From an uncultured Candidatus Saccharibacteria bacterium (lineage in GTDB: Bacteria; Patescibacteriota; Saccharimonadia; Saccharimonadales; JAGQNK01): a stretch of 64,000 bases of DNA. Positions within the stretch are counted from its first letter, which is position 1, and each line of letters begins with the position of its first letter. This document shows, one piece after another, positions 1 to 64,000 of this stretch. Made by a program: the position numbers and the translations under genes. The notes below the pieces were generated by a model. The model was not told the origin of the DNA. It saw only the letters and a list, made by a program, of their open reading frames with translations, and ran no database searches. Location: the NCBI GenBank assembly GCA_964636355.1, contig CAZWRG010000006.1:660-64659 (forward strand), in the 5' to 3' direction.

Positions 1-204
1 ATCCCAACCATGCTCAGTCATGTCAGCTTGCATGCCAGTGGCGATATTGTGATCAACGACTCGAATCATCTCGGTTTTAGCTCCTAACGATTCAGCCAGC
101 CTGGCAGCTGATTTCATGAGCCCTTCGGTGTGACTGGTTTCCGGTGATTTCTTAAGCGTGCCATTAAAAAACAAAACTGAAGTATCTGAAAAATTCGAAG
201 GCAT
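1..204 (-). CDS. Flavodoxin-fold NAD(P)H-dependent FMN reductase-like protein, N-terminal 68 codons only (gene runs off left edge)
   Basis: Own translation from ATG at 204: MPSNFSDTSVLFFNGTLKKSPETSHTEGLMKSAARLAESLGAKTEMIRVVDHNIATGMQADMTEHGWD, open to base 1. The LFFNGTLKKSP..S.T pattern is typical of the FMN_red family. Absent from the ORF track because it is truncated. Confidence 0.45.
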   Translation of the reverse strand, partial: MPSNFSDTSVLFFNGTLKKSPETSHTEGLMKSAARLAESLGAKTEMIRVVDHNIATGMQADMTEHGWD

Positions 205-491
205 AATTAATCCTTTATCGATATTGGTTTTTTTGTTCAGACCCCATTTTTGGCGCTTGCGGCGCTTTGCCGGCTTTGTTGTTCTGCTTTGGATTGTGCT
301 TAGAGTATTTATCGGCTTTGTGCTTGTTCATAACGCCTCCCTAGATAGTTACTAAATATCGTTAGTGATGTAAATCAAGTTTAGCGTGCCGCCACCAAAG
401 AGGATGTCAAATTTGTTACAAACCGTTTTCCTTTTTAGCATTGTTTGTTGGATCTATTTTTATAACAAGTTTTTAAGGTATAATTCAGTGA

Positions 492-1067
492 ATGAAAACT
501 GTATACTTCGCCACCTCAAACCCAGATAAAATACAAATTGCATATGCTGTGTGCGCCGATGTCAATATAGACGTAAAGCCGGTCTCGCTTGAAATTGACG
601 AAATTCAGGGTGAGGATCCTGAGGTGATTGTTCGTGATAAGGCAAGCCGTGCCTTCGAGCAGCTAAATATGCCCGTGGTGGTTAGTGATGATACCTGGGA
701 CATACCTGCACTCAAAGGCTTCCCTGGCGCCTACATGAAATCAATAAATTACTGGTTTAGGCCAGAAGATTTCTTGAGGCTTATGAATGGCGTCGAAGAC
801 AGGCGCATAACACTTCATCAGTACTTAGCCTATACGGACGGCAATGTGACAGAAGTTTTCAAAAATGATATTCCGGGTCAAATAATTCATGAAGCACGCG
901 GTAAGAACGAAAAATCGCCAAATATGATGGTTATAGCCCTAGACTCAGATAACGGCAAAACTATCGCTGAGGTTTTGGAACAAGGTGAAGAGGCTGTAAT
1001 TGCTCGCTACAAGAACGGACCCGACGCCTGGCACGAGTTTGCCGATTGGTATAAAAATATTCAGTAG
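492..1067 (+). CDS. Non-canonical purine NTP pyrophosphatase (Ham1/RdgB/ITPase family)
   Basis: 191 aa. FATSNPDK near the N-terminus, EIQGEDPE, and DDTWDIPALKGFPGAY resemble Ham1 family motifs. Confidence 0.7.
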   Translation: MKTVYFATSNPDKIQIAYAVCADVNIDVKPVSLEIDEIQGEDPEVIVRDKASRAFEQLNMPVVVSDDTWDIPALKGFPGAYMKSINYWFRPEDFLRLMNGVEDRRITLHQYLAYTDGNVTEVFKNDIPGQIIHEARGKNEKSPNMMVIALDSDNGKTIAEVLEQGEEAVIARYKNGPDAWHEFADWYKNIQ

Positions 1068-1275
1068 CGTAAATGCTTACTGGATTCTTTTCAGAATAAA
1101 TGCGTGCCCCTGCCCACCTCTAACGGACATACTTCACAACTCATTATGAAGAGGCTGCGATTCAAGGCCGTCCGCTATAGTGTTGGCTGCTTAAAAGCTC
1201 GCAAAATTCAGTGGTTAGCCTTTTTAATCAATTTGCATCAGGCGATTACTCTGGTTGATGCAATCTATTAATTCC

Positions 1276-1644
1276 TTAGTTTTTTTCGAATACTTTGTGA
1301 AAATGGCCTGCAGCATCTTTTGCTCCTTCTTCTAGGGCAGAAAGTCCTGACTCGACTGTTGCTTGGGCGGCCAAGAGACGGCTTTGTGATGGATCAGATG
1401 GATTTACTGTAATATTATGTAACAGAGCCAGATTCCCAACTACTACCGCTTCAGCTGACTCCCGGGTACTCCAAGTTTCGCTAACCTCCCCGCCAACATA
1501 AATTGGAACCCTGTCTAACAGATCCGCTCTGTCTAATAGGCGCAAGCCAACTCTTGCACGAGCAGCTTCATCATTTGTTATGCTGTATTTTTCGGTAATA
1601 TTGATCCGATCAACATTGTTTATTATTAAACCTTTAAATTCCAT
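1276..1644 (-). CDS. Hypothetical protein (122 aa)
   Basis: ORF 1276..1668. The ATG at 1644 is preceded by AGGAG (attaggagaatgtATG). No family recognised. Confidence 0.5.
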   Translation of the reverse strand: MEFKGLIINNVDRINITEKYSITNDEAARARVGLRLLDRADLLDRVPIYVGGEVSETWSTRESAEAVVVGNLALLHNITVNPSDPSQSRLLAAQATVESGLSALEEGAKDAAGHFHKVFEKN

Positions 1645-1740
1645 ACATTCTCCTAATATGATTTCCAATTATTATCACGAAAATGACTCTTAAGCAAGCA
1701 TGAGCTAAATAGTTTAAATAAATTATTGCTTGAACACACA

Positions 1741-1772
1741 AAAAGGTCAGAACTGTGAAAATGGTTCTGACC
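1741..1772 (-). terminator. Rho-independent terminator downstream of the DUF1697 gene
   Basis: GGTCAGAAC (1745-1753) pairs with GTTCTGACC (1764-1772). It is followed by TTTTT on the minus strand. Confidence 0.6.
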
Positions 1773-1789
1773 TTACCTACTTGGGCTTA

Positions 1790-1819
1790 GCTCACCACGA
1801 TCAGAGGAAGTTATAACTG
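1790..1819. repeat. Module-boundary repeat, copy A core
   Basis: GCTCACCACGATCAGAGGAAGTTATAACTG. Near-identical core in copies B and C. Contains the palindrome AGTTATAACT. Confidence 0.7.
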
Positions 1820-1881
1820 TTATCAAGATGGACTTAGCCACAAATTAGTGACCTTGGCCTGTTCGTATTGAGGCGAAACGA

Positions 1882-2415
1882 TTATGAATCTAAGCGCTCC
1901 TGGATCTTTCTGACAGTGTTACAGTTACGAACGGTCATATTGCGGTATAGGTCGGTGCCTACTATCTTCATCATCCCACTCTTTGTTACATTTTTTCTAT
2001 CAACTTTCCAAACTAGAGCACCGTGCACATACTTTACTTCATCAATTCCGGGTTTTATTGTGAGTTGTTCAATGACTGATTCGTCATGATATTTATCCCA
2101 AAGAAACATCACATCACATTTCATCTCGCTGCCGTTGGTCCATTTGATCGGTATTGAACGGACTATTGCATCAATATTTTCTTTATTCCTGAGCAGGACT
2201 TTTATATCCAGGCCAAATTCATTATTTATAAGCTGTTCAAGTTTCGTAGTAAGGTTTGCTTCAGAGTCATTTGAAGTAAAAAATATATTTCCACTATTGA
2301 TATAGGTCGAAACTTCATTGAAGCCAGCTTTGCTCATAGCGACTATGAGCTGTTTCATGTCAATTTTATTATTACCGCCAACATTTACTCCTCTAAGTAA
2401 CGCAACGTATTTCAT
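1882..2415 (-). CDS. DUF1697 family protein
   Basis: 177 aa. The N-terminal MKYVALLRGVNVGGNNKIDMKQL is the hallmark DUF1697 start. Confidence 0.75.
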   Translation of the reverse strand: MKYVALLRGVNVGGNNKIDMKQLIVAMSKAGFNEVSTYINSGNIFFTSNDSEANLTTKLEQLINNEFGLDIKVLLRNKENIDAIVRSIPIKWTNGSEMKCDVMFLWDKYHDESVIEQLTIKPGIDEVKYVHGALVWKVDRKNVTKSGMMKIVGTDLYRNMTVRNCNTVRKIQERLDS

Positions 2416-2431
2416 GTCTATATCATATCCT

Positions 2432-2460
2432 AAAACAAAAACAGAGGCAGAATATCTCTG
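2432..2460 (-). terminator. Rho-independent terminator-like hairpin
   Basis: CAGAG (2442-2446) pairs with CTCTG (2456-2460). TTTTTGTTTT follows on the minus strand. It sits next to repeat copy B. Confidence 0.45.
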
Positions 2461-2481
2461 TTAATATTGGTTCTAACCTTG

Positions 2482-2510
2482 GCTCGCAACGCTAGAGGGA
2501 GTTATAGCTG
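2482..2510. repeat. Module-boundary repeat, copy B core
   Basis: GCTCGCAACGCTAGAGGGAGTTATAGCTG. Preceded by GGTTCTAACC-TTGG, which is homologous to the copy A/D terminator arm plus CTTGG. Confidence 0.65.
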
Positions 2511-2572
2511 CGATAAAGAAAGACAGGCACCAAGGTGAGTAAGTTGCACAGTATTGACTAAAGTTAAAGAAT

Positions 2573-2923
2573 ATGCTATATATGTTAAATATGAGCATAC
2601 AAAAAGCTATTAGAGATATTGATGAAGGTGTTCGTGCTCGATTTTTAGACGGTAATCCCGTGGAGCTGCATCTTCGAGGACATCATCCTGATTTTGAAGT
2701 CGAAGAAACCCGCTACGGGCTTAGTTTTTCGATACTTGAAAGAAGTTCGATTAATCTTGTAGGTAGTTACTCTGTCAGAAATATCGTTACTATCGACGAT
2801 CCTGTGGTTATTTATGATGGCGCCCATTACTACAGTAATGACATTTTCGGCTCTTTCGTCAGTACTAAGACACTAAATCGTATTTCTTCAGAGCTTGGTC
2901 TTCCTTATACTTTTTCTCGATAA
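2573..2923 (+). CDS. Hypothetical protein (116 aa), the only plus-strand gene in the module array
   Basis: Longest ORF in this interval. Copy B could supply a -35 TTGGCT / -10 TATAGC promoter 60 nt upstream. No family recognised. Confidence 0.4.
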   Translation: MLYMLNMSIQKAIRDIDEGVRARFLDGNPVELHLRGHHPDFEVEETRYGLSFSILERSSINLVGSYSVRNIVTIDDPVVIYDGAHYYSNDIFGSFVSTKTLNRISSELGLPYTFSR

Positions 2924-3043
2924 TTATGGATCAATGGCATTATAAGCGTTGTCAATTGGCTTGCTCGGTCAAGACTTTCTGAAATTTTAAGCAACCTAAT
3001 GCAAGCCACCGATAATCTCATTAGCTGTCTTTATAGTCTTTAT

Positions 3044-3073
3044 CACTCACAACGATAGAGGAAGTTATAACCG
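3044..3073. repeat. Module-boundary repeat, copy C core
   Basis: CACTCACAACGATAGAGGAAGTTATAACCG. Starts 15 nt beyond the stop of the DUF1761 gene. Confidence 0.7.
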
Positions 3074-3087
3074 CAACAAAACAGGAT

Positions 3088-3513
3088 TTAGCTAAGCAAG
3101 CCTATCGTTAGACCTATTAAAGCAAACTCTACAACCACCCAAGTAGTATCAATCCACATTAACTTAAACGGACGTAATGCAAACGCGTACAAAACTATTA
3201 GCTGTGAAGCGGCTAGTCCAGCACCTATAACTGCACCGTCAAATAACCCATCAAACCATCCTTGAGTATCTGTGAGAATAACATTGAGCATAAACGCTCC
3301 AAATACGCTTGCCACAAGAACTATAGGCAAAATACGACTCATGTATGCCTTTTCAATATCTTTAGCCTTCACCCCGACGGCTTCCATCCAAGCCTTTCCT
3401 GCAAGACTGTTGCTGTACCAAACGAAACTCCACACCATACTAACGACAGCCGAGACCCCCACAGCTAGCCAGTTCACATTGCTCAACATTGCTGATAAAT
3501 CCATTTTTGCCAC
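3088..3513 (-). CDS. DUF1761 family membrane protein
   Basis: 141 aa with about 4 TM segments. NWLAVGVSAVVSMVWSFVWYSNSLAGKAWMEAVG matches the DUF1761 N-terminal pattern. Confidence 0.65.
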   Translation of the reverse strand: MAKMDLSAMLSNVNWLAVGVSAVVSMVWSFVWYSNSLAGKAWMEAVGVKAKDIEKAYMSRILPIVLVASVFGAFMLNVILTDTQGWFDGLFDGAVIGAGLAASQLIVLYAFALRPFKLMWIDTTWVVVEFALIGLTIGLLS

Positions 3514-3569
3514 TCCTACTTATTGAGCTAATTATCTCATAAAAAAGTTCCTACTCAACTCTGGGTATA

Positions 3570-3600
3570 TAAAAAATCAGAACCGAATTAACAGTTCTGA
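3570..3600 (-). terminator. Rho-independent terminator downstream of the 3709..4161 gene
   Basis: TCAGAAC (3577-3583) pairs with GTTCTGA (3594-3600). TTTTTT follows on the minus strand. The stem sequence is homologous to the 1741-1772 terminator. Confidence 0.6.
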
Positions 3601-3613
3601 CTTCGTCTAGTAC

Positions 3614-3628
3614 GGCTTGGCTCACATT
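3614..3628. repeat. Module-boundary repeat, copy D (left part only, degenerate)
   Basis: GGCTTGGCTCACATT matches the CTTGGCT..GCTCAC part of copies A and B. The GAGGAAGTTATAAC part is lost. Confidence 0.45.
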
Positions 3629-3708
3629 GGCAGACGCATTGCGAACAGCAAGCGTAGATTACGATGATTACAAGCTGAAATTTATCAAAGAAGTGTTGAT
3701 ATAAGACA

Positions 3709-4161
3709 TTAGACTGTTAGTAGTCTAGATGGTTCGATGTCTAGGTCTCTAAGTTCTTCTGGTACTTCTGCTGAAGCATGAAGCATTAGAGCATTTTTAT
3801 CTATAGTGCCAACAAAATATCCCATTAGAATTCTAGGTCCAAATTGGGGCATCCTCGATGCACCTGTATTATCTAGGAACATGTGTCCGTCATCGCTAAA
3901 TTGACCCATTGCGTCATCAATCTCTCCACTATTATCTGGTGCATACATAGTGAAGTCTACATGCCATCGGTCTTCTGAAATTTGTTCTGCTGACCTAATT
4001 CCAGCTGGAGACTCAACTGCATAATCTGGTGCCCCTGGAGGAAGCATGATTCTTATAGTGTACAAACCTAAACGCTGTAGTCGTTGTGGTTCAACCCTAA
4101 GTATCTTATCTGCCTCGTATACCTGCTCAGGAAGTGCTCTAACATATCGTTCTTTGCTCAT
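3709..4161 (-). CDS. Hypothetical protein (150 aa)
   Basis: ORF with a leaderless-type promoter: GACAAT at 4174-4169, then 7 nt, then ATG at 4161. No family recognised. Confidence 0.5.
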   Translation of the reverse strand: MSKERYVRALPEQVYEADKILRVEPQRLQRLGLYTIRIMLPPGAPDYAVESPAGIRSAEQISEDRWHVDFTMYAPDNSGEIDDAMGQFSDDGHMFLDNTGASRMPQFGPRILMGYFVGTIDKNALMLHASAEVPEELRDLDIEPSRLLTV

Positions 4162-4269
4162 TGGTAGTATTGTCTAGAAAATTCATAACCTTTGCAAGCA
4201 TAAGGATTAACAGAGACACGAATTCGAAAGCTAGATTTGGGTTATTAAATATAACAGATGTAAAATTCA

Positions 4270-4340
4270 TGGCTCCGGCGACTGGATTCGAACCAAGCGT
4301 TTCTACCACCTGATTTTTAGGCTCGCTTTACTTTAGCTTA
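4270..4340 (-). pseudogene. tRNA 3' remnant (T-arm plus acceptor 3' strand plus CCA), no 5' half
   Basis: Minus-sense ...GCGAGCCTAAAAATCAGGTGGTAGAAACGCTTGGTTCGAATCCAGTCGCCGGAGCCA. It has a TTCGAAT T-loop and a CCA end. No matching 5' acceptor (TCCGGCG) and no canonical anticodon loop. Confidence 0.5.
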
Positions 4341-4362
4341 CATCCGTTGATTGTCAAACTGA

Positions 4363-5403
4363 TTATTGAATTACTCGAACTTTTTTAAAGTTTTTACCGC
4401 TCAATCCGTCAATCTGCACATCTTCAAAGCTAAACTTAGTTTTTTCCAGTTGGCTTGGCGAAAGTATGACTTGTCTATAGCTATCAGCTTTAGGTTGTAG
4501 TACACCAACACCTACCCAGAACTTCATAATTGAACTTTTAGTTGTACCGACTGAAATCGTAGTGCCAGACGGTAGTGGTTGCGTGAACGCCATAACCTTT
4601 TCTGGCCTTCCTTTGTGATAACCAGGCTCCGCTTTAGTAGCCATATAGGCATTATGCAAGTGAAAGACTTTCTCTTGCCATTTATGGTCTTTTAACTGTT
4701 CGTCAGTCGCTTTAGTATTAAGCTCAACCATAGCTCTTTGAGCGTCATTAAGTTCAGGCAAGCCACCAGGCGTTTCTGCTGTTAGTTTTTCTAAGTTTGC
4801 TTGTAATGACTTATCAAAGGCTTCTTCTGACGAGAACTGACCGCCGACGGTTGTTATTGTCATTTTTAGGTTGCTAGGCTGGTACGACTTTAGAAAATCT
4901 ATGAGTGATTGGTAGCTGTCTATGTAAGCCCGAATGTCCGACATCGGTATGTTGTCTAGGCGGTTAATAATGTAGTCGTCAACAAAGAAATCAAACCATA
5001 CACCTGGCTCGTAAATCTCGCAAACAGGCTTTACCCAGTTTGAATAGTACATAAGTGAAAAAAGCTCTGCCCAATCAGTTTCAGGAGCTTCTTCTAGTCG
5101 CCATAGTTTATATGCGCCGTGTAGAAACGTTACATTAATCGGTTCGTTATTTTCGACATTAAGCTGGATGGCCTTCCTGACACTTTTTTGCAAGTCTTCA
5201 TTCGCTGAATACTTACGGAACTTTTTGGACATCAAAGCCTTAAAAATAGCTTCCACCAACTCATCGGTATTATCGGGCTTCTTTAATCCGGTCGGCTGTT
5301 TCAGTTCTTTAAGTTTTGTCTGTATATATTCTTGTGCTGTCATAATAATTTGGAGATGCGAGGCAGACATTAACCTGCCGTATGTAGCTTTGCAAGCTAC
5401 CAC
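4363..5403 (-). CDS. Hypothetical protein (up to 346 aa, start uncertain)
   Basis: Long ORF. In-frame starts at 5403 (GTG), 5370 and 5343 (MTAQEYIQ...). A TACAATCTGTTACAAT promoter-like element lies upstream. No family recognised with confidence. Confidence 0.6.
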   Translation of the reverse strand: MVACKATYGRLMSASHLQIIMTAQEYIQTKLKELKQPTGLKKPDNTDELVEAIFKALMSKKFRKYSANEDLQKSVRKAIQLNVENNEPINVTFLHGAYKLWRLEEAPETDWAELFSLMYYSNWVKPVCEIYEPGVWFDFFVDDYIINRLDNIPMSDIRAYIDSYQSLIDFLKSYQPSNLKMTITTVGGQFSSEEAFDKSLQANLEKLTAETPGGLPELNDAQRAMVELNTKATDEQLKDHKWQEKVFHLHNAYMATKAEPGYHKGRPEKVMAFTQPLPSGTTISVGTTKSSIMKFWVGVGVLQPKADSYRQVILSPSQLEKTKFSFEDVQIDGLSGKNFKKVRVIQ

Positions 5404-5583
5404 CTATTCTCGGTCATCGCATCGATAATATTGTAACAGATTGTAGGCAGTAGGTCGGTCTAAGAACCCAGTCAGTTTTTCGCCTGCTCAGTCGCTATAA
5501 GGCTGACAGGTCAGTTTCGGAACCAGATTACAGAGGCAAGTTGACTAATCACGATCGTTTTACCGGTTCCAACCGATTCAGAA

Positions 5584-5610
5584 GGTATAGGAACTGGACT
5601 CGAACCCTCC
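5584..5610 (-). pseudogene. Degenerate tRNA T-arm remnant
   Basis: Minus-sense GGAGGGTTCGAGTCCAGTTCCTATACC. It shares GGTTCGARTCCAGT with the 4270 remnant. T-stem pairing is broken. Confidence 0.35.
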
Positions 5611-5641
5611 AACAGGGGTAAATATGCAAGAAGTAAACTCC

Positions 5642-5675
5642 AAAATAAAGAAAGACCGGTCTAGGACACCGGTCT
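5642..5675 (-). terminator. Rho-independent terminator after tRNA-Asn-like copy (i)
   Basis: AGACCGGT (5653-5660) pairs with ACCGGTCT (5668-5675). TTCTTTATTTT follows on the minus strand. Confidence 0.55.
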
Positions 5676-5695
5676 ACCTCTGTTAGTGCTTGATC

Positions 5696-5779
5696 TGGCT
5701 CGGGAGGCCGGAATACTAGGGTATAATCCGCCCGTCTGCGAGCTATAGCTCGCGGGGGATTAGCGAACTCGGCAACCTT
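5696..5779 (-). pseudogene. tRNA-Asn 3' half copy (i), with a roughly 50-nt insertion in the T-loop
   Basis: Minus-sense AAGGTTGCCGAGTTCG[insert containing the GCGAGCTATAGCTCGC hairpin]TCCGGCCTCCCGAGCCA. The last 17 nt are identical to the tRNA-Asn 3' end. AGGTTGCCG matches its variable loop and T-stem. Confidence 0.6.
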
Positions 5780-5833
5780 ACATCGACTAAAATCGCTGTG
5801 GTTGCCTAGGTCCAAGCTCGACACCGGAAGCAA

Positions 5834-5860
5834 GAAAAAACGAGTCCAAAAGGACCCGTC
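5834..5860 (-). terminator. Rho-independent terminator after tRNA-Asn-like copy (ii)
   Basis: ACGAGTCC (5840-5847) pairs with GGACCCGT (5852-5859), with one G-U pair. TTTTTT follows on the minus strand. Confidence 0.55.
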
Positions 5861-5866
5861 TTTTCC

Positions 5867-5884
5867 TGGCTCGGGAGGCCGGAC
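5867..5884 (-). repeat. 18-nt exact copy (ii) of the tRNA-Asn 3' end
   Basis: TGGCTCGGGAGGCCGGAC equals 6057-6074. The preceding roughly 115 nt (to 6001) are hairpin-rich and begin with TCGGGAT, which resembles the tRNA 5' acceptor TCGGGAG. Confidence 0.7.
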
Positions 5885-6013
5885 AGCGGGTTTCACCCTT
5901 TTCCGCTTGCTTGAAAAGAAAATACCTTTGGTGCTTTCTTTTCTTCACTTCGCTTCACCGAACCGCTTTTGCCGAGGCAAAAGTTCCGGTTCGCATCCCG
6001 ATTCTTACGAATC

Positions 6014-6050
6014 AAAAGAAAAACGTCCAAACCTATAAGGCCTGGACGTT
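6014..6050 (-). terminator. Rho-independent terminator after tRNA-Asn
   Basis: AACGTCCA (6022-6029) pairs with TGGACGTT (6043-6050). TTTTTCTTTT follows on the minus strand. Confidence 0.6.
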
Positions 6051-6056
6051 ATTCTT

Positions 6057-6131
6057 TGGCTCGGGAGGCCGGACTCGAACCGGCAACCTCGAAGTTAACA
6101 GCTTCTTGCTCCACCATTGAGCTACTCCCGA
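6057..6131 (-). tRNA. tRNA-Asn (anticodon GTT), CCA encoded
   Basis: Minus-sense TCGGGAGTAGCTCAATGGTGGAGCAAGAAGCTGTTAACTTCGAGGTTGCCGGTTCGAGTCCGGCCTCCCGAGCCA. Cloverleaf folds by hand. Anticodon loop is CTGTTAA. U1-A72 as in E. coli tRNA-Asn. Confidence 0.9.
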
Positions 6132-6308
6132 ATATCTATTGTAAAAATATAAATGTACTTTACGGTAGTAGCCATGGTGTCGCAAGATTGCTCCACTCTT
6201 ACCTATTAAAAGCTACTCCCGAATATATAATCTAAAATTTGAATGTGCTTGAGAGTAGTCATGGTTGAGCAAGATTGCTCCACTCTTACCTATTAAAAGC
6301 TACTCCGA
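6132..6308 (-). repeat. Two tandem ~88-bp units, each an AT-rich promoter-like spacer plus a tRNA-Asn 5' part copy
   Basis: GCAAGATTGCTCCACTCTTACCTATTAAAAGCTACTCC(C)GA occurs at 6183-6222 and 6269-6308. It keeps the acceptor 5' strand and D-stem (TTGCTCCAC) of tRNA-Asn, with an enlarged D-loop. Confidence 0.7.
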
Positions 6309-6317
6309 ATATAATTG

Positions 6318-6352
6318 AGTTAGAAAGTTAGAAAGTTAGAAAGTTAGAAAGT
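6318..6352. repeat. Microsatellite (AGTTAGAA) x4
   Basis: Direct reading: agttagaaagttagaaagttagaaagttagaaagt. Confidence 0.9.
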
Positions 6353-6488
6353 GTTTTCTGTGTGCTTTGGCGCTTTGGCTTGCGACAACTGCTGAATTAT
6401 ACCTAACAGAGACAGAACTGGCAATACCATGTGAAGGTTTTGTGTTGAGCGGTCTCTATGCTGCTTTCTCTACGAAAGAGATTCGTTC

Positions 6489-6683
6489 TTAGTGATCTTC
6501 AAGCGTGTCAGTATGTTCATTGGATTTTTCTAAAGCAGGAGAAACAACCTCGATGATTTGATCTATTTTTTCAGTTGTTTTCTCATGCAGACCCTCTAGT
6601 CTACGAACACTGTCCTGTAATTGCTTTTGCCCTTTGTGTAGGGCTGACAATGTCTTTAGTGTGGCATCTTCGAAATCATTCAT
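6489..6683 (-). CDS. Hypothetical small coiled-coil protein (64 aa) coupled to smpB
   Basis: Its ATG overlaps the smpB stop (ATGA at 6680-6683). Acidic, heptad-like sequence. No family recognised. Confidence 0.45.
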   Translation of the reverse strand: MNDFEDATLKTLSALHKGQKQLQDSVRRLEGLHEKTTEKIDQIIEVVSPALEKSNEHTDTLEDH

Positions 6684-7150
6684 GAGTATGTTTTAATGCG
6701 GTCGGTTTCGCGTTGTTGGTCTTTTTTCTTGAGGGTTTGGCGCTTGTCGTATTGTTTTTTCCCGCGTCCAGCCGAGATGCGAAGTTTTATGTAGCGGCCG
6801 CCGGTTAGAATTTCTAGCGGTACAATTGTCTTTCCCTGTTGTTTGGCAGCGATAAGCTCATCGATTTCTTTTCTTTTGGCCAGCAGTTTACGTGACCTGG
6901 TTTGTTGCTCTTCAGGAATTTTAGCCGAATTATCTCCGGTAATAGTGGCGTTTAGCAGCCATAACTCGCCGTCCTTTACAGTGACATATGCGCCGCGAAT
7001 GTGACCATGACCGCGCCGCAGAGATTTGGTTTCAGCTCCAGTCAGCTCAATGCCCACGATCAAACCATCACCTAGCTCATAATCATGTCTGGCGCGGCGG
7101 TTAGATATTTTTTTGGTTTGATTTGGCTTCTTTGCCTTTTTCTTGGCCAT
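6680..7150 (-). CDS. smpB: SsrA-binding protein SmpB
   Basis: 156 aa. NRRARHDYEL, GIELTGAETKSLR and a basic C-terminal tail are typical of SmpB. Confidence 0.9.
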   Translation of the reverse strand: MAKKKAKKPNQTKKISNRRARHDYELGDGLIVGIELTGAETKSLRRGHGHIRGAYVTVKDGELWLLNATITGDNSAKIPEEQQTRSRKLLAKRKEIDELIAAKQQGKTIVPLEILTGGRYIKLRISAGRGKKQYDKRQTLKKKDQQRETDRIKTYS

Positions 7151-7274
7151 AATTGTTATATTTTACGCTATTTCCCCGCTATTGTATATGGACAAAAGAC
7201 AATAAGTATGGCGGAATAATTTTATATTGTGCTAACTGCAGCGTCGTTTGGGCAATGTCCGAATAAAGCACGGC

Positions 7275-8252
7275 TTAGCTATTTTTTATGGAATCTACAG
7301 CCGTTTCATAAACAGCGGCCTCATCTTTTTGACTCATAAAGTACCACCATTCGGCACCCCAGAGATCTATTGGGTAGAGCTTAGTGGATTTGGCTAGCTG
7401 GATGTTGGTTTTTAGCTGATGCTTGCTCATTGATTTGTTTTGTTCGGCCACAGGCATTTCCCAGATGTTCTTTGGGCCCCATGGTTCAGCTTGAAGTTCG
7501 TGAATAAAACTAGGTCGCTGCCAAAAAGTCTTTATCAGACCGGCCCGAAACCTATCTACCCAGGGTTTGTGAAACGACTTAGAGTAAACACCTTTATTAT
7601 GAACAATCTGATAAAACGAAAAACCAACGATGTCGGGAATTGGTTTTCTAAGCGGGATTCCCCAAGACGTGCTGGTGGTCATGATCACCGGTCGAGTCGG
7701 GTCTAATCTTTTCACTAATTCAAATTCTTTTCGTAATCTGGCGCGGTCGACCTCGCTGCGTTTACCAAAAGACTCTAATAAAGCTTCGTTTTCTAGCTGC
7801 CAACTAATAATTGCTGGCTGATTTTTATACCTAGTGACAACAGTTTCAATATATTTAACCAAAGCGGCGGTGCGGCCTTCTTTTGGCAACTCCCAGGCCC
7901 AATCGGGCCAGTGATTTTCGGGCCAGCGCGGTTGGCGGGCGCCCAAGCACAAAGTAATTACTCCGCCGGATTTACTGATTTGATCGATTTGTTTGTCTAG
8001 TTCTAGGAAATCATAATTGCCTGGCGAAATTTCATGCTCGTCCCAATAGCTCATTAGCCGAAAACGTCGCCACCCCTTATCTAAAAGCCACGCAAGTGTT
8101 TCATCGGGCGAGATTTTAAAATTTCGGCACTGTTTAAGCGAGAAACTAACTCCCCATTTCCCGGGATCAATCACTGGTATTTTTGGTATTTTTGCTTGGC
8201 GGTTTCCCATAACTGCGGCGCGTTTCGCTTCTCTTTCATGTAGTACCACCAT
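7275..8252 (-). CDS. TIM-barrel glycoside hydrolase-like protein (clan GH-A; GH5/GH35/GH42-like), start uncertain
   Basis: WQLENE (acid/base-like NE) and HELQAEPWG (nucleophile-like E). Paralog of 8171..9292. An ATG at 8252 would overlap the upstream gene by 82 nt. An alternative ATG lies at 8210. Confidence 0.55.
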   Translation of the reverse strand: MVVLHEREAKRAAVMGNRQAKIPKIPVIDPGKWGVSFSLKQCRNFKISPDETLAWLLDKGWRRFRLMSYWDEHEISPGNYDFLELDKQIDQISKSGGVITLCLGARQPRWPENHWPDWAWELPKEGRTAALVKYIETVVTRYKNQPAIISWQLENEALLESFGKRSEVDRARLRKEFELVKRLDPTRPVIMTTSTSWGIPLRKPIPDIVGFSFYQIVHNKGVYSKSFHKPWVDRFRAGLIKTFWQRPSFIHELQAEPWGPKNIWEMPVAEQNKSMSKHQLKTNIQLAKSTKLYPIDLWGAEWWYFMSQKDEAAVYETAVDSIKNS

Positions 8253-9292
8253 TCTACACCCCAGAGGTCGATTTTTTTCATGCCAGTTGCTACGCCATAC
8301 TCAAAACGATGCGCCAAACGCTCAGGATTCATTGATTTGTAATGTTCTTCAATCGGGGCGCTTCGCATATCATAGCCATCTGGTAGCCAAGATTCGGCCT
8401 GAAGTTCATGAGCAAACACATCTCGGCCGCGAGTAGCCTCTGTCCAGCCAGCTCGAAAGGCGTAATACCAAGCCGGGATGGGGTATTCAAAATAGCGCTT
8501 AGTGATGCTTTTGTCCCAGACACGTTTATAGATGGAAATCGCCCATTCATCAGGGGTCGGCTCGTAAATCGGCGTACCGATGGCGTTGTTGCTCATGCTG
8601 ATAACCACTGGAGTGTCATGATCCAGGCTTTTTACTAAGTTAAATTCATCAACCAGCCGCTGACGAGTAAAGTCCGGACACTCGCCAAAAACTTTTAGAA
8701 AATACTCATTTTCCAGTTGGTAGCTTTCCAGCGCCGGATGATCACGATAACGCTCAACAGTGGCTTTAATGTAATCATTCAGCAGCGGCGACCACTGCTT
8801 CATCTCCATAGATTCGGCCCAGGTTGGCATATGACACTCCGGCCAACGCGGTTGACGCAGCCCTAGCGCCAGGCTGACTTTGACGTTATTTTGAGCGGCC
8901 TTTTCCATTTGCCAGTCCAAAAACGAGAAGTCATATTGACCTTTGGTTTTTTCGCCTTCTTTCCAGTAACTGACCAAGCGAAGGCGTTTTATGCCGAGGT
9001 CGTTTATCATGGCATCCAGCGTTTCTTCCGGGTCTAGACCAAAACCGGCTGCATAGTTAGGGATAAAAGTTGCGCCTAGTTGAACCGGAGTGTTGCGATG
9101 CTTGAAAAAATACCATTGGGCTATGGCATACATGCCGCCAACCGAAAACACGACCATCACCAAAAGTGCAATCACTGTTTTTTGCCACCAACCCGCTCGC
9201 CACCAGCCTTTGATTTTTTTACGGGCGCGGTTGAGTAATTGCCCTGGTGTCAACATCCGGCGATTTAGTCTTTTAGAGGTTTTTTTTGGCAT
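8171..9292 (-). CDS. Membrane-anchored TIM-barrel glycoside hydrolase-like protein (clan GH-A)
   Basis: 373 aa with an N-terminal TM helix. YQLENEYF and HELQAESW motifs. Paralog of the downstream gene. Confidence 0.55.
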   Translation of the reverse strand: MPKKTSKRLNRRMLTPGQLLNRARKKIKGWWRAGWWQKTVIALLVMVVFSVGGMYAIAQWYFFKHRNTPVQLGATFIPNYAAGFGLDPEETLDAMINDLGIKRLRLVSYWKEGEKTKGQYDFSFLDWQMEKAAQNNVKVSLALGLRQPRWPECHMPTWAESMEMKQWSPLLNDYIKATVERYRDHPALESYQLENEYFLKVFGECPDFTRQRLVDEFNLVKSLDHDTPVVISMSNNAIGTPIYEPTPDEWAISIYKRVWDKSITKRYFEYPIPAWYYAFRAGWTEATRGRDVFAHELQAESWLPDGYDMRSAPIEEHYKSMNPERLAHRFEYGVATGMKKIDLWGVEWWYYMKEKRNAPQLWETAKQKYQKYQ

Positions 9293-9311
9293 TCTCTGAT
9301 AGGATTAGTTG

Positions 9312-10151
9312 ATGAAACACAAAATTAGCTTAAGCATTATTATACCTGTTTTTAACGAAGAAAACCACATCACCCGTTGCCTCACGGCTATCAATAAACA
9401 AACCGTTAAGCCCGATGAAGTAATTGTGGTTGATAATAACTCAACCGACAAAACGGTGGAATTAGCCCGCAAATTTCCTTTTGTAAAAGTTATAACCGAG
9501 CCAAAACAAGGCGTCTTAAATGCTCGAAACAGCGGCTTTAAGGCTGCAAAATCCGAAATCATAGGCCGGATTGATGCCGATACTGAGCTGATCCCGGAGT
9601 GGGTGGCTGAGGTGCTCAGGATTTTTGAAGACCAGCGAACCATGGCCGCCACCGGCCCGGTTTATTGGTACGATATGCCGCTTAAGGAAAAAAATTATTT
9701 CGCGGAACATGCTTTTAAGGGGCTGCTTTATAAATATGACAAAGAATATCCTTTTTTGTTTGGCTCAAACATGGCGATTAGAAAATCAGTCTGGGAGGAT
9801 TTAAAAGACGAGCTTTGCGACCGGAAAGACATGCATGAAGACATGGATTTGGCGGTTCATATGTATCAAAAAGGGCTGCATATTGCTTACGACCCAGCGA
9901 TGCGAGCCGGCGCGTCTTCACGCCGGGCTGATAGCGGTCCGGAAGACTTCTTTAAATATAACGAGATGATGAAAAACACTTTCTATAATCACGATATGAA
10001 TCCGGTTGGCGCTAAGGTTGCGATTGCGGCTTATACGCTCGGTTACGTGATGTTGTTTCCGATCAGACGAGCTTATGATGATAAATCTCAAAAATGGACT
10101 ATTAAAAATTTAATTCGCGGCAATAAGCCTCGAAAAAACCCCATGCACTGA
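9312..10151 (+). CDS. Glycosyltransferase family 2
   Basis: LSIIIPVFNEE..VVDNNSTDKT..RIDADT motifs. ATG at 9312 follows AGGA. The track starts 3 nt earlier at a TTG. Confidence 0.8.
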   Translation: MKHKISLSIIIPVFNEENHITRCLTAINKQTVKPDEVIVVDNNSTDKTVELARKFPFVKVITEPKQGVLNARNSGFKAAKSEIIGRIDADTELIPEWVAEVLRIFEDQRTMAATGPVYWYDMPLKEKNYFAEHAFKGLLYKYDKEYPFLFGSNMAIRKSVWEDLKDELCDRKDMHEDMDLAVHMYQKGLHIAYDPAMRAGASSRRADSGPEDFFKYNEMMKNTFYNHDMNPVGAKVAIAAYTLGYVMLFPIRRAYDDKSQKWTIKNLIRGNKPRKNPMH

Positions 10152-10161
10152 TTTAGCGGGT

Positions 10162-10275
10162 GGACGTTAGATGATAGATATTAGACCATGGATTTTGCGG
10201 CAATACGTGCAGTGGGCCTAAGGCTCAGTGGACAAAGTTAACCATCCAGTATCTAATTTCCAACATCTATCGTCC
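10162..10275. repeat. Long imperfect inverted repeat between convergent gene ends
   Basis: GGACGTTAGATG (10162-10173) pairs with CATCTATCGTCC (10264-10275) at 11 of 12 positions. ATTAGA (10180-10185) pairs with TCTAAT (10252-10257). Confidence 0.5.
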
Positions 10276-10287
10276 ATTGTCTATCTT

Positions 10288-10860
10288 CTATTCAGGGTTG
10301 GAGGTGTAGCCGCCGAAATCATTTTTACTTGGGCTGCACTCGCTCCATAAACCGCGGTTTTGTTCCCTGGCCTGCTTTTGTAAATTCCTAAACTCCTCGG
10401 ATTTAGTAAACGGAAAGCTGGTGTAGGCAAAGCCGTAGCCGTTTTTAATTATCTCGGCCTGGACTAAACGGCCGTCTGGTAAATAGACATGTCTAAGCAA
10501 GCGATTATAGCGATCACGATTGCTATTTAGCGGATCTGCCTCGAGTCGCACACTTTGATTGCCGATTAATTGCTTAGTAAATTCACTAGCTGCCTGTCCA
10601 AAACATTGCACCGGTTTGCGGGGATCTTGAGTCTCCGGTGTATCAACGCCAATCATTCTGACCCGCTCATTTTTACCGTTCATATCAACTGTTATGGTGT
10701 CGCCGTCTTCAAAACTGGCCACCTTGAAATATCCCGGAGTTTGCACCGGCCCGAGCTGCTCGGGTGGTCGTAAGTTATTCAGCAAATAGCCACCTAAAAT
10801 TAGAGCCAAGCCAACTATTAAATTGAATAATTTTTTCTGATTTCGCTTTGTAAGCTTCAC
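10288..10860 (-). CDS. Thermonuclease (staphylococcal nuclease-like) with N-terminal TM anchor
   Basis: RVRMIGVDTPET..CFGQAASEF..RYNRLLRHVY match the SNase fold motifs. GTG start. Confidence 0.8.
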   Translation of the reverse strand: MKLTKRNQKKLFNLIVGLALILGGYLLNNLRPPEQLGPVQTPGYFKVASFEDGDTITVDMNGKNERVRMIGVDTPETQDPRKPVQCFGQAASEFTKQLIGNQSVRLEADPLNSNRDRYNRLLRHVYLPDGRLVQAEIIKNGYGFAYTSFPFTKSEEFRNLQKQAREQNRGLWSECSPSKNDFGGYTSNPE

Positions 10861-10879
10861 ACACTTACTTTAGCATTAG

Positions 10880-11539
10880 TCATTTTTTAGCGGGAACTAC
10901 TTCGACCAGTCGTGGCATCAGTCTGGCTAATAGCCCCAAGGATATGCGCGGGCCTTCGCCTATAACATCGGCTCCATGATACAGCCGATCTCCTGAATTT
11001 TTTGGGCTAAAGAGAAACATTAAATCACCCTGTTTGGTGGTTAGATCATATGCTCTGCCATGATCTTCGACAAAAAATTCAGCTTCACCCAAAAGGCTGA
11101 CCACGCAACTTACATTGTCGGATAGCGTTGAACCGGCGTCTTTGTGCCTGGATACCTCACCATCAAATGGGGCATGGTTTATGGTGAAGCTGGGGGCATT
11201 AGCGGTCGTCGATATAATGTCGCCAAACTTGGTTTTTGTCAGAAGAGCTTGATACATCGTCCTGGTTATGGCTGGAGCGTATTCATTTAAAGCAGCTTTA
11301 GCCTCGGCGCTATTCCCTGCTAACATAGGCGCAACATTAATAAATCCCGAGTCCAGTCCATCAGGCGCAACAGCGTGTTTGGTTGTGACCCGCGAAATAT
11401 GCATGTACTCAGTTAAGGGGTGTTTGACGTCACCGATAATCCAAGCGGCTTCATTAGCGGCCTCTTGCATTTGTTCAGCGTCAAAACGGCCTGGCAAGTG
11501 CTCAATAAAGGGGTGAATTTCTGCATTAATACGTGACAT
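10880..11539 (-). CDS. Probable Fe(II)/2-oxoglutarate dioxygenase superfamily protein
   Basis: HKD...YHG...RISLG gives the HxD...H...RxS spacing typical of the 2OG-Fe(II) oxygenase facial triad. Confidence 0.4.
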   Translation of the reverse strand: MSRINAEIHPFIEHLPGRFDAEQMQEAANEAAWIIGDVKHPLTEYMHISRVTTKHAVAPDGLDSGFINVAPMLAGNSAEAKAALNEYAPAITRTMYQALLTKTKFGDIISTTANAPSFTINHAPFDGEVSRHKDAGSTLSDNVSCVVSLLGEAEFFVEDHGRAYDLTTKQGDLMFLFSPKNSGDRLYHGADVIGEGPRISLGLLARLMPRLVEVVPAKK

Positions 11540-11588
11540 AACAAGGTCAAACTATATCACGAACAAGCTAAATAATCAACATTATTAT

Positions 11589-12167
11589 TTAAAAATCGAT
11601 GCCTTTATTGGCTAGGAATTTGTCATCAAAGTGGTGTTTTATTTTGGTCATATTTGTAGCGATGTCGGTGTATTTTATAAATTCTTTTGGAAAATCGCGG
11701 CCGGTTAGGCACAGGCTGGTGTTTGCCGCTCGTTTTTTGAACAAAGTTTCCAGTTGGTCATTGGACAATAGCCCATCATGGACGGCATTATTGATTTCAT
11801 CGCAGATGACCAGATCGTATTTGCCACTAGAGACGCATTCCAGTGCTTGTTCATAGGTTTCTTGAGCGGCTTCTTGATGCTGCTGTGGTGTAACATGGTG
11901 TTCGCTAAGCTCGCCGGCGTTATAAAAGCCCTTGCCGCCCTTGTAGAAAAATAATGAATCCTCATAAATCGGCATAATGTCGCGGATAAAAACATGCTCA
12001 CCGACGCCCCAATATTTTATAAATTGGATAAAGGCCACTTTCCAGCGATTGCCCAGCGCCCGAGCTAACAAACCCACCGCAGCGCTGGTTTTACCCTTGC
12101 CTTCGCCGGTATAGACAATCACCACTGAATCTTTGGTTTTATAATCCTCAAAAGCCATAACTGACAT
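11589..12167 (-). CDS. Cob(I)yrinic acid a,c-diamide adenosyltransferase-like P-loop protein (CobO/BtuR family)
   Basis: VYTGEGKGKTSAAVGLLARALG, FIQFIK, DLVICDEIN and CLTGR are typical of the family. A TATAAT at 12171-12166 suggests a leaderless start at the second ATG (12158). Confidence 0.7.
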   Translation of the reverse strand: MSVMAFEDYKTKDSVVIVYTGEGKGKTSAAVGLLARALGNRWKVAFIQFIKYWGVGEHVFIRDIMPIYEDSLFFYKGGKGFYNAGELSEHHVTPQQHQEAAQETYEQALECVSSGKYDLVICDEINNAVHDGLLSNDQLETLFKKRAANTSLCLTGRDFPKEFIKYTDIATNMTKIKHHFDDKFLANKGIDF

Positions 12168-12209
12168 TATATGTAACCAGACCGCAAAGTCACAACTTGA
12201 TTACATATA

Positions 12210-12872
12210 TTACCAACCGGATAGGTCGATAACCTTTGACATAGGGCCGCCGGATTGCTTTTTGGGGCGCACAGCACTTGCTAGACCTTGAAGCTCTTTT
12301 GTGAGGTTTTCCAGCCCTAATTGGCAGTTTTCGGCGGTCCATAGAGTGGCTGCAAGATGAGCCAATTGGACTTCTTTTTTAAGCGGGAAAAGTTTTTTGA
12401 GCTTAGTTGTGATGACCAGGGGTGTTCGATCGCTGATTGGATCTAAATCGGCAGCAATTATCTCCATGTTGGATTCGATGGTTATATGATTAGCGGAGGA
12501 AATTTCTTTGTGATAGCTTTGAGAATTACCAAGGTTTCGCTGGATGTAGCGAGCAGTTGGTAGCAGCGACCCAAGATTAAGATCATCAATAGTGAAGCCT
12601 GGAATCGGCACTACCCTAGTGTAGTTATCAAAAACAAATGCGACTAGCTCAGTGGTTTTTTCATCCTCGGACTTTTGCTTGTCCAGCAGTATAGCGTGAA
12701 CGGCGGACTCATCAATTTCAATTGCACTGAGTTCAATAGCTTGACTATCATCGGCCAGAATATTAAAAGAAGGCCGTTTTTGGCCTTCTATAATATTTGT
12801 TTCGAGTGAAGCTACGGGCACCGGATCACCGGGACTGATTTCTGGGGCGTAATTGTTGCTCGGATGGTTCAT
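12210..12872 (-). CDS. Hypothetical protein (220 aa)
   Basis: Long ORF in an operon-like minus-strand run. No family recognised. Confidence 0.5.
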   Translation of the reverse strand: MNHPSNNYAPEISPGDPVPVASLETNIIEGQKRPSFNILADDSQAIELSAIEIDESAVHAILLDKQKSEDEKTTELVAFVFDNYTRVVPIPGFTIDDLNLGSLLPTARYIQRNLGNSQSYHKEISSANHITIESNMEIIAADLDPISDRTPLVITTKLKKLFPLKKEVQLAHLAATLWTAENCQLGLENLTKELQGLASAVRPKKQSGGPMSKVIDLSGW

Positions 12873-12927
12873 AGTTGCCTTTCCTCGCTTTAAATTATAC
12901 CGCCATCGATGTTTTGAGGCAATAAAA

Positions 12928-13182
12928 CTAGACTAATTTATTGGCTTTGAAGGCTTTGTCCAGGGCGGGTTTGTCAAAACCAACAATAATAGTGCCGGCT
13001 ACATCGGTAATTGGCACGCCCATTTGACCGGATTTCATGACCGCTTCGGCGCCTGATTCTGGATCTTGTTCGACATCTTTTTCGGTGTATTTAATGCCCA
13101 GATCGTCCATGTAACTTTTGGCGGTTTTACAAAAACCACACCAGGTGGTGGTGTAGATTGTGACTTGTGGCTTATCAGCCAT
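12928..13182 (-). CDS. Glutaredoxin/NrdH-like thioredoxin-fold protein
   Basis: 84 aa. VTIYTTTWCGFCKTAK contains a CxxC motif. AAGGAG RBS. Confidence 0.75.
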   Translation of the reverse strand: MADKPQVTIYTTTWCGFCKTAKSYMDDLGIKYTEKDVEQDPESGAEAVMKSGQMGVPITDVAGTIIVGFDKPALDKAFKANKLV

Positions 13183-13334
13183 GATTGCTCCTTGTTCAGA
13201 TTATTCTTAAAACTGGCCAAACTACCAGCTGTCTTATTAGCATAACATTTTTGAGGGGCGATTGGCTAATTGCTCAAACCGTAAGCTTAAAACTGTTGTA
13301 ACGGGCTATTCTATCTGTTATACTTTTTAAAAGT

Positions 13335-13691
13335 ATGGTTAAGACTATATCGGGGAAACGTCAGGTTCGAGCTGCCAAGATTGAGAGTGATCCAGTTGCT
13401 GATCAACTCGTGGCTGCTAACGCCAAAAATATTCTAATCGGAAACATTGTGACTATGGGTTTTCGATTGGGAATTATGGTTTTGGTGCCGATTTTTGCTG
13501 GTGTTCAGCTCGATAAACGATTTGATTCAGCGCCGTCGCTAACTTTGGCGGCTTTTTTTATTGCAATTTTTGGGTCTAGTCTGCTAATTTACAAGACGTA
13601 TGCAGAAATGGCGGCACAAACCGCAGAGTCTGACAAAGTGAAAACTAAAACTCGAAGATTGAAAAGACTTAAGAGGAGCAAGAATGCATAG
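13335..13691 (+). CDS. AtpZ/AtpI-like small membrane protein of the ATP synthase operon
   Basis: 118 aa with two TM helices and GVQLDKRF between them. First gene of the atp operon. -35 TTGTAA / -10 TATACT upstream. Confidence 0.55.
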   Translation: MVKTISGKRQVRAAKIESDPVADQLVAANAKNILIGNIVTMGFRLGIMVLVPIFAGVQLDKRFDSAPSLTLAAFFIAIFGSSLLIYKTYAEMAAQTAESDKVKTKTRRLKRLKRSKNA

Positions 13692-14505
13692 ATTATTTCA
13701 GTTGTTCGCAGCCACCGAAGAAGGCGGCCCAGCAATTCACATCACGCCTGGTGAATTGTTCAAAATTGGTGAATTTGGAGTTACCAACTCGATGTTCTAC
13801 GGTGTTATTTCATCGATTTTGATTCTTGCTCTGATGATTTGGGTGGCCCGTAAAATTAGTATTAATCCAAAGCGCGGTTTCATCCAATTCGTAGAAATTG
13901 GCACTGATTTTATCATCGGCACTATTGAAAACTCGATGGGTTCACGCAAAAAAGCCATCCAGTACGCGCCATTTTTTGCGACGGCGTTTTTCTTTGTGAT
14001 GTTCACCAACTGGCTGGGCTTGATGCCAGGGGTTGGCGAAGCGCTGACTTATAATGAGCAGCCGGTTTTCAGACCGTTCACTGCTGATCTAAACGGTACG
14101 CTGGCGGCGTCTATCATTATGATGATTTTAGTCCAGATTTTTACTATTAAAGAGGTCGGCGGGATTGGCTATCTGAGGCATTTCTTTGCGGGCAGCCTTA
14201 AAAATCCAGCGACTTACCTGCTGGGAATTTTTGAAATGTTTTCGGAACTTACCAGAATCGGAAGTTTGGCGCTTAGGTTGTTCCTAAACGTCGCCATCGG
14301 TGAAACTATTCTAGTAATTTTTGCTTATTTGGGAAGCTTCGTAGCCCCAATTACGACGCTGCCTATTCTGATCCTGGAGCTGTTTGTTGGAGCTCTCCAG
14401 GCTTATATTTTCACTATGCTTATTATCATGTACCTATCGGCGGCTATCAAGCACGACCACGAACACGAGCAATCGCTCGAGCACGTGGTTGCGCATGAGA
14501 CATAA
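13684..14505 (+). CDS. atpB: F0F1 ATP synthase subunit a
   Basis: 273 aa, polytopic. LALRLFLNVAIGE contains the conserved Arg helix. Confidence 0.9.
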   Translation: MHRLFQLFAATEEGGPAIHITPGELFKIGEFGVTNSMFYGVISSILILALMIWVARKISINPKRGFIQFVEIGTDFIIGTIENSMGSRKKAIQYAPFFATAFFFVMFTNWLGLMPGVGEALTYNEQPVFRPFTADLNGTLAASIIMMILVQIFTIKEVGGIGYLRHFFAGSLKNPATYLLGIFEMFSELTRIGSLALRLFLNVAIGETILVIFAYLGSFVAPITTLPILILELFVGALQAYIFTMLIIMYLSAAIKHDHEHEQSLEHVVAHET

Positions 14506-14567
14506 CGGCCATCGGGTAAGTTAATAAGACGTACTTTTGTAAAAATAATTTAAGGAGTAATAATAAA

Positions 14568-14774
14568 ATGGAACTAGACGTACTTGCTAAAGGTATCATG
14601 ATGAGTTTTGGTATGCTTGGCCCAGCTATTGGAATTGGTCTGATTGGTTCATCTTTCATGAATGCCGTTGGTCGCAACCCAGAAGCTGCCAAATACTTTG
14701 GTCAGGTTTTCGTTATCATCGCGATTGTCGAATTGATGGCGCTACTTGTATTCGCTTCCCTATTCATCATTTAA
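14568..14774 (+). CDS. atpE: F0F1 ATP synthase subunit c
   Basis: 68-aa hairpin protein. GRNPEA loop and IVELMAL carboxylate helix. Confidence 0.9.
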   Translation: MELDVLAKGIMMSFGMLGPAIGIGLIGSSFMNAVGRNPEAAKYFGQVFVIIAIVELMALLVFASLFII

Positions 14775-14794
14775 TCACGGAGAAATATTAAATA

Positions 14795-15319
14795 ATGCCA
14801 ACAATGTATTTTGCAGCTACAGAAGCAGCCGAAAGCGGTATTTTGGGGTTCAACCCTCAAGTTCTGATTTTTCAGATTATCACTTTTGTGTTGGTTTTTG
14901 CGTTGCTGAAAAAATTCGCTATCGATAAGATTGTGGCGATTCTTGATAAGCGCCATCAGGTTATCGAAGACGGCGTGCGGTTGGGTCGCAAGCTAGAGCG
15001 CGAGCGTGATCAAATGGATAAAGAACTTGCCAAACTGACCCGCGAGGCTCGTCATGAAGCTGATCGAATCATCGCCAATGCCCACAAAGAATCACGTGAA
15101 GTATTGCGCGAGGCTGAAAAAGCTGCTCGCCGCAAAACCGATGCTATGATTTCAGACGCTGAGGCCCGGATTCACGAAGACACCGAAGCAGCCAAACGCA
15201 AACTCGAAAAAGACATCGTTAGCCTTGTTTCAGAGGCTACTGAGGCCATCGTTGGGGAAAAGGTCGATCCCAAAAAAGATGCCGAAATTATTAAGAATAT
15301 AATCCAGAAGCGGAAGTAG
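14795..15319 (+). CDS. atpF: F0F1 ATP synthase subunit b
   Basis: N-terminal TM helix followed by a long charged coiled coil. Position within the operon. Confidence 0.85.
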   Translation: MPTMYFAATEAAESGILGFNPQVLIFQIITFVLVFALLKKFAIDKIVAILDKRHQVIEDGVRLGRKLERERDQMDKELAKLTREARHEADRIIANAHKESREVLREAEKAARRKTDAMISDAEARIHEDTEAAKRKLEKDIVSLVSEATEAIVGEKVDPKKDAEIIKNIIQKRK

Positions 15320-15328
15320 TCATTTACT

Positions 15329-15730
15329 ATGATATCTCGGCGTGATCTGGCAGAAATTATTGGTGAAAAAACTCTAAAGACCACCAACACTGAAAAGTTA
15401 GCTCAGCAAATCGCGGCTTTTCTGCTTGAAACACGCAAAACAACTGACCTGGAATCTTTGATTCGCGATGTTATGGAATATCGAGCCGACCATGGAATTG
15501 TCGAAGCAACTGCGGTCAGCGCTCACCAGCTTGACGACAAAGCAATTTCCCAGATCAAACAGATCTTACTCAAGGAGCATCCCAAGGCAAAAAAGGTCCG
15601 GCTGAACATTAAAATCGACAAATCGGTTGTTGGCGGTTTACGAATCGAGCTAGCCAATGAGCAGCTAAACTTAACCGTCCGAGATAAATTAGATGACTTT
15701 AAGCGCTTAACAGCACAGATAAAGGATTAA
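15329..15730 (+). CDS. atpH: F0F1 ATP synthase subunit delta (short form, 133 aa)
   Basis: C-terminal [28 protein letters not shown] matches the OSCP/delta C-terminus. Position within the operon. Confidence 0.7.
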
Positions 15731-15731
15731 C

Positions 15732-17303
15732 ATGGAAAACATATCTATTAAAGAATTATCAGATGACATTCGCTCAGCGATTAACCAGCTGAAATCCAGC
15801 TCTCAGATTGAAAACGTTGGTATCGTCACCCGGGTTGGTGACGGCGTGGCTTGGATTTATGGCTTGAGCCAGTGTGGTTTCAGCGAAATGATTGAGATTG
15901 AATCAACCGATGGCGTGGCAATCACCGCCTTTGCTTTGAACCTTGGTGAGGATGGAATCGGTGCTGTGCTGCTAGGTGATGACACGCTAGTGAAAGCTGG
16001 CGCAACTGCTAAATTAACCGGCAAGGTTTTGGAAGTGCCAGTTGGGCCAGAGCTTGTTGGGCGAGTTGTCAATCCGCTGGGTCAGCCACTCGATGGTAAA
16101 GGCGCTATCAAAACCAGTCTAACGGCTAGGGTTGAGCAGCCGGCGCCAGGTGTTTTGGACCGAAAAAGTGTCCACGAACCGCTGATGACTGGTATTGCGG
16201 CGATTGATTCCATGGTGCCCATTGGTCGCGGTCAGCGGGAGCTTTTGATTGGCGATCGTCAAACTGGTAAAACTGCTGTGGCGGTTGACACGATGATTAA
16301 CCAGCATCGTCAGCAAACCGGTGTTATCAATATTTACGTCGCCGTTGGGCAGAAGCTCAGCAAAATTGCTCGTTTGGTTGAAAGGCTGAAGCGCGAAGGC
16401 GTTATGGATCAAACAATTGTGATTGCCACTTCAGCAGCTGATCCAGCCAGCATGCAATATCTGGCACCATATGCTGGCGCGGCAATGGGTGAATATTTCC
16501 GCGACAACAAACAGCACGCGTTGATTATTTATGACGATCTTTCCAAGCACGCGGCGGCATATCGTCAAATGTCGCTACTACTTCGCCGCCCACCAGGCCG
16601 CGAAGCTTACCCGGGCGATGTTTTCTACTTGCATTCGAGGTTACTAGAACGCGCTGCTAAACTGTCTGATGAACTAGGCGGCGGAAGCTTAACTGCCCTG
16701 CCGATTATTGAGACCCAGGCCGGGGACATCAGTGCCTATATCCCAACTAACGTAATTTCTATTACCGATGGTCAGATTTTCTTTGAAACTAACCTGTTTT
16801 ACCAGGGTATTCGTCCGGCGATTTCGGTTGGTCTGTCGGTTTCTCGTGTTGGTGGTTCAGCCCAAACTAAGGCAATTAAGAGCGTGTCGAAGGGTCTGCG
16901 TGTTGACCTGGCGCAGTTCCGTGAACTTGCTGCTTTTAGCCAATTCTCTACTGATCTGGATGCCGATACCCGTCAACGAATCGAGCGCGGTCAAAGACTC
17001 ACCGAGCTTCTAAAACAGCCGCAATACAGCCCACTGGCTATCTGGGAAATGTATTCAGTTCTGTATGCAGCGACTGAAGGTGCGTTTGATAAAGTTCCGC
17101 TTGAGAAGATTAAAACCGCTGAGGCTAACCTGCTTCGTGAACTAAAAAACGAGAGCAAAGAAGTTCTAAAGGCCCTAAAAGACGGTGCCGAACCAGATGA
17201 CAAGATCAAGAAAACCATCCTGGACACAGCCAATAAAGTAGCTAAGAGCTACATTCCACACGAAGAAACAAATAAGTCTGAAAGTAAGAAAGTTAAAAAG
17301 TAG
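15732..17303 (+). CDS. atpA: F0F1 ATP synthase subunit alpha
   Basis: GDRQTGKT Walker [32 protein letters not shown]. Confidence 0.95.
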
Positions 17304-17375
17304 AAAGCAATAATGAGTCAAGAGTTAAGAGCCAATAGTCAGGATCACGGAGGCATGAGACTTATCGTAGTATTC

Positions 17376-17403
17376 ATGTCTCATGTCTCATGTCTCATGT
17401 CTC
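17376..17403. repeat. Tandem heptamer (ATGTCTC) x4 in the atpA-atpG spacer
   Basis: Direct reading. The upstream CATGAGAC (17354-17361) is complementary to GTCTCATG in three alternative registers. Confidence 0.9.
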
Positions 17404-17421
17404 TGCGACAGGAGGTCACTC

Positions 17422-18290
17422 GTGGCTAATACGATTACTTTAAAGCGGCGGATTGGATCTGTTAAAAATACCAAACAGATCACTAAAGCGATGGAGCTTG
17501 TGGCGGCTAGTAAGATGCGCCGGGCTCAAGAATTCGCGCAGCGCTCCAGGCATTATCGGATTGCAGCTTATTCCCTGTTGACTCGATTGAGTCGAATTAC
17601 AGAAGTTGATGACCATCCGCTATTTACCAAACGGCCTGTCAAGCGGCGATTGTACGTGGTAGTTACCAGCAATCAGGGTTTGGCCGGACCTTATGACTCT
17701 AATATCATTAAGCTGATGACTCGTTCAATTAAGGCAGATCGGGACAGCAAAATTGCTTCAAATGTAATTGTGATCGGTAAAAAAGGTGCTAATTTCCTGA
17801 GAAATATTGAGGGCGTCAATTTGATCGGTGTTTATACCGACATTAGCGATCAGCCAACCGCCAATGAACTTCGGCCACTGCTCAATACAATTACAGAGCA
17901 ATATGGCGACGGCGAAGTTGATGAGGTTAAATTAATCTACACCGAGTTTAAATCAAATCTGGTGCAAATTGCTTCTTCGCTGCAGGTTTTGCCGGCTAGT
18001 TTTGAGGAAACCGAGGAAGACATGAGCGACATCGGCAACGTTGCCTTTGAGCCGTCACCGCAAGCTGTTTTAGATAATGTGGCTATGCGTTTGATTGAAG
18101 TTCAGATTTGGCAGGCAATCTTAGAAAGCTTTGCCTCGGAGCATTCAATGCGCATGATGGCCATGAAAAACGCCACCGATAACGCATCAGACCTGATAGA
18201 TGATTTAACATTGGCATTTAATACCGCTCGCCAGGCGGCAATCACCCAGGAACTTGCTGAAATAACCGGCGGCGTGGAGGCATTATCATC

Positions 18291-18294
<4 letters not shown>
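17422..18294 (+). CDS. atpG: F0F1 ATP synthase subunit gamma
   Basis: A GTG at 17422 lies 7 nt after AGGAGG and gives VANTITLKRRIGSVKNTKQITKAMELVAASK, a typical gamma N-terminus. The track ORF starts upstream inside the heptamer repeat. Confidence 0.9.
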
Positions 18295-19974
<1,680 letters not shown>

Positions 19975-19975
<1 letters not shown>

Positions 19976-20334
19976 TGGCTGTAGAGATTGAGCCAAACAT
20001 TGAACATGCTGCGTTGTTTGATCGAACAGCTGAGCAACGCCAAAGGCACACCGAGTTGGTTCTCGAAATGCGCGCAAATTATCCTGATATTGGGATCACT
20101 GTAGTTTCACACCTGGCTGATCTTCGGATGGAAAGGGATTTTTATGAATGGTTAGATCGGGAGGCTGATACCAGAGCAGGTTTATATGGAGCATCAGACA
20201 GCCAGCCTTTTACTGAAGAATTTGATCAGCAGCGAGAAATTGCGATGGCTGTTATTCGTGATGAGATTCAGGAGTTGCATGAGTCATTGGGGTTTCCAAT
20301 GCTGGAATTGAGAGGACCAAAAGCTGATGTTTAG
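19975..20334 (+). CDS. Orphan acidic protein (119 aa) inserted between atpD and atpC
   Basis: TAATG overlap with the atpD stop and an 8-nt overlap with the atpC start. No family recognised. Confidence 0.55.
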
Positions 20335-20758
20335 ATTGCAATTAGTTACGCTTAGTGGCACTAAATACGACGATGATGTTTATGAAGTGCTGCTACCCAC
20401 GATGGACGGCGAGATTGGGGTTTTGCCCGGCCACATGCCATTAGTTAGCGTGGCGCAGCATGGGATTATCAAGATTCGCAAGAATGCTGGCGATCCTGAT
20501 GATTTTAGGGAATATTATGCTGTTAGCGGCGGTGTGATTGAGGTTGATCAAGATACTAACACTCTGTCTGTTTTGGTAGACGAAGCCGACGACTCCGAAG
20601 AAATCAACGAAACTGAGGCCAAAGAAGCCTTTGAGCTGGCTCAAAAAATGAAAGCCGAAGCCAAAGACCAGGTCAGCCTGGAGCATGCTCAAAATCTAAT
20701 TGACCGCCAGGCTGTTCGCCTGCAAGTTGCCGGCCTCAAGCGCCGCACCAAGCGCTAA
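20327..20758 (+). CDS. atpC: F0F1 ATP synthase subunit epsilon
   Basis: LQLVTLSG...GEIGVLPGHMPLV...SGGVIEV followed by a C-terminal helical hairpin. Confidence 0.9.
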   Translation: MFRLQLVTLSGTKYDDDVYEVLLPTMDGEIGVLPGHMPLVSVAQHGIIKIRKNAGDPDDFREYYAVSGGVIEVDQDTNTLSVLVDEADDSEEINETEAKEAFELAQKMKAEAKDQVSLEHAQNLIDRQAVRLQVAGLKRRTKR

Positions 20759-20956
20759 ATCATAAAACTCTTGCCAAGAATCAAAGTGTGCCTTAAGATA
20801 ACACACTGGATAAATTGATGAAAAAATTATTATCTGATCAAACATTTTTAATAGCTCGTAAGGCGGACATTTGCTGATGCGCCTGGCTTGTCACAATAAA
20901 ATTACGATTTTAAAATATACCCTTAGCATTACCCTTTTAAATGCCAACAAACACAG

Positions 20957-20987
20957 TAGCCTCTTCTTAAATAAGAGGCTATTTTTA
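20957..20987 (+). terminator. Strong rho-independent terminator 200 nt after atpC
   Basis: TAGCCTCTT (20957-20965) pairs with AAGAGGCTA (20973-20981), followed by TTTTT. Confidence 0.75.
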
Positions 20988-21086
20988 TATATCAAAAATT
21001 ACGGCTTCTATTGATCCCTATAGCTCAAGTTCAACTCTTTTGAGCGAAATCAGATAATTATTAATTAATAAGGATCAGTATTTTTT

Positions 21087-22082
21087 ATGGAACGAAATCC
21101 GTTAGGAGACGGTATATTTATGGATTTAAGAGAGCAAGAAGCAAGACAGCCAGAATTTCATGTAACCAGGCTGGTCGATGGTTTGGGTTATGGAGAAGGC
21201 TCAATATCAACTCGCGAGCGAAGTGATGTAACCGCCCAAGATATTGCCGCCGCCGAAGCAGTTATTGAAAGCGAAGCTGTGCTGATTGATGTTGACAGAG
21301 ATAAAAACGGTCGGCCGATTGATGATGATGGTTGTGGTGACGGCCGCGGTGTCAAAGAAATTTGGGAAGGACTAACCCGGAGGCTCAGGTCATTAAATAG
21401 GGCTAAAGTCTTTGGTGCTGGTGTAGCGATGGCGGCGGCTGATGAAATTGGCTCTGGCCAGGCCACCGGCAGATCACTAAAATCAGTCTTTCTGGGCGCT
21501 ATTAACAACCTAAAGCGCCATGGTTTGAATTTTGGCGGGCATACGGATGATCATGCTCATGGTGAAAGTTGCGGCTGCGGAGCAATCGACAAAGCTCCCC
21601 AGATTGTAGATAACGCCCTAAAATACGAAACCCAAATTCGAGGTTCAATCAGCACTCTTGGCGTTGATGATACTGGCTTGGACGAGATTTTTGGAAACTA
21701 TAGAGAATTCAATCAAGCTCAGCCATCAAACGAACCATACAGTGGGTCGGAAGTTATGGCTGCAATCGTTGGTGAAAACCGAGTTACCAAGCAGCTTGAA
21801 GGAGAACACAAAGAATATTTCATTATTTTGAATATGGTAGCCGGCAAAACAGTCAATCAACAAGCAATCCGCGAAGCTACAGGTGGTGAGATCCAGGCTT
21901 TTGCAGTTGATGTTTGGCGACTTAAGGAAATAGCTGCCGAGCTTCACCCTAATGATCCTGCGGCGCAGCAACAGGCCTTCCTGTCTAAATTAGTCTATAC
22001 ACTGTCTGTTGGTGCAACTCTGACCAAGGGCGATTTACCGGTTTATGTTATTCAGCCAACCGAAGCCCTGGTTGCCGCTTAA
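21087..22082 (+). CDS. Hypothetical protein with Cys/His metal-site-like motifs
   Basis: 331 aa. GCGDGR and HTDDHAHGESCGCGAIDK. The CxDxR plus H..C-G pattern loosely recalls beta/zeta carbonic anhydrase zinc sites. Not assignable by eye. Confidence 0.5.
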   Translation: MERNPLGDGIFMDLREQEARQPEFHVTRLVDGLGYGEGSISTRERSDVTAQDIAAAEAVIESEAVLIDVDRDKNGRPIDDDGCGDGRGVKEIWEGLTRRLRSLNRAKVFGAGVAMAAADEIGSGQATGRSLKSVFLGAINNLKRHGLNFGGHTDDHAHGESCGCGAIDKAPQIVDNALKYETQIRGSISTLGVDDTGLDEIFGNYREFNQAQPSNEPYSGSEVMAAIVGENRVTKQLEGEHKEYFIILNMVAGKTVNQQAIREATGGEIQAFAVDVWRLKEIAAELHPNDPAAQQQAFLSKLVYTLSVGATLTKGDLPVYVIQPTEALVAA

Positions 22083-22102
22083 AACATTCCAAAATATTAG
22101 TT

Positions 22103-22133
22103 AACCCGGCAATAAAAAACTGCCGGGTTTATC
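22103..22133 (+). terminator. Terminator-like hairpin after the 21087..22082 gene
   Basis: AACCCGGCA (22103-22111) pairs with TGCCGGGTT (22121-22129), followed by TTTATCT. Confidence 0.55.
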
Positions 22134-22252
22134 TAAAAATGCAAATTTATTTTGCTGGGCTGATGATAAGTATTTACGTCTTGGCAGAACTCTTTTAGCT
22201 TGACTCGAAATGACATTATCAAAATTTATAATTAACGTACAATAGATTATGC

Positions 22253-23524
22253 ATGAATGTTTATTATCGAGACCCAATTGTCTATCGGCGCCGTCAAAAA
22301 AGGCCCAAAAACAAATACAAAAAACGAGCTAAGCGAATAGTTCTATTTCTGGTTTTATTATTGATCGGTGCTATTTATCTGGGGTTTAAAAGCGAGGTGC
22401 CGGATGGCGAGGCTAAAATAAATCCAAAACTTATCGATCAATCCAGCGGTATAAATGTGGAGTGGCCCAGCAAAGGCCAAGCGGCAATTGGTACGGTGGA
22501 GGGCGGTCTGTTGGCTAGCTCTGACGCCGATGAGCAGCCGCGGCCCATTGCCAGTCTGGCTAAGGTTATAACAGCTCTGGCGGTTTTGGAAAAAGCTCCG
22601 CTTGAGCCCGGACAGCCGGGAATTTCCATTATTTTTGACGATCAGGATGAGGCTAATTATCACGAATATTTATCAAAACTCGGCACAGTTACGGCAGTGA
22701 CGGCTGGCCACACAATGAGTCAGTATCAAGCCTTGCAGGCGATGCTGCTGCCTTCTTCAAATAATATGAGTGATTCGTTGGTTAGGCGGATTTTTGGGTC
22801 GGTTGAGGAGTACGCAAAGTATGCTAATGACATGCTTGACCGCTATGGGCTTTATAAAACCTGGGTTGACGACGCCAGTGGGTTCTCGCCAAAAACCGTG
22901 AGTACGCCTTCTGAAATGATAATTATTGGCCAAAAGGCGCTTGAAAATCCGGTAATTGCCGAAATTGTAGCTCAAAAGGAAGCTGAAATCCCGTTGGCGG
23001 GAGTCGTTCCAAATTACAATCGGCTGATCCGAGTAGAAAACGTCACCGGGATAAAGCCTGGCAACACAGATGAGGCTGGTTGGTGTTTGCTGTTTTCGGC
23101 AAAATATCAGATAGAAGACAATCAAGAAGTTACTGTTCTGGGGGTGGTTTTGGGTCAGGACAACCCCGATGAATTGTTTGTAGCGTCGCAGAATTTGCTA
23201 AATAGTGCTCGGTTGGATTTAAAGCAGGTTGAAGTGGTGCGCGGCGGCGAGGTCGTGGGCACTTTCGTCACTCCTTGGGGTGATGAATCGGCGTTAATCG
23301 CCCAAGAGAGTTTATGGACTTATAGTTGGCGCGGCAACGTCCCGGCGCCGGAAGTGTTGTTTAGTGATCAAAATGCGCCGCTGGCCGCTAATCAAACCAT
23401 CGGCACAATGCACTTGGGCAGAGACTCAAACAAGGGTGTTCCGGTGGTTTTAGGTAAGGACATCAAGCGACCTTCCCTGCTCTGGCGCCTTAAAAACAGC
23501 CTGGCTTTGTCTAGTATATTTTAA
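22253..23524 (+). CDS. Serine-type D-Ala-D-Ala carboxypeptidase (peptidase S11, PBP5/6-like), membrane anchored
   Basis: SLAK (SxxK), PSSNN (SxN) and KPGNT (KTG-like). N-terminal TM helix. Confidence 0.8.
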   Translation: MNVYYRDPIVYRRRQKRPKNKYKKRAKRIVLFLVLLLIGAIYLGFKSEVPDGEAKINPKLIDQSSGINVEWPSKGQAAIGTVEGGLLASSDADEQPRPIASLAKVITALAVLEKAPLEPGQPGISIIFDDQDEANYHEYLSKLGTVTAVTAGHTMSQYQALQAMLLPSSNNMSDSLVRRIFGSVEEYAKYANDMLDRYGLYKTWVDDASGFSPKTVSTPSEMIIIGQKALENPVIAEIVAQKEAEIPLAGVVPNYNRLIRVENVTGIKPGNTDEAGWCLLFSAKYQIEDNQEVTVLGVVLGQDNPDELFVASQNLLNSARLDLKQVEVVRGGEVVGTFVTPWGDESALIAQESLWTYSWRGNVPAPEVLFSDQNAPLAANQTIGTMHLGRDSNKGVPVVLGKDIKRPSLLWRLKNSLALSSIF

Positions 23525-23563
23525 AAAATTGTTTAAATCAGCTGTTCGCTACCCAGACGAGGC

Positions 23564-26500
23564 TTAACTGGACAACAGATCTTCTTCAAACTTATTTATT
23601 CCCTCTATGGTCGGCTCATAACTAGATATATTAGGCAGATCCAGCGACTTTATGCGCCTATAAACCGCCTCGGCAATTTTTTCAATTCGTTCTAGCTCGC
23701 TACTTGTGAAGTTATAATCTAAATAGAGGTGATCGGCGGACTCAGCATCTAGTTGAATAATGCAGGCTTCAACATTTTTGTTGGCGTAAGTTTTTTGTTG
23801 ACGAATAAGTAGAATGTAAAAACCTAGCTGCAAACGATGTCGCCACTGCTTGAGTATTATTTCTTGAGATCGAGATTTTGGATCGGTTATCGGTCGGCCA
23901 GTCTTATAATCGACAATCTTGATGGTGTTGTCATCTATTAGATCAATTCGATCAATTTTTCCATACAGGCTCAATCCATTAGCAGTGGTTGCCGAAAAGC
24001 TCTGCTCGGATTTACTGGTCGGATCAAATTTGAGGTTAATTTGCTCGCTAAAAAGTTTATCCAGCTGTGAATAGGCTCGTCCACTTAAACGATTAATGGC
24101 GGTGCTGGTTAAGCCTTCGTTGCTGATGTTGAAATCATACAGTCGTTTTATAGCAGCTAGATCAAAAGCCTGGTTGGTGGTCTGAATTTGGGCCAGTTCC
24201 ATTGCGGCGTGCATGGCGTTGCCGTGAGCCAGTATTTCTGACGCTGGAGCCGGAAATCTCATCAAACAATCTTCAACAAAAGTCGCCATTCCTTGTCGGC
24301 TTAAATCCAAAAATTGAGTTAAATGAGTGGCGTTTAAGCTGTAGTTATCGAGCCTGGGTTTTAGAATTTCAATCAAAGATTTGTCTTTAGGGCGCGGCGG
24401 GATTAACTGAGCGGTTTCAATTTTTGCTAGTTCATTGGCGGCGCTGGGGCTATGTTCCTCAAAATCCATATTGGACAATTGTTCTGCAGGCAGGGTTTTT
24501 GTTTTGGTATCTAACTGACTAACGAAAGATACTTGCAGATTTTGCTTGGCACGGGTCATGGCAACGTACATTAATCTGGCATAATCAGCCGGAGTGTCTA
24601 AATTTATATGAAGCGGCAAACTAAGTGGTGTCGGATAGCGGGAGGCTTTTGGCTTCCAGTTGCCCTGATCGGTATCAATTATAAACACGTGATCAAACTC
24701 TAGACCTTTGGCTCCGTGGACAGTCATCAGTGTGACAGCACTTTCGTAATGTCCAACGCCGGGGCTAAACATAAATAGCTTATCGCTTGTGCCATCAATC
24801 ATATCAAGAAAATTGCTGAGCTTGACGTTGTCAGTTTGGGCGTACTGGCGGGCTAGCTCAAGCAACTGGCGGGTGGACTGAGCTTCAATAATTGTCTGTT
24901 CGTCAGTGATGTCTTTGTAAAGCTCATTATATAGCGATTTATTTGGTGCAAATTCTGTTGAAAGTAGTTGTTCAATAGTCACATTTAGTGGTTGGCTGGC
25001 AGCTATAGACACCAGGTCTTGAAGCCATATGGCAATGGATTTGGTAGCCGGGTTTTTGTGAGCTGTTTCAAACCAACCAGTTTGACGATTTACCGACAGC
25101 GCCAGTTGCCAAACCAGTAGTTGATCGAGGCCTAATGCTGGATGTCTTAACAGATTAGCCAGCAGATGGTTGACAGCCTGACGGTTGCCAATGATCAGAG
25201 CTTGAATCAAAGATAAGATATTAATAATTAGCTGATTGCTGCTGGTGGTCCTGACATCGATATTCTGTTCGTAATTTACGCTTAGCCCGCTGCTCACTAA
25301 ATAATTAGACAAATACGTTAAGCTTTTGTGCCCGCGGGCCAAAACAGCCACGCTATCACTGGGGTTCGCCTTTAGCAGCGACTTTATTTCTGAGCAGATT
25401 GCAATCGCTTGATCGGCTTCTGTGGAGTATGAATTATAGTGAACTTTAGTGTTGGTTGGCTCGTTTTTGGCAATGAGCTCGGGGTGAAAATTGGTGAATG
25501 GCGTGATGACTTGTTTGGCATTATCCAGGATTGCTTGTGAGCTGCGATAGTTGTCGGTAAGGTCAATTGTCGTAATCGAGTCTTTGTAATGCTCTTTAAA
25601 ATCAGTGGTGTTATCCAGCATTGCGCCGTTGAAGCCGTAAATTGTTTGGTTTGGGTCGCCCACAACCATGACGTTGGGTTTTTCGATATGAGGGTTATCA
25701 ACCAGTAGGTGCAGTAATTTGATTTGAGCCTCGTTGCTGTCCTGGAACTCATCCACCAGGAGGTAATGAATTGATTCTTGAATGTCCAGACACAGATCCT
25801 GATCACTCTCGAGGGCATTAATAACGCTAATTAACATGTCCGAGTAATCCAAATAGCCGCGCTTATAAAGCCTTGCCTGGTACTTTTCATAAACTTCGGT
25901 CAACGCCCGCCACCAAGCATTGGCTCGGTGCTCACGAACCATTCTTTTTTGGCCGTTTTCAGTGCTTAGCAGTTTGGCTTTTAATTTGCTGGTTTGAGTG
26001 GTTTTGCCGGTTGGCATGTCGGCCTCAACCGCCTCATTGACCAACCTGGCAAGACCAATAGCCAAATCGTTTGGCTGATTAATTGCTAGGCTTTCAAAAG
26101 ATGACACAATGTCTGGCAGCAATTTGTGGCGAAGATTTTTGGGAAATATTTCGATAACTTCTGCTTCAATCGATGCCAGATCTTGAGCATGTGTTTCAAT
26201 GGCTTTTTTTAGTTTTTCCGGCGAGAGACCAGCGTCCTTGGTTCGATTAATAGCTTCTAAAATATAGTTAAGATAATTGTATCGACCGTCAAACTTTGTC
26301 ACCAAAGGATTGTCATGCGGCAATTTGTCCAAAATACTGATAATTATTTCTTGAGCTGCGATGTCAGAAATTGGATTCAACTCAGCTCCCGCATAAAAAT
26401 GCTCTGGATGACTTGTGATAATGTCGGCTGCCAGTGAATGGAAAGTTTTGATGACTACGTGGTTGGCAGCTGGTCCGACCATCATTCGCAATCGCTCTCG

Positions 26501-26713
26501 CATGTTATTGGCGGCGTTAACTGTAAAAGTTAGACAAACAATATTAGCCGGGTCGGTGTCGGTTTTTTGCAGGATGTTTGCCACCCTGGCGCTAAGTAAT
26601 TGAGTTTTGCCAGTGCCCGGTCCGGCCAGCACCAGCAGCGGCCCATCAATCGTATCGACGGCTTGTTTTTGCCGCGGGTTAAGACGCTTGTATTCTCTAT
26701 CAAAACTCGACAT
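23564..26713 (-). CDS. UvrD/PcrA/AddA-type SF1 helicase with C-terminal PD-(D/E)xK (RecB-like) nuclease domain
   Basis: AGPGTGKTQ, LLVDEFQDSN, TVHGAKGLEFD and a C-terminal GKIDRIDL..IVDYKTG. ATG at 26713 lies 7 nt after TACAAT (leaderless type). The track begins at a TTG 18 nt upstream. Confidence 0.8.
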   Translation of the reverse strand: MSSFDREYKRLNPRQKQAVDTIDGPLLVLAGPGTGKTQLLSARVANILQKTDTDPANIVCLTFTVNAANNMRERLRMMVGPAANHVVIKTFHSLAADIITSHPEHFYAGAELNPISDIAAQEIIISILDKLPHDNPLVTKFDGRYNYLNYILEAINRTKDAGLSPEKLKKAIETHAQDLASIEAEVIEIFPKNLRHKLLPDIVSSFESLAINQPNDLAIGLARLVNEAVEADMPTGKTTQTSKLKAKLLSTENGQKRMVREHRANAWWRALTEVYEKYQARLYKRGYLDYSDMLISVINALESDQDLCLDIQESIHYLLVDEFQDSNEAQIKLLHLLVDNPHIEKPNVMVVGDPNQTIYGFNGAMLDNTTDFKEHYKDSITTIDLTDNYRSSQAILDNAKQVITPFTNFHPELIAKNEPTNTKVHYNSYSTEADQAIAICSEIKSLLKANPSDSVAVLARGHKSLTYLSNYLVSSGLSVNYEQNIDVRTTSSNQLIINILSLIQALIIGNRQAVNHLLANLLRHPALGLDQLLVWQLALSVNRQTGWFETAHKNPATKSIAIWLQDLVSIAASQPLNVTIEQLLSTEFAPNKSLYNELYKDITDEQTIIEAQSTRQLLELARQYAQTDNVKLSNFLDMIDGTSDKLFMFSPGVGHYESAVTLMTVHGAKGLEFDHVFIIDTDQGNWKPKASRYPTPLSLPLHINLDTPADYARLMYVAMTRAKQNLQVSFVSQLDTKTKTLPAEQLSNMDFEEHSPSAANELAKIETAQLIPPRPKDKSLIEILKPRLDNYSLNATHLTQFLDLSRQGMATFVEDCLMRFPAPASEILAHGNAMHAAMELAQIQTTNQAFDLAAIKRLYDFNISNEGLTSTAINRLSGRAYSQLDKLFSEQINLKFDPTSKSEQSFSATTANGLSLYGKIDRIDLIDDNTIKIVDYKTGRPITDPKSRSQEIILKQWRHRLQLGFYILLIRQQKTYANKNVEACIIQLDAESADHLYLDYNFTSSELERIEKIAEAVYRRIKSLDLPNISSYEPTIEGINKFEEDLLSS

Positions 26714-26807
26714 TAATAATATTGTAACCAAAATGACCGTTAAATGCTTGTCGGAAATTAACCGGCAGTATATGCTTTAGATATAAAACTTTTTAAGGAG
26801 TGAAAAA

Positions 26808-27323
26808 ATGGGGATACTTCGTCAAGCAGAAGACAAAATTGGCAACATCTTTAAAGATGCTCCGGCGCTTTCGCCAAACAGCAAAGAAACACTTGTTAAG
26901 GTTTGGCCATGGCTGGCGCTGATTTTTGGAATTTTACAGCTATCGGCAGCCTGGGGTTTGTGGCGTTTGGCACGCTGGACAAGTGTTTTTTCGGACTATG
27001 CTAACGAATTTTCTCGAATTTACACTGGCCGAACAGTTGGGCTTGAGGCTTCGGATAAGTTTTTGATTTATCTTGGAATTATAATTTTACTGGTAGATGC
27101 GATAATTTTGCTGATGGCTTTCCCAGAGCTTAAAAAACGAGCTCGCCGCGGTTGGGAACTTCTTTTCCTGGGTTCTTTAATTAACGTGGCTTATTCAGTG
27201 CTGACGATTTTTATCCACGGACGAGGTTTTGGAACATTCATATTTAGTCTGATAGGCTCAGTAATTGGGTTTTATCTGCTGTTTCAGGTTCGGGATAAAT
27301 ACAAACCTGTTAAGAAAAGCTAA
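26808..27323 (+). CDS. Hypothetical membrane protein (171 aa, about 4 TM)
   Basis: AAGGAG RBS and hydrophobic segments. No family recognised. Confidence 0.5.
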   Translation: MGILRQAEDKIGNIFKDAPALSPNSKETLVKVWPWLALIFGILQLSAAWGLWRLARWTSVFSDYANEFSRIYTGRTVGLEASDKFLIYLGIIILLVDAIILLMAFPELKKRARRGWELLFLGSLINVAYSVLTIFIHGRGFGTFIFSLIGSVIGFYLLFQVRDKYKPVKKS

Positions 27324-27340
27324 TCCCTGAATTAATTACA

Positions 27341-27367
27341 AAGAGCCGGATATGACCGGCTCTTTTA
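27341..27367 (+). terminator. Terminator shared by convergent transcripts
   Basis: AAGAGCCGG (27341-27349) pairs with CCGGCTCTT (27356-27364), followed by TTTAT. Confidence 0.65.
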
Positions 27368-27387
27368 TGTTTGGTAAGAAACAAATT

Positions 27388-27534
27388 TTAGACTAGTTGT
27401 CGCCTGAATTTTCGGAGTTCTTTGGTGTTTAGTTTTTCTGATTTCAGTTCGGTGGTGTCAAGTAAGTCTGTATCTTCAAAGGATTGTATGTCTTTTACGC
27501 TTGTTGGATTGTTTAAAATTTTAAACTTTTTCAC
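27388..27534 (-). CDS. Candidate small ORF (48 aa), below the ORF-track cutoff
   Basis: GTG at 27534 lies 5 nt after GAGGGGTAGGGA. Peptide (M)KKFKILNNPTSVKDIQSFEDTDLLDTTELKSEKLNTKELRKFRRQLV. It ends just before the 27341-27367 terminator. Confidence 0.3.
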   Translation of the reverse strand: MKKFKILNNPTSVKDIQSFEDTDLLDTTELKSEKLNTKELRKFRRQLV

Positions 27535-27673
27535 TTAATCCCTACCCCTCAAATTAAATTATTAATGTAAGTTAATCTTATGCCAGCCGATATTAATTAG
27601 CTGTGAATTATCTCACACTACAGGCACTATAATTTGTTGATTTATAGACTGCCTGAACCAATAAGAGTTGGGG

Positions 27674-28219
27674 TTATCGGTTTTTATGAGCAGCCGCTAA
27701 AAGCCCGGCAATAATGAAAAACACGACTCCGTAAAAACCAATGGCGCTGTATAGCTGGACCTTGTAGCCTTCGTTAAAATAATCGACAAAGTATTTAACC
27801 GAGGCCAAAGAATAAGCAGTGGTTGCAAGAGCCGCCGTGGCGTAAAGGTAGACCCTAGAATTTAAGACATTGATAGTCGCCAGCGGCACCGCAAATAGCG
27901 CAACTGCCAGGCTGGCCATACCCCTTTCAAAATAAACTAAAAATCCGGCCAAAATAATATCCATGATCACTAAGGCCCAAATACCGGCTCGCGTGATACT
28001 TGGGTTTTTGAAACTGCGGTTAATTGCCCAAACGGCAATAGTTAAAATCATCGCGCAAGCCGCAATCACCCACCTGTCCAAAATGGCTTCTGGCGGAACT
28101 AAATTTGCTGAATGATAAACCACAATACTAATAGCAAAAGCCAGAACATAGATAACATGAAGCTTAGCCACGCGATCGGTGTTGGGAGCTGGTTGTTTGC
28201 TAGTTTGCTTATTTGCCAT
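27674..28219 (-). CDS. Hypothetical polytopic membrane protein (181 aa)
   Basis: 5-6 hydrophobic helices. No family recognised. Confidence 0.5.
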   Translation of the reverse strand: MANKQTSKQPAPNTDRVAKLHVIYVLAFAISIVVYHSANLVPPEAILDRWVIAACAMILTIAVWAINRSFKNPSITRAGIWALVIMDIILAGFLVYFERGMASLAVALFAVPLATINVLNSRVYLYATAALATTAYSLASVKYFVDYFNEGYKVQLYSAIGFYGVVFFIIAGLLAAAHKNR

Positions 28220-28264
28220 ATGAGTTATTGAAGCATGACGCTTAGGCTTATGTCAAAGCGTTGG

Positions 28265-30637
28265 TCAGTCGCTCCCCAGATCAGAAACGTCCAGTGTAAC
28301 AGTAGCTCCCGACGATATTTGACCGCTAAGGATTCGATTTGCAACGGTATCTTCGACTCTTCGCTGAATAGTCCGGCGCATTGGCCGGGCTCCAAATTGC
28401 GGATCATAGCCCTCATCAACCAGCGCCAGAAGCGCGGCGTCGGTCAGATTTATTTGAATATTCTGATTGGCCAGATTTTTATTGACTGATTCCATCATCA
28501 GCAGCGCAACTTGCTTTAATTCATCTTGGCCAAGCGGCTTAAACAGCACGATTTCATCAAAACGGTTGATTAGCTCAGCCCGATAAGTACCGGCGCTAAT
28601 CAGGTTATTAATCAGCTGATCTTTAAAACCAGCATCCAGCTGGCCGGTATTGACTTGGTTTAGAATTTCGCTGGAACCAGCATTGGAAGTGGCAATAATG
28701 ATAGCATTTTGAAACGCTGCTGGCTTACCGCTTGTGTCAGTAAGCTGGCCTTCGTCAAGTAACTGCAAAAGCAAATTCAGGATACTTTCGTGAGCTTTTT
28801 CGATTTCATCAAGCAAAACAACAGAAAACGGCTGTTTACGAATTTTGAGCAGCAAACTGTCGGTTTCTGAGCCGGGATCGAGCAATCGACTGGCATCGCT
28901 GGCTTGTTGATATTCACTCATGTCCAGACGAATCATATTAGCCTCATCATCAAAAACCGTTGCGGCCAAAGATTTAGCCAGTTCGGTTTTACCGACTCCA
29001 GTCGGGCCTAGGAACAAAAAACTTCCGATAGGTCGGTTAGAGCTACCAACGCCGGCCCTCGACCGCCGCAGAGCACTGGACACAACTCTTACGGCATCGA
29101 TCTGATTAACCATCCGGCTATGTATTCTGTCTTCTAGTTGCAACAGGCTCTGGGCCTCCTGGGCTTGGGCAGCTGTGGCTTTGACGCCCAGCGTTTGCTC
29201 GATAGTTTTTTGGACACTTAAAGCGGTTATAACATTATTTTGAGCGTTAGCGGCAGATTGTTCCAGTAGCTTGATGGCCTTACCAGGAAAAGCCGAGTCC
29301 TGAATGTACTGCTCGCTTAAACGATAGGCCTCCTTAACGGCCTCAAAACTAACGATTTTTTTGGTTTGAAATTCAATATTTAAAGCGGCATCCTCGATAA
29401 TTTTAAGCGATTCTTCTTTGGATGGTTCTTGCATGACAACTGGATTCAACATTGAGGTCAGACCTGGGTTGGTTGTTTTTAGCCGCTGATAATCGGTGCT
29501 GCTAAAGGTTGTAATTAATTTTAATCGTCGGTTTTGAAGGATCGGCATCAAAATCCGCGACATATCGAAAGATCCTGTTCCCTCTTGGAAAAACAGCTGG
29601 GCGTCATCTAAGAATAAAATCATATTTCCAGCCCTAATTGCCTCGGCAAATAAATGAAGCATGATATTTTCGAGGTTGTGTTTATCCTCTGACAGGATGA
29701 CCGAAGCGTTTAAATTGACAATTTGATGATCTCTAAGTTTATTGCTGGCGCGATCTTCCAACAGCCTTTGCGCCAAAGCATAAACGGCTGAAGTCTTGCC
29801 TATTCCATAGTCGCCAACAATTGCAACGCTGCCAGTTTGATCGAGGCCATTAATAACCGCATCTATCACTTTACTGCGCGACATAAAATGAGAATTGCTG
29901 CGGCTTAATTGGATACTGCGACTAATATTGCTGCTGTAGCGCTCTAACATGGGCGTGAATCCAAACGCCCAATCCCGTCCAATGCCGCCAAAGTAAGGTT
30001 TTGGCATGTTTTGATAAGTCACAATTCTATCAAGCCAGGAATGAGCGGCTATAACATCCTCTTGTTTTATATTTCTAGCGGCTAATACTTCTAAAATTGC
30101 TGGCGAAGACAAAATTAAAGCTGACGTCAACGGACCAGCTCGGAGAGTTTGGCCAGCTGCTTGTTGAGGGTTTTGGATTTGCATGGCCATTTGCCAAATA
30201 TTATCTAAGTCATCAGGATTTTCACTCAGGGCATCAGCTACAAAATTTGGATCAATCAATAGCCGGTTGGTGATAAAAACTTCTTCCCAGTTGCCTGATA
30301 AAGATTGCCAGACGCTTCGCGGGGTGAGCGGCTGCTTAAGCTTGGCCAAAACAGATTGGTCAAGAACATCATCAATCGATTTTACAGATTTATTTGGCGG
30401 TAGTTTAGTAAGCTCGGTCTTATACCAAATGGCCCACATCGCACAAACAATGGCCAAACCTAGCAGCACATAACCAAACGAAACACCGGTAATTAACAGA
30501 TATGCGCCGCCTAGCAACAGAGCTGCGCCAAATAGTTTGGTTAGCAAAAAGCCAAACCGCTTCATACGAAGAGCCAATCGGGCCTTGCGGCTGCGGGTGC
30601 TTTTTAGGTTGGGGGGCAAAAGCTGGTTGTTCATCAC
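28265..30637 (-). CDS. Membrane-anchored ClpA/ClpB-like double AAA+ ATPase
   Basis: Two N-terminal TM helices. NBD1 has GDYGIGKT but ILFLDDAQ in place of the DE Walker B. NBD2 is canonical (GPTGVGKTE, VVLLDEIEKAH, GARPMRR). No ClpB middle domain is evident. Confidence 0.75.
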   Translation of the reverse strand: MMNNQLLPPNLKSTRSRKARLALRMKRFGFLLTKLFGAALLLGGAYLLITGVSFGYVLLGLAIVCAMWAIWYKTELTKLPPNKSVKSIDDVLDQSVLAKLKQPLTPRSVWQSLSGNWEEVFITNRLLIDPNFVADALSENPDDLDNIWQMAMQIQNPQQAAGQTLRAGPLTSALILSSPAILEVLAARNIKQEDVIAAHSWLDRIVTYQNMPKPYFGGIGRDWAFGFTPMLERYSSNISRSIQLSRSNSHFMSRSKVIDAVINGLDQTGSVAIVGDYGIGKTSAVYALAQRLLEDRASNKLRDHQIVNLNASVILSEDKHNLENIMLHLFAEAIRAGNMILFLDDAQLFFQEGTGSFDMSRILMPILQNRRLKLITTFSSTDYQRLKTTNPGLTSMLNPVVMQEPSKEESLKIIEDAALNIEFQTKKIVSFEAVKEAYRLSEQYIQDSAFPGKAIKLLEQSAANAQNNVITALSVQKTIEQTLGVKATAAQAQEAQSLLQLEDRIHSRMVNQIDAVRVVSSALRRSRAGVGSSNRPIGSFLFLGPTGVGKTELAKSLAATVFDDEANMIRLDMSEYQQASDASRLLDPGSETDSLLLKIRKQPFSVVLLDEIEKAHESILNLLLQLLDEGQLTDTSGKPAAFQNAIIIATSNAGSSEILNQVNTGQLDAGFKDQLINNLISAGTYRAELINRFDEIVLFKPLGQDELKQVALLMMESVNKNLANQNIQINLTDAALLALVDEGYDPQFGARPMRRTIQRRVEDTVANRILSGQISSGATVTLDVSDLGSD

Positions 30638-30996
30638 ATGAGGCCTTTTACAATTAATCCAATTGATAAAATCGGCACAAATGGCCAGGCCAGAACAATT
30701 AAAACTCCTAAAATAAAGCTTCCGCTGACTAAAACTAAAGCCAAACTAAGAACGATTAATCGACTAAAAAACCCCACCGTTCTAGAAATTAAATTATCAA
30801 TCGCGCCGCGAATCCGATCGTCTAATGTCCGACCGCCAACTGACACAACTCTGCGCCAAGGAGAAAACAGTGTTTTAAGCAGCGTGACTGTCGAAAACGC
30901 ATGGGCTACGCTGGTGGTTCGGCTAATCACTCGCCTAGCAGCGGTTGCCCAACCTTGCACATACCACCAACGCAGCAGCTCAATAATCATGAGCAT
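30634..30996 (-). CDS. Small membrane protein translationally coupled to the AAA+ gene
   Basis: 4-nt overlap with the AAA+ start. 2-3 TM helices. TACAAT abuts the first ATG, so the leaderless start may be the ATG at 30990. Confidence 0.5.
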   Translation of the reverse strand: MLMIIELLRWWYVQGWATAARRVISRTTSVAHAFSTVTLLKTLFSPWRRVVSVGGRTLDDRIRGAIDNLISRTVGFFSRLIVLSLALVLVSGSFILGVLIVLAWPFVPILSIGLIVKGLM

Positions 30997-31116
30997 ATTG
31001 TATCAGTTAAGCAGCTGTTTAGTATAGAGTTGTCAAATATTTTTAAGACGATTGATAATGTAAGATGGATAATATAAATGTTTGTAAGGCAATTACTTTA
31101 GGCCATAGATAAGGGG

Positions 31117-31506
31117 GTGAATATAAATCAAAAAACAGCTCAAGAGCAAATAAGCGAGATTATTGATAACAGTCCTGGCTGGAAGAAAGATGTTTTATCG
31201 CGAATTCGTGAGGTTATTTTAACGGCCGATCCTAGAATCATTGAAGAAGTAAAATGGAAAACTGCCTCCAGGCCAGAAGGCCTGCCAGTTTGGTCGCACA
31301 ATGGAATAATTTGTATCGCCGAAACCTGGAAAGATAACATAAAACTGGTTTTCTTTAAGGGTGCTAAAATGTCTGACTCCAAAAAGTTGTTTAATGCGCG
31401 GTTAAAAAGTGCCACTGATCGGGCGATTGAGTTTCATGAAGGTGACAATCTAGACGAACAAGGACTAAAGGAATTGGTCAAACAAGCTATAGAGCTAAAT
31501 AACTAA
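31117..31506 (+). CDS. DUF1801 (YdhG-like) domain protein
   Basis: 129 aa. VKWKTA...WSHNGIICIAETWKDNIKLVFFKG pattern. GTG start after AAGGGGG. Confidence 0.55.
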   Translation: MNINQKTAQEQISEIIDNSPGWKKDVLSRIREVILTADPRIIEEVKWKTASRPEGLPVWSHNGIICIAETWKDNIKLVFFKGAKMSDSKKLFNARLKSATDRAIEFHEGDNLDEQGLKELVKQAIELNN

Positions 31507-31508
31507 AG

Positions 31509-31532
31509 TAAAACCCCGTCACGTTGACAGGG
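31509..31532 (-). terminator. Terminator after tRNA-Gln
   Basis: CCCTGTCA pairs with TGACGGGG (8 bp, one G-U) in minus sense, followed by TTTTAC. Confidence 0.55.
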
Positions 31533-31540
31533 TCTCACTT

Positions 31541-31615
31541 TGGCTAGGGCGGAGGGATTCGAACCCCCGAATGCCAGGACCAAAACCTGGTGCCTTACCA
31601 CTTGGCCACGCCCTA
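31541..31615 (-). tRNA. tRNA-Gln (anticodon TTG), CCA encoded
   Basis: Minus-sense TAGGGCGTGGCCAAGTGGTAAGGCACCAGGTTTTGGTCCTGGCATTCGGGGGTTCGAATCCCTCCGCCCTAGCCA. Cloverleaf folds by hand. Anticodon loop is TTTTGGT. Confidence 0.9.
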
Positions 31616-31852
31616 ATATTCTAGAAAGCTTTATAATGTACAAGAACGTCAGTAAATGTTTTGGCCCATGGCCAGGACTATAACAATTTGGTTGCCTTAC
31701 GCAACGGCCTGGTGCCTTACCACTTGGCGACGCCCTAATAATCAAGAAAGCTTTATAATGTACAAGAACGTCGATAGGATTTTGGTCCAGGACTACAACA
31801 ATTTGGTTGCCTTACGCAACGGCCTGGTGCCTTACCACTTGGCGACGCCCTA
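31616..31852 (-). repeat. Two tandem units (122 and 115 bp), each a promoter-like spacer plus a truncated tRNA-Gln copy
   Basis: Copies at 31672-31737 and 31787-31852 keep the acceptor 5' strand, D-arm and anticodon stem (28 of 29 nt identical). A 31-nt insert (CCGTTGCGTAAGGCAACCAAATTGTTRTAGT) replaces the anticodon loop. T-arm and 3' acceptor are absent. Confidence 0.75.
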
Positions 31853-31969
31853 ATAAACAGATAGATTTTACCTTAGATATGCCCACTAGACAACTCCCTG
31901 ACCAAACACACACTATTTAGATCAACCAAAATTGGTAATAAGCATAACTAAGTTATAATTAATTTAATA

Positions 31970-32845
31970 ATGCGTGTTATTCATCCCAGCCAATTTGAGA
32001 CAATAAAAAAGCCCAAAAAGCGCTTTAAAGTCAAAAATTTATTGATTGTGGGGGCGGCTGTCTTAATTTTGTTGGGGCTTTGGCAGATAATCCCCTTAGC
32101 TCAAAATGCTCGTGACAATAATGTTTCTGAAAACTCCAATAACCAGCCACAAAATTCAGCTGCAAATCAGCCCTCGGCTTCTAAGACTTTAAGAGTTTTT
32201 CAAGCTGAGCAGTTCAAGCACTTGGCGTTTAGCACTAAATATCCTAACACCGTCATGCTGGAGCGGCCGCCATCAATTACTGGCGTAGAGGCAGCTGATG
32301 AAATTATTCAGGAGTTGGCTGAATCGCGTGGCTATAAATTGTCCAATGTGCCGGTTTCGTCGATCACTAAAATTGATGAACCGCGGCTGGACAGTGATGA
32401 TTTGCTTCAGCCGTTGGCTGCCCGGTCTTGGTCAAAATTAAAATCAGCTGCCGAAAAAGACAATGTGCCACTCGCTCTGCTGTCGGCTTATCGTTCCATA
32501 AATTATCAACGCACGTTGTTTGTTGGCCGTTTGACGGCTCGCGGCGCCACCATCAGTAGTATTGTAAACCGGCGTTCTGACAACCATATTCTTGATACAT
32601 TGAAAATCACGGCTCCGCCCGGCTACTCCAGGCATCATAATGGCTACACGATTGATCTTTGGTGCGAGGATGGCTCTGGGCAGTTTGTCAGAAGCTCTTG
32701 TTATAAGTGGCTAAGTAATGATAATTACAAAATTGCCAAACAAAACAACTGGATTCCAAGCTATCCAGATGGCGTGGAGTTGCAGGGCCCGGAGCCGGAG
32801 CCTTGGGAGTATGTTTGGATGGATAGCAGTTTTTTGTATAACTAA
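31970..32845 (+). CDS. M15B (VanY-like) D-alanyl-D-alanine carboxypeptidase, membrane anchored
   Basis: SAYRSINYQ, GYSRHHNGYTIDL and the C-terminal EPWEY motif are typical of the VanY/M15 family. Confidence 0.75.
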   Translation: MRVIHPSQFETIKKPKKRFKVKNLLIVGAAVLILLGLWQIIPLAQNARDNNVSENSNNQPQNSAANQPSASKTLRVFQAEQFKHLAFSTKYPNTVMLERPPSITGVEAADEIIQELAESRGYKLSNVPVSSITKIDEPRLDSDDLLQPLAARSWSKLKSAAEKDNVPLALLSAYRSINYQRTLFVGRLTARGATISSIVNRRSDNHILDTLKITAPPGYSRHHNGYTIDLWCEDGSGQFVRSSCYKWLSNDNYKIAKQNNWIPSYPDGVELQGPEPEPWEYVWMDSSFLYN

Positions 32846-32918
32846 GCAGCAATTTTTATTTGATAAAAAGCTCAAGCTTGATTTATCTGTCATAGTTGCC
32901 TTAAAGTTAGGCTAAGTT

Positions 32919-33848
32919 ATGGCGAAGAAAAAAACATTAAAGGTTGATGATTTTATTGTGCCGCTGGAAATGAACGGTTTGCAGGGGCGAATGCTGCGTT
33001 TACCGCCGCCCAAAAAACACAACCGCGAAATACTATTTGTGTATGGTCATCATTCATCATTAGAGCGCTGGTGGGGCGTGGTTCAGGATTTAAATCAATA
33101 CGGCGCGGTCACGATGCCTGATTTGCCAGGCTTTGGCGGCATGGAAAGCTTGTATAAAATCGGTGAGAAACCAGATATTGACACTTTAGCTGATTATTTG
33201 GCGGCCTTTGTAAAGCTTCGCTACAAGCGCCGGCGGCTAACAATTGCCGGGCTTTCATTTGGGTTTGTGGTGGTCACCAGAATGCTTCAAAAATATCCGG
33301 ATATTGCTAAGCGCGTAGATATGTTGGTGAGTGTTGTTGGGTTTTCTCATCACGAAGATTTTAGCTTTAGTCCCAGCCGCAAGTTGGCTTATAAAACAGC
33401 TGCCAAATTATTCTCTTATCGTTTGCCGGCGCTGGTGTTTAGAAATGTGTTTCTGCACCCAGCGATTTTAAGAGCTGCCTACGCCAAGACTCGTAACGCC
33501 CGGGATAAATTCAAAGACACCGCTAAAGAAAGCTTCAATCAAGTGATGGATTTTGAGATTTATTTGTGGCATGCCAATGATGTTCGGACTCATATGTACA
33601 CCACCTGGGAGTTTTTGCGGGTCAATAATTGTAATAAACAGGTTGATTTGCCGGTCCACCATATTTCTGTCAGAGTCGATCGTTATTTTGACAATCACAT
33701 TGTCGAGCAGCACTTAAGAGTCATTTTTAATGATTTTCATGAATATAAATCCCGCATGGACGGACATGCTCCGAGCATAATTGCCGATAAAAAAACCGCC
33801 GCGCCGCTGTTCCCCAAAAAACTCCGCAAGATATTAGAATCCAATTAG
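32919..33848 (+). CDS. Alpha/beta hydrolase fold protein
   Basis: ILFVYGHHSS and GLSFGF (GxSxG nucleophile elbow). Confidence 0.6.
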   Translation: MAKKKTLKVDDFIVPLEMNGLQGRMLRLPPPKKHNREILFVYGHHSSLERWWGVVQDLNQYGAVTMPDLPGFGGMESLYKIGEKPDIDTLADYLAAFVKLRYKRRRLTIAGLSFGFVVVTRMLQKYPDIAKRVDMLVSVVGFSHHEDFSFSPSRKLAYKTAAKLFSYRLPALVFRNVFLHPAILRAAYAKTRNARDKFKDTAKESFNQVMDFEIYLWHANDVRTHMYTTWEFLRVNNCNKQVDLPVHHISVRVDRYFDNHIVEQHLRVIFNDFHEYKSRMDGHAPSIIADKKTAAPLFPKKLRKILESN

Positions 33849-33870
33849 TTTGGTATAATGTTTATCAATC

Positions 33871-34992
33871 ATGAAAATAGGACTGATTTGTCCATATAAC
33901 ATTGGACTGGGTGGTGGAGTGCAAGAATGCGTTAAAGCTACGCAAGCTGAGCTAATGCGCCGCGGTCATGATGTCCACATAATTACTCCGCTTTCTAAAG
34001 AAGCCAAAAATAATCCGCCAGCTAACACGATTTTAATTGGGACCGGCACCGATATTCGTTCGCCTTTCGCGACTACTGCTCAGGTTTCGGCGACATTTAA
34101 TACCGATGAAATTGCTGAGATTTTACAGACTGAGAAGTTTGATATTTTGCACTTTCATGAGCCATGGGTACCGATGTTGTCCCGCCAGCTGCTGGCCAAA
34201 AGCCAAAGTATTAATGTGGCGACTTTTCACGCTCGAATGCCTGATGGCATGATGACTAAAACAATCGAACGAGTAATCACTCCCTACACTAAATCAATCC
34301 TAAAATCTTTTGACGGCTTAACGGCTGTTTCCGACCCGGCGTCTCAATACGTAAAAAGTCTCACCTCCCAAAAGATTGAAATTATTCCAAATGGTATTGA
34401 TCTTGAAAAATATCGTCCTAATCGCTCAATCACCAATGGTGACAAAACCAGTATTTTATACATTGGCCGTTTAGAGAGACGCAAAGGGTTAAAATATTTG
34501 CTTGATGCCTTTGCAAGATTGGGCGATAAAAACTGCACATTAAAAATCGCTGGTAACGGCCCAGACCGCAAGAAGTTAGAAGCATATGTTAAGGATAAAA
34601 AAATAAATAACGTCGAGTTTTTGGGCTTTATTTCCGAGCAGCAAAAACTAAAACTTTTAAAAGAAGCCGATGTTTTTTGCTCGCCAGCTATTTACGGCGA
34701 GAGTTTTGGGATTGTTTTACTAGAGGCAATGGCCAGCGGCACACCAGTAGTGGCCGCCAACAATCCTGGCTACGTTTCAGTTATGGAGGGTCGCGGTTTG
34801 ATTTCGCTGGTCGATCCCAAAGACACCGCCCAGTTTGCTAGACGCCTCGCACTACTGCTCTATGATAAAGACCTAGCCAAACTGTGGCGAGCTTGGGCGC
34901 TTAAATACGTAACCAGATTTGATTACCGAAAAGTTGTTGATCAGTACGAAAATCTATATAAAAAATTGTTAAGCGAAAAATCAAAAACATGA
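33871..34992 (+). CDS. Glycosyltransferase family 4 (GT-B)
   Basis: YIGRLERRKG and GESFGIVLLEAMASGTPVV (E-x7-E region). Confidence 0.8.
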   Translation: MKIGLICPYNIGLGGGVQECVKATQAELMRRGHDVHIITPLSKEAKNNPPANTILIGTGTDIRSPFATTAQVSATFNTDEIAEILQTEKFDILHFHEPWVPMLSRQLLAKSQSINVATFHARMPDGMMTKTIERVITPYTKSILKSFDGLTAVSDPASQYVKSLTSQKIEIIPNGIDLEKYRPNRSITNGDKTSILYIGRLERRKGLKYLLDAFARLGDKNCTLKIAGNGPDRKKLEAYVKDKKINNVEFLGFISEQQKLKLLKEADVFCSPAIYGESFGIVLLEAMASGTPVVAANNPGYVSVMEGRGLISLVDPKDTAQFARRLALLLYDKDLAKLWRAWALKYVTRFDYRKVVDQYENLYKKLLSEKSKT

Positions 34993-36125
34993 AAATTGGC
35001 TTCGTGCTGGATGACAGTTTGGACAAAACTGACGGTGTCCAGCAGTACGTTTTAACGCTTGGTGAGTGGTTTAGCGCTCAGGGGCATGAAGTTCATTATT
35101 TAGTTGGTGACAGCAGGCGACGTGATATAAAAAACATCCATTCGCTGGCGAGAAATCTCAGAGTGCAGTTTAATCAAAACCGGATGTCGACTCCCCTGCC
35201 CGTCAGCCGCCGAAAAGTTAAGGCTTTGCTTGATAAGGAGCAGTTTGATGTTTTACATGTTCAGATGCCCTACAGCCCCTTCCTGGCGGCCAGGGTAATT
35301 TTATCGGCCAGTCCGTCGACAGCCGTGATTGGTACTTTCCACATTCTGCCGTTTTCCAAAATTGAATCTATGGCTACTAAATTATTAGCCCATTGGCTGT
35401 GGCGCTCAAGACGCCGTTTTGATCAAGTTTTTAGTGTTTCGCGGCCGGCCGCCGATTTTGCTAAAAGCCACTTTGGAGTAACCAGCCAGGTCTTACCTAA
35501 TGCAGTTGATGTTTCAAAGTTTAAAACCGTGAAGACTTTTAAGAAATACGCTGATGGCAAAATAAATATTGTTTATCTGGGAAGATTAGTTGAGCGAAAA
35601 GGTTGCATGCACCTATTAAAAGCGCTGGCGCTGCTTAATAAAAATCAGAGTCTTTTAAATGTGCGGGTGATAATTGCCGGTAAAGGCCCGCTGCTGGAGG
35701 AGCTTAAATCTTTCGCCAGTAAGCATCAGCTCAGTAAGGTGGTTGATTTCACTGGCTTTGTCAGCGAAGAAGAAAAGCCAAGACTACTAGCCAGCGCCAA
35801 TATTGCTGTGATGCCCAGCACTGGCGGTGAAAGCTTTGGGATTGTTTTAGTCGAGGCCATGGCCGCTGGTTCAGAAGTGGTTTTAGCCGGCGATAATATG
35901 GGCTACAGAACTGTTATGGACGGCCGTGAAAAGCAGTTAATCGACCCAAAAAATACTCAGCAGTTTGCGGAAAGGTTAAGTCACTTTATCTCTAGTGCCG
36001 CGGTTCGGCATCAAGCCAAAAAATGGCAGCTTGAAAGAATAAAGGATTTTGATGTTAGCTTAATAGGAGAGAGACTGTTAAAAAATTACACTAAAGTATT
36101 GAGAAATAAATCATCCGTGCGATAA
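34989..36125 (+). CDS. Glycosyltransferase family 4 (GT-B), tandem paralog
   Basis: 4-nt overlap with the upstream GT4. YLGRLVERKG and GESFGIVLVEAMAAGSEVV. Confidence 0.8.
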   Translation: MKIGFVLDDSLDKTDGVQQYVLTLGEWFSAQGHEVHYLVGDSRRRDIKNIHSLARNLRVQFNQNRMSTPLPVSRRKVKALLDKEQFDVLHVQMPYSPFLAARVILSASPSTAVIGTFHILPFSKIESMATKLLAHWLWRSRRRFDQVFSVSRPAADFAKSHFGVTSQVLPNAVDVSKFKTVKTFKKYADGKINIVYLGRLVERKGCMHLLKALALLNKNQSLLNVRVIIAGKGPLLEELKSFASKHQLSKVVDFTGFVSEEEKPRLLASANIAVMPSTGGESFGIVLVEAMAAGSEVVLAGDNMGYRTVMDGREKQLIDPKNTQQFAERLSHFISSAAVRHQAKKWQLERIKDFDVSLIGERLLKNYTKVLRNKSSVR

Positions 36126-36158
36126 TTAATAATAACAACCAACTAATGCGAGAAAAAT

Positions 36159-37274
36159 ATGCTCAACTGGTTTAAAAAAGACAAACCCAATCAAGTCGAA
36201 TTAACCGTATCCAACCAAACAGTTATCAGGGTTGTGCTGGTTGTTATTTTGTCATTTCTATTTCTGGCGGCAATTCGTCAGGCAGCCTATGCTTTATCAC
36301 TTATAGCTACGGCATTTTTTTTAGCACTAGCCCTTAACGGCCCTGTGCATTGGCTAGCCAGCCGGATGCCAGGCAGGATGCGAGGCAACCGAACTTTTGC
36401 AACCGGAATTTCCTTTTTGGCGATAGTTATAATTATTGGCGGCTTTATTGCCAGCATTGCACCGCCTTTGGTTCGACAAACCAGCAGCTTTATAAAAGCC
36501 GCGCCGGGGTTAGTTGAGGATGTGCGCAGCGAAGACAGCAGTTTGGGTCAGTTTGTACGGCGCAATGGTCTGGAAGATCAGGTTGATAAACTTTCCGGTG
36601 AGATTTCGGAAAGGCTGGGAAACATAGGCGGTACAGCATTTAACACCGCAACCCGGCTGGGTGGAAGTATTTTTGCAACTTTAACTGTGCTTGTTTTGAC
36701 TTTTATGATGTTGGCGGAAGGTCAACGGTGGCTTGGTTTATTTAAGAAACTAATCCCAGCAGATAGAGTGGATCATGTAGAAAGTCTGGCTCTAAAAATG
36801 TATGCCGTCGTGAGAGGTTATGTAAACGGCCAGGTTGTTTTGGCTGGTACGGCTGCGCTTTTGATTTTGGTGCCGTTGTTTATTTTGGACATCAGCTATC
36901 CGATCGCACTGATGGTGATTGTTTTTATAAGTGGTCTTATTCCGATGATTGGTCACTATTTTGGTGCTAGTATTGTAACTTTGGTGGCTTTGTTTTCCTC
37001 GCCAGTCGACGCATTGATCATTTTAGGTTATTACATTTTGTATCAACAAATTGAAAACTACGTCGTCCAGCCGACTGTTCAGTCTAATACCACTAATATG
37101 TCGCCGCTGCTTGTCTTTTGTTCGGTGATCATTGGTGTCAGCTTTGGCGGCCTGCTTGGTGGTTTGGTGGCAATCCCAGTCGCCGGCTGTCTGCGAGTGT
37201 TGCTACTTGACTACTTAAGCCAGCGAAAATATCTTGAAAACGGCTTACCAGTAAAAGCCAAAACATCAGACTAG
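36159..37274 (+). CDS. AI-2E family transporter (PerM/YhhT-like)
   Basis: 371 aa with 7-8 TM helices. The C-terminal QQIENYVVQPTV...GGLLGGLVAIPVAG pattern is typical of the AI-2E family. Confidence 0.75.
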   Translation: MLNWFKKDKPNQVELTVSNQTVIRVVLVVILSFLFLAAIRQAAYALSLIATAFFLALALNGPVHWLASRMPGRMRGNRTFATGISFLAIVIIIGGFIASIAPPLVRQTSSFIKAAPGLVEDVRSEDSSLGQFVRRNGLEDQVDKLSGEISERLGNIGGTAFNTATRLGGSIFATLTVLVLTFMMLAEGQRWLGLFKKLIPADRVDHVESLALKMYAVVRGYVNGQVVLAGTAALLILVPLFILDISYPIALMVIVFISGLIPMIGHYFGASIVTLVALFSSPVDALIILGYYILYQQIENYVVQPTVQSNTTNMSPLLVFCSVIIGVSFGGLLGGLVAIPVAGCLRVLLLDYLSQRKYLENGLPVKAKTSD

Positions 37275-37337
37275 CACCTTCATTGCTTTCACTGCCTCAC
37301 CCTCCCCTGGCTTTTATTAGTTTGGCGGTGGGGTTTG

Positions 37338-38717
37338 CTAGATACGATGCCAGATTTGCCCGAACTCGGTATCCCTTATGCCAATTCCCTGGACCTTTAG
37401 ACGATCTCGCAATTCATCAGATTTGGCCCAGTCCTTGTTGTCTCGGGCTTTTTGGCGGTCTGCCAGAATTCTCTTCTGATTGTCGGTAATATCACTTCCA
37501 ACGATTTCTAATCCGAGCAAGTTTTCAACTTCTGAAGCAAACTTAGCAATCGATTCCTTATTGGCTTGTAGCCCCTCTTTTTCAAATTCAGTGAAAAATA
37601 AATCTACCCCAGCAACCGCCGACGGTGTATCAAGATCGTTTTGTATATTACTCAGCAAGGACTCTATTTTAGGCTCAGCTTTCGACTCGGTTTGCCACGC
37701 AAGGTCTGCAATTGCCCGCCAGTTGTTTAACCGATTTTGGGCTGCTTCAAGGTTTTCCCAGGTAAAGTTCGATTGATTGCGGTAGTGCGACTGTAACACC
37801 ATCAGACGAAAGGCCAATGGGTCAAAGCCCCTTTCCTTAATGTCGCGGAGAGTAAAAAAATTCCCTAGGCTTTTGCTCATCTTTTTACCATCTACCAGCA
37901 AATGTTCGTTATGGACAAAGTATTTGGCGTACACGTCGCCTTTGCCGGCGGTACTTTGAGCGATTTCGTTTTCATGATGCGGGAAAATAAGGTCAATACC
38001 GCCGGTGTGAACATCGAATGGCTGCCCCAGGTTATTAACACTCATCACCGAACATTCAATATGCCACCCTGGGCGGCCCAGCAAATCTTTGCCACCGAGC
38101 TCAAACTCCCAGGCCGGCTCACCGGGCTTACGGGTCTTCCAGAGTGCAAAATCATGAACTGATTCTTTGTCGTACTCATCGTTATCGATTCTGGCTTCGC
38201 TGGTATTTTGATTGGTTAGTTCCAGGAGTTGTCCGTATTTCTTGCCACTAGCTCGATACTTTTCGATGCTGAAATAGACCCCATCGTCGGCAATATACGC
38301 AAAGCCTTCGTCAAACAAATCGGTGATCAACGCCCGAATACCCTCGATAGAATCAACCGCACTTACAAATTTTATATGATCAACACGGTTGCCAATTGCA
38401 ATCATGTCGTCCAAAAAGATTTGCTTATACTCGTTGGTTAGTTTTTGCAGAGCGATCTCTGGCGCGTCTTCCGGGTAGCGCTCCAGGCTGCGGCGGATGG
38501 TTTTATCATCAACATCAGTAAAATTCATGACGTGCCGGACATTGTAGCCGCTGGCCTTTACAGCTCGCCGCAAGGTATCGGCGTAAATAAAAGCGCTAAG
38601 ATTTCCAATGTGGATATGATCATAAACTGTCGGCCCACAAGAGTACATCCGTACATCGTTGGTGTCCAGCGGCTCAAAATCCTCAACTTTTCTGGTCAGT
38701 GTGTTATACAATTTCAT
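37338..38717 (-). CDS. cysS: Cysteine--tRNA ligase
   Basis: HIGNLS (HIGH) and KMSKSLGN (KMSKS). Class I architecture, 459 aa. Confidence 0.95.
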   Translation of the reverse strand: MKLYNTLTRKVEDFEPLDTNDVRMYSCGPTVYDHIHIGNLSAFIYADTLRRAVKASGYNVRHVMNFTDVDDKTIRRSLERYPEDAPEIALQKLTNEYKQIFLDDMIAIGNRVDHIKFVSAVDSIEGIRALITDLFDEGFAYIADDGVYFSIEKYRASGKKYGQLLELTNQNTSEARIDNDEYDKESVHDFALWKTRKPGEPAWEFELGGKDLLGRPGWHIECSVMSVNNLGQPFDVHTGGIDLIFPHHENEIAQSTAGKGDVYAKYFVHNEHLLVDGKKMSKSLGNFFTLRDIKERGFDPLAFRLMVLQSHYRNQSNFTWENLEAAQNRLNNWRAIADLAWQTESKAEPKIESLLSNIQNDLDTPSAVAGVDLFFTEFEKEGLQANKESIAKFASEVENLLGLEIVGSDITDNQKRILADRQKARDNKDWAKSDELRDRLKVQGIGIRDTEFGQIWHRI

Positions 38718-39205
38718 GATGTAAGCTCCTGTATCAGCTGTTTGATATCAATTTCGACCCTATAGTCTCTTATAAAAACGCCTTCTTTTAGTTCTGCATC
38801 GTTCATCCAGATTCTTTCAGGAATAGCTTTATACATGTAGCGAATCGATTCACCAAGGAAGCTGTCAGGAGATTGCTCAAAATGAGATCCCTTTTTGATT
38901 TTGCGTACGCGAAGTATTTCCTCAGGGTCAGTTACTTGCTCTACCTGAGCCTGGATATAAACCCCTTCACCATCACCCTCTGGCACAGTCGAGTCGTATA
39001 TAACGATAAATACCCTCTTGTTGTGTGTAACGTTTATGGAATGTTGATTTTGTTTATCAGAGACCCAGTAGATATTTAAATTTTCATCATAATCGTGCGC
39101 TACTGGACTATTCCAGGGTTTTCCTTCTGGGGTAACCGTCGCAAGAGTTGCGTACTTAATAGTTTGTATGATTTCAAGAGCTCGCTTTTGATGATATTTA
39201 CTCAT
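38714..39205 (-). CDS. Pyridoxamine 5'-phosphate oxidase family protein
   Basis: YATLATVTPEGKPWNSPV...IYWVS pattern of the PNPOx-like split barrel. Confidence 0.6.
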   Translation of the reverse strand: MSKYHQKRALEIIQTIKYATLATVTPEGKPWNSPVAHDYDENLNIYWVSDKQNQHSINVTHNKRVFIVIYDSTVPEGDGEGVYIQAQVEQVTDPEEILRVRKIKKGSHFEQSPDSFLGESIRYMYKAIPERIWMNDAELKEGVFIRDYRVEIDIKQLIQELTS

Positions 39206-39723
39206 AGTACATCCTTTGCTGCACGTAGTATTGCTAAGTCACGTTTTTGGATAAACTTGCCTTCTGTATTATCTGGCTCATCTTGTTGCAATAGGTCAAT
39301 AGCTGCATCAAGATTTTTGACCTTTACCTGAACCATTCCTTCGGCTATTTCTTTTTCTCCCAGTGACGACTCTACCTGCTCACCAACTTGTCTGGCGACA
39401 TAGCAGAAAGACGTTTGCGCCAGACCGCCATCTTCGTATGTGTGATATTCAATAACCTGCCCCAATTCGGCAATTATTTCTGCTTGGCAGCCCACTTCTT
39501 CCAATAGTTCACGCTTTAGGGCTTGTCGACTGCCTTCGCCCTCATCAATGCCGCCGCCTGGCAGTTTATGATGACCGTGTTTGGTGACGTTGAGCAAGTA
39601 GACAGTATTGTCTTGGCCCAAGACAACTGCTCGAGCTGCTTCACGTTTTCGAAACCCAGCCGTATCAACCACCGGGCTGTCCGGTGTGATATCTTGCTGC
39701 GTAAGGGTGAGTATTGTCTTCAT
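39202..39723 (-). CDS. NUDIX hydrolase
   Basis: Nudix box GGGIDEGEGSRQALKRELLEEVGC. Confidence 0.8.
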   Translation of the reverse strand: MKTILTLTQQDITPDSPVVDTAGFRKREAARAVVLGQDNTVYLLNVTKHGHHKLPGGGIDEGEGSRQALKRELLEEVGCQAEIIAELGQVIEYHTYEDGGLAQTSFCYVARQVGEQVESSLGEKEIAEGMVQVKVKNLDAAIDLLQQDEPDNTEGKFIQKRDLAILRAAKDVL

Positions 39724-40301
39724 TATTTGGCTCCTTCGAGCTTGCCTTTATATAAACCAATATTTAGCAATACCGAACAGATGAATTGACGTACCGGAAC
39801 TATCCAAACTACGGCGGCTGTGGAGTTTATTGTCAGAAGCAAAAAGAACGAAGCAAGTAAGTTCAGCTGCCATGGCAATAACGATTCTAGGTCAGGTCGT
39901 TTGAATGATTTTATAATGAGCGGCATAAAAGCTATCAAATTAACAGCGTTTAAAACATATAAGTTCAGAGCTGCATCTTTAGTGCCTGCCCATAATAGGC
40001 AGCCCAGAAGCGCACCGACAAAACCTATTTTATCCGGAAGTTCTAAATAAAACTTATGACGCTTTAAGGCCAGAGCGCAAACAGCAATCGATGAAGCTGT
40101 ACCGACGATCGCGAAAGGTAAAACCGCCCATACATGCTCTACTATAAGGGATGCTAGCTGAGAAATGTTGATAAGCGTAAATATTAGAAAGGTTGCTATG
40201 CTTGGCAGTACTTTGTGTCTCGCAACATCCAGTACATACCAGCTACCGCTGATGGCAAAAATTATGCCAGCAATCAACCCAGAAACTTCGTGCAGGTTCA
40301 C
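39723..40301 (-). CDS. Hypothetical polytopic membrane protein (192 aa)
   Basis: Six hydrophobic segments. Start and stop are coupled to neighbouring genes. Confidence 0.5.
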   Translation of the reverse strand: MNLHEVSGLIAGIIFAISGSWYVLDVARHKVLPSIATFLIFTLINISQLASLIVEHVWAVLPFAIVGTASSIAVCALALKRHKFYLELPDKIGFVGALLGCLLWAGTKDAALNLYVLNAVNLIAFMPLIIKSFKRPDLESLLPWQLNLLASFFLLLTINSTAAVVWIVPVRQFICSVLLNIGLYKGKLEGAK

Positions 40302-41284
40302 CCTAGTAGCTCCTGGGTTTTGTTGATTATTTCAGCTTTTAGATGAGTCAATGATTTTCCGTCTATAATTTTAAAACCAGCGGCGTATTTGTGGCCGCCG
40401 CCGCCAAAATGCTCGGCCAGCTTGCCGGCAATAGGCGCTGCTGTGTTGCAGCGAATACCAGCCGTGATACGGCCATCATTGTAGTGTTTTATAGATATTG
40501 AAACGATCACCGCTTCAATTTGTAAGTGCTCAAATTGTATCAGGGCATTTGGATTATACAGCGGACTGTACTCCATGATTTCTTCGTGCGGGATATCGAC
40601 CATCGCCAGCTTACCATCAAGGTGCAGCTCGGTGCGCTTGATGAGCGCGGCCTTATAGCGAAAAATGTCAGGATGCATCTTTGATTCTTGGCGGCGTTTT
40701 TCTTCTAATTTTGGTCTGTCGACCCCAAGTTCAAGCAACTCAGCCATGACGTGATAGGTTTCGACGCTCGCTAAATCATTAGACAATCCCTGGGTGTCAC
40801 CCAGGATACTGGCCATGATAAATTCTCCAGAGATTTTGTCTATCGGCCAGCCTAAATCTTTAGAGATTTTGTAAATCAGCTCACCGGTGGAAGAAACCTT
40901 AGTGTCTGTCAGGTTTACACTTGCAAATGGAATTAGATTATTAACTTCGGCGTGGTGATCCAGTACAATACACGGTTTGCTGGCCAGCCAGCCCTGCTTG
41001 CCAGAGTCAGCCAGCTTTTCAAATAATGTAATGGTGCTGGCGTCTACCACTATACTTAGATCAAAACTACTCGGAAGTTCCGGGCTAACTCTGTCCCAAC
41101 CAGCAAGATATTTCAGATAATCTGGAATATCGACACCACAGTAAAGATAAACTTCTTTGCCATATTCGCTTAAAATCTGCTCAAGAGCCAGGGCCGAACC
41201 CAGACTGTCGGCATCTGGATTATCAGCCTGCAACACAACTATTTTTTGGGCAGCTGCAACTAGCCGTTTAATTTTGTCATTCAT
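40298..41284 (-). CDS. DHH/DHHA1 phosphoesterase (NrnA-like oligoribonuclease/pAp phosphatase)
   Basis: DNPDADSLGS, VLDHH and GGGHKYAAGF motifs. Leaderless-type promoter: TATACT, then 7 nt, then ATG. Confidence 0.75.
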   Translation of the reverse strand: MNDKIKRLVAAAQKIVVLQADNPDADSLGSALALEQILSEYGKEVYLYCGVDIPDYLKYLAGWDRVSPELPSSFDLSIVVDASTITLFEKLADSGKQGWLASKPCIVLDHHAEVNNLIPFASVNLTDTKVSSTGELIYKISKDLGWPIDKISGEFIMASILGDTQGLSNDLASVETYHVMAELLELGVDRPKLEEKRRQESKMHPDIFRYKAALIKRTELHLDGKLAMVDIPHEEIMEYSPLYNPNALIQFEHLQIEAVIVSISIKHYNDGRITAGIRCNTAAPIAGKLAEHFGGGGHKYAAGFKIIDGKSLTHLKAEIINKTQELLG

Positions 41285-41366
41285 TGAATAAAGTATAACA
41301 GACTACAAACATTGACACAAAGATAAACCCATGCTATATTATGATATTTAAGAGTGTGGTAAGAAT

Positions 41367-41630
41367 ATGGCAAGCGAATACGAGAAACAATCATTTTTAA
41401 GACCTTATGAAGGTGAGTTGGAGCCGACGTCGGAGCGCGGTGAATTGATTGGTGCCGCTGCCCTATCAGGTGCGTATGCCTCTATTGTGGCTGCTGCCAC
41501 AGGCGAAATTACAGAGAAAATCGGTTTTATAGACAGTTTTCCTGGCGGAGTCATTGCTAAGTTTTCTGGATTTTTAGCATTATGCGGTGCTGGGGCAATT
41601 GCCAGCAGCAAGTTTGCTGACAGGTTATAA
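41367..41630 (+). CDS. Hypothetical small G/A-rich protein (87 aa)
   Basis: Only plausible ORF in the nrnA-recR gap. An overlapping minus-strand ORF, 41405..41659, is the alternative. Confidence 0.3.
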   Translation: MASEYEKQSFLRPYEGELEPTSERGELIGAAALSGAYASIVAAATGEITEKIGFIDSFPGGVIAKFSGFLALCGAGAIASSKFADRL

Positions 41631-42230
41631 GGTGGTGCGGCCTTCGAGGGCCCGGCCAAGCGTTATTTGATCAGCATATTCCAGATCAACTCCAACTGGT
41701 AAACCTCGTGCTAGGCGTGAAATTTTGACCTTTCGGTCGCCAATTTGCTGCTGTATATAAAGCGCTGTTGATTCGCCTTCTACACTGGCATTGGTGGCCA
41801 AGATAACTTCCCCAACCTTGTCATCGTCAATGCGCTTAATAAGCTCAGCTATATGCAGCTGCTCTGGTCCGACGCTATCAATCGGCGACACTAACCCACC
41901 TAACACGTGATAAGTGCCCTTAAATTGTGAAGTTTTTTCCAGGGCTAAAATATCAAATGGCTCGGCAACCACGGCCACTAGTTGTTTGTCACGTTTTGGG
42001 TCAGTATACAGCGGTGAAAGTTCCTGCCCGGCCTCAACAAGCGCAAAAGTTTTTTTGCAATAACTGATAGCGCTGTGCAGCTTGGTTAATTTTTCAGCCA
42101 TTTGTTGGGCGGTAACTGGATTTGCTTTAAGCAGAAAATAAGCGTATCTTTCGGCAGTGCGCGAGCCAACACCCGGCAACGAACCAAGCGATTCGATTAA
42201 TTCAGTTAGCGCTGATGGCAAAATATTCAT
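41625..42230 (-). CDS. recR: Recombination protein RecR (lacks the usual Cys4 zinc finger)
   Basis: N-terminal HhH LPGVGSRTAERYAY and Toprim EVILATNASVEGESTALY. The zinc-finger region reads ISYCKKTFALVEAGQELSPLY, with one Cys only. Confidence 0.9.
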   Translation of the reverse strand: MNILPSALTELIESLGSLPGVGSRTAERYAYFLLKANPVTAQQMAEKLTKLHSAISYCKKTFALVEAGQELSPLYTDPKRDKQLVAVVAEPFDILALEKTSQFKGTYHVLGGLVSPIDSVGPEQLHIAELIKRIDDDKVGEVILATNASVEGESTALYIQQQIGDRKVKISRLARGLPVGVDLEYADQITLGRALEGRTTL

Positions 42231-42345
42231 AACTTATATTTATTAAAACTTCTCATCCCAGCTTTTACTGCAGTTTTATCACTTACTTAAATGACAAACT
42301 GCAAAGTATTTAGTAAAACATGAAGGAATAATCAAATCGAGAGTT

Positions 42346-42639
42346 TTACATTCCTAGATCGCCAAGTGCGCCCATGAAAGGCTGCATCTTTTCAGCGGCA
42401 ATTTTTTGGCTCTGTTGAATGGCGTCTTTGACGGCGTCTTCTACCCAACGCTCCAGTTGATGAATGTCATCAAGATCAACCATTTCTGGATCGATATGGA
42501 TTTTTTTAATTTTTTGCTCACCGCTAATTTCTACCCGAACAGCGCCGTCACCTTGCTCTGAAGTGATGACCATTTTTTGCAGTTCTTTTTGCAATTTCTT
42601 TACCTGAAGCAGCATTTTAGCTTGATCGAATCTTCCCAT
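42346..42639 (-). CDS. YbaB/EbfC family nucleoid-associated protein
   Basis: 97 aa. MLLQVKKLQKELQ...GDGAVRVEISGEQKI pattern. Sits beside recR as usual. Confidence 0.85.
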   Translation of the reverse strand: MGRFDQAKMLLQVKKLQKELQKMVITSEQGDGAVRVEISGEQKIKKIHIDPEMVDLDDIHQLERWVEDAVKDAIQQSQKIAAEKMQPFMGALGDLGM

Positions 42640-42748
42640 TTATAACTCCTTTAAATTATTACGAGGCAGTCAAAGTTTGCTTTTCGCTAAAACAATAAAT
42701 CTAAGAACCCTCGTTAATCCAATATATTGTAACAGATTATAGGATATA

Positions 42749-43933
42749 TTAATCAATTACGTGGACAAAAACTTCTTTAGTTTCTGGCGTATTGGGCCAG
42801 GCTATAAAATATTGATTAAATGAAAATACTACAGATAAAACAACCGCAGCGGTCATCATGACAAGGCCCGTACCGCGGGCAAATGGGTTTCTTGGAAAAA
42901 CCGTGAACCACTGTTGGAGCATCAAGGCGATGCCGCCAGTGGCAATCAAATATACAAATGGCAATAACAAGCTGATATTAACCGGGCCGCCTAGAGCAAT
43001 TAAAAATGCGCCCATTGCAAAGACTAAAACAATCGACCAGGTTCTATCGAGTTTTCGTTTGAAAAAATAAGCGTAAGTGCCGATGACAAACATAATCGAA
43101 GTAAACCAGCTAATCAGCGGCAGCGTTCCCAGCCAGAATTCATAGCCTTCTGGGTTTATGATAAATAACTGCAGTGGCAGTCTGCCCAGATTTTTTATAA
43201 ACTCCAACGGGGTTGGTAGTTCGTGGGGGAGGCCTAGAAAGGCCCAGCCCAGCTCAGGATTATTGACAATGCTCCACGCCAGCGGAAAAATCGCTACAAT
43301 TATAACCAACGATATGGCGATTTGCGGTAATAGCTTTTGGCGTTTAAAGACGCCCATCACCCACTTGAATCGCCAGATAAAAAGCGCCGCTATAAACCAA
43401 ATCAGTCCTGGTATGTATAAAAGAGTTAACACGGCGAGCGTGCCGGCTATGGTCGGTAACGCCCGCGGTCCAGATTTTTGTAACCAAATAATGCAGGCGA
43501 AAGCAACAAACAGCAGACTAAAATTTATAGCATCTGTTCCGCTGCGAGCGACACTTAAAAACCAGCTTGATGAAATAAATAGAGCGGCTCCTAAGATAGC
43601 TATTCGCCTGGTGTGCCAGTTGGCCAGAACATAATACATGGCAGCAGCGACCACAAGGCCTAACAAAGCACTGGCGCTTCTTAGGGCGACTATTGGGCTA
43701 AAACCTGCCTCCAGACCAAGATATTGCAAGGCTTTTTGCGGAAGTCCTAGAGGATTTTCAGCAATTAGCTTAAAACTGGATGTGCTTTCCAGTTGGCTAA
43801 TCTCATTATTGCTCACGCCCGGCAATAAACTATCAATTCTAAAGAATAAAATCGAACCTAAAACTATCAGCAAAACAGCGCCGCTAGCCAACATTGGCCA
43901 ATTAACTGATAACCATTTCCACGCCCTATTCAT
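42749..43933 (-). CDS. Polytopic membrane protein, possibly a GT-C type (PMT/ArnT-like) glycosyltransferase
   Basis: 394 aa with about 11 TM segments. The family assignment is tentative. Confidence 0.45.
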   Translation of the reverse strand: MNRAWKWLSVNWPMLASGAVLLIVLGSILFFRIDSLLPGVSNNEISQLESTSSFKLIAENPLGLPQKALQYLGLEAGFSPIVALRSASALLGLVVAAAMYYVLANWHTRRIAILGAALFISSSWFLSVARSGTDAINFSLLFVAFACIIWLQKSGPRALPTIAGTLAVLTLLYIPGLIWFIAALFIWRFKWVMGVFKRQKLLPQIAISLVIIVAIFPLAWSIVNNPELGWAFLGLPHELPTPLEFIKNLGRLPLQLFIINPEGYEFWLGTLPLISWFTSIMFVIGTYAYFFKRKLDRTWSIVLVFAMGAFLIALGGPVNISLLLPFVYLIATGGIALMLQQWFTVFPRNPFARGTGLVMMTAAVVLSVVFSFNQYFIAWPNTPETKEVFVHVID

Positions 43934-44001
43934 ACTTAAATTAAGTATAGCATTATAAATAAATCAAAAGACATAAGTTGTGATTTTGCTAATAAATGGC
44001 C

Positions 44002-45357
44002 TTAGTCAAACGGGGTGGTGTGTTTGTTGTCCAGGCTTCGGAAGCGTTGTTTTTCTTTGTCAAAGTACAGTTCAACGCCGCCGGTGGGTCCGTTTCGATG
44101 TTTTTTGATGAAGATGTCAGTGATGTTGCGCCGATCAGTTTCCGGGTTGTAATAGTCTTCGCGGTAAATAAAGGCCACCACGTCGGCGTCTTGTTCGATT
44201 GAGCCTGACTCCCTTAGGTCGGATAGCTGTGGAATTTGCGGGCTGCGGCTTTCAACCGATCGGCTTAGCTGAGACAGGGCCACCAGCGGGACATTTAGCT
44301 CGCGGGCGATTCCCTTAAGGCCGCGTGAAATTTCAGAAATTTCTTGGACCCGGTTGCCATCGGAGCCAAACTTTGCACCGCCGCTCATCAGCTGCAGATA
44401 GTCAACAATAATCAGGCCGAGCGGCCGTTGGTGAGCTTCACGGCGGGCTTTGGTTCTAAGGTCGCTAACAGTGATGCCCGGCGTGTCGTCGATATAAATT
44501 TGAGCCTCCGATAGTGAGCCCATTGCTTGACCGATTTTTTCAAAATCAGCATCGGTTAGGTTGCCGGTTCTAAGCGCCCAGGCATCAACACCGGATTCCA
44601 TGGACAGCATACGGTCAACCAGTTGCTCTTTACTCATTTCAAGGCTAAAAATCAGAACTGGCTGCTCAGATTTTAAGCCAACGTTATGAGCTAGATTAAG
44701 CGAAAATGCTGTTTTACCCATTGACGGACGAGCCGCTAAAATAAATAAATCGGAACGCTGCAGCCCGGCCAAGATGTTATCCAAATCCTTAAAACCAGTT
44801 GGTACGCCGCGAATTTTACCCTTATCTTTGTGCAGTTCGTCGAGTCGATCAAAACTGTCGCCTAAAATCGTCTCGATGCTAGAAATGTCTTGCTTGATAT
44901 GTTTTTGGCTGACATCAAACAATCGAGCCTCAGCTTCTTCGATAAGCTCCTGAAGCCCGTGAGCTTCATCGTAACCAAGCCCAACGATGTCTTGAGAGGC
45001 TTTGATCAGTCGCCGGCGCATTGCTTTTTGAGCGACGATATCGGCATATTGCTCGACATGAGCGGCCGTGGGAACAAAATTTGTCAGTTCGGTTAAATAT
45101 GCCGAACCGCCAACCATCTCCAGCAGTCCCGAGGCTTTTAACTGATTAGACAGCGTCAACACATCTATCGGACTGTGTTTTTCATACAGTTGCAAAACGG
45201 CCTCAAAAATTCGTTTGTGACGATCATCATAAAAATCATCAGGGCTCAGGCTATCGGCGATTTTTACAATCGCATCAGTATCAATCAAAATCGCGCCGAG
45301 TAATGATGCTTCAGCGTCAAGATTCTGAGGTGGTATTTTTGCCTGTGACTCCGCCAT
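44002..45357 (-). CDS. dnaB: Replicative DNA helicase DnaB
   Basis: PPQNLDAEASLLGAIL, ARPSMGKTAF, SLEMS and RESGSIEQDADVV. Confidence 0.95.
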   Translation of the reverse strand: MAESQAKIPPQNLDAEASLLGAILIDTDAIVKIADSLSPDDFYDDRHKRIFEAVLQLYEKHSPIDVLTLSNQLKASGLLEMVGGSAYLTELTNFVPTAAHVEQYADIVAQKAMRRRLIKASQDIVGLGYDEAHGLQELIEEAEARLFDVSQKHIKQDISSIETILGDSFDRLDELHKDKGKIRGVPTGFKDLDNILAGLQRSDLFILAARPSMGKTAFSLNLAHNVGLKSEQPVLIFSLEMSKEQLVDRMLSMESGVDAWALRTGNLTDADFEKIGQAMGSLSEAQIYIDDTPGITVSDLRTKARREAHQRPLGLIIVDYLQLMSGGAKFGSDGNRVQEISEISRGLKGIARELNVPLVALSQLSRSVESRSPQIPQLSDLRESGSIEQDADVVAFIYREDYYNPETDRRNITDIFIKKHRNGPTGGVELYFDKEKQRFRSLDNKHTTPFD

Positions 45358-45363
45358 TGTCTA

Positions 45364-46860
45364 TTACTCTAGCACTTCAGCGCCACCGAAGATATTGCTT
45401 ATGGTATCAATTGGACTTTGAGCGTCTGATTTTCCGGCTGCCGGTTGATCTTCTGACTGCTTAGCGGCGTCAACTACACAGACTATTTCCGGCGAAAGAC
45501 CAGTTTCACTCAAGATAATTTCACTTAGTATTTTTTTATTACGGGCATCATTTAACTTTTTTTGATGAAACGGAAAATTAAATGATAATGTCAATTTATC
45601 AGTTTCAAACAGCGGCGAAGCCATCCTGGCGATACCATATAAAGTGTTATGTTTTTGCTTGAGTGCTAAAAGAACAGTTTGCCAGGAATTTTCATCCAGC
45701 GGCCCGCTATTGTCAGTTGGTTGTTTGGTTGGTTCTTTTGGAATATTTTGCTGCTTGGGCTGATAATTTGATGATTGATCCTTTGAAGAAGTCTCAGCTT
45801 CAGCTTCTGTTTCAACAGTTTTTTCGATGTCGGCTGGTTTATATGTTTGATTATTTTCCGGTTTTTTAACAGATACAATATTTGGTTTGGTTGTAGGCTG
45901 AGCAGCCAGCGCATAATCAATTAACACAATTTCCAGCAACGATTGCGGATCATGAGAGGCCGGAACTTCAATTAGACGTTCGAGTAATTTAAGCGTTTTG
46001 TCGGCCGACGAAGTATCGGCTGAATTTAATAATTTATCCCTAAATTTATCTGCTAATTGCCTGGCGATATTAGGCGGCTGAAGCCCCTGCTCTTGCAGCT
46101 CGGACAGCAAATTTACAATCTCGGCGGCTTTAGCAGATTCCGCAGCTTTAATAAGCTCGTCAATTACCGCTTGCGGCGCAATTCCAAGCATTTGCTGAAC
46201 GCTGTCAGCATCTACTTTATCTCTAGAATTGCTGACTTGATCAAGCATTGAAATACTGTCACGCAGCGATCCGCCGCCGTGTTTGGCGATCAATTCCAGA
46301 GCCTCATCAGTGATCGAAATTTTTTCCTGTTTGGCAATTTTTGATAGATGACTAGCAACCTCTTTTAAGGATGCCGGCTTGAACGAAAAGCGTTGAGTGC
46401 GGCTAATGATAGTTTCCGGCAATTTATGCGCTTCAGTGGTCGCCAGAATAAAAATTACGTGTTTTGGCGGCTCTTCAAGGGTTTTTAAAAGCGCGTTGAA
46501 GGCCTCTTTGGTGAGCATATGAACTTCATCAATAATATACACTTTGTATTTAGCCATGGTCGGAGCATTGTGAACGCGGTCGCGCAGAGTCCGGATTTCA
46601 TCAATTCGGCGATTACTGGCGGCATCAATTTCAATAATATCCAGATGGTTGGTGTCATCTTCGTAAGGAAGTTTGTTGACCTCGTGGGCTAAAATACGGG
46701 CAATGCTGGTCTTGCCCGTCCCCCGCGGACCAGTAAATAAATAGGCGTGACCAATTTTTCCAGACTGAAGAGCATTCGATAGCGAAGTCGTAATATGCTG
46801 CTGCCCAACTATTTCAGACAACTTTTTAGACCGGTATTTCCGATACAGTGCTTTTCCCAT
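45364..46860 (-). CDS. dnaX: DNA polymerase III subunit gamma/tau
   Basis: ALYRKYRS..F.EIVGQ, GPRGTGKTS, IIDEVHMLT and SRTQRF. ATG at 46860 chosen (MGKALYRKYR). The track ORF extends 63 nt upstream. Confidence 0.9.
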   Translation of the reverse strand: MGKALYRKYRSKKLSEIVGQQHITTSLSNALQSGKIGHAYLFTGPRGTGKTSIARILAHEVNKLPYEDDTNHLDIIEIDAASNRRIDEIRTLRDRVHNAPTMAKYKVYIIDEVHMLTKEAFNALLKTLEEPPKHVIFILATTEAHKLPETIISRTQRFSFKPASLKEVASHLSKIAKQEKISITDEALELIAKHGGGSLRDSISMLDQVSNSRDKVDADSVQQMLGIAPQAVIDELIKAAESAKAAEIVNLLSELQEQGLQPPNIARQLADKFRDKLLNSADTSSADKTLKLLERLIEVPASHDPQSLLEIVLIDYALAAQPTTKPNIVSVKKPENNQTYKPADIEKTVETEAEAETSSKDQSSNYQPKQQNIPKEPTKQPTDNSGPLDENSWQTVLLALKQKHNTLYGIARMASPLFETDKLTLSFNFPFHQKKLNDARNKKILSEIILSETGLSPEIVCVVDAAKQSEDQPAAGKSDAQSPIDTISNIFGGAEVLE

Positions 46861-46926
46861 AGTTGTTTTATTATAACCCGCAGCCAATTTTTGGTCTGCT
46901 GTAGAAATGACACAATTAAACAATTG

Positions 46927-47568
46927 CTAAGCGGCTTCTTGATAGTGTTCGGCTTGTTCGGTGGGCCGTTGTTTCCAGATATCTCGACAGCTTAAAGCGC
47001 CTAAACCAACAGCTGCAATGGTTGACGCTGCGCCGCCAATTATTAAGGCTTCATGCAATTGACCTGACTCACTGGCGCTAGCTGCCAGGTTCAAAACCAT
47101 CGAACCCATTCTGGCCGCCATGCCGATTGTACCGGCTTTGCCAACCTCAGGATCACCGCCTTTTTGAGTTACATAAATTGTGGTGCTGGCTGTAGCTGCT
47201 TCGGTGGCTAATATTGGTCCGGCTTGTTCAATGGGCATATAGCCGCCGACAACCGCGCCGGTAAAAACAGAAGCTGCAAAAATTTTATCCATTACCGGAT
47301 CGAGTTTTCGGCCAACAGTGCTAGGGATTGCTCTGATGGTTCTTTGAAACTTTGGCCAGCGAGAAGTTGCTTGGATTAAAGAGCCTTCCATGTCACTTGC
47401 CGCCAGCCCGCCGGCCGCTACAACCGCAGCTGAAGGGTCGATGTTATTGGTGGCCAGCATGGCACCTAACACCACGCCTCCAGCGCCGCGGGCGACTGAG
47501 ATTGCATTAGGAGAGGTTAATAGTTCACCCTGTTCTTCGCCGGATGATTTAAATGATTTAAATCCCAT
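46927..47568 (-). CDS. Hypothetical G/A-rich membrane protein with a weak CDP-alcohol phosphatidyltransferase-like motif
   Basis: DMEGSLIQATSR...GRKLDPVMDKIF loosely resembles D-x2-DG-x2-AR...G-x3-D-x3-D. Assignment is tentative. Confidence 0.35.
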   Translation of the reverse strand: MGFKSFKSSGEEQGELLTSPNAISVARGAGGVVLGAMLATNNIDPSAAVVAAGGLAASDMEGSLIQATSRWPKFQRTIRAIPSTVGRKLDPVMDKIFAASVFTGAVVGGYMPIEQAGPILATEAATASTTIYVTQKGGDPEVGKAGTIGMAARMGSMVLNLAASASESGQLHEALIIGGAASTIAAVGLGALSCRDIWKQRPTEQAEHYQEAA

Positions 47569-47607
47569 TATTGGGATAAATTATAGCATGAAATGAGAAT
47601 TTATCAA

Positions 47608-48120
47608 TTAAAGCGCGGCTTCTAAAGCTGCCCATTCGACGTTGCTGTCGTCTTCTGGAATGTTGACACTGACCTGATCGCCCGGCTTGGCTTTAAAGTA
47701 AGTTACGCTGGCAAGAAGAACTCGAAGATCTTTGCCGTTAACATTAACAAAATAATGACCGTTTTCTTGATTTAAGACTCCAACCACCTGTTTTCTTGGG
47801 ATTGGACCGATTTGCTTGTACATAAACGCGCCGTCATCAGCGATTGTAAGCTTCAAAATGTCACCCTGGACGAGTTTGGATTTGCTAGCGTAGTTAGCTG
47901 GCACTGGATAGGTTTTGCCATCCGATCCGACCATGTTTTGGCCATCAAAAACACCCTCGATAACTTTACCGAGGTTATCCTCAGTGAGCGAGGTTTGGGC
48001 GACTGATGTGTCTTCGCCAACAAGGCTAATTAGCAGCTCTTTGGCTGCCGCAAGACTTGTCTCTGATTCGGCAATCAGTGCCTTTAGTCTTTTGATTTGT
48101 TTATCTGGTACTTCCGCCAT
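47608..48120 (-). CDS. Hypothetical protein (170 aa)
   Basis: Clean ORF. N-terminal coiled coil followed by a beta-rich C-terminus. No family recognised. Confidence 0.5.
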   Translation of the reverse strand: MAEVPDKQIKRLKALIAESETSLAAAKELLISLVGEDTSVAQTSLTEDNLGKVIEGVFDGQNMVGSDGKTYPVPANYASKSKLVQGDILKLTIADDGAFMYKQIGPIPRKQVVGVLNQENGHYFVNVNGKDLRVLLASVTYFKAKPGDQVSVNIPEDDSNVEWAALEAAL

Positions 48121-48221
48121 CTCTATGGTCTCTCTAGTAAGTGTTTATGTTCAACTGCACTTACAGCTAACCGTATCATGATTAGCCGTCAAATGTCAAA
48201 GAATCTGAACAAATCTGTGGA

Positions 48222-48258
48222 TAAAACAAAGAATCGCCCCTGAAAAGAGACGATTCTT
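48222..48258 (-). terminator. Rho-independent terminator after rplL
   Basis: AAGAATCG (48229-48236) pairs with CGATTCTT (48251-48258). TTTGTTTT follows on the minus strand. Confidence 0.65.
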
Positions 48259-48276
48259 CCGAGTTTATTAAGCCAA

Positions 48277-48654
48277 TTAAGCTAGTTCGACTGTAGCGCC
48301 AGCTTCTTCTAAAGCTTTCTTAGCGTTCTCAGCGTCTTCTTTCTTAGCTTTTTCTAGAACTGGCTTTGGTGCGCCGTCTACAACAGCTTTTGCCTCGCCA
48401 AGTCCAAGACCAGTCAAGTCTTTGACAGCCTTAATAACAGCAACTTTCTGAGCACCGGCGTCTTTTAGGATAACGTCGTATTCACTCTTTTCGTCAGCGG
48501 CTGGAGCGTCGCCAGCAGCAGCTGGGCCAGCAACTACAGCAGCGGCTGCAGCTGGTTCAATGCCGTATTCATCTTTTAGGATGGTTTTTAGTTCGTTTAC
48601 TTCTAGAACTGTAAGTTTAGTCAGCTCTTCGGCTAGTTTCTTTACATCTGCCAT
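48277..48654 (-). CDS. rplL: 50S ribosomal protein L7/L12
   Basis: Alanine-rich hinge and C-terminal [24 protein letters not shown]. Confidence 0.95.
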
Positions 48655-48765
48655 GTTATTTCTCCTTAGAATATTTAGTTAAAAGTTGATAAAGTTGAAA
48701 GTTCAAAAGTTTTAGCTGTAATAACTTATACTTTTTACTTTCTAACTTTTCACTCGTCTTGCGTC

Positions 48766-49290
48766 TTAGGCTGCGGCTTTAGCTTCTACGCCGTCAAGAA
48801 GTGCGTGCAAGTTGCCGGAAAGACCACTTGTTACATCGTTGACAGGTGAAAGCAATGTTGCAACCACTGAAGCGATGAGCTCATTCTTGCTTGGAAGCGC
48901 GGATAGAGCTTTCATTTCTTCAGCGCTGACAAACTTGCCTTCAGCGCTAATGCCACCAACAAACTGAATGGTTGGTTGGTCTTTAGCGAATTCTGCCAAG
49001 ACTTTGGCGGGTGCTACTTCGTCTTGGTTGTTGAATGCGTAGAGCAACATGCCGTTTAGCGCGCTGGTGTCGGCGCTCTTCAGGGTGTCGTTGCCTTGAA
49101 TGGCCTTGATGACCAATCGGTTTTTGACAACCTTTAAAACAGTGCCGTTGTCGCGTCCGCTGCGGCGCAGTGATTGCATCGCTTTTACAGGAGTACCCTG
49201 ATAAGCGGCCACAACAGTCATTTTTGAGTCGGCAAGCAAGCTGCTTACTTCATCGATGACTGCTTGTTTCTTGTCTTTAGTTAGTGCCAT
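48766..49290 (-). CDS. rplJ: 50S ribosomal protein L10
   Basis: 174 aa. KKQAVIDEV...VAAYQG...M..LR pattern. Lies upstream of rplL. Confidence 0.9.
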   Translation of the reverse strand: MALTKDKKQAVIDEVSSLLADSKMTVVAAYQGTPVKAMQSLRRSGRDNGTVLKVVKNRLVIKAIQGNDTLKSADTSALNGMLLYAFNNQDEVAPAKVLAEFAKDQPTIQFVGGISAEGKFVSAEEMKALSALPSKNELIASVVATLLSPVNDVTSGLSGNLHALLDGVEAKAAA

Positions 49291-49494
49291 TTATTGCCCT
49301 TCTTAAGAAATTTGAATTTCAATATCGACCTTATTGAAATTTTATCAATAAAAATTGACCTCCGTTACCAAAGGTCAATATGTGCTCACAAAACGTAAAA
49401 TGTATTGATCTAGCACCTCGGCGACACAATTAAGGATTACTCCAGTCGCTGTCTTTGGTAACAGATGGGAGTTTAGCAAACATTACGGCTAATG
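49291..49494 (-). promoter_or_regulatory. rplJ leader with terminator/antiterminator architecture (L10-leader-like)
   Basis: Terminator TTGACCT/AGGTCAA (49355-49378) followed by TTTTT on the minus strand. Its loop GTTACCAAA (49364-49372) is complementary to TTTGGTAAC (49454-49462) upstream. Confidence 0.5.
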
Positions 49495-49680
49495 TCAATC
49501 GGAGTATATCTCTTCTTGCTCAAAACATGCAGGGGCTGGTGGCTGGGAGCCATCTAATTCCATAGCGGTATTAGCTGATGTAGTCTCTAATCGATCCTGG
49601 GCTATTTCAAGCGCCAATTCGTTAGGTCTTTCAATGCGGCAACTTGGCCTCATTGGCTGACCTTCTGGTGTCCTGATCAT
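49495..49680 (-). CDS. Orphan small protein (61 aa)
   Basis: ATGA overlap with the upstream ORF 49677..50093. No family recognised. Confidence 0.35.
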   Translation of the reverse strand: MIRTPEGQPMRPSCRIERPNELALEIAQDRLETTSANTAMELDGSQPPAPACFEQEEIYSD

Positions 49681-50093
49681 GTCAATAACTCCTGTTGATA
49701 TTCTAATTTAATTTCTTCAGGCAAAATTATTTTACCCAGCACAAAACCTTCCTCAGCTTGACGGATATAGTTGAGCCCACTAACAGGTTCAACTTTGAAT
49801 GCAGACCTAACCACAAACGAAACAGCCTCCGACGGAGTTATGAGTTGGCTTGAATGAAGCGGCCTTACATCAGCCGTATTGTGGTTAGCCAGCCTTAACC
49901 GAAGCCACGGTTTATTGATATGCTGATTTGACTGGCGTGGGTACCAAACTTTCCAGTATGAAAATGGTTTAGCCAGGGGTTGCTCTGTGAGCTGCTGATC
50001 ATTAGTTCCCTGCTCAAAAAGCTCCCACATGGCGTCTCTATCGCTCGCTTCGTAAGATATTGTTGGTGGTGTATCGATTAGCTGCTTAGTCAT
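49677..50093 (-). CDS. Orphan protein (138 aa)
   Basis: Clean ORF in the orphan island. No SD. The ATG lies 6 nt after the terminator U-run. Confidence 0.45.
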   Translation of the reverse strand: MTKQLIDTPPTISYEASDRDAMWELFEQGTNDQQLTEQPLAKPFSYWKVWYPRQSNQHINKPWLRLRLANHNTADVRPLHSSQLITPSEAVSFVVRSAFKVEPVSGLNYIRQAEEGFVLGKIILPEEIKLEYQQELLT

Positions 50094-50098
50094 AGTAT

Positions 50099-50123
50099 TA
50101 AAAAAGACCCGGTTGGCGGGTCT
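50099..50123 (-). terminator. Internal terminator/attenuator within the orphan island
   Basis: AGACCCG (50105-50111) pairs with CGGGTCT (50117-50123). TTTTTT follows on the minus strand. Confidence 0.55.
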
Positions 50124-50149
50124 TTCAGAGATTACTTTACAAATATGTC

Positions 50150-50206
50150 TCAGTCCCGCTGGTGGCGAGTTTCAATAATCTTAATAATAATTGAAGTTAG
50201 AGACAT
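50150..50206 (-). CDS. Candidate micro-ORF (18 aa, MSLTSIIIKIIETRHQRD)
   Basis: AAAGGAGGA lies 9 nt upstream of the ATG at 50206. The stop is about 25 nt before the 50099-50123 terminator. Confidence 0.25.
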   Translation of the reverse strand: MSLTSIIIKIIETRHQRD

Positions 50207-50236
50207 GGTTCTATAATCCTCCTTTAGCGATGTTTG

Positions 50237-50467
50237 TCAAGTGTTTTTTGGGTCACATAGAAGCTCAGAGGTTATTACAACTTCTTTCTGGACCTCTGGC
50301 TGTGATGTATTGCTTTCTGGCGTGCCTATTTGGTCAGTACCGCGGGCGTGGCGAATAACTTCGCCGCCTGATTTTAGTCGTGAGATCTCTGCTCTGGACG
50401 CTCTCCAGGATTCATCGGATATTCCGTCTGGGCGGCTGATGCCAGTTGGTAATGGTTCAAATTCCAT
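50237..50467 (-). CDS. Orphan small protein (76 aa)
   Basis: Starts MEFE.. and contains AEISRL, like its upstream neighbour (MEFD.., AEISRH). This suggests weak paralogy. Confidence 0.4.
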   Translation of the reverse strand: MEFEPLPTGISRPDGISDESWRASRAEISRLKSGGEVIRHARGTDQIGTPESNTSQPEVQKEVVITSELLCDPKNT

Positions 50468-50493
50468 CGTTAATACTCCTTTGTTAATTTAAA

Positions 50494-50742
50494 TTAAGCT
50501 GGCAGGTTAGCCCGAAAATCATCTGTGCGGTGTCTTGATATCTCGGCAGCCTCTGACTGGCTTCCATGACTTACAGATTGTGTAACCTCCTCACCACTCA
50601 TTGACTCAACTATTGCTACTTCAGCAGCCTTACGTGATGTGGCTGATCCGAATAGCGGAACAGCTCGATCAAATCTAACTACATCTGGCGGCTGGACGCC
50701 ACCATCCTTATGACCATTAATCCCATAATCATCAAATTCCAT
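50494..50742 (-). CDS. Orphan small protein (82 aa)
   Basis: AAGAGGAGAG RBS 4 nt upstream of the ATG. First gene behind the structured leader. Confidence 0.4.
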   Translation of the reverse strand: MEFDDYGINGHKDGGVQPPDVVRFDRAVPLFGSATSRKAAEVAIVESMSGEEVTQSVSHGSQSEAAEISRHRTDDFRANLPA

Positions 50743-50890
50743 AAAACTCTCCTCTTAAGTTAAATAAAGACCTCTTGAAGAAGCCTGATTTTGGGGCTGT
50801 GCTAAAGCGATTTACGCTCAGGCTTCAACCATGATGAAGCACAGCCCTGTAAGGCTGAGGAGGAGTTGCTTCATCAAAAAAGTTTTCATG
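50743..50890 (-). promoter_or_regulatory. Structured 5' leader with anti-SD and mutually exclusive helices
   Basis: P1 is 50833-50841/50867-50875, with an inner hairpin at 50842-50846/50853-50857. P2 is 50780-50788/50818-50826. A 9-nt alternative pairing joins 50794-50802 to 50839-50847. CUCCUC in the P1 internal loop is complementary to the GAGGAG SD. Confidence 0.4.
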
Positions 50891-50896
50891 ACAATT

Positions 50897-50947
50897 AAGA
50901 TAGACTATTTTTATTGACTTGACAAGAACTTTTTTGACGAGTAAAGT
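50897..50947. promoter_or_regulatory. Back-to-back divergent sigma70-like promoters sharing one -35 region
   Basis: Plus strand: TTGACA (50919-50924), 17 nt, TAAAGT (50942-50947). Minus strand: TTGTCA (50925-50920), 17 nt, TATCTT (50902-50897). Confidence 0.45.
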
Positions 50948-50953
50948 CTATGT

Positions 50954-51129
50954 TCGTGAGATCATTATTCCAGATTATTACTATCAAGCACCTCTGCCGT
51001 CCATACGGTTTCGTGTTTGTGATGGCAAAATAACTCTGGAATCCGAGTCTTCACACCAATAAATTAAATCGAGAAACATCAAAAAACCGGATTCCAAAAC
51101 AAGGAAGCCGGTTTTTTTAAGGAAAAATT
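50954..51129 (+). promoter_or_regulatory. Riboswitch-like leader (P1 / antiterminator / terminator) upstream of 51130..51567
   Basis: P1 is ATTCCAGA (50967-50974) with TCTGGAAT (51035-51042). The antiterminator is GGAATCCG (51038-51045) with CGGATTCC (51088-51095). The terminator spans 51085-51118 and ends in TTTTTTT, just before the RBS. Confidence 0.45.
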
Positions 51130-51567
51130 ATGTCTGTAGAAGCAATCGAAGGTTTAACTAGTAGTGATCTCAGCGGCGTTGAGCTGGCTATAGCGCGTGA
51201 AGATTTCTGCTGCGCGGTTAGATCTGGCGCTACATTAGAACACAAAGAAAGAGCACTTGATGAGTTTGTTAAGGCGCTTGGCGGAGCCTTCTTTGGCCAA
51301 ACAAGGATTGTGGAGGTTGAAACTGTCGATAGAGCGGCGGAATTGTTAGAAGTTCAGCTTGGTTGTTTGGCAACTGCCGGTAGTTTGTCTTCGGCCGCTG
51401 AAAGTACCCCAGGTCAAATACCTGAATTTAATCTCGAATTAATTTCAGAACATATTGAAGCTAACATGAGCTTAGGTGCGACGTTGCCAGCATCTGTTGA
51501 TCTTGCGGTTCGCAACATTGCCGAGCCTTATATCTATACCCCAGATACATCAACAGCTGCAGTTTAA
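51130..51567 (+). CDS. Orphan acidic protein (145 aa)
   Basis: AAGGAAAAATT-ATG RBS. Only long ORF in this interval. Convergent with tmk-thyX. Confidence 0.45.
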   Translation: MSVEAIEGLTSSDLSGVELAIAREDFCCAVRSGATLEHKERALDEFVKALGGAFFGQTRIVEVETVDRAAELLEVQLGCLATAGSLSSAAESTPGQIPEFNLELISEHIEANMSLGATLPASVDLAVRNIAEPYIYTPDTSTAAV

Positions 51568-51568
51568 T

Positions 51569-53917
51569 CTAAGATTTTTTGTCGAGTTGTTGGAGCTTAA
51601 ACTGAGTGGCCCGCTCGGCCGCCAAACGGGTTAGCTCCGGATCTTCGCCCTGGTTGACAAACTTCATGGCTTCTCCGAGCATCGGGTGAACCTCAGATAG
51701 TTTTTTATGCATTTCAAGCACTAGTTTTCGATATCCTGGATGGCCTTGAGGGCTGGTTCTAAGCTCATGAAGATGAAACGCCGCGCGGGCATTGTATGTG
51801 ACTTTCCAGCGCATTCGGTGGCCAAGCAAGGTGGCGTACTGAGCTTCGTACTCGTAACCGCGTGATTGAAGCTTGGAATAGAGCTCGGCTGATACATCAA
51901 AGCATTTTTCAAACAGATCTGATAAACCGGCTTCTTCTACCAAATCGGGAATTTCATAGCCATATCTTGGGGTTAGAGCTTGCCATTCCAGATCGTCAAC
52001 CATTCTATGCCGTTGCAGGTCACGGAAAATTCCATAATCACAAATTAAGTCCCAGCTGTAATGGGCGATTTCCAGTGCTCGGCCCGGGCGATGACGGCGA
52101 TTTAATCTTTCGCCGATATAAGCTTGGAAAACCTCTTGTTTTTGCTTGATTGGCCAGTCGGACACCTCATTTTGAATCTCTTGAAGCGACAAATTACTGG
52201 ATTCATAAAGCATGTGCGGAACCAGGTCGAGTTCGTTTCGCGGCCAAACATTCCTAAGAGCCACAGCCGTCTGATCAGTGCTGTGAATATCTGGTAAATA
52301 TTTTTCAGTTAGTTTTTTGATCTGTTGTTTAGTGTTTGCCAGATAGGCAGTCGTCGCGCCGCCGCGGTCTGGCTTGTCAGCTCTTTCTAGGAAGGTTGGA
52401 ATAATCTTCCGGGCTTCGGCAAGCAACGCATCGCCAGTTTGCTGTGCCTCCAGACTTTCGCTGGCTCTCAGCCGCATAATCATGCTTTCGAGCGCTTGAC
52501 CGCTGGCAAAAATACCAACCGTAGATTTTGTCGCCACTGGCAAGACCGGTCGTATAGCATCACAAGCCTGAGCTCTAATAGCACTTCGCCAAGCACCGTC
52601 TTGTTCTGATTTAGGAGTTGAAGAGTTGCTAGTTAGATAGGCCGTAAGCTCATGAACCATCGCTGAATAGCCCTCAAAAATTGTGTCCATGGCGTGGTTG
52701 TAGAGTTTTGTAGTAGGAGCATCAAAGTTCTTGGGCGTGAAATATTTATATTTCCCGGACTCGTCTTTTTGATCAAAATAAATATAGCGAGTTGATTGTT
52801 CCAAATAGGAAGCCAGCCGCCCCCATTCAAGTTGTTTGGTGAGCAAATTGCTGGCGTTTTCAACCACCAAATGCTGTCCAACCAATTGCTGTACTGAATC
52901 ATCGCCGTAAGCAGTAATTACTCTTTGCAGCAAACCTTCGTCCTTGCCGGCTGAAGCAGCAAATTCATCCAGGATAGTGATTCTCATGTCATCACCGCGC
53001 CGGCTAAGGCGAGCCATGGCTGCAGCGATTGTAAGAGTGCTCATTTTATCTGTAAAAGCATAAACATCGTTGTCTGAATTTGTGACTGCGGCGTCTAGGA
53101 ATGCATTGCCCTCGTCAGTTATTTCCCAGCCCTCGTCAGTTTTTTTAACAAATGGATTTGTTGTATCACGCTTCACAAAGTTTCCTTTCTGGGGCTGGTC
53201 TTTAGTATTGATCTTGGGCAGTAGTGGCTGCAGCGATTTCCATAAATGATCAGAAATTTGCTCGATACTCATTAACTTTTTATCACGAACACAATCAATT
53301 CGCATGAAATCTTTTGGGAATAATTGACACAAATCATCATAAACTTCGACTGATTTTTTGAGGTGATTAAGGTCTGCTTCGTGAATATCACGCTTTTTAT
53401 CGGTGTAGCTGCGCGCATCTTTTTGATCGACCAGCTGTTGAGCAATCTCGGCCGGCACCCGTAGAACAATGCTTTTATCTGGCCGGGGGATTTTAAGCAT
53501 TTCAAACTCTAAATTATCAAGCCAAATAAAATACCCGCGGCGTTCTTCTGGATGATTAAACTTTGTTCCCTGATGGGCCATGTTTGAGCCAGTAAATCGA
53601 TTGGCCAAAACAACTTTACCTGCCTCCAATGCTTGCCGGATTTTAGGCGCTGCTTCAAATCTATCAAGCGCGTAAAAAAGAGATCCGGTATACGGCCCAA
53701 CCTCATCGGCAGTTCCGTATTTGCCATTTAAATATTGTTTTACAAAATAGCTTGAGTCATTTTCGTATTGCGGAAAGTCAAAAAGCTCAACCTCATGACC
53801 GGCGTCAACTAGCCTCTCGGCCAATTTTTGAAACTGAGTTCCCTTGCCGGACCCATCAGTGCCTTCTATGACAATAAATGCTCCCTGTTTGGGCTGCGAT
53901 TTCTTGCGACCGATCAT
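51569..53917 (-). CDS. Fusion protein: thymidylate kinase (N-terminal) plus tandem ThyX-like FAD-dependent thymidylate synthase domains
   Basis: FIVIEGTDGSGKGTQ P-loop in residues 1 to about 215. A first ThyX-like half has a degenerate motif (WGRLASYLEQSTRY). A second half has the canonical RHRM...TPRY. Confidence 0.8.
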   Translation of the reverse strand: MIGRKKSQPKQGAFIVIEGTDGSGKGTQFQKLAERLVDAGHEVELFDFPQYENDSSYFVKQYLNGKYGTADEVGPYTGSLFYALDRFEAAPKIRQALEAGKVVLANRFTGSNMAHQGTKFNHPEERRGYFIWLDNLEFEMLKIPRPDKSIVLRVPAEIAQQLVDQKDARSYTDKKRDIHEADLNHLKKSVEVYDDLCQLFPKDFMRIDCVRDKKLMSIEQISDHLWKSLQPLLPKINTKDQPQKGNFVKRDTTNPFVKKTDEGWEITDEGNAFLDAAVTNSDNDVYAFTDKMSTLTIAAAMARLSRRGDDMRITILDEFAASAGKDEGLLQRVITAYGDDSVQQLVGQHLVVENASNLLTKQLEWGRLASYLEQSTRYIYFDQKDESGKYKYFTPKNFDAPTTKLYNHAMDTIFEGYSAMVHELTAYLTSNSSTPKSEQDGAWRSAIRAQACDAIRPVLPVATKSTVGIFASGQALESMIMRLRASESLEAQQTGDALLAEARKIIPTFLERADKPDRGGATTAYLANTKQQIKKLTEKYLPDIHSTDQTAVALRNVWPRNELDLVPHMLYESSNLSLQEIQNEVSDWPIKQKQEVFQAYIGERLNRRHRPGRALEIAHYSWDLICDYGIFRDLQRHRMVDDLEWQALTPRYGYEIPDLVEEAGLSDLFEKCFDVSAELYSKLQSRGYEYEAQYATLLGHRMRWKVTYNARAAFHLHELRTSPQGHPGYRKLVLEMHKKLSEVHPMLGEAMKFVNQGEDPELTRLAAERATQFKLQQLDKKS

Positions 53918-54627
53918 AACGCTTTTAAACCTTTAATTTCCTCAGGGAGCCGACGGCTGTCTTTGTAGGCTTTGGGCAGCATTTGGTCGGGCGTCCAGTT
54001 TTTAATAAGTTCATCCAGGTCAGTGCCGGATTGATATTTACCGCTAAAACCTTGATCGCGACCAGCGCCGTAGTTGCCATCAACTTCGCCGGTTTCATGA
54101 AAAATTATCTGAGCGATTCGTTCGCCGACTGGCAACAACACCGTTTCATGCTCATTTAAATTGTAAATTTCGAGCGTTAGGCGGTTAATGTAACCTGGAT
54201 CAATCCAACCGGCGTCAAAACAGACAGCTACGCCATTTCTTCCCCAACTGGAGCGAGATTTTACCTCTGCAGCGCCGGGCGGTTTAATGCCAAAAAATTC
54301 ATGGGTATGGGCCAGGATGCGCTCGCCTGGCTTTAATGGAATTACTGGGTGATCTTCGGGGATGCCTTCGAGTAACTGAACGCCATTTGCATCGCACCAT
54401 TCTTTGTGCGGTACAGCAGTGTGAACCTCTGCAAAATAGCGGTCAACATCTGCTTTTGAAAAAGGGTTGTAAACATAACCGCGGTTGGCTTGCCCAGTTC
54501 GGTAAAAATAATGACCCAAGGTGACGTCCAAACTGGCGTGGCTGACTTGTTTTGGATAAAACGGTCGGCAAACAATGTGCTCTTCTTTTAGCGCATTGAG
54601 TATTTGAGTGTTGCTGTAAACTCCCAC
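53914..54627 (-). CDS. dcd: dCTP deaminase (dUTPase superfamily)
   Basis: SHASLDVTLG and AGWIDPGYINRLTLEIYN motifs. 4-nt overlap with the tmk-thyX start. Confidence 0.8.
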   Translation of the reverse strand: MGVYSNTQILNALKEEHIVCRPFYPKQVSHASLDVTLGHYFYRTGQANRGYVYNPFSKADVDRYFAEVHTAVPHKEWCDANGVQLLEGIPEDHPVIPLKPGERILAHTHEFFGIKPPGAAEVKSRSSWGRNGVAVCFDAGWIDPGYINRLTLEIYNLNEHETVLLPVGERIAQIIFHETGEVDGNYGAGRDQGFSGKYQSGTDLDELIKNWTPDQMLPKAYKDSRRLPEEIKGLKAL

Positions 54628-54712
54628 GATTTTCCCTCTCTTGTTTTAATACATTGTACGGGGCTGCAAGACAGTTATGCAAGCATAAGCACAAAATTAC
54701 AACTATATGTTG

Positions 54713-55141
54713 TTAGCGGGTAAATAATAAGAATGGTTTTCGGGAGTAAACAATTAGTTTTTTGCGTTTGCCGTCGGTTTTTATTAAGTGAGTGTGCTGA
54801 TGCGTGATGGTCTTGGTGACTGATTGTGGCGGTCTGGCATAAACACTGTAGCCCCGCTCCTCATATTTGCCGATGTAATCCAAAAACTCTTTAGCGGCCG
54901 CGACCGGGAGCTTACTGATGCTATCGATGTGATCTTTGGGTACTAGCATGACTTGGTGCTGAACCGCCTGTTCGTCCCAATATGAATAGTGAAAACGATT
55001 AGTAATAATTTTGAAATACTGGCCTTCTTCGATAAACTCGTCGTGTCCAGGAGTGATTTTGCAGAAATTACAAACGTCCGATGGCTGACGCTTTTTTAAT
55101 TTCCGGTATTGTTTTTCTTCTCTGCGTTTTCTGGTCGTCAT
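54713..55141 (-). CDS. HIT family protein
   Basis: Histidine triad HQHTHLI. ATG at 55141 lies 6 nt after TATAAT (leaderless type). The longer track ORF would overlap rplA and its terminator. Confidence 0.7.
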   Translation of the reverse strand: MTTRKRREEKQYRKLKKRQPSDVCNFCKITPGHDEFIEEGQYFKIITNRFHYSYWDEQAVQHQVMLVPKDHIDSISKLPVAAAKEFLDYIGKYEERGYSVYARPPQSVTKTITHQHTHLIKTDGKRKKLIVYSRKPFLLFTR

Positions 55142-55167
55142 TTTTATATTATACGCCCCTTTGCAAT

Positions 55168-55205
55168 TAAAAAAGCAGCCCTTAGAGGGTAATCTAAGGG
55201 CTGCT
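55168..55205 (-). terminator. Strong rho-independent terminator after rplA
   Basis: A 12-bp stem, AGCAGCCCTTAG (55174-55185) with CTAAGGGCTGCT (55194-55205). TTTTTT follows on the minus strand. Confidence 0.8.
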
Positions 55206-55211
55206 TTATAT

Positions 55212-56204
55212 TTAGTTTGCTTCGCTGGTGTCGATGGTGATGCTTGGTCCCATGGTGGTGGTTGCAAAAATCGATTTTACATAAGCACCCTTAACAGAAG
55301 CCGGCTTGTTGGCCTTAACGCTGGCAAGTAAGGTCTTGGCGTTTTGAGTGAGTTTATCAGCGCCAAAACTAACTTTACCGATTCCGACGTGAATGATTCC
55401 GGTGCTGTCAACGCGGTATTCTACACGGCCTGCTTTAGCTTCGCTCACAGCCTTGGTGACGTCATTAGAAACAGTGCCGCTCTTTGGATTTGGCATCAGT
55501 CCTTTTGGTCCCAATACACGGGCGTATTTCCCAAGCTTTGGCATCATAGCCGGTGTAGCGATCAAGACATCAAAATCAATTGTGCCTTTGTCGAGTTGCT
55601 GCAGGAATTCATCACTGGCTGCAATATCGGCTCCAGCTTTTTTAGCTTTTGTAACGTCCTCGTTGTCTGCAAAAACAGCCACTCGAACGGTTTTTCCAGT
55701 GCCAGCTGGCAGTACGATTGTGTCGCGGATGTTTTGATCAGCGTGACGCGGATCGACTCCCAGGCGGATGTGCAGCTCAACAGTTGCGTCAAATTTTGAA
55801 GGACTGGTTTTAGCAGCTAGCTCTAATGCTTGAGATAGATTATAAGCCTTATCTTTTTCGATTTGTTCAGCTAGTTTACGGTAATTCTTGCCTTTTCGCT
55901 CAAAAACGCTGCGTGGTGGATTTTGCTTTTGCTTAGGCTTGTCGTCTTTTGTATCCTCTGCTTTGGCAGCTTTGCGCTCTTCTTTGGCCTGTTTTTCTTC
56001 GGCTTCAGCCATTGCTTTGGCACTCCGCTTGCCAGCCTTCGCAAGTGGCTTGTCGGCCACAGCCTCTTGGTCTTGACTGGTCACTGGAGACTGGTCACTG
56101 GAGACTGCTGAAATTGCTTGTTCAATTTCAGCAATCGTATTCTTTTCTGATACGTCCAGGCCAAGTTTCTTAGCCTCTTCTAATAATTCTGCTTTCTTTG
56201 CCAT
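55212..56204 (-). CDS. rplA: 50S ribosomal protein L1 with a roughly 100-aa N-terminal extension
   Basis: The canonical L1 body starts near GKNYRKLAEQI... (FDATVELHIRLGVDPRHADQ, GPKGLMPNPK). The extension is a helix-extended-helix-like ELLEEAKKLGLDVSEKNTIAEIEQAI followed by a K/A/E-rich tract. Confidence 0.9.
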   Translation of the reverse strand: MAKKAELLEEAKKLGLDVSEKNTIAEIEQAISAVSSDQSPVTSQDQEAVADKPLAKAGKRSAKAMAEAEEKQAKEERKAAKAEDTKDDKPKQKQNPPRSVFERKGKNYRKLAEQIEKDKAYNLSQALELAAKTSPSKFDATVELHIRLGVDPRHADQNIRDTIVLPAGTGKTVRVAVFADNEDVTKAKKAGADIAASDEFLQQLDKGTIDFDVLIATPAMMPKLGKYARVLGPKGLMPNPKSGTVSNDVTKAVSEAKAGRVEYRVDSTGIIHVGIGKVSFGADKLTQNAKTLLASVKANKPASVKGAYVKSIFATTTMGPSITIDTSEAN

Positions 56205-56258
56205 TTTATGACTCCTTCTGTGGTGCTAACGGGTTTTAACCCTCCCACAATTTATAAT

Positions 56259-56468
56259 TTATTCTACTAAATCTGTTATTGAAGCTGATGATTCTTCAAG
56301 TGCACGCTGGCTGTCTTCGAGCCTCTGTACTGCAGCATTGTATTCAGGATCTGACTCAATCTCTCCAACAAGCTTTCCGCTAAGTTGTCTTTCGGTTGCC
56401 TCAACGCCCTTAGTGATCATATTAGCTCGAGCATCCCAAACATCATCAAATAGCTTAATACGTTCCAT
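56259..56468 (-). CDS. Orphan small acidic coiled-coil protein (69 aa) inside the rplK-rplA operon
   Basis: The ATG lies 3 nt after the upstream stop, and the GAGGAG of the upstream C-terminus serves as SD. No family recognised. Confidence 0.45.
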   Translation of the reverse strand: MERIKLFDDVWDARANMITKGVEATERQLSGKLVGEIESDPEYNAAVQRLEDSQRALEESSASITDLVE

Positions 56469-56471
56469 CTT

Positions 56472-56681
56472 TTACTCCTCTACCGCAAGATCGTGTAGTT
56501 CGCCCTGCGTCAACTCAACACTATCTAAAGGAGTAGACTTTGCGAGAGTTTCTAGCTGCATTGCGCGGCGTAAACCTGCAAACGTTTCTGGGTTTAAGGG
56601 TTGTTCACCTACGACCACTTTAACTACCCTCGTAGCTTCATTGTCAGAAAGATGAATCCCAGGATAAGGTTTGTGCTCCAT
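56472..56681 (-). CDS. Orphan small protein (69 aa) inside the rplK-rplA operon
   Basis: The ATG lies 1 nt after the rplK stop (TAAgATG). No family recognised. Confidence 0.45.
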   Translation of the reverse strand: MEHKPYPGIHLSDNEATRVVKVVVGEQPLNPETFAGLRRAMQLETLAKSTPLDSVELTQGELHDLAVEE

Positions 56682-56682
56682 C

Positions 56683-57111
56683 TTACCCCTCGATTTCTAC
56701 ACCCATGCTGCGGGCGGTACCGGCGACCATCTTTTTGACGGCTGGAATATCATCAGTGTTCATATCATTTGCCTTGGTTTCGGCAATTTCTGTCAGCTGG
56801 GCATCGCTTAATTTTTTACTTATTTTTTCAGTGTTTGGCTTGCCGGAACCTTTTTGAATACCCAGAGCCTTGCGGATCAGATCATCAGTTGGCGTACCAA
56901 CAACGCGCCAGCTCATGCTGCGGTCATCATAAATTGTAATGTGTACGGTTAGATCTTGACCCATGCGATCACTGGTCTCGGAGTTGAACGGTTGGATAAA
57001 ATCCATCATGTTCACACCGTACTGACCGAGGGTGCTACCAACTGGTGGCGCTGCACTGGCTTGACCACCTTTAATTTTCATTTTTAGATTTGCTTTGACG
57101 ACTTTCGCCAT
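56683..57111 (-). CDS. rplK: 50S ribosomal protein L11
   Basis: KMKIKGGQASAAPPVGSTLGQYGVNMMDF is the classical L11 N-terminal domain. Confidence 0.95.
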   Translation of the reverse strand: MAKVVKANLKMKIKGGQASAAPPVGSTLGQYGVNMMDFIQPFNSETSDRMGQDLTVHITIYDDRSMSWRVVGTPTDDLIRKALGIQKGSGKPNTEKISKKLSDAQLTEIAETKANDMNTDDIPAVKKMVAGTARSMGVEIEG

Positions 57112-57324
57112 AATTTCTCCTTGTTGCGCGTAGCTATTTTGAGAGCGGTAATTTGCGCTTATTGCCAGGACATTTCTCTGTCGTATGAGATATACGCCGC
57201 CGAAATGGATGCCTCACAATAATCACAAATTACCCTCGGCTCAAAATATCTACTTAACTTTGGTGTAGTTATGTTAGAAGCAAATTAACTACAATCGTGC
57301 GTAACTTATAGATTGTACTACAGA
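57112..57324 (-). promoter_or_regulatory. Structured rplK leader (candidate L1/L11 autoregulatory site) with TACAAT promoter
   Basis: A roughly 20-bp long-range helix pairs 57135-57155 with 57226-57248 and encloses about 70 nt. A -10-like TACAAT lies near 57310. Confidence 0.35.
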
Positions 57325-57552
57325 TTACCCCTGTTGTCCAGAAATTGTTTGATCAACTTGGCAGTCTGGGTTTCTGGGGTCATCTAGTGGTAAGAACTTG
57401 CCAATTATTTTCATTTGCTGAGAAAGATCCCAGTAAGTACTCATTTGTTCACTTTTCAGAGCAAAATGTGCCAGTGCTCTTGTGTCCTCGAAATATGCTG
57501 ATGCTGCAGCCGTGTCAGTGGGATCTTGAAGAAAGCGCTCCTTATAAGACAT
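57325..57552 (-). CDS. Orphan small protein (75 aa) between nusG and rplK
   Basis: Starts 16 nt after the nusG stop, behind AAGGAAA. No family recognised. Confidence 0.45.
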   Translation of the reverse strand: MSYKERFLQDPTDTAAASAYFEDTRALAHFALKSEQMSTYWDLSQQMKIIGKFLPLDDPRNPDCQVDQTISGQQG

Positions 57553-57568
57553 ACTGTTGCATATTTCC

Positions 57569-58111
57569 TTAAACTCTTTTTACTTGAAGGCTGTCAAGTT
57601 CAACTGGAGTTTCACGGCCGAACATGTTAACTAGCACTTTTAGTTTGCCTTTTTGGGCGTCAATCTCATTGATTGTGCCATCAAAACCCTTGAATGGTCC
57701 GTCGGTAATGTTTACTACTTCGCCGATATTAAAGTCAATCTTGTGCTTTGGCTCCTCACGGCCCATGCGCTTCATGATTTTTTCCATTTCCTCATCTGAA
57801 ACTGGGGTTGGTTCGGTGCCAGAGCCGACAAAACCAGTAACCGAAGGGGTGTTTCGGACAATATACCAAGCGTCTTCGCCCATCTTCATTTGAACTAGCA
57901 CATAACCTTGGAAAATGCGCTTTTCAACAACTTTTCGTTTGCCGTTTTTGACCTCGATCATTTTTTCTTTTGGCACTAGTACCTGAAAAATCTTGTCTTT
58001 CATATCAAGGCTCTCGGCCCTTTGACGAATACTTTCGGCAACCTTTTCTTCGTAGCCGCTATAAGTGTGAATGGCATACCACTGTTGCTTGGAATCGTAA
58101 TTTTTGCTCAT
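57569..58111 (-). CDS. nusG: Transcription termination/antitermination factor NusG
   Basis: WYAIHTYSGYEEKV (NGN) and GEVVNITDGPFKGFDGTI (KOW). Confidence 0.95.
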   Translation of the reverse strand: MSKNYDSKQQWYAIHTYSGYEEKVAESIRQRAESLDMKDKIFQVLVPKEKMIEVKNGKRKVVEKRIFQGYVLVQMKMGEDAWYIVRNTPSVTGFVGSGTEPTPVSDEEMEKIMKRMGREEPKHKIDFNIGEVVNITDGPFKGFDGTINEIDAQKGKLKVLVNMFGRETPVELDSLQVKRV

Positions 58112-58141
58112 TAATAATTTCTCCTAAATATTTATTGTGTC

Positions 58142-58570
58142 TTAGCTTAATAATAGTCTTTGGAAGATTTTATCCAGGCCGTAATCCAGTATGGCCACCA
58201 GTCCTGAAAAGATGATGGCAAAAACGAACACTGCAATAGTTAGCTTGGTGGTCTCTTTGGCGTTCGGCCAAGTAACCTGCCGCACCTCACGCCAGCTGTT
58301 GATGAAATAGTTGATGCCAAAAACTTTAACCAATATGCGGCCAATTAGCCGTGCCAGGCGAGTTTTAAACGGAAGCAGCAAAAAACTAAACGGCTTAAGA
58401 AGTTTGCCTAAAAATATTAGAGACTTCTTAAAAGGCTTGGCGGCTGTACTAGCGCCACGTTTTATGCGTCTGGGCGACGATGTTTTAGCCTCCGAGGCTT
58501 TGGCGGCTTGTTGCCGGACGGTTTCTGGTTTTTTTATGACTCGGCGTTTTTTGCCTGTTGATTCTGCCAC
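58142..58570 (-). CDS. secE: Preprotein translocase subunit SecE with a long basic N-terminal extension
   Basis: The C-terminal SWREVRQVTWPNAKETTKLTIAVFVFAIIFSGLVAILDYGL is the SecE core. GTG at 58570 lies 6 nt after AGGAGA. The track TTG start lies inside a terminator U-run. Confidence 0.8.
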   Translation of the reverse strand: MAESTGKKRRVIKKPETVRQQAAKASEAKTSSPRRIKRGASTAAKPFKKSLIFLGKLLKPFSFLLLPFKTRLARLIGRILVKVFGINYFINSWREVRQVTWPNAKETTKLTIAVFVFAIIFSGLVAILDYGLDKIFQRLLLS

Positions 58571-58597
58571 CTTCTGTTCTCCTGTTATAAATCCTTC

Positions 58598-58627
58598 ATA
58601 AAACAAAAAACTACCATAATGGTAGTT
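58598..58627 (-). terminator. Promoter-proximal intrinsic terminator-like hairpin in the secE-nusG 5' UTR (possible attenuator)
   Basis: AACTACC (58609-58615) pairs with GGTAGTT (58621-58627). TTTTTGTTTT follows on the minus strand. It lies about 15 nt downstream of the TTGCAA-18-TATTAT promoter (58670-58641). Confidence 0.4.
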
Positions 58628-58722
58628 CCTGAACGTGTCAATAATACCACAGAGAATGATCTTGTTGCAAGGTTTGAAAAATTTAAAACAAATTACCTTA
58701 GTTTATGTTAATATCCAGTTAA

Positions 58723-60219
58723 ATGCTTGTGGCAATATTAATTACCTCGCTAGTTATAGAATTCTTGATTATTCTTATTCCGAAAGCCTGGAAATATAGA
58801 GGTTATTTGGTTGCTGCTCCGCTAATTGGCAGTTGTTTTGGGTTGGCGTCTTTGATTGCGCTTCATCCAAGTTGGTGGTTGGTGTTTGCACTACTGGTTT
58901 TAGTTTTTAGAGTTATAAATTATTTGCGAATGGCTAAAGGCCGGATTCATCAAAAGCATTTAAGACGAGCGTCGCTTCGGACTTCAACTTCTCTGGCCGT
59001 TTTGCAGTTAATTTCGATTATTCCGATTTGGGTTAATATGCCAAATGCTGATCAGTTTGTGATTGGTCTTATTGTCTCGCAGTTGGTTTTTGCACTTAGC
59101 GCCTTTATTTTAACGATGCGTAGCATTCAGAAAACCACTCATGAATCTAAACTTAAAAATTATTCCGATAAAGAGTTGCCCACCGTAACCGTGGCCATTC
59201 CGGCTCGAAATGAAACCAAAGATCTGGAGGAATGTTTGCGGTCGGTGCTGGCGAATCCATACCCGAAGCTCGAAATTTTGGTTTTAGACGATTGTTCGCA
59301 GGACAAAACTGCGGAGGTTATTAAATCTTTTGCTCACCAGGGAGTTCGGTTTATAAAAGGCGCTGAGCCTAGCGACCGGTGGTTGGCCAAAAATTTAGCC
59401 TACGACCGACTGGCTGACGAGGCTAATGGCGAACTAATTTTATTCTGCGGCGTTGATGTTCGGTTTGGGCCAGATGCCATTAGGGCGTTGGTGACCACCA
59501 TGTTGGAGCGAAACAAAAAAATGATTAGCGTCCTGCCGCGTCGGTTGACTAGCCGAATTACCGATGTGTTTGTGCAGCCGCTAAGATATTGGTGGGAGCT
59601 GACGCCGCCGCGCCGATATTTTAATCGTCCGCCGGTGCTCAGCACTTGCTGGTTGATTGATCGAAAAACTTTGCTTGGTCTCGGTGGTTTTGACGCCGTT
59701 AGTCGCTCGGTTCTGCCGGAAGGTTATTTTGCCCGCGAAATCATCAAAAGTGACGGCTATACTTTTATCCGGGCCGATGATATTTTGGACGTTCAAACTC
59801 GCAAATCTCTGGGCGCTCAACGCGACACAGCCATTCGGATGCGTTATCCGCAAATTAAAAAGCGATTAGAGTTAGCGCTTTTGATCACTGCTGGCGAAAT
59901 TCTGCTGATGCTTTTGCCGTTTGCGGTAGCCATTTCAGGTTTACTTGTCGGTTTTGGAGCAGTTCAGATAGCGGCTTTAATCAGCTGTATTTTATTGTCG
60001 CTGACCCACGTTATGATTGTCCAAATCAGCAATCCAGCCAATGTTCTAGCGGCTGGATTTAGCTTTCCGTTCGCCGTTATAATTGAGCTAATCCTAAGTT
60101 ATACTTCACTATTTCGATATGAATTTTCAACTGTCGAGTGGCGCGGACGCAATATTTGCATTCCAGTGATGAGGGTTATTTCAGCTAAAGAAATGACTCT
60201 GGCTGAAAAAGCCAACTAA
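58723..60219 (+). CDS. Membrane-embedded glycosyltransferase family 2
   Basis: N- and C-terminal TM bundles flank TVAIPARNE...VLDDCSQDKT...CGVDVRF. Confidence 0.75.
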   Translation: MLVAILITSLVIEFLIILIPKAWKYRGYLVAAPLIGSCFGLASLIALHPSWWLVFALLVLVFRVINYLRMAKGRIHQKHLRRASLRTSTSLAVLQLISIIPIWVNMPNADQFVIGLIVSQLVFALSAFILTMRSIQKTTHESKLKNYSDKELPTVTVAIPARNETKDLEECLRSVLANPYPKLEILVLDDCSQDKTAEVIKSFAHQGVRFIKGAEPSDRWLAKNLAYDRLADEANGELILFCGVDVRFGPDAIRALVTTMLERNKKMISVLPRRLTSRITDVFVQPLRYWWELTPPRRYFNRPPVLSTCWLIDRKTLLGLGGFDAVSRSVLPEGYFAREIIKSDGYTFIRADDILDVQTRKSLGAQRDTAIRMRYPQIKKRLELALLITAGEILLMLLPFAVAISGLLVGFGAVQIAALISCILLSLTHVMIVQISNPANVLAAGFSFPFAVIIELILSYTSLFRYEFSTVEWRGRNICIPVMRVISAKEMTLAEKAN

Positions 60220-60222
60220 ACT

Positions 60223-61344
60223 TTATTCGCGGTAGTTTGGGATATAAATCGTAAAAGTTGAACCTTTGTTAATTTCACTTTTTAAATCAATTTCTGCCTT
60301 GATTAGTCTTGCAAGTTTGTTGGTAACGTATAAGCCAAGTCCAGTGCCGCTGTGCTCGCGTGTTCTGTAATCCTCGGAGCGATAAAACTTTTCAAAAACT
60401 TTTTCGCGGTCGGTTTTGCTTATGCCAATTCCGGTGTCAGTAACGTAAAATTCAACGCCGTCGGCTTTCGGTCTGGCGCCAATTACAACGTGACCTTTTT
60501 CGGTGTATTTGATGGCGTTAGTGATGAAATTTTGCAAGATTTCTTTAACATACAGCTTGCACGATAAAAGCATTTCAAGCGACGAATTTAGCTCGGTCTT
60601 CAGCTCCAGGCCTTTGGTTTCGGCCTCGGTTTTGTAAATTGTGCTGAGTTCGCTTAAAAGCTTGTGAACATTTATTGACTCGACATCAACTGCTAGCGTG
60701 CCCCTTTCGGCTCTCGATAAGGTCGACAGATCGTTGATCATCCCGGACAAAAAATTAATCTGATCATGGGCGGTTTTGAGGGCTTCTTCAACTGGCTTAT
60801 TGTTGAGGCCTGACCGTTCAAACAAAAACTGAGCGTTTGAAATATTACCCTCGGCAATGGTGATTGGAGTTCGCAGTTCATGGCTGACGACACTTATAAA
60901 TTCATCGCGTTCTTCTTCCAGTGATTTTTCTCTGGTGATGTCACGAATTAAGATCACATACCCCTTAGCGCCCTTCTGTCCATAGCCCAAACGAACTGGC
61001 GCGATACTGATGTACAGGCTGATTGTCTCGCCGTCTGGATAAAGCAGCTTCCATTCTCGGGACGCCAAAGAGGTTTTGGTGCCGGCAACGAGATTTTTGA
61101 TATTTATCGGCTGCTTGTCTTTATCAATCAGTTTTAAAACCGAATTTAAATCGCGGCCATGAAGTGAGGTATTAACGTCAAGAATATTCAAAGCTGCGCC
61201 GTTATTCACTATAATTTTAAAATTTTGATCAACCGCAATGACACCGTCGCCCATGCTGTTAATTAGGCTGTTTAATCTTTCTCTTTCCAGTTTTACGGAT
61301 TTGGCAGAGGCAACAAGCGGTAAATGAGGCCGTTTTGGTTTCAT
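60223..61344 (-). CDS. Cytoplasmic PAS-domain sensor histidine kinase (no response regulator adjacent)
   Basis: PAS-like N-terminus, H-box FISVVSHELRTPIT, and N/G boxes (TDTGIGIS, GTGLGLYV). Confidence 0.85.
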   Translation of the reverse strand: MKPKRPHLPLVASAKSVKLERERLNSLINSMGDGVIAVDQNFKIIVNNGAALNILDVNTSLHGRDLNSVLKLIDKDKQPINIKNLVAGTKTSLASREWKLLYPDGETISLYISIAPVRLGYGQKGAKGYVILIRDITREKSLEEERDEFISVVSHELRTPITIAEGNISNAQFLFERSGLNNKPVEEALKTAHDQINFLSGMINDLSTLSRAERGTLAVDVESINVHKLLSELSTIYKTEAETKGLELKTELNSSLEMLLSCKLYVKEILQNFITNAIKYTEKGHVVIGARPKADGVEFYVTDTGIGISKTDREKVFEKFYRSEDYRTREHSGTGLGLYVTNKLARLIKAEIDLKSEINKGSTFTIYIPNYRE

Positions 61345-61368
61345 GAAACTTATTATAGCTTATGCTTG

Positions 61369-62076
61369 TCAGAACGATATAAGAATTGGCTGGTAAGCTT
61401 TTATTTCTTGGCGAATTTGCTTCAAATTTGGGACGTACCTGGCAAGCTCATCCCAGAAAACCTTGCCGTGAGCCATAATTTTGGTGTGAACAAGTTCATG
61501 TAAAATCACGTAATCAATTAAATGCCAAGGCAGTTGCATCAAATAACAATTAAGCGCAATTTCCTGACGGCTCGAACAGCTGCCCCAGCGGCTTTTTAGC
61601 TGCTTTATTTCAAGTTTTGAGTAATTAAAGCCATGTTTGGCGGCCAGCTGATCTGTTCGTTTAGGTAAAAGCAGATTGGCTTGTTGTTTGAGGGCTCGAA
61701 TGGCGGCGGCTTTAGCTACCTTTTGAACTTCTTGATTCGCAGGGTCCAAGCCAAGCGGATGAGTAACTCTGATTTCACCGTGTTGAACGATTCTTGCCGA
61801 GGCTTGCTTGATGTTGGCAGTCGGCACAAAAGCCAAGCGATGAGCTTTGCCAATCCGCTCGTTATTTTTAAGCGGCTGGGGGATGGTTCGCTTTGACAAT
61901 ACCCAATCTTTTTTGGACATCGCAAATTCAATAGCCGCTGAATACGGCAACCAAAATGGCATACTGACTCTGATCTCGCCGGCTGAATTCAGGCTCAGTC
62001 GCATTGTCTTAGCGCCGCGACGTTTATAAAGATTAAGTGTTCCAAGGTCAGTTACTTCGACCCGCTTAACAGCCAT
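61369..62076 (-). CDS. YgjP-like (DUF45/M48-like) metal-dependent hydrolase
   Basis: RWGSCS and the HExxH-type ILHELVHTKIMAHG are typical of the YgjP family. Confidence 0.7.
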   Translation of the reverse strand: MAVKRVEVTDLGTLNLYKRRGAKTMRLSLNSAGEIRVSMPFWLPYSAAIEFAMSKKDWVLSKRTIPQPLKNNERIGKAHRLAFVPTANIKQASARIVQHGEIRVTHPLGLDPANQEVQKVAKAAAIRALKQQANLLLPKRTDQLAAKHGFNYSKLEIKQLKSRWGSCSSRQEIALNCYLMQLPWHLIDYVILHELVHTKIMAHGKVFWDELARYVPNLKQIRQEIKAYQPILISF

Positions 62077-62092
62077 TAATAACCCCGTAAAT

Positions 62093-62758
62093 TTAACGAA
62101 TCATGATATTTCGTCGGGCTTCATCAACTCGACCAGCCAGACGATTCGGTATCAGATTAACAAGACCTGGCTTAACCACTTTATTTGCAGCCGCATCCGG
62201 GTTTATCAGGCCTTGCTCATAAAGCTTCTTAATGATTGCGCCGCGTTGGGTTTGATAGGTGTGTTTGCCGCTAATCACCATGTAATCTTCGGTCGGTTCA
62301 GGATTTTGCATTTTCGAAATTTCTTGTTGAAACTTGGCTTTGTTTAGTGGCTCAGAGTATTTATCATCGGCACGACGGCGGTCTCTTTTCTGGTTGCGGA
62401 CAAACGCGCTATCAATATCGACTTGCAGCCAAATCATGGCTACTTCTGCTTTTGATTTGCGTGCCAGCTCGCGCAGTCGTCGTCTTTGGCTAAGCCGCGC
62501 AGCATTGATGTCATAAGCTACGCTGACGCCGGCCGATAAAAATTCTTCGCTCATGTAATCCATCAAGTGGTTTACAACTTCATTTTCTTGATTATCGTAC
62601 CTGGGGCTTTCAAAAAGCTCATATCTGATTCTGTCGCCTTGGACATGAGCGGCATGAATGTCTTCGCACAATTGACGGGCCAGAAAAGTTTTGCCGGCGC
62701 CCGGAAAGCCGTAAAGCATAATCAAAGTCGGTTTGTTGAGTTCCAGCTTGTTCATCAT
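62093..62758 (-). CDS. P-loop kinase-like ATP-binding protein (AAA_33/zeta-like fold)
   Basis: LYGFPGAGKTFLARQL Walker A. 221 aa. Confidence 0.55.
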   Translation of the reverse strand: MMNKLELNKPTLIMLYGFPGAGKTFLARQLCEDIHAAHVQGDRIRYELFESPRYDNQENEVVNHLMDYMSEEFLSAGVSVAYDINAARLSQRRRLRELARKSKAEVAMIWLQVDIDSAFVRNQKRDRRRADDKYSEPLNKAKFQQEISKMQNPEPTEDYMVISGKHTYQTQRGAIIKKLYEQGLINPDAAANKVVKPGLVNLIPNRLAGRVDEARRNIMIR

Positions 62759-62810
62759 TATAAATTATAACAATTCTTTAGTATTTTCAAACAGTGAACT
62801 GCTGGTGAAG

Positions 62811-63251
62811 CTACAACCGCGCAACAGCCTCAATATATAGCGGCAGGGTTAGCGGTATCGCAGCGTAAGGAAATAGATTCATAAGGCTACCTGGGTCAAA
62901 TTCTTCATCATGATGCTTTGGCGTGTGTGTCTCAAAAACCAAAGACGGTAATAGGCCATCGTTTTCTAAGCTGGACTGCGGATAAACTATTGTTCTAAAA
63001 ACCGGATTAACACCGTAAAAACTATTATAATCAACCGCAATGTCACCACAAATATCGTCAGGTTCATTTAGACCAGCGGTTGCCTCCAGGGAGGAGGCGT
63101 AGCAAACGTAGCTGCCGAATAATCGTTGGATTTCGTTGTCAATCGCCTTTTCCTGAACGTCAGTTATATCCCGAGCCTCTTCGCCATATAAATCAAAGAT
63201 TTGAATATATGTTTCGGCAAGCTCGGCTAATCGGTCGGTTTCAATAATCAT
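62811..63251 (-). CDS. Hypothetical acidic protein (146 aa)
   Basis: Clean ORF. No family recognised. Confidence 0.45.
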   Translation of the reverse strand: MIIETDRLAELAETYIQIFDLYGEEARDITDVQEKAIDNEIQRLFGSYVCYASSLEATAGLNEPDDICGDIAVDYNSFYGVNPVFRTIVYPQSSLENDGLLPSLVFETHTPKHHDEEFDPGSLMNLFPYAAIPLTLPLYIEAVARL

Positions 63252-63266
63252 AATGGTTGTCTGATT

Positions 63267-64000
63267 TTATTCGTATCGCAAGGCTTCAATTGGATTTAAT
63301 CGACTGGCGCGTCTAGCTGGCAAGGTTGAGGCCAGAAAAGCTATCGTCATCACCAGTAAAATTATGCCAATCATCGGGCCAGCCGGAAAGGCAAACAGCT
63401 CTAGGCCATCAAAATCTTTTAATATTGTTTCGGAAGCTAAGTTGCTGCCAAAGCGACCAATAAGGTTAGCAGCTCCCAGGGCAATAAGGCCGCTCCAAAG
63501 ACCAATAAATATTGCTTCTAGGCTAAATAACATGAAAATTTTATTCTTGCTCATGCCCAGCGCTTTCATCAGGCCAATTTCTCTGGTTCGCTCCTGAACG
63601 GCCATAAATAATGTATTAACTATTCCAAAAGAAGCGGCGGCTAGAGCGATGGCCGCAAAAATATTAAGAAAAGTTGTGATGCCATTAATGATGGTGTTGA
63701 CCATGCCCAGCTGATCATCAAGCGTGCTGGCGGTGAGCTCGGCATCAGACAGTTGGTTTTTGATGTCCTGTAACTCCTCGTCAGAGATGTTGACATCATA
63801 TTTTGCGATGGCTGCCGGAAATTGATCTTTTTGAAGCTGAGGCAAACCTTCACTGGACCGATTATATGCATCACGCGCCAATGCAATACTGATATTCATG
63901 GCGTTACCCTGGATAAAGGTTTTTTGCTGAACACCGACAACCTTGACTGGCAGCCTGAAGATTTCGCCGCGGCTGTTCTTGAAAGCCAGCTCAACTGTTT
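63267..64000 (-). CDS. ABC transporter permease, FtsX/MacB-like (C-terminal part; gene continues past right edge)
   Basis: The C-terminal three-TM FtsX domain (REIGLMKALGMSKNKIF...IEALRYE). My translation stays open in frame upstream of the ATG at 63899 (..FRLPVKVVGVQQKTFIQGNA-MNIS..). Confidence 0.75.
   Translation of the reverse strand, partial: TVELAFKNSRGEIFRLPVKVVGVQQKTFIQGNAMNISIALARDAYNRSSEGLPQLQKDQFPAAIAKYDVNISDEELQDIKNQLSDAELTASTLDDQLGMVNTIINGITTFLNIFAAIALAAASFGIVNTLFMAVQERTREIGLMKALGMSKNKIFMLFSLEAIFIGLWSGLIALGAANLIGRFGSNLASETILKDFDGLELFAFPAGPMIGIILLVMTIAFLASTLPARRASRLNPIEALRYE

What the first reader, a model, noticed from the sequence alone, without database searches (positions are those of the whole stretch)
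1068..4340. Tandem single-gene modules separated by a decaying direct repeat that looks like a tRNA 3' remnant
Six small unrelated genes (122-aa orphan, DUF1697, 116-aa orphan, DUF1761, 150-aa orphan, 346-aa orphan) sit at 560-700 bp spacing. Each intergenic gap carries a copy of one element in the same orientation. On the plus strand the element reads: a hairpin arm GGTTCTRACC, then CTTGG(G)CT..GCTCAC, then ACGAT(C)AGAGGAAGTTATAAC. The cores are A at 1790-1819, B at 2482-2510 and C at 3044-3073. D at 3614-3628 is half decayed. The terminator stems at 1745-1772 and 3577-3600 are homologous to each other. The fifth position (4270-4340) is a recognisable tRNA 3' fragment (T-loop plus CCA). Its GGATTCGAACC ... 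GGCTCGC aligns with GGTTCTAACC ... GGCTCGC of copy B. This fits serial, att-like accretion of one-gene cassettes at a tRNA-derived site, or module duplication. No integrase is present in the window. The region also looks more AT-rich than the rest by eye, which I did not compute.
Basis: partly seen in the sequence, partly recalled or inferred. Interest (0 to 1): 0.65.

Follow-up and report, generated by a model that had tools for sequence, protein, structure and literature searches.

The report
Recombinase scars bounding genes beside tRNA-Asn
Next to the tRNA-Asn gene of this Saccharibacteria genome lies a row of small foreign genes, each bounded by the scar that a serine-recombinase mobile element leaves when it inserts at the end of the tRNA; the same hotspot holds different genes in well over a hundred related sequences.

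Summary
The repeat is real, but it is not a decaying tRNA remnant. Window 1068-6131 is an insertion hotspot downstream of tRNA-Asn (6057-6131, minus strand) in a Saccharibacteria genome.

Each module ends in a "P arm" followed by a 7-8 nt core, GAGCCAAG, and then an intrinsic terminator. The core is the discriminator base plus CCA of the tRNA and the first trailer bases.

Read on the opposite strand, the P arms are the last 17-29 codons of a large serine recombinase (LSR) whose reading frame crosses its own attachment site.
- Copies A, B and C are tail type 1 (WLTTIEEVITxIKxD).
- D is a different, intact tail (type 3), not a decayed copy.
- E is a tRNA-Asn-like arm.
- Two more 17-nt tRNA-end repeats lie at 5696 and 5867.

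Relatives show both states of the cycle: an 8.7-kb circle with the intact recombinase gene, and an 11-kb element inserted at tRNA-Asn with the tail split off.

The type 1 arm occurs in at least 120 metagenome contigs, always 3' of tRNA-Asn, behind 87 unrelated cargo families. The window holds no recombinase, so its array is fossil or movable only with outside help.

This is a new variant of a known kind. The closest published case is the Dehalococcoides ssrA islands.

The parts
6057..6131 (-). tRNA-Asn (GTT), the attachment target. Its last bases, GAGCCA (6057-6062 on the + strand, read as TGGCTC), form the recombination core.
   Evidence: ARAGORN and Rfam. 20 of the 23 tRNAs found in arm-bearing loci are tRNA-Asn, on the same strand and upstream of the arms.
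6022..6050 (-). Intrinsic terminator directly after tRNA-Asn (the current trailer).
   Evidence: Terminator scan. Fold of -24.4 kcal/mol, z = -6.5.
5867..5915 (-). Scar r1: an exact 17-nt copy of the tRNA-Asn 3' end (5867-5883) plus an arm. Read on the + strand it gives WLGRPDSGFHPFPLA then a stop. A terminator follows at about 5830-5862.
5696..5720 (-). Scar r2: an exact 17-nt copy of the tRNA-Asn 3' end (5696-5712). A terminator follows at 5653-5675.
4363..5403 (-). Cargo gene, 346-aa orphan.
   Evidence: No Pfam, NCBIfam or PADLOC family.
4269..4320 (-). Scar E: a tRNA-Asn-like arm (type 2) plus the core. Read on the + strand it gives WLRRLDSNQAFLPPDF then a stop. It resembles the arm read by the recombinase of L156.
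3709..4161 (-). Cargo gene, 150-aa orphan.
3617..3704 (-). Scar D: core TTGGCTC (3617-3623) plus an intact type-3 arm. Read on the + strand from 3618 to 3704 it gives WLTLADALRTASVDYDDYKLKFIKEVLI then a stop.
   Evidence: 61% identical to residues 502-529 of recombinase P0018. The same tail type sits at the attR of the integrated element in L163.
3550..3616 (-). Class-a trailer after D: hairpin 3577-3601, a U-run, then TATATACCCAGAG.
   Evidence: Class a also follows 8 tRNA-Asn genes in other loci.
3088..3513 (-). Cargo gene, DUF1761.
3039..3092 (-). Scar C: type-1 arm with a decayed core (GAGTGATAAA in place of GAGCCAAG).
2573..2923 (+). Cargo gene, 116-aa orphan. It is the only one on the opposite strand.
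2479..2542 (-). Scar B: core TTGGCTC (2479-2485) plus a type-1 arm. Read on the + strand from 2480 it gives WLATLEGVIAAIKKDRHQGE then a stop.
2437..2478 (-). Class-c trailer after B, with a terminator hairpin at 2441-2461. It is the same class as the trailer at the attR of the intact element in L163.
1882..2415 (-). Cargo gene, DUF1697.
1784..1840 (-). Scar A: type-1 arm with a mutated core (GAGCTAAG) and a 1-nt insertion.
1735..1783 (-). Class-a trailer after A: hairpin 1745-1772 plus a U-run.
1276..1644 (-). Cargo gene, 122-aa orphan, the most distal module.
1040..1090 (.). Distal boundary of the array: the Ham1 stop codon (1065-1067) inside a hairpin. In relatives this hairpin lies about 35 nt from the last core (L149).

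Best explanation
Window 1068-6131 is a hotspot built by repeated site-specific integration at the 3' end of tRNA-Asn. The integrating elements encode a large serine recombinase (LSR).

**The free element.** In its circular form, the LSR reading frame runs across the attachment site. It reads ...NWL over the core (TGGCTC on its own strand) and then 17-29 further codons, which form the P arm.

**Integration.** Recombination with the tRNA end (core GAGCCAAG) has two results.
- It places the body of the LSR gene against the tRNA. The tRNA read backwards now supplies the tail of the protein (WLRRLDSNQRP...).
- It strands the original tail at the far end of the element, as an attR scar made of arm, core and the former tRNA trailer with its terminator.

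**The array in the window.** Later insertions at the tRNA push older material outwards. The recombinase and core genes of old elements are then lost, or were never part of the module. What remains is a cargo gene followed by a tail and a core. The window holds seven such scars: A, B and C (tail type 1), D (type 3), E (tRNA-like), r2 and r1. It holds six cargo genes and no recombinase.

**What is shown:** the homology of the core and trailer to tRNA-Asn; the identity of the arms with LSR C-termini; both states of the cycle in relatives; the diversity of cargo.

**What is inferred:** that this LSR family catalyses the events; how the one-gene modules are produced; whether the window's array can still move. 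The cores of A and C are mutated. Those of B, D, r1 and r2 are intact.
For: **1. Core and trailer match tRNA-Asn.** In relative L008 the tRNA-Asn 3' end, trailer hairpin and TATACCC align with the 3' half of units A and D and of L8_2.

**2. A hypervariable site between conserved flanks.** Ham1 and SmpB/GH flank the site in L003, L007, L008 and L024. None of the six window genes lies between them there. L008 has four type-1 arms with other genes.

**3. The type-1 arm is widespread.** 20 of 23 co-located tRNAs are tRNA-Asn, always upstream and on the same strand.

**4. The arm sits just after a gene, and the genes are diverse.** It follows a same-strand ORF in 118 of 139 cases, a median of 24 nt past the stop. 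The 104 cargo proteins fall into 87 clusters. Shared modules lose homology at the core.

**5. The recombinases read through the core.** L017:18661-20226 has the Resolvase, Recombinase and Zn_ribbon_recom domains. All four full LSRs carry TTGGCTC 30-90 nt before their stop.
- L017 reads into a real tRNA-Asn.
- L156 reads into a tRNA-Asn 3' half.
- L062 reads into a type-1 arm.
- L142 reads into a fourth kind of arm.

Truncated LSR remnants abut arms in L113, L144 and L058.

**6. The arm behaves like coding sequence on the opposite strand.**
- The frame is open, with the stop most often 17 codons after WL.
- Variable columns fall at antisense codon position 3: entropy 1.32 against 0.69 and 0.67.
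- The synonymous fraction is 0.36, against 0.10 and 0.12 in the other two antisense frames.

**7. The LSR family is large and its C-termini match the arms.** 521 homologues were found. Their C-termini fall into the same classes as the window's arms.

**8. Both states of the cycle are seen in relatives.**
- The P0023 element is an 8.67-kb circle. Its contigs are circular permutations of each other and one has a 30-nt terminal repeat.
- The P0027 element is integrated. Its LSR overlaps tRNA-Asn, and a type-3 tail, the core and a class-c trailer lie 11 kb away.

**9. Composition.** The array has lower GC than any other 5-kb stretch of the window.
Against: - No recombinase lies in the window, and nothing shows that this particular array ever moved.
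- Only about 4 of 162 arms abut recombinase remnants.
- Most trailers belong to the same classes as native tRNA-Asn trailers, and several copies can occur in one array. Simple 'integrate, then decay' does not predict this.
- The wobble pattern of the arm is shared with one sense-strand frame, which has a synonymous fraction of 0.34. The coding argument therefore rests on the directly observed LSR reading frames.
- The search pattern fixed 22 of about 50 arm positions, which inflates the apparent conservation.
- The absence of tyrosine recombinases was tested only with a crude motif scan.
Confidence: 0.8

Rival explanations
1. An integron-like capture platform. Each one-gene module (trailer, gene, tail) is itself a mobile cassette. 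As a minicircle it would carry an attR-type site (tail, core, trailer). A recombinase supplied by a resident element would insert it between tRNA-Asn and that element, or excise it from there. This rival shares the recombinase and the core with the best explanation. It differs only in what the unit of movement is.
For: - Modules have a uniform architecture and far outnumber recombinase genes.
- Cargo is very diverse.
- Trailer classes recur, and tRNA-Asn shares them.
- L113 has exactly the predicted product: tRNA, core, class-a trailer, gene, tail, core, recombinase remnant.
- The same module is found behind different arm types in L052 and L087.
Against: - No free minicircle was seen.
- Recombination of an attR-type site with attL would need a directionality factor, and inserting cassettes by that reaction is, to my knowledge, not an established activity of serine integrases.
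- Accretion with co-excision through alternative attR sites explains the same layouts using only the canonical attL x attR reaction.
Confidence: 0.2
2. A classical integron cassette array, or a cluster of attC sites that has lost its integrase.
For: Single promoter-proximal ORFs each followed by a repeat, mostly in one orientation, with small orphan cargo.
Against: - The repeat has no conserved hairpin. The consensus fold is -0.72 kcal/mol, with 3 invariant pairs and no compensatory change in 110 copies.
- Its conservation is at the level of sequence and codons, not structure.
- The associated recombinase is a serine recombinase, not IntI.
Confidence: 0.01
3. A conserved RNA element, such as a 3' UTR motif, small RNA or attenuator, that ends in the terminator and acts on the neighbouring genes.
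For: The arm lies between a stop codon and an intrinsic terminator, so it is probably transcribed.
Against: - No Rfam family matches, even at E = 10.
- There is no covariation.
- The arm is tied to one chromosomal locus and to the tRNA-Asn end, not to a gene family.
- Its opposite strand is an observed recombinase reading frame.
Confidence: 0.03
4. An ordinary promoter or operator, or local tandem duplication of one module.
For: The arm contains the palindrome AGTTATAACT and a TATAAC hexamer.
Against: - The motif is absent from the other 58 kb of the window, apart from one weak hit.
- It is absent from 37 related loci except at this locus.
- It lies after genes, not before them.
- The genes between copies are unrelated, and the arms are of different types.
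Confidence: 0.02

Closest known systems
Dehalococcoides ssrA genomic islands (McMurdie et al. 2011, PMC3146451)
   Same: - The genome is streamlined.
- A large serine recombinase of about 540 residues (DsiB, CcrB family) lies on the reverse strand next to attL.
- Integration is at the 3' end of a tRNA-like single-copy gene.
- Tandem islands are bounded by short direct repeats of that end.
- An extra conserved motif beside the repeat does not match the target gene.
- Many islands lack the integration module and were proposed to be cis-mobilizable by accretion.
   Different: - The target here is tRNA-Asn, not tmRNA.
- The shared core is only 7-8 nt, against 20 bp.
- No second small serine recombinase was seen in the elements examined.
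- The modules are mostly single genes of 0.5-1.3 kb.
- The motif beside the core is shown here to be the end of the recombinase reading frame, in at least three or four tail types.
Staphylococcal SCC / SCCmec composite islands (own knowledge; also summarised in PMC3146451)
   Same: - Serine recombinases (CcrAB, CcrC) insert elements at the 3' end of a conserved gene.
- Tandem arrays are delimited by direct repeats.
- Elements without recombinase genes sit in the arrays.
- The window's relatives' LSRs hit the CcrA, CcrB, CcrC and XisF models weakly.
   Different: - All those hits fall far below the curated cut-offs, so these LSRs are not Ccr orthologues.
- The target is a tRNA, not rlmH.
- The host is Saccharibacteria.
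Tycheposons of Prochlorococcus (10.1101/2020.12.28.424599)
   Same: - The genome is streamlined.
- Islands lie next to tRNA genes.
- Successive integrations push older elements outwards.
- Partial tRNAs and fragmented integrases are left behind.
   Different: - 910 of 937 of those elements use tyrosine recombinases.
- Their scars are partial tRNAs. Here most scars are recombinase tails that share only 7-8 nt with the tRNA.
Integrons
   Same: A row of single ORFs, each followed by a recombination site, with diverse small cargo.
   Different: There is no attC fold, no IntI and no attI. The site is a coding remnant of a serine recombinase.
Integration-dependent immunity of mycobacteriophages, where attP lies inside a coding sequence (own knowledge: Broussard et al. 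2013)
   Same: Integration changes the C-terminus of a protein because attP lies inside its gene.
   Different: There the gene is the repressor and the integrase is a tyrosine recombinase. Here the recombinase's own reading frame is split. Any regulatory consequence is untested.

Membership tests
tRNA-targeted integrative-element array (serial site-specific integration) | The array lies directly 3' of a tRNA gene, in the same orientation. | tested here: met
   tRNA-Asn is at 6057-6131 (-) and all scars are on the minus strand downstream of it. The same layout holds in all 20 other arm-bearing loci that contain a tRNA-Asn.
tRNA-targeted integrative-element array (serial site-specific integration) | Modules are bounded by direct repeats of the tRNA 3' end. 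| tested here: met
   There are 17-nt exact repeats at 5696 and 5867, about 30 nt of tRNA-like sequence at 4269, and the 7-8 nt core GAGCCAAG at B and D. The core is mutated at A and C.
tRNA-targeted integrative-element array (serial site-specific integration) | A site-specific recombinase is associated with the site. | tested here: inconclusive
   None is in the window. It is present in relatives, reading through the core.
tRNA-targeted integrative-element array (serial site-specific integration) | Both the free (attP) and the integrated (attL plus attR) forms exist. | tested here: met
   This was met for related elements, not for the window's modules. L160/L161 form an 8.67-kb circle. L163 carries an integrated 11-kb element with the tail split off.
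tRNA-targeted integrative-element array (serial site-specific integration) | Module-level presence or absence varies between related genomes. | tested here: met
Large serine recombinase (for the associated enzyme) | Resolvase catalytic domain, Recombinase domain and zinc ribbon. | tested here: met
   PF00239, PF07508 and PF13408 are all above cut-off in L017. They are also precomputed for P0001-P0120.
CcrB/DsiB-type cassette chromosome recombinase system | Orthology to CcrB. | tested here: not met
   The NCBIfam CcrA, CcrB and CcrC hits score 40-64 bits against cut-offs of 700-900.
CcrB/DsiB-type cassette chromosome recombinase system | A partner small serine recombinase is present. | tested here: not met
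   No second Resolvase-domain gene lies in L160, L161 or L163.
Integron / attC cluster | attC sites: imperfect palindromes that fold as hairpins. | tested here: not met
   RNAalifold on 110 copies gives -0.72 kcal/mol, 3 invariant pairs and no covariation.
Integron / attC cluster | An IntI tyrosine integrase with an adjacent attI. | tested here: inconclusive
   The motif scan found none in the window or in 158 loci, but that scan is crude.
Structured cis-regulatory or small RNA | A match to a known family, or a conserved structure with covariation. | tested here: not met
   Rfam gave no match at the gathering threshold or at E = 10. There is no covariation.

The most novel reading that the evidence does not exclude
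Saccharibacteria may carry an integron-like gene-capture platform built on a serine recombinase. One-gene modules would move individually as minicircles bearing an attR-type site. They would be inserted between tRNA-Asn and a resident element. The recombinase's own C-terminus would switch between a tRNA-encoded tail and a cassette-encoded tail with each event, which could set the direction of the reaction.
Probability: 0.15. Interest if true: 0.8.

Novelty: new variant of a known kind. Interest (0 to 1): 0.55.

Why it matters
- **A route for gene gain in very small genomes.** Saccharibacteria have tiny genomes and few recognised mobile elements. This locus appears to be a main entry point for accessory genes in one clade. 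A defined 7-8 nt core, a recombinase family of more than 500 members and a free 8.7-kb circular element give a concrete route for gene flow in these epibionts.
- **A practical annotation rule.** The scars are recombinase reading-frame tails, so translating the strand opposite the tRNA from TGGCTC types each past insertion event.
- **Candidate tools.** The recombinase and site pairs could serve for site-specific integration into tRNA-Asn in a group that has only recently become genetically tractable.

Tried and rejected
- **Known RNA families.** Rfam gave nothing at the repeats, at the gathering threshold or at E = 10.
- **Source genome.** An exact-protein lookup of Ham1, meant to extend the window leftwards, returned only a 1-kb contig. 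The flank left of the window could therefore not be searched for a recombinase.
- **Viral contigs.** The arm pattern had no match, so there is no evidence for a phage attP.
- **Tyrosine recombinases.** A motif scan found nothing credible in the window or the loci. This is weak negative evidence only.
- **The arm as a degenerate tRNA body.** Its GTTATAACTTC resembles the anticodon arm CTGTTAACTTC of tRNA-Asn. I dropped this reading in favour of the recombinase-tail reading, which explains the open frame, the stop position and the wobble pattern.
- **The class-a trailer as a recombinase 3' remnant.** Its antisense translation is partly open. However, it does not resemble any recombinase C-terminus, and it follows 8 native tRNA-Asn genes. 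I rejected this.
- **Defence or other functions for the four orphan cargo genes.** No Pfam, NCBIfam or PADLOC match was found.
- **A terminal scar between the 122-aa gene and Ham1 (1068-1275).** Only a weak resemblance was seen, and this is unresolved.

Full report
**Organism and setting**

The window comes from a member of the Saccharibacteria (TM7). The Ham1-family protein at 492-1067 is at most 81% identical to proteins in Saccharibacteria genome bins. The finding lies between Ham1 (plus strand, stop at 1067) and tRNA-Asn(GTT) at 6057-6131 on the minus strand. SmpB (6680-7150) and a glycoside hydrolase follow. All repeats are best read on the minus strand, which is the sense of the tRNA.

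**Checking the observation**

Three copies of one element are real: A (1784-1840), B (2479-2542) and C (3039-3092).
- The 15-mer AGAGGAAGTTATAAC is exact in A and C and has two mismatches in B.
- With up to three mismatches the window has 5 matches, against 1.6 expected.
- The only match outside the region is weak.

The hairpins at 1745-1772 and 3577-3601 are homologous. Both fold as terminators on the minus strand. Position 4269-4300 is a tRNA 3' fragment. The region has GC 0.4125 against 0.446 for the rest, lower than any other 5-kb stretch of the window.

- the tRNA-Asn gene itself;
- two exact 17-nt copies of its 3' end at 5696-5712 and 5867-5883, each followed by a terminator;
- that D is a different kind of arm, not a decayed copy (see below).

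**Link to tRNA-Asn**

A related genome (L008) has Ham1 at 10001-10573 and SmpB at 16290-16700. Between them the same element occurs four times, in the same orientation, but with entirely different genes: a glyoxalase, an Asp/Glu racemase, two orphans and a RibD_C protein.

The array there ends at tRNA-Asn (13710-13784). The sequence after that tRNA is GAGCCA|AGCC, then 10 nt, then the hairpin GTCAGAAC...GTTCTGAC, then TTTTTATATACCC. This aligns with the 3' half of window units A and D.

So each unit ends in a core, GAGCCAAG. The core is the discriminator base plus CCA of tRNA-Asn and the first trailer bases. A tRNA-type trailer follows it.

**Breadth**

It matched no viral contig.

A profile search found 162 copies in 122 loci. 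About 30 loci have two or more copies on the same strand, 0.4-1.6 kb apart. Of the 23 tRNAs in those loci, 20 are tRNA-Asn, always on the same strand and upstream of the copies.

Conservation is confined to about 50 nt and stops sharply at the core.

The element follows a same-strand ORF in 118 of 139 cases, a median of 24 nt after the stop. The 104 such proteins fall into 87 clusters.

Where the same module occurs in two contigs, homology ends at the core. In L052 and L087 the same module sits behind two different arms.

After the core there is always an intrinsic terminator. These trailers fall into recurrent classes that units and tRNA-Asn genes share.
- The largest class, a, has 30 units and 8 tRNAs.
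- Window A and D carry class a.
- Window B carries class c.

**What the ~50-nt element is**

It has no conserved secondary structure. RNAalifold on 110 copies gives -0.72 kcal/mol and no covarying pair. It matches no Rfam family.

Its opposite strand is an open reading frame, WL(T)TIEEVITxIKxD, ending most often 17 codons after WL. The variable columns fall at antisense codon position 3. The synonymous fraction is 0.36, against 0.10 and 0.12 in the other two antisense frames. One sense frame shares the wobble columns, so this statistic alone is not decisive.

The direct evidence settles it. In L062 a 530-aa protein with Resolvase, Recombinase and zinc-ribbon domains reads through the core and the element to its stop. 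Truncated remnants of the same gene abut the element in L113, L144 and L058.

All four full-length recombinases in the loci carry TTGGCTC 30-90 nt before their stop codon:
- L017 reads into a real tRNA-Asn;
- L156 reads into a tRNA-Asn 3' half;
- L142 reads into another kind of arm;
- L062 reads into the type-1 arm.

A database search returned 521 homologues. Their C-termini all pass through ...NWL and then fall into four classes:
- tRNA-antisense tails (WLRRLDSNQRP...), the majority;
- the type-1 tail;
- a type-3 tail (WLxxADTLRTAxxDYDExKVNxIKELLxxV);
- a WLRLQVT tail.

**Re-reading the window**

Translating the plus strand from each TGGCTC gives the following.

| Scar | Plus-strand start | Translation | Type |
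|---|---|---|---|
| B | 2480 | WLATLEGVIAAIKKD... | type 1 |
| D | 3618 | WLTLADALRTASVDYDDYKLKFIKEVLI, stop | type 3, 61% identical to P0018 |
| E | 4270 | WLRRLDSNQ... | tRNA-like |
| r2 | 5696 | WLGRPEY, stop | tRNA-identical start |
| r1 | 5867 | WLGRPDSGFHPFPLA, stop | tRNA-identical start |
| tRNA-Asn | 6057 | WLGRPDSNRQPRS, stop | the tRNA itself |

A and C are type 1 with mutated cores. The array therefore records at least seven events involving at least three arm types.

**Both states of the cycle in relatives**

The P0023 element is a free circle of 8.67 kb. Three contigs are circular permutations of one another, and one has a 30-nt terminal repeat. It encodes the recombinase with an intact type-3 tail, an HTH_17 (excisionase-like) protein, an FtsK/SpoIIIE translocase and a SpoVG-like protein.

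The P0027 element is integrated. Its recombinase overlaps tRNA-Asn and carries a tRNA-encoded tail. Eleven kb away lie a type-3 tail, the core and a class-c trailer.

**Mechanism**

The best-supported reading is serial serine-recombinase integration at the tRNA-Asn end. The crossover lies within GAGCCAAG. The recombinase reading frame spans attP, so attR scars are recombinase tails.

What is inferred, not shown, is how the one-gene modules arise.
- Simple decay of 8-11-kb elements predicts many recombinase remnants. Only about 4 of 162 arms have one.
- Several tRNA-type trailers can occur in one array.

Two routes fit the data.
- Accretion with co-excision through alternative attR sites, as proposed for the module-less ssrA islands of Dehalococcoides (PMC3146451).
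- Insertion of single modules as minicircles into the junction between the tRNA and a resident element. The layout of L113 fits this.

I could not separate the two. The window has no recombinase, and two of its cores are mutated. Its array is therefore at least partly fossil.

**Comparison with known systems**

The closest published system is the Dehalococcoides ssrA genomic islands. They share these features:
- a CcrB-family serine recombinase next to attL on the reverse strand;
- tandem islands downstream of a tRNA-like gene;
- short direct repeats plus an adjacent motif not derived from the target;
- many islands without an integration module.

Tycheposons show the same push-outward logic, mostly with tyrosine recombinases. 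SCC elements are the classical serine-recombinase analogue, but the recombinases here are not Ccr orthologues. Integron membership fails on the attC fold.

Literature searches found no description of this system in Saccharibacteria or Patescibacteria within the held library.

**Verdict**

This is a real and well-delimited feature. The element is a recombinase tail plus a 7-8 nt tRNA core, not a tRNA remnant. It is a new variant of a known kind.

Noticed in passing
window 6120-6146 / 6211-6237 and 6167-6219 / 6254-6306: Upstream of tRNA-Asn lie two further partial copies of the tRNA's 5' end (GGAGTAGCT...TGGAGCAA) together with upstream DNA. The copies are 89-92% identical to each other. They may be scars of events on the 5' side or duplicated promoter regions.
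   Followed up: no
window 6318-6349: Four head-to-tail copies of AGTTAGAA lie between the tRNA-Asn upstream repeats and the small ORF before smpB.
   Followed up: no
window 5400-6700: Neither ARAGORN nor Rfam finds a tmRNA gene next to smpB (6680-7150) or anywhere else in the 64 kb.
   Followed up: no
L017:18371-18514 and 20053-20196: The recombinase gene beside tRNA-Asn is flanked by 144-bp inverted repeats that both begin at GAGCCA. This may be an inversion between attachment sites, or a recombinase-only mobile unit.
   Followed up: partly
L160 / L161 / L162 (Logan ERR4405439-41): An 8.67-kb circular element encodes the recombinase, an FtsK/SpoIIIE translocase, an HTH_17 protein and a SpoVG-like protein. 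This gene set resembles the integrative conjugative elements of actinomycetes, which, to my knowledge, include the hosts of cultured Saccharibacteria.
   Followed up: partly
cargo start regions, e.g. L008:13614-13660, L045, L116: In class-a modules a TATNAT-like hexamer lies 6-7 nt before the ATG of the cargo gene, after a conserved TTGAAAC. This suggests leaderless transcripts.
   Followed up: no
window 49340-49476 and 31541-31615: A ribosomal protein L10 leader (Rfam, 59.7 bits) and a tRNA-Gln. Both are ordinary features.
   Followed up: no

Follow-up and report, generated by a model that had tools for sequence, protein, structure and literature searches.

The tRNA-Asn gene behind smpB as a probable attachment site for serial inserts in a Saccharimonadales chromosome

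The stretch of DNA analysed here (64 kb; hereafter the window) belongs to the chromosome of a member of the Saccharimonadales (TM7/CPR), where a gene for tRNA-Asn(GTT) comes after smpB. We consider it probable that this smpB-linked tRNA-Asn gene serves as an attachment site, that the partial copies of its 3' end found downstream are the junctions of serial inserts, and that the upstream units which repeat its 5' part are separate leader hairpins. All features of the tRNA-Asn locus are carried by the minus strand. The tRNA-Asn gene and the segments downstream of it are as follows:

6057–6131, minus strand: intact tRNA-Asn(GTT) with encoded CCA (ARAGORN and Rfam RF00005)
5867–6056, minus strand: alpha-type mini-element, 190 bp, with terminator 6022–6050, three hairpins and an 18-nt tRNA 3' copy at 5867–5884 (repeats, terminator scan, fold)
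5696–5866, minus strand: beta-type mini-element, 171 bp (repeats, fold)
5440–5695, minus strand: left region of the type-A island, with terminator 5653–5675 and a T-arm-like remnant at 5584–5610 (eight-sequence alignment)
4363–5343, minus strand: cargo ORF of the island, 326 aa, conserved hypothetical protein
4270–4357, minus strand: decayed pseudo-tRNA-Asn, whole and of the 'type-2' kind, with ...CCAGTCGCCGGAGCCA as its last letters; it forms the right end of the type-A island (alignments)
3618–4269, minus strand: cassette with a 150-aa ORF (3709–4161), ending ...GTGAGCCA, its GAGCCA at 3618–3623
1750–3617, minus strand: three cassettes, with a DUF1761 ORF, a 116-aa ORF (+ strand) and a DUF1697 ORF

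The tRNA-Asn(GTT) that a sequence-only reading had placed at 6057–6131 is recognised by ARAGORN and scores 64.5 bits against RF00005, where the gathering threshold is 29 bits. In the whole window ARAGORN reports no more than two tRNAs, and no tRNA-clan match at E <= 10 is given by units A and B, by the 3' copies i and ii, by 5584–5610, by 4270–4357 or by the tRNA-Gln units. The tRNA-Asn sequence is identical in L009, L012, L013 and 22 of 23 metagenome loci. The order smpB, then tRNA-Asn is kept in relatives with a varying distance between the two, and the head of the array is flanked by smpB, a 64-aa ORF and glycoside hydrolases.

Concerning the 3' end of the tRNA, the string TCCGGCCTCCCGAGCCA occurs at exactly three sites in the 64 kb (6057–6073, 5867–5883 and 5696–5712), and none of 100 shuffles contained three or more matches when up to three mismatches were allowed. 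The first site is the tRNA itself; the other two are the copies already noticed in the sequence-only reading, at 5867–5884 (copy ii) and in the region 5696–5779 (copy i). Copy ii matches tRNA-Asn over 18 nt without differences, and copy i also contains AGGTTGCCGAGTTCG at 5764–5778, similar to the variable loop and to the T-arm on its 5' side. The same reading gave the tRNA and each 3' copy its own terminator, and this is confirmed: two are found by the terminator scan (6050–6022 and 5675–5653) and the third (5866–5834) by its fold (-21.3 kcal/mol, z = -5.4), followed by a U run. They stand in these places because each inserted element begins with its own terminator. The inserts in the window are bounded by direct repeats of the tRNA 3' segment and the terminal GAGCCA of tRNA-Asn is their junction core; the 3' copies are shown to be the boundaries of elements inserted serially at this GAGCCA.

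The spacing of 171–190 bp reflects families of cargo-less mini-elements of ~130–190 bp, which are found without a gene in several lineages, and not kilobase islands that decayed in the window genome. The alpha mini-element (fold z = -5.8) has relatives after tRNA-Asn in L102, L094/L104 and L003. The beta mini-element (fold z = -5.9) consists of the terminator 5834–5866, a hairpin GGCAACC...GGTTGCC, the tRNA-like variable/T segment 5764–5778, an inserted hairpin and the 17-nt tRNA 3' copy 5696–5712, and has homologues in L091, L090, L105, L002 and L111. Within the 64-kb window, the unit and core sequences are confined to the tRNA-Asn locus. MITEs are defined by many dispersed copies that have terminal inverted repeats and short target duplications, and a MITE reading of the mini-elements was rejected, as no dispersed copies are found in the window; the sole junction-repeat match elsewhere in it, inside a 790-aa ORF, is a chance match.

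The type-A island of the window measures 1.43 kb, with conserved ends and one cargo ORF. Its left region was aligned in eight sequences, including L017 (two copies), L099, L106, L002, L109 and L113, and in relatives the type-A ends are kept around unrelated cargo. The 326-aa cargo protein has 983 homologues and no Pfam or PADLOC match. Homology to other contigs is confined to 5439–4383, precisely the stretch between the left and right island ends; elsewhere the gene adjoins serine recombinase, OLD-nuclease or TrwB genes, and another contig encodes a 100%-identical protein among different neighbours. The right end is 81% identical to L017 15855–15975, aligns along its length with tRNA-Asn genes as well as with the L106, L099 and L003 right ends, contains a foreign-type copy of the tRNA 3' segment at 4270–4286, and yields a TTGACA-16-TAAAGT match in the promoter scan. 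Two T-arm remnants, described earlier as unrelated to the copies, are both present at 5584–5610 and 4270–4340, but the latter is not unrelated: by these alignments it is the 3' part of the pseudo-tRNA-Asn 4270–4357, which is of the other Saccharimonadales tRNA-Asn type.

The array runs further downstream than had been noticed, to ~1750. Positions 3617–3570, directly behind the first cassette, correspond to the flank and terminator that immediately follow tRNA-Asn in L087, L093, L096, L098 and L104. The next three cassettes end in a junction repeat of the form GTTATAACTTCCTCT..GTGAGCCA (3043–3071, 2480–2508 and 1788–1817), which is 84–86% identical to the array repeats downstream of tRNA-Asn in L017 and L013. 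The single-gene cassettes downstream of the island carry degenerate ...GAGCCA junctions.

Comparison of the same locus in related genomes, the check proposed with the sequence-only reading, reveals full large-serine-recombinase (LSR) elements that abut or overlap tRNA-Asn, so that the view of the 3' copies as scars of repeated integration and excision is upheld; such elements were also among the findings that the sequence-only reading had itself set against its more exotic alternative. A recombinase next to the att site is found only in relatives: in L106, and in L012, L088, L101, L010, L008, L018 and L097, where the LSR genes run antisense into tRNA-Asn. The LSRs of L101 and L088 have the Pfam domains Resolvase, Recombinase and Zn_ribbon_recom; LSR domains are also given by precomputed Pfam matches for a protein of the close relative L109, where a type-A left region is followed 3.8 kb downstream by an LSR gene. 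L088 and L106 have 5.75 kb of LSR element in common at 99.7% identity, joined to the real tRNA in L088 and, in L106, to a type-A island at its pseudo-tRNA end, and both element junctions read ...GAGCCA/AGATTG (the slash marks the junction). The L106 element (7.4 kb) has GAGCCA at both ends.

Empty and occupied sites were paired from related contigs. L092 and L105 have flanks that are 100% identical, and L105 contains a 166-bp beta mini-element, bounded by an 18-nt repeat, that L092 lacks. L094 and L104 (flanks 99.8% and 98.7% identical) differ by the presence of one 672-bp cassette like those at 1750–3617, with a GAGCCAA overlap. Mini-elements are missing beside an identical tRNA-Asn in L009, L012 and L092. 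Four relatives' contigs stop 50–215 bp past smpB, which may reflect assembly breaks at a tRNA-Asn hotspot. The att sites of LSRs have a short crossover within an imperfectly symmetric ~40–50 bp; the L104 flank shows TCCGGC-N12-GCCGGA symmetry around the core, where the crossover dinucleotide is not locatable from sequence alone.

Several classes of segment are thus joined head to tail at the terminal GAGCCA of tRNA-Asn, each with its own terminator at the start and a tRNA-Asn-like arm at the end. The arm measures 6–7 nt in the single-gene cassettes and 17–18 nt in the mini-elements, whereas the type-A island has an entire, decayed pseudo-tRNA in this role; the resulting order is tRNA, alpha, beta, the type-A island with one cargo ORF, and at least four cassettes. 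The joining would be site-specific recombination by LSRs, whose genes are carried in relatives by autonomous elements that occupy this site. On the single basis of the shared GAGCCA junction, we infer that LSRs may also move the recombinase-less cassettes and mini-elements. No LSR was detected by tblastn in the 64-kb window, Pfam gives no recombinase domain for any ORF between 1 and 9.3 kb, and neither an excised circle nor an attP was seen; with no recombinase in them, the window segments are therefore non-autonomous or fossil, and they may have been moved in trans, or lost via recombination between repeats. Since hybrid attL/attR sites are normally no longer substrates for serine integrases, serial insertion needs arms that are still attB-like. 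A mini-element could equally well be lost precisely through RecA or through slippage between the 17–18-nt repeats.

Upstream of tRNA-Asn, and of the second tRNA, the following features are found:

6396–6424, minus strand: sigma-70-like promoter TTGCCA-17-TATAAT of the tRNA-Asn transcription unit (promoter scan, 11/12 positions)
6318–6352: 8-nt tandem repeat (TTTCTAAC) x 4.4 in minus-strand reading, between promoter and unit A (TRF, 100% matches)
6223–6308, minus strand: upstream unit A, with a direct copy of tRNA nt 1–27 (indels), an inverted copy of nt ~3–28 and a ~28-nt leader
6132–6222, minus strand: upstream unit B, of the same architecture
31616–31887, minus strand: two tandem units (115 and 122 nt) upstream of tRNA-Gln(TTG)

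Units A and B contain 53-nt copies at 92% identity in the repeat search, and Tandem Repeats Finder reports a period of 87 with 2.2 copies at 6120–6313. Each begins with TCGG(G)AGTAGCT, equal to tRNA nt 1–12, followed by a D-loop indel and then GTGGAGCAA, equal to tRNA nt 17–25. The tail is an inverted copy of tRNA nt ~3–28 (score 28–32 against 12.5 +/- 2.6 for shuffles, 0 of 2000 as good), and each unit is therefore a closed hairpin (unit B: -20.2 kcal/mol, z = -2.1). The tandem arrangement and the tRNA 5' part reported earlier are thus retained, but not the description of the units as mere 5' fragments. The units sit in the predicted transcribed leader, between tRNA-Asn and its promoter, whose sequence GTATTGCCAGTT.TG.CTCTG...GGTATAAT is kept upstream of tRNA-Asn in L109, L110/L111 and L114, and the terminator scan gives no terminator between promoter and tRNA. 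Single or variant copies of the 8-nt repeat occur at the equivalent place in L109 and L111.

L109, L110/L111 and L114 have one unit each and the window genome two in tandem. In the closing stem a G-C to A-U compensatory change is seen among relatives (five sequences, four lineages), both arms track the local tRNA sequence, and the single unit is stably inherited across lineages with 83–87% SmpB identity. One unit predates the split from the nearest relatives, and the window genome then duplicated it in tandem. The tRNA-Gln units, 25 kb from tRNA-Asn, are partly analogous: each comprises tRNA-Gln nt 1–30 and an internal hairpin, and its 3' arm pairs back to its own 5' end. The 5' units are not explained by the mechanism of the 3' copies and are a separate phenomenon. 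Most likely, each originated as a partial tRNA gene copy that was reshaped by fold-back and kept or tolerated as a leader hairpin; the data would fit an RNA-level function as well as a neutral DNA relic.

A bolder version of this account, which we hold only tentatively, takes the tRNA-Asn 3' end as an integron-like head site for gene capture, with LSRs acting in trans, and, separately, the leader hairpins of both tRNA-Asn and tRNA-Gln as a functional pre-tRNA element. If it is true, single-gene cassettes, islands with swappable cargo in a conserved frame and ~170-bp att-only mini-elements would be exchanged between lineages on one platform, and the hairpins could control precursor folding, processing or stability by alternative pairing with the tRNA 5' end.

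A second class of element, inserting after tRNA nt ~12–27 and supplying a new leader and tRNA 5' end as a mirror of 3'-end integration, is unlikely to have left the 5' units as attL-type scars. The dyad symmetry of the units does resemble a recombinase site, and L017, which has the other tRNA type, carries an independent 67-nt unit of the same direct-plus-inverted layout. In L092, moreover, a 324-bp insert with a GIY-YIG-like ORF remnant lies between a displaced TTCGGGAGTAGC fragment and the tRNA, and its relative L102 is uninterrupted at that place, which shows that real insertions can also arise after tRNA nt ~12. The hairpin units, however, have neither a recombinase nor an empty/occupied pair, the stable inheritance of the unit between lineages speaks against a scar, and arms that track the local tRNA fit a conserved hairpin better than a fossil junction.

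Slightly less probable still is that all partial copies, 5' and 3', are tandem tRNA duplicates that decayed and that no dedicated recombinase was involved; unequal crossing-over would have produced them, or else DNA with a tRNA-Asn copy that entered through Campbell-type homologous integration. The whole decayed tRNA-Asn at the end of the type-A island agrees with such an origin, as do the tRNA-Gln units, which retain nt 1–30 and the 3' strand of the anticodon stem, the unit periods of 87–122 nt (near a tRNA plus spacer), and CTCTCAAGCACA-like strings in the unit tails that by eye resemble CTCCCGAGCCA. Against it, the cassette junctions are precise though only 6–7 nt are common to them and the tRNA, which is too short for homologous recombination; an autonomous serine-recombinase element uses the same junction; and the Asn unit tail matches the reverse complement of the tRNA 5' part and has no significant similarity to the 3' part.

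That the partial copies are genes for expressed, CCA-ending tRNA-like small RNAs of ~90–190 nt with their own terminators, as also suggested at first, is highly improbable: the 3' copies do end in ...GAGCCA before a strong terminator, the mini-elements are unusually structured (z about -5.9) and the TTGACA-16-TAAAGT match lies upstream of the island pseudo-tRNA, but its supposed -10 aligns with the decayed D arm, the promoter scan has no match before copies i and ii, which directly follow the previous unit's terminator, the 3' copies lack the 5' acceptor strand and give no tRNA or other Rfam match at E <= 10, the element boundaries are recombination junctions, and the elements are dispensable, being absent beside the identical tRNA in the three relatives named above.

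Little is known about how the tiny genomes of Saccharibacteria and other CPR bacteria acquire and lose genes. The attachment-site reading points to one fixed hotspot behind smpB and tRNA-Asn at which LSR elements, single-gene cassettes and mini-elements accumulate; its content differs between co-existing strains, which makes it a concrete place for strain-level variation. To our knowledge very few genetic tools exist for these bacteria, and the data suggest recombinase/att pairs that are testable as such. For tRNA gene organisation, the leader hairpins represent a minor but testable curiosity.

Among known systems, islands and integrative elements targeted to tRNA genes reportedly include tandem arrays at a single tRNA. 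As in these, a tRNA 3' repeat bounds each insert, the tRNA stays intact, the inserts are in tandem and occupancy varies between strains. The classical islands are of kilobase scale with tyrosine integrases inside them, whereas here LSRs are seen in relatives, the junction is at the extreme 3' end (GAGCCA), and many inserts are 134–190 bp without a gene or carry a single gene without an integrase. In staphylococci, the CcrAB LSRs move SCCmec, psi-SCC and composite islands, which reside at the 3' end of rlmH (orfX). They are likewise serine-recombinase elements at the 3' end of a conserved gene, forming tandem composites with 15–18-nt direct repeats between them and with some recombinase-less members that depend on another element. 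In the present case, which is known from sequence alone, the target is a tRNA gene in a CPR bacterium, the inserts are far smaller, and the recombinase is encoded on the opposite strand, its gene running into the target.

Integron arrays are similar in that a single fixed head site precedes cassettes which mostly carry one gene, lie on the same strand and are separated by a conserved junction repeat, and in that the cargo varies by genome and the repeats stay similar. An integron as such was rejected, as no intI-type gene adjoins the head site, which is a tRNA, and the junctions read GTTATAACTTCCTCTATCGTTGTGAGCCA without the RYYYAAC...GTTRRRY inverse cores of attC (by eye). CIMEs, for which accretion with ICEs is reported in Streptococcus, are also att-flanked segments without recombination genes and in tandem with an autonomous element at one att site, as seen in L106; they are kilobase-sized deletion derivatives using tyrosine integrases, whereas alpha and beta represent recurrent ~130–190-bp families. 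Finally, like tRNA pseudogenes or partial duplications, the upstream units open with the tRNA 5' end, copied exactly or nearly so, and do not function as tRNAs. They differ in that each Asn unit closes into a hairpin through an inverted copy of this 5' segment and lies inside the leader of a live gene, that the units are conserved in relatives with a compensatory change, and that partly analogous units precede a second tRNA.

The tRNA-Asn locus lies downstream of smpB, and its elements are as follows:

6680-7150, minus strand: smpB (Pfam), then a 64-aa ORF
6424-6396, minus strand: sigma-70-like promoter (scanner)
6318-6352: perfect 8-nt tandem repeat (TTTCTAAC, 4.4 copies), between the promoter and the first unit (A)
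6308-6132, minus strand: two tandem units (A and B) of about 87 nt
6131-6057, minus strand: tRNA-Asn(GTT) (ARAGORN and Rfam)
6056-5867, minus strand: alpha segment, 190 bp; relatives directly after tRNA-Asn in L102, L094/L104 and L003
5866-5696, minus strand: beta segment, 171 bp; relatives in L091, L090, L105, L002 and L111
5883-5867 and 5712-5696, minus strand: exact recurrences of the 17-nt tRNA 3' end, TCCGGCCTCCCGAGCCA, which close alpha and beta, respectively
5695-4270, minus strand: type-A island, an insert with conserved ends around swappable cargo
5584-5610 and 4270-4340, minus strand: T-arm-like remnants

L-numbers denote the related Saccharimonadales contigs and metagenome loci compared at tRNA-Asn. 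The sequence-only reading had described the locus accurately: the tRNA, the units, the 3' copies, the terminators and the T-arm remnants were all located. Three matches to TCCGGCCTCCCGAGCCA were reached in no shuffle, and three strong terminator hairpins are present, one after the tRNA and one after each 3' copy. At the position of the 8-nt repeat the relatives have one copy or variant copies (L109, about 6820-6850; L111, about 770-800). No tmRNA gene was found by ARAGORN or Rfam in the whole 64-kb window, though smpB is present. A two-piece or ordinary tmRNA beside smpB was rejected, as ARAGORN detects none and the remnant ends are of the Asn type (G73, U1-A72), not the Ala type.

All SmpB relatives at 60-74% identity belong to MAGs of Candidatus Saccharimonadales/Saccharibacteria, most of which have tRNA-Asn after smpB, at a spacing of about 80 nt to 5 kb. 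There are two main tRNA-Asn sequence types, that of the window (ending ...GGTTCGAGTCCGGCCTCCCGAGCCA) and another (ending ...GGTTCGAATCCAGTCCCCGGAGCCA). The window-type sequence is identical in L009, L012, L013 and 22 of 23 metagenome loci; since L009 and L012 have this identical tRNA without any of the partial copies, the copies are dispensable. In three related Saccharimonadales MAGs a group I intron of about 250 nt (Rfam RF00028, 89-97 bits) splits the anticodon loop of tRNA-Asn (L001, 8157-8415; L007, 934-1195; L011, 10750-11000), which is why ARAGORN misses the gene there. The contigs of four relatives (L110, L114, L115 and L116) end 50-215 nt past smpB, inside or just before the units and the tRNA; strain variation and repeats at the site may have broken the assemblies here.

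The 3' copies mark the boundaries of insertions. In L092 and L105, from one metagenome, the flanks are 100% identical, and an additional 166 bp, flanked by the 18-nt repeat, follows the tRNA in L105. Likewise, L094 and L104 (flanks 99.8% and 98.7% identical) differ by a 672-bp segment in L104 with GAGCCAA at both junctions. One element is common to L088 and L106 over 5.75 kb at 99.7% identity; their host flanks are only 73-82% identical. The element adjoins the real tRNA in L088 and, in L106, a pseudo-tRNA that ends a 3.7-kb island; the junction is ...GAGCCA|AGATTG in both, and the far side of the L106 element likewise ends at GAGCCA, the terminal tRNA sequence. It encodes a large serine recombinase (LSR) whose domains are Resolvase, Recombinase and zinc ribbon. 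In L088 the final 13 codons of this gene (WLGRPDSNRQPRS) are the reverse complement of the 3' part of the tRNA, and its counterpart in L106 stops 3 codons into the pseudo-tRNA; the C-terminus of the LSR thus depends on the integration partner. LSR genes run into tRNA-Asn in L012, L088, L101, L010, L008, L018 and L097, ending inside it on the opposite strand (L088, 1209-2708; L101, 4197-5771; L012, 11108-12604; and others), so that tRNA sequence makes up their final 13 codons. The proposal that the 3' copies are integration scars is therefore supported by occupied and empty alleles and by an LSR element at the same GAGCCA junction in relatives. The other proposal, that they are expressed tRNA-like RNAs, finds no support: at permissive thresholds Rfam sees only the real tRNAs, plus chance-level matches, in 3800-6800 and 31450-32000.

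The inserts on this side differ in content. Alpha and beta are laid out alike: first a terminator, next part of the T-arm or variable region in inverted copy, then more hairpins and finally a tRNA-like arm ending in GAGCCA. Both are far more structured than shuffled sequence (z about -5.9). Seven sequences from six other loci can be aligned with the left region of the type-A island (about 250 nt). The right end of the island matches those of L017, L106, L099 and L003 and, over its length, a whole tRNA-Asn gene, and is thus a decayed pseudo-tRNA; in the window it belongs to the other tRNA-Asn type, which indicates a foreign origin. The cargo between the conserved ends varies: L017 carries a ClpB-like ATPase there, L099 four other genes and the window a 326-aa ORF. 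Other contigs match the 326-aa gene up to the island ends, where the homology stops precisely. The product of this ORF (4363-5343) has a 100% identical counterpart on a contig of ENA sample ERZ22666135, where the neighbours differ: DUF1697 lies upstream, and a hydrolase and a GDSL lipase lie downstream. An identical protein with different neighbours suggests that the gene moved recently. None of the cargo ORFs was assigned to defence or recombinase families by Pfam or PADLOC.

Further along the array, single genes are set apart by repeats:

3623-3570: GAGCCA, then the flank and terminator seen directly after tRNA-Asn in L087, L093, L096, L098 and L104
1750-4269, minus strand: single-gene cassettes (150-aa ORF, DUF1761, 116-aa ORF on the plus strand, DUF1697), with repeat plus terminator between them
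3071-3043, 2508-2480 and 1817-1788, minus strand: junction repeats (GTTATAACTTCCTCT...GTGAGCCA-like) separating the genes

Repeats 84-86% identical to these stand between unrelated genes behind tRNA-Asn in both L017 and L013, and the cassette by which L094 and L104 differ belongs to this type. Xer/dif-like and attC-like readings of the repeat were dropped, the similarity to the consensus sequences being weak, and a match at 30048 is due to chance, as it sits within a 790-aa ORF.

Four insert classes have precise GAGCCA junctions, and an autonomous serine-recombinase element uses that same junction. The inserts without a recombinase would have been moved in trans, now or formerly, by such LSRs, and the terminator of each insert would preserve proper termination of the tRNA. 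No recombinase was found in the 64-kb window (tblastn for LSR; Pfam on the ORFs from 1 to 9.3 kb), and precise loss between the 17-18-nt repeats could also occur without any recombinase. The 18-nt core has no exact match in viral contigs, where no phage attP was found, and a unit-specific 22-mer has none in JGI metagenome contigs.

The 5' units are a phenomenon apart from the 3' copies and are explained only in part. Each consists of tRNA nt 1-12, a D-loop indel, nt 17-25 and then an inverted copy of nt ~3-28 (0 of 2000 shuffles aligned equally well), and the direct plus inverted copies fold it into a closed hairpin. The tail has no significant similarity to the 3' part of the tRNA, and decay from whole-gene copies likewise finds no support in the shuffle test. 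One homologous unit lies behind the same conserved promoter in the nearest relatives L109, L110/L111 and L114 (SmpB 83-87% identical) and is absent from L113. The tRNA acceptor sequence of the nearest relatives differs (TCCCGGG), and both unit arms match that change; RNAalifold gives an 8-bp closing stem, and at one of its pairs three sequences have G-C and two have A-U. With 92% identity over 53 nt, units A and B of the window look like a recent tandem duplication. L017, which has the other tRNA type, carries an independent 67-nt unit that is likewise direct-plus-inverted.

Insertion also occurs on the 5' side: in L092 a displaced TTCGGGAGTAGC fragment is separated from the tRNA by 324 bp, where L102 is uninterrupted. 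Besides a GC-rich hairpin, the insert (L092, 6080-6414) contains a short ORF (MYYGSTNDLKRRLKEHN...) that by eye resembles a truncated GIY-YIG nuclease. Reversed 3'-type elements acting via the acceptor-stem complement CTCCCGA were rejected as an account of 5' insertions, since the displaced fragment runs into tRNA nt 8-12 (TAGCT), not the T-stem.

Units are also found at the second tRNA of the window:

31616-31887, minus strand: two tandem units of 115 and 122 nt, upstream of tRNA-Gln
31541-31615, minus strand: tRNA-Gln(TTG)

These partly parallel the Asn units. Each contains tRNA-Gln nt 1-30 with a single G-to-C change, as well as an internal GTTGC..GCAAC hairpin, and its 3' arm base-pairs with the 5' end of the same unit, in part by G-U pairs. 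Unlike the Asn units, they have no significant inverted copy of the 5' part (shuffle test), and it is possible that they are decayed whole-gene copies (p about 0.04). Both window tRNAs start with U1, read as the U1-A72 type. At both loci the sole sigma-70-like promoter precedes the first unit, with no terminator between the units and the tRNA, so the units should be part of the precursor. They are most likely partial tRNA copies, reshaped through fold-back and borne in the leader.

Literature searches covering Saccharibacteria/CPR, genomic islands, integration at tRNA genes and serine recombinases gave no description of this locus. The likeness to an integron array is in layout only, as intI and attC features are absent here. 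The 3' side functions in the manner of tandem tRNA-targeted islands, and is closest in logic to SCCmec/psi-SCC composites and CIME/ICE accretion. What is unusual is the use of a tRNA by the serine-recombinase family, the junction at its extreme 3' end and the recurrent att-only mini-elements.

Follow-up and report, generated by a model that had tools for sequence, protein, structure and literature searches.

Truncated tRNA-Gln copies with a conserved hairpin insert between promoter and tRNA-Gln gene in Saccharibacteria, a candidate family of tRNA-derived leader RNAs

The locus considered here lies within a 64 kb stretch of DNA from a Saccharibacterium (TM7), hereafter the window, and is organised around an intact tRNA-Gln gene, followed by a terminator-like hairpin and preceded by two tandem partial copies of itself, the proximal and the distal module (Table 1). 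The two truncated units had been reported in the initial annotation and were confirmed: ARAGORN and Rfam placed the intact gene, Tandem Repeats Finder delimited a repeat at 31586-31856, with a period of 115, 2.3 copies and 90% matches, and a separate repeat search returned the same families. A second tRNA gene of the window, tRNA-Asn, has modules of its own.

Table 1. Coordinates of the tRNA genes, modules and associated features in the window
Feature	Position	Strand	Remarks
tRNA-Asn	6057-6131		
tRNA-Asn modules	6132-6222 and 6223-6308		tandem-repeat search
Terminator-like hairpin and T-run	31505-31541	-	3' of tRNA-Gln
tRNA-Gln(UUG), intact	31541-31615	-	CCA encoded; ARAGORN; Rfam tRNA 63.6 bits
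Proximal module, 122 nt	31616-31737	-	tRNA 1-31, insert, 3' anticodon strand, HP2, A/T-rich tail
-10-like TATAAA	31630-31635	-	14 nt 5' of tRNA-Gln; not called as full promoter
TGACGTTC, proximal closing helix	31644-31651	-	pairs with GGGCGTCG at module 5' end; MFE fold
HP2, proximal	31658-31674	-	TGGCC-ATG-GGCCA followed by AAAAC; inverted-repeat search
HP1, proximal	31691-31705	-	GTTGC-GTAAG-GCAAC; conserved base pairs G-UUG with CAA-C
Proximal tRNA-like 5' part	31707-31737	-	acceptor 5' strand, D-arm, 5' anticodon-stem strand; 30/31 identical to tRNA
Distal module, 115 nt	31738-31852	-	architecture as proximal
-10-like TATAAA	31752-31757	-	14 nt 5' of proximal module
CGACGTTC, distal closing-helix partner	31766-31773	-	MFE fold
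CCTGGACCAAAA, distal	31780-31791	-	3' anticodon strand and complement of anticodon loop
HP1, distal	31806-31820	-	
Distal tRNA-like 5' part	31822-31852	-	30/31 identical to tRNA
Native promoter TTGTCT-17-TAAAAT, then conserved CTATCTGTT	31865-31893	-	best sigma-70 match; consensus scan

Regarding their architecture, both copies begin on the minus strand with TAGGGCGTCGCCAAGTGGTAAGGCACCAGG, which reproduces the first 31 positions of the tRNA except for G9->C; in place of loop bases 32-36 they have CCGTTGCGTAAGGCAACCAAATTGTT(G/A)TA, and continue with GT, from loop positions 37-38, and with CCTGG, which is the 3' strand of the anticodon stem. The insert contains a hairpin and measures 29-31 nt in the window modules and 29-45 nt across all modules; its 26-nt core occurs in the window at two sites only, one in each module, with 0.00 expected by chance. 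The T-arm and the 3' acceptor strand are missing from both copies, neither of which was called as tRNA by ARAGORN or by the Rfam tRNA model, the latter even at E<=10. With only the intact gene called by both programs, a functional tRNA gene was rejected for the copies, and each module is a former tRNA-Gln copy no longer able to be a tRNA. The two are distinguished by ~12 substitutions and a 7-nt indel, differences that fall almost entirely in the 3' halves, and covariance model R1 scored 49.9 bits on the proximal (over 31656-31737) and 47.1 bits on the distal module (over 31777-31852).

In the general layout of the module, HP1 and an A-rich linker take the place of the anticodon loop, the invariant pairs of HP1 being G-UUG with CAA-C; in most members, loop/stem bases 35-40 pair with a downstream complement, giving HP2, and a -10-like box lies in the A/T-rich tail. 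The proximal HP2 region has 10 bp of complementarity to the real tRNA, in its anticodon loop and stem. The corresponding 12-nt arm of the distal copy is 92% complementary to 31574-31585 in the tRNA, according to the inverted-repeat search; HP2 cannot arise in this copy, where it would leave too short a loop. As for the closing helix, the duplex test returned 39/500 shuffles for the proximal and 5/500 for the distal copy; pairing of the acceptor 5' strand with the tail was significant in the window copies only, so that it was rejected as a general trait of the Gln modules.

Good sigma-70 matches occur only at the native promoter position. Where the module is absent, the native promoter motif TAnAAT-N3-ATCTGTT abuts tRNA-Gln with a spacing of 11-12 nt, whereas in module-bearing genomes it abuts the distal module instead, with the same spacing; the window promoter is orthologous to the one abutting tRNA-Gln in module-less genomes, and the 5' end of the distal module occupies the position of the tRNA 5' end in the latter. 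Since the native promoter abuts the distal module, the modules are situated inside the tRNA-Gln leader, with the ancestral promoter on one side and the intact tRNA on the other, and no terminator is predicted in the window between them and tRNA-Gln. The copies had been described as promoter-bearing, which was not borne out: the consensus scan of the window found no full promoter within the modules, only the -10-like TATAAA, at the place of which other genomes have TAAAAT/TAAACT-like boxes; internal promoters of modules match the consensus poorly, with the exception of L066. Promoter amplification, proposed at first among the possible origins, is consequently a weak explanation, the native promoter not being duplicated and only the -10-like box being conserved in the tails. 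The reported duplication of the spacer stood in part, as TTGTACATTATAAAGCTTTCT is found 5' of the real tRNA-Gln and 5' of the proximal copy, but the distal copy is preceded by a different, sigma-70-bearing sequence.

Of 80 species-representative loci, 6 have the same module, with a homologous insert, 5' of tRNA-Gln, as do two metagenome contigs and one 97% relative (together L008, with two copies, L018, L022, L029, L054, L066, L082, L083 and L001); L001 is the near-identical relative, so that eight further assemblies besides it bear the module, with 1-2 copies per locus. Model R1, one of two covariance models built (R1 and R2), gave 37.9-88.6 bits for the 11 modules against <=33 bits for all true tRNAs in 555 kb. 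The fragment lies 115-145 nt from the tRNA in all 11 modules, with no ORF between and with VanY/tRNA-Gln synteny intact, and an intact tRNA-Gln adjoins the module wherever the contig reaches that far. The module is present in ~10% of the related loci examined, scattered on the VanY tree: the VanY proteins of module-bearing genomes are only 38-50% identical, and the module is missing from the closest relatives at 55-60% VanY identity; it is also missing from L092 and L094. Recurrence in about one tenth of related loci indicates that the module is inherited and not the product of a one-off rearrangement, in agreement with the initial annotation, which had argued against a one-off event; the patchy distribution is as compatible with a dispensable or mobile element as with a functional one. 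The acceptor strand of every module matches the tRNA of its own genome; in L018, L022 and L054, however, the 5' half and its tRNA have come to differ by 3-4 nt, and therefore tRNA identity is not strictly selected.

Conservation within the module is uneven: across nine genomes it amounts to 80% in the tRNA-like part, 76% in the junction with the HP1 5' strand and 76% in the HP1 3' strand with AAAU, and to 19% in the HP1 loop, 39% in the linker and 30% in the tail. Covariation was assessed on 11 modules from nine genomes with a structural alignment fitted to the model, and the sample stayed small because the metagenome scan gave only two loci. HP1 has seven pairs, of which four show compensatory change, and its cells are 95.7% paired; HP2 has six pairs, two of them compensatory, and 88.7% paired; the observed covariation score was reached by 0/500 shuffles, and slid partners fell to 28-45% paired. 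It should be noted that HP1 is an almost perfect Watson-Crick palindrome, for which quasi-palindrome correction at the DNA level could mimic compensatory change. The counts of G.U and A.C, compared as a possible guide to the folded strand, were 8 vs 4, which does not single out either strand. Judged on this model-fitted alignment, the modules of the nine genomes appear to be homologues whose helices are kept by compensatory change, as is generally expected of a conserved structured RNA. An antisense hairpin followed by a U-run, formed from the module A-run and thus a terminator candidate, was seen in L008 only.

The initial annotation had also pointed to the same phenomenon at tRNA-Asn, which proved real; the equation of the two duplications did not survive, because the break point of the Asn module is in the D-loop and its insert differs from that of the Gln module. 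The Asn module is conserved in three related genomes (L084, L086 and L087), so that 5' copies recur at both tRNAs; its closing helix is general among Asn modules and covaries with the acceptor sequence, with <=4/500 shuffles better in 4/5 units. In one relative, a contig of 49,032 nt that is both L087 and L092, the Asn module is present and the Gln module absent. On sequence comparison, the Gln and Asn modules belong to two distinct families, each conserved in its own right, which speaks against one recent process behind the genome-wide pattern that had been suggested. In other lineages, further tRNA-Gln-derived copies (type-D) are found around a multi-copy RNA motif of ~90 nt, which sits in the T-loop or D-loop of the tRNA-Gln copies; it is a multi-helix motif with a G.U pair in 4/4 seed sequences of alignment A8, which points to a constraint at the RNA level.

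As for known systems, the fragments left by integrase-borne islands are normally the 3' part of the tRNA, whereas the modules are the 5' part. Island and prophage fragments resemble the modules in that a partial copy adjoins an intact gene, breaks at a stem-loop, varies in presence and can be stacked, and the presence/absence polymorphism of an att site was indeed found at the same tRNA among related genomes. However, kilobases separate fragment and intact gene in islands and prophages against ~85 nt in the modules, and the intervening sequence of the modules is conserved and structured across distant genomes. An att-site fragment was rejected, since neither recombinase nor cargo lies between fragment and gene and since no identical crossover segment is shared, loop bases 32-36 being replaced in every module, not shared as in island fragments (PMC9897764). 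No integrase-sized gap was present at any locus. The junction pattern, searched as attP, had 0 matches in 2.9 million viral contigs, and blastn against 50,697 phage records gave no match for a type-A or type-D unit, a weak negative because Saccharibacteria phages are poorly sampled. An integrase-borne element targeting the 5' half, an early candidate, is thus disfavoured by the replaced loop and by the lack of cargo, integrase and viral or phage matches.

Among non-decoding RNAs, Bacillus cereus tRNA-Other and the bacterial Y-RNA-like YrlA keep a near-complete cloverleaf or a T-arm/acceptor module. These pseudo-tRNAs and tRNA-like RNAs share with the modules that they derive from or imitate tRNA, do not decode and are perhaps regulatory (tRNA-Other, PMC3399842). 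The modules differ in having the 5' half only, without T-arm, in tandem and in the leader of the cognate tRNA. Escherichia coli 3'ETS-leuZ is a small RNA derived from the spacer of a tRNA precursor; the modules may be like it in that a functional RNA could be freed from the precursor by normal processing enzymes, but RNAs of that type are not tRNA-derived and contain no partial tRNA copy. Group I introns also place extra structured sequence exactly at the anticodon-loop site, and were rejected because the insert is only 29-45 nt, has no catalytic core and no Rfam match at E<=10, and because no T-arm or acceptor 3' strand resumes after it, a separate intact gene lying downstream. Split and permuted tRNA genes, known from Nanoarchaeum and Cyanidioschyzon, have a comparable free-standing 5'-half-like unit with a structured extension; here an intact tRNA-Gln is present and no 3' half covering 32-76 was found, the 3' partial copies in other genomes covering positions 44-76 only, and to our knowledge the archaeal splicing endonuclease is not expected in bacteria. 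T-box leaders likewise have a sequence complementary to the tRNA anticodon loop; Stem I, specifier loop, T-box sequence and Rfam match are all absent here, the downstream gene is a tRNA and not an aaRS, and a T-box-like specifier was rejected because the one CAA conserved throughout forms part of the HP1 stem. Finally, a dispersed repeat, MITE- or REP-like, was rejected on the basis that the insert occurs only in the two modules and that HP1-like hairpins number 5 vs 5.8 expected in the window. Rfam returned nothing beyond true tRNAs and an L10 leader, whether at gathering thresholds or, for the region, at E<=10; a limited search of the full-text literature found no description of such modules or of such a regulatory layer.

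Regarding the alternatives, many MAG contigs break at or inside tRNA-Gln and the locus is therefore hard to assemble; the independent assembly of the 97% VanY relative stops after 26 nt of the distal copy, slightly before module and tRNA become distinguishable, as would be expected of short-read assembly at a repeat. An artefact from collapse or mis-joining of the repeat is nonetheless barely credible, and this initial concern was set aside, because the window copies differ by the indel and substitutions described above and because nine independent assemblies, from different projects, share the architecture with lineage-specific sequence. The modules could also be a non-functional relic, in which tRNA-Gln was duplicated in tandem, underwent fold-back duplications at its own stem-loops and persisted neutrally while the upstream copy decayed, the hairpins being kept up by template-switch correction of quasi-palindromes and the 5' half by unequal crossing-over. 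Each truncated end is indeed capped by an inverted copy of the adjoining tRNA segment, namely HP1 (UUG/CAA), HP2 (the anti-anticodon box), the Asn closing helix and the type-D anti-T-arm; a relic would also suit the patchy distribution, the copy number of 1-2, the closer relatives without module, the drifted 5' halves and tails that, read by eye, weakly resemble tRNA trailers (CCA, then A-rich sequence and ...TAGAACGCA...). Neutral decay is at odds with the conservation of the HP1 base and flanks (76%, vs 19-30% for loops and tails) across VanY identities of 38-50%, and with the finding of no decayed HP1 among the 11 aligned modules of nine genomes; furthermore, direct repeats 115-145 nt apart should readily delete unless something retains them. 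Saccharibacteria genomes are small and streamlined. A relic is considered unlikely, although it deserves serious attention.

A mobile-element scar or miniature would have entered the anticodon loop of the tRNA and restored the gene with its own promoter and 5' half, spreading by site-specific recombination or, after DNA uptake, by homologous recombination via the conserved tRNA sequence. The topology is that of an anticodon-loop insertion ending in a new 5' half, with the native promoter staying with the displaced one; distribution is patchy and scattered, tandem copies occur, the type-D motif is multi-copy in T-loop or D-loop, and integrated elements are classically recognised by partial tRNAs (PMC9897764; bioRxiv 10.1101/2020.12.28.424599). 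This origin appears rather improbable, given that cargo or recombinase was found in 0/11 modules and in no type-D or Asn unit, the intergenic gap consisting of the module alone, that the loop needed as identical crossover overlap is replaced, that HP1-like hairpins are not dispersed in the window and that acceptor strands matching the tRNA of their own genome are hard to square with interspecies transfer. A further possibility, a special case of the leader-RNA reading set out below, is a folding switch in cis: the module 5' half would compete for the 3' acceptor strand and gate tRNA-Gln maturation, with the anti-anticodon box masking the real anticodon arm in long transcripts from the native promoter. 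In MFE folds of the window, L008, L029 and L054, the tRNA 3' strand is taken up by the module acceptor strand and the real anticodon arm by the anti-anticodon box, module plus tRNA of L008 reaching -81.7 kcal/mol vs -69.4 for separate folds; anti-anticodon complementarity extends over 10-16 nt in 9/10 modules, read by eye, and Asn and type-D units have analogous 'anti' segments. Such folds are thermodynamic predictions only, and any duplicated 5' half automatically pairs so; the 'anti' box would be sequestered by co-transcriptional folding and HP2, L066 is without the box, the MFE folds of L022 and L018 are without the swap and no ligand or sensor is apparent. The switch is therefore regarded as very doubtful.

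The reading preferred here, quite possible and put forward tentatively, is that the modules are a conserved family of tRNA-Gln-derived structured leader RNAs, kept tRNA-like by unequal crossing-over. Because they are flanked by the native promoter and the tRNA and no terminator is predicted before the latter, transcription is inferred, and the modules would be an inherited, probably transcribed RNA element. The ancestral promoter would give module(s) and tRNA-Gln as one precursor, from which the RNase P cut at tRNA +1 would free the module as a small structured RNA similar to the 5' half of a tRNA, and the -10-like box of the tail may give tRNA-Gln a second start. Unequal recombination between the 31-nt direct repeats would explain both the variation between one and two copies and the tracking by the 5' halves of the tRNA of their own genome. 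As for the origin, a tandem duplication of the tRNA gene was probably followed by inverted (fold-back) duplications at stem-loops and by loss of the T-arm. With regard to role, the candidates are a cis-acting leader affecting the folding or processing of pre-tRNA-Gln and a tRNA-half-like RNA acting in trans; a regulatory or decoy tRNA-like RNA, already among the suggestions of the initial annotation, still seems the best class of explanation. It is conceivable, albeit distinctly improbable, that a new class of cis-acting leaders is involved, in which decoy and antisense tRNA segments and the real tRNA adopt alternative pairings that gate the amount of mature tRNA-Gln and tRNA-Asn made from the ancestral promoter, or which act in trans as tRNA-5'-half RNA; in one alternative fold, the module 5' half would close the acceptor stem instead of the tRNA's own, giving a 'super-tRNA'.

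In conclusion, partial tRNA genes in prokaryotes are usually put down to annotation noise or to scars left by integrated mobile elements, and the modules are cargo-less, 5'-sided and structurally conserved partial tRNAs in the leader of their own tRNA, recurring across a phylum-level group with tiny genomes. They can mislead tRNA annotation and island-finding tools, and their repeats probably contribute to the contig breaks of Saccharibacteria at tRNA-Gln; models R1 and R2 are a direct means of surveying such elements, and Saccharibacteria are now culturable and genetically manipulable. If transcribed, the modules would represent either tRNA-half-like RNAs encoded in the genome or self-referential tRNA leaders.

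Immediately 5' of the intact tRNA-Gln(UUG), which tRNA finders recognize, the window carries two truncated copies of this tRNA; their tandem arrangement (Tandem Repeats Finder: period 115, 2.3 copies, 90% matches), proposed in the initial annotation, was confirmed by repeat finding and sequence reading, with three small corrections. Each copy, or module, starts with tRNA positions 1-31, with a single G9 to C change in both, and continues with CC, the hairpin GTTGC-GTAAG-GCAAC (HP1), an A/T-rich linker, GT (loop positions 37-38) and CCTGG, the 3' strand of the anticodon stem. Next comes a box (ACCAAAA or GCCAAAAC) that complements the anticodon loop, then GACGTTC, able to pair with GGGCGTC of the same module, and finally an A/T-rich tail carrying TATAAA. 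The T-arm and the 3' acceptor strand are absent from both copies, and no tRNA finder called either; a search of the whole window located the insert in these two modules only.

Coordinates of the features (window positions unless a related locus, L-number, is named)
Feature	Location	Position	Strand	Remark
tRNA-Asn	window	6057-6131	minus	
tRNA-Asn modules, two in tandem	window	6132-6222 and 6223-6308	minus	upstream of tRNA-Asn
8-nt microsatellite	window	6318-6352	minus	4.4 copies
Promoter TTGCCA-17-TATAAT	window	6424-6396	minus	just downstream of smpB
DUF1801 protein	window	31117-31506	plus	neighbour of tRNA-Gln
tRNA-Gln(UUG)	window	31541-31615	minus	intact
Proximal Gln module	window	31616-31737	minus	122 nt, head-to-tail with distal module
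Distal Gln module	window	31738-31852	minus	115 nt, head-to-tail with proximal module
G-TAnAAT-N3-ATCTGTT(A)	window	31853-31870		
VanY-type carboxypeptidase	window	31970-32845	plus	neighbour of tRNA-Gln
Ribosomal protein L10 leader	window	49340-49476	minus	RF00557
Antisense terminator-like sites	L008	2004-2024 and 2132-2152	plus	antisense to modules
tRNA-Gln-like sequence	L015	about 2846-2959	plus	opposite strand to normal tRNA-Gln
R2 motif	L079	1647-1737		
R2 motif	L079	1341-1431		
R2 motif	L049	46-135		
R2 motif	L081	2634-2723		
R2 motif	L071	2710-2799		
R2 motif	L076	1693-1782		
R2 motif	L022	787-875		
R2 motif	L048	57-146		
R2 motif	L041	2027-2115		
R2 motif	L060	2917-3006		
R2 motif	L063	1264-1355		
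R2 motif	L009	726-813		

Regarding the locus, the neighbour genes also include a ClpB-like ATPase. Homologues of the adjacent VanY protein come nearly all from Candidatus Saccharibacteria/Saccharimonadales, and 80 species-representative loci around them formed the comparison set; in most of these tRNA-Gln(UUG) lies divergently upstream of VanY, as in the window. The L10 leader found in the window (59.7 bits) is an ordinary bacterial cis-regulator, consistent with a bacterial ribosomal-protein operon.

Modules were searched for with each genome's own tRNA 5' half plus a D-arm motif, and with one pattern scan of metagenome contigs. The same architecture occurs in L008 (two copies), L018, L022, L029, L054 and L066, and in the relative L001 (97% VanY identity), where it lies at the contig end; the metagenome scan added L082 and L083, and each locus has one or two copies. 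The insert is homologous in every module found: CC(N), a hairpin opening with GTTG/GTTT and closing with CAAC/AAAC, (C)AAAT, an A-rich linker of 12-14 nt, and (T)GGT with the 3' anticodon strand. HP1 stems vary between genomes while pairing is kept (GTTGC/GCAAC, GTTGCGG/CCGCAAC, GTTTTG/CAAAAC, GTTGCGA/TCGCAAC, GTTGTG/CACAAC in two genomes, GTTGTC/GACAAC), and that of L082 has a nested extension.

A covariance model of the module (R1) scored 37.9-88.6 bits for 11 modules and at most 33 bits for every true tRNA in 555 kb; Rfam holds no matching family. In the R1 structural alignment, HP1 has compensatory changes in 4 of 7 pairs (95.7% of cells paired), and a second hairpin, HP2, formed by tRNA bases 35-40 (UGGUAC) and a downstream GUACCA, in 2 of 6 (88.7% paired). 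None of 500 shuffles matched the observed covariation score, and slid partners fell to 28-45% paired; these values come from nine genomes and an alignment fitted to the model, and HP1 is an almost perfect palindrome. Across the same nine genomes, mean pairwise identity is 80% in the tRNA-like part and 76% both in the junction with the HP1 5' strand and in the HP1 3' strand with AAAU, falling to 19% in the HP1 loop, 39% in the linker and 30% in the tail; this unevenness is the pattern expected of a constrained element. The invariant HP1 pairs join G-UUG to CAA-C, with UUG at or beside anticodon positions 34-36; a Gln codon thus seems to pair in cis with what was once the anticodon, and this pairing may be just a trace of an inverted-duplication origin.

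As for transcription, module-free genomes (e.g., L002, L009, L010, L013, L015, L024, L033, L035, L052 and L094) have a conserved promoter motif, TAnAAT-N3-ATCTGTT(A), in many cases with a good -35, 3-25 nt ahead of tRNA-Gln; in module-bearing genomes the motif keeps this spacing and precedes the distal module. In topological terms the modules thus amount to an insertion that follows tRNA position 31 and is itself followed by a new copy of positions 1-31, and their location assigns them to the tRNA-Gln leader. A consensus scan found good sigma-70 matches at this distal site in the window (TTGTCT-17-TAAAAT) and in L008 and L029 (10 of 12 positions), and within modules in L066 only; no terminator is predicted between modules and tRNA-Gln in the window. 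Module tails share a -10-like box (TAAAAT, TAAACT or TATAAA), located 10-23 nt before the following tRNA start; it may or may not act as an additional promoter. The version with a leading G, G-TAnAAT-N3-ATCTGTT(A), is strongly conserved and common to most loci, including very divergent Saccharibacteria, its ATCTGTT part separating the -10 box from the start of the tRNA. L008 alone shows a terminator-like feature antisense to the modules: there GTTTTTGG follows the tail hairpin CGTCTGTGCTGGACG, and the combination is scored as an intrinsic terminator (5 sites against 0.7 expected).

The acceptor strand of each module is that of its own genome's tRNA: UAGGGCG in the window and L018, UGGGGCG in L008, L029 and L022, UGGGGAG in L066, and UGGGAUG in L082; the L083 module opens like the last, its tRNA being off the contig. 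In L082, module and tRNA agree in all 31 nt although their upstream flanks are unrelated; the modules of L018, L022 and L054 show a drift of 3-4 nt. Both homogenization and copy-number variation would, we infer, be explained by unequal crossing-over between the 31-nt direct repeats. Module-bearing genomes are scattered on the VanY neighbour-joining tree, and the closest relatives with the region available (VanY 55-60% identical; L092/L093, L094) have no Gln module, so that the history involved either many losses or some mobility.

The tRNA-Asn locus, examined with relatives gathered by SmpB homology, bears out the initial annotation in that a 5' duplication recurs there; the module is conserved, with one each in L084, L085/L086 and L087/L088 (82-86% SmpB identity). 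These modules comprise tRNA positions 1-12, a D-loop insert of 14-16 nt (15 nt in the window), TGGAGCA, TCTTGC and GACACC (TGGAGCAATCTTGC after the insert in the window), and are closed by the complement of tRNA positions about 3-12. The closing helix changes with the acceptor sequence (GGAGUAGCU/AGCUACUCC, CCGGGUAGCC/GGUUACCCG, GGGUAGC/GCUACCC), and for 4 of 5 units no more than 4 of 500 shuffles beat it. The genome-wide process also proposed did not hold as a single event: break point and insert both differ from the Gln family, and one relative contig of 49,032 nt (L087 = L092) has the Asn module and no Gln module, which makes the phenomenon recurrent. The window's Asn promoter is strong and near-consensus, and a perfect microsatellite of CTTTCTAA separates it from the modules; related Asn loci have similar short repeats (CTTTCTAAC, TTTTAGACTTT).

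Other tRNA-Gln copies carry a different insert, a multi-helix motif of ~90 nt. In L079, L049, L076 and L048 the upstream copy extends to about position 52 with this motif in the T-loop, after which come an inverted T-arm, a TATAAT box and intact tRNA-Gln; in L071 it sits in the D-loop instead. Its covariance model, R2, gave 12 strong matches in 603 kb, and the motif is multi-copy in Saccharibacteria, always within the T-loop or D-loop of partial tRNA-Gln-like copies. Seven matches lie inside 3' partial copies (GAAUGCGCAUUC-GGG-motif-GUCGAAUCCCUCC-AUCCCA-GCCA), four of them downstream of intact tRNA-Gln (L022, L009 and L041, by about 70-85 nt, and the second L079 copy) and three (L060, L063, L081) on loci with no tRNA-Gln; in L079, L022 and L041 the final 20 nt are identical to the 3' end of that genome's tRNA. 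All four seed sequences of alignment A8 have a G.U pair in common, which argues for RNA-level constraint; the motif has no Rfam hit or phage match, and the window lacks it. In every one of these families, a tRNA copy that breaks off is capped by the neighbouring tRNA segment in inverted form, which suggests that they share an origin in fold-back or template-switch duplication at stem-loops of the tRNA itself.

Further conserved leaders, with no Rfam hit, precede tRNA-Gln elsewhere. One, about 110 nt upstream (L016, L020, L023, L026, L027, L038, L039), has TTTGAGAGGAG before a long hairpin whose loop, GAGCAAACTTGTTTTG, is similar to the central hairpin in the ~90-nt motif of L076; another, about 95 nt upstream (L005, L036, L051), reads GGGAAAAGAGCA ... 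GAGAAAAACCGTAGGTTTGTCTCA. The tRNA-Gln-like sequence of L015, with anticodon loop UAUUGCU, a poorly paired acceptor stem and no ARAGORN call, may be a pseudo-tRNA or a foreign tRNA.

Our tentative reading, which we hold with slightly less than even confidence, is that the Gln modules are conserved tRNA-derived leader RNAs: the ancestral promoter would transcribe them with tRNA-Gln, the module RNA would fold into D-arm, HP1 and HP2, and RNase P cleavage at tRNA +1 would release it. A neutral relic, which quasi-palindrome correction and unequal exchange could maintain without function, is rather unlikely. It is doubtful that the modules act as a folding switch, a variant of the leader reading in which their 5' half and anti-anticodon box compete for the strands of the real tRNA-Gln: when module and tRNA are folded together, the module acceptor strand is often predicted to pair with the tRNA 3' strand and the box with the real anticodon arm (in L008, -81.7 kcal/mol vs -69.4 for separate folds), but a strand-swapped fold is expected from any duplicated 5' half.

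A partial tRNA gene is, as a rule, the scar of an integrase-borne element (PMC9897764; bioRxiv 10.1101/2020.12.28.424599), yet a miniature mobile element or scar seems improbable here. An integrase origin is disfavoured because neither cargo nor a recombinase accompanies the copies in any instance, because these copies represent the 5' part of the tRNA, and because the loop that should serve as common crossover segment has been replaced; in addition, neither 2.9 million viral contigs (junction pattern) nor phage records (blastn with the Gln module) gave a match. An assembly artefact, raised initially as what would undo the finding, is scarcely credible, since nine independent assemblies show Gln modules. 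At least nine MAG contigs (e.g., L028, L034, L038, L045, L075, L003, L025, L037, L001) stop exactly at or inside tRNA-Gln or a module, which suggests that partial tRNA copies break short-read assemblies, that modules are under-counted, and that more genomes have repeated sequence at this locus than assemblies display.

In conclusion, the finding in the window is real, goes beyond a local rearrangement and is kin to pseudo-tRNA and tRNA-fragment elements. A literature search found no earlier description of such modules, and a set of conserved, apparently undescribed tRNA-derived modules accompanies Saccharibacteria tRNA genes; small structured elements appear to favour the tRNA-Gln leader as a site in this phylum.
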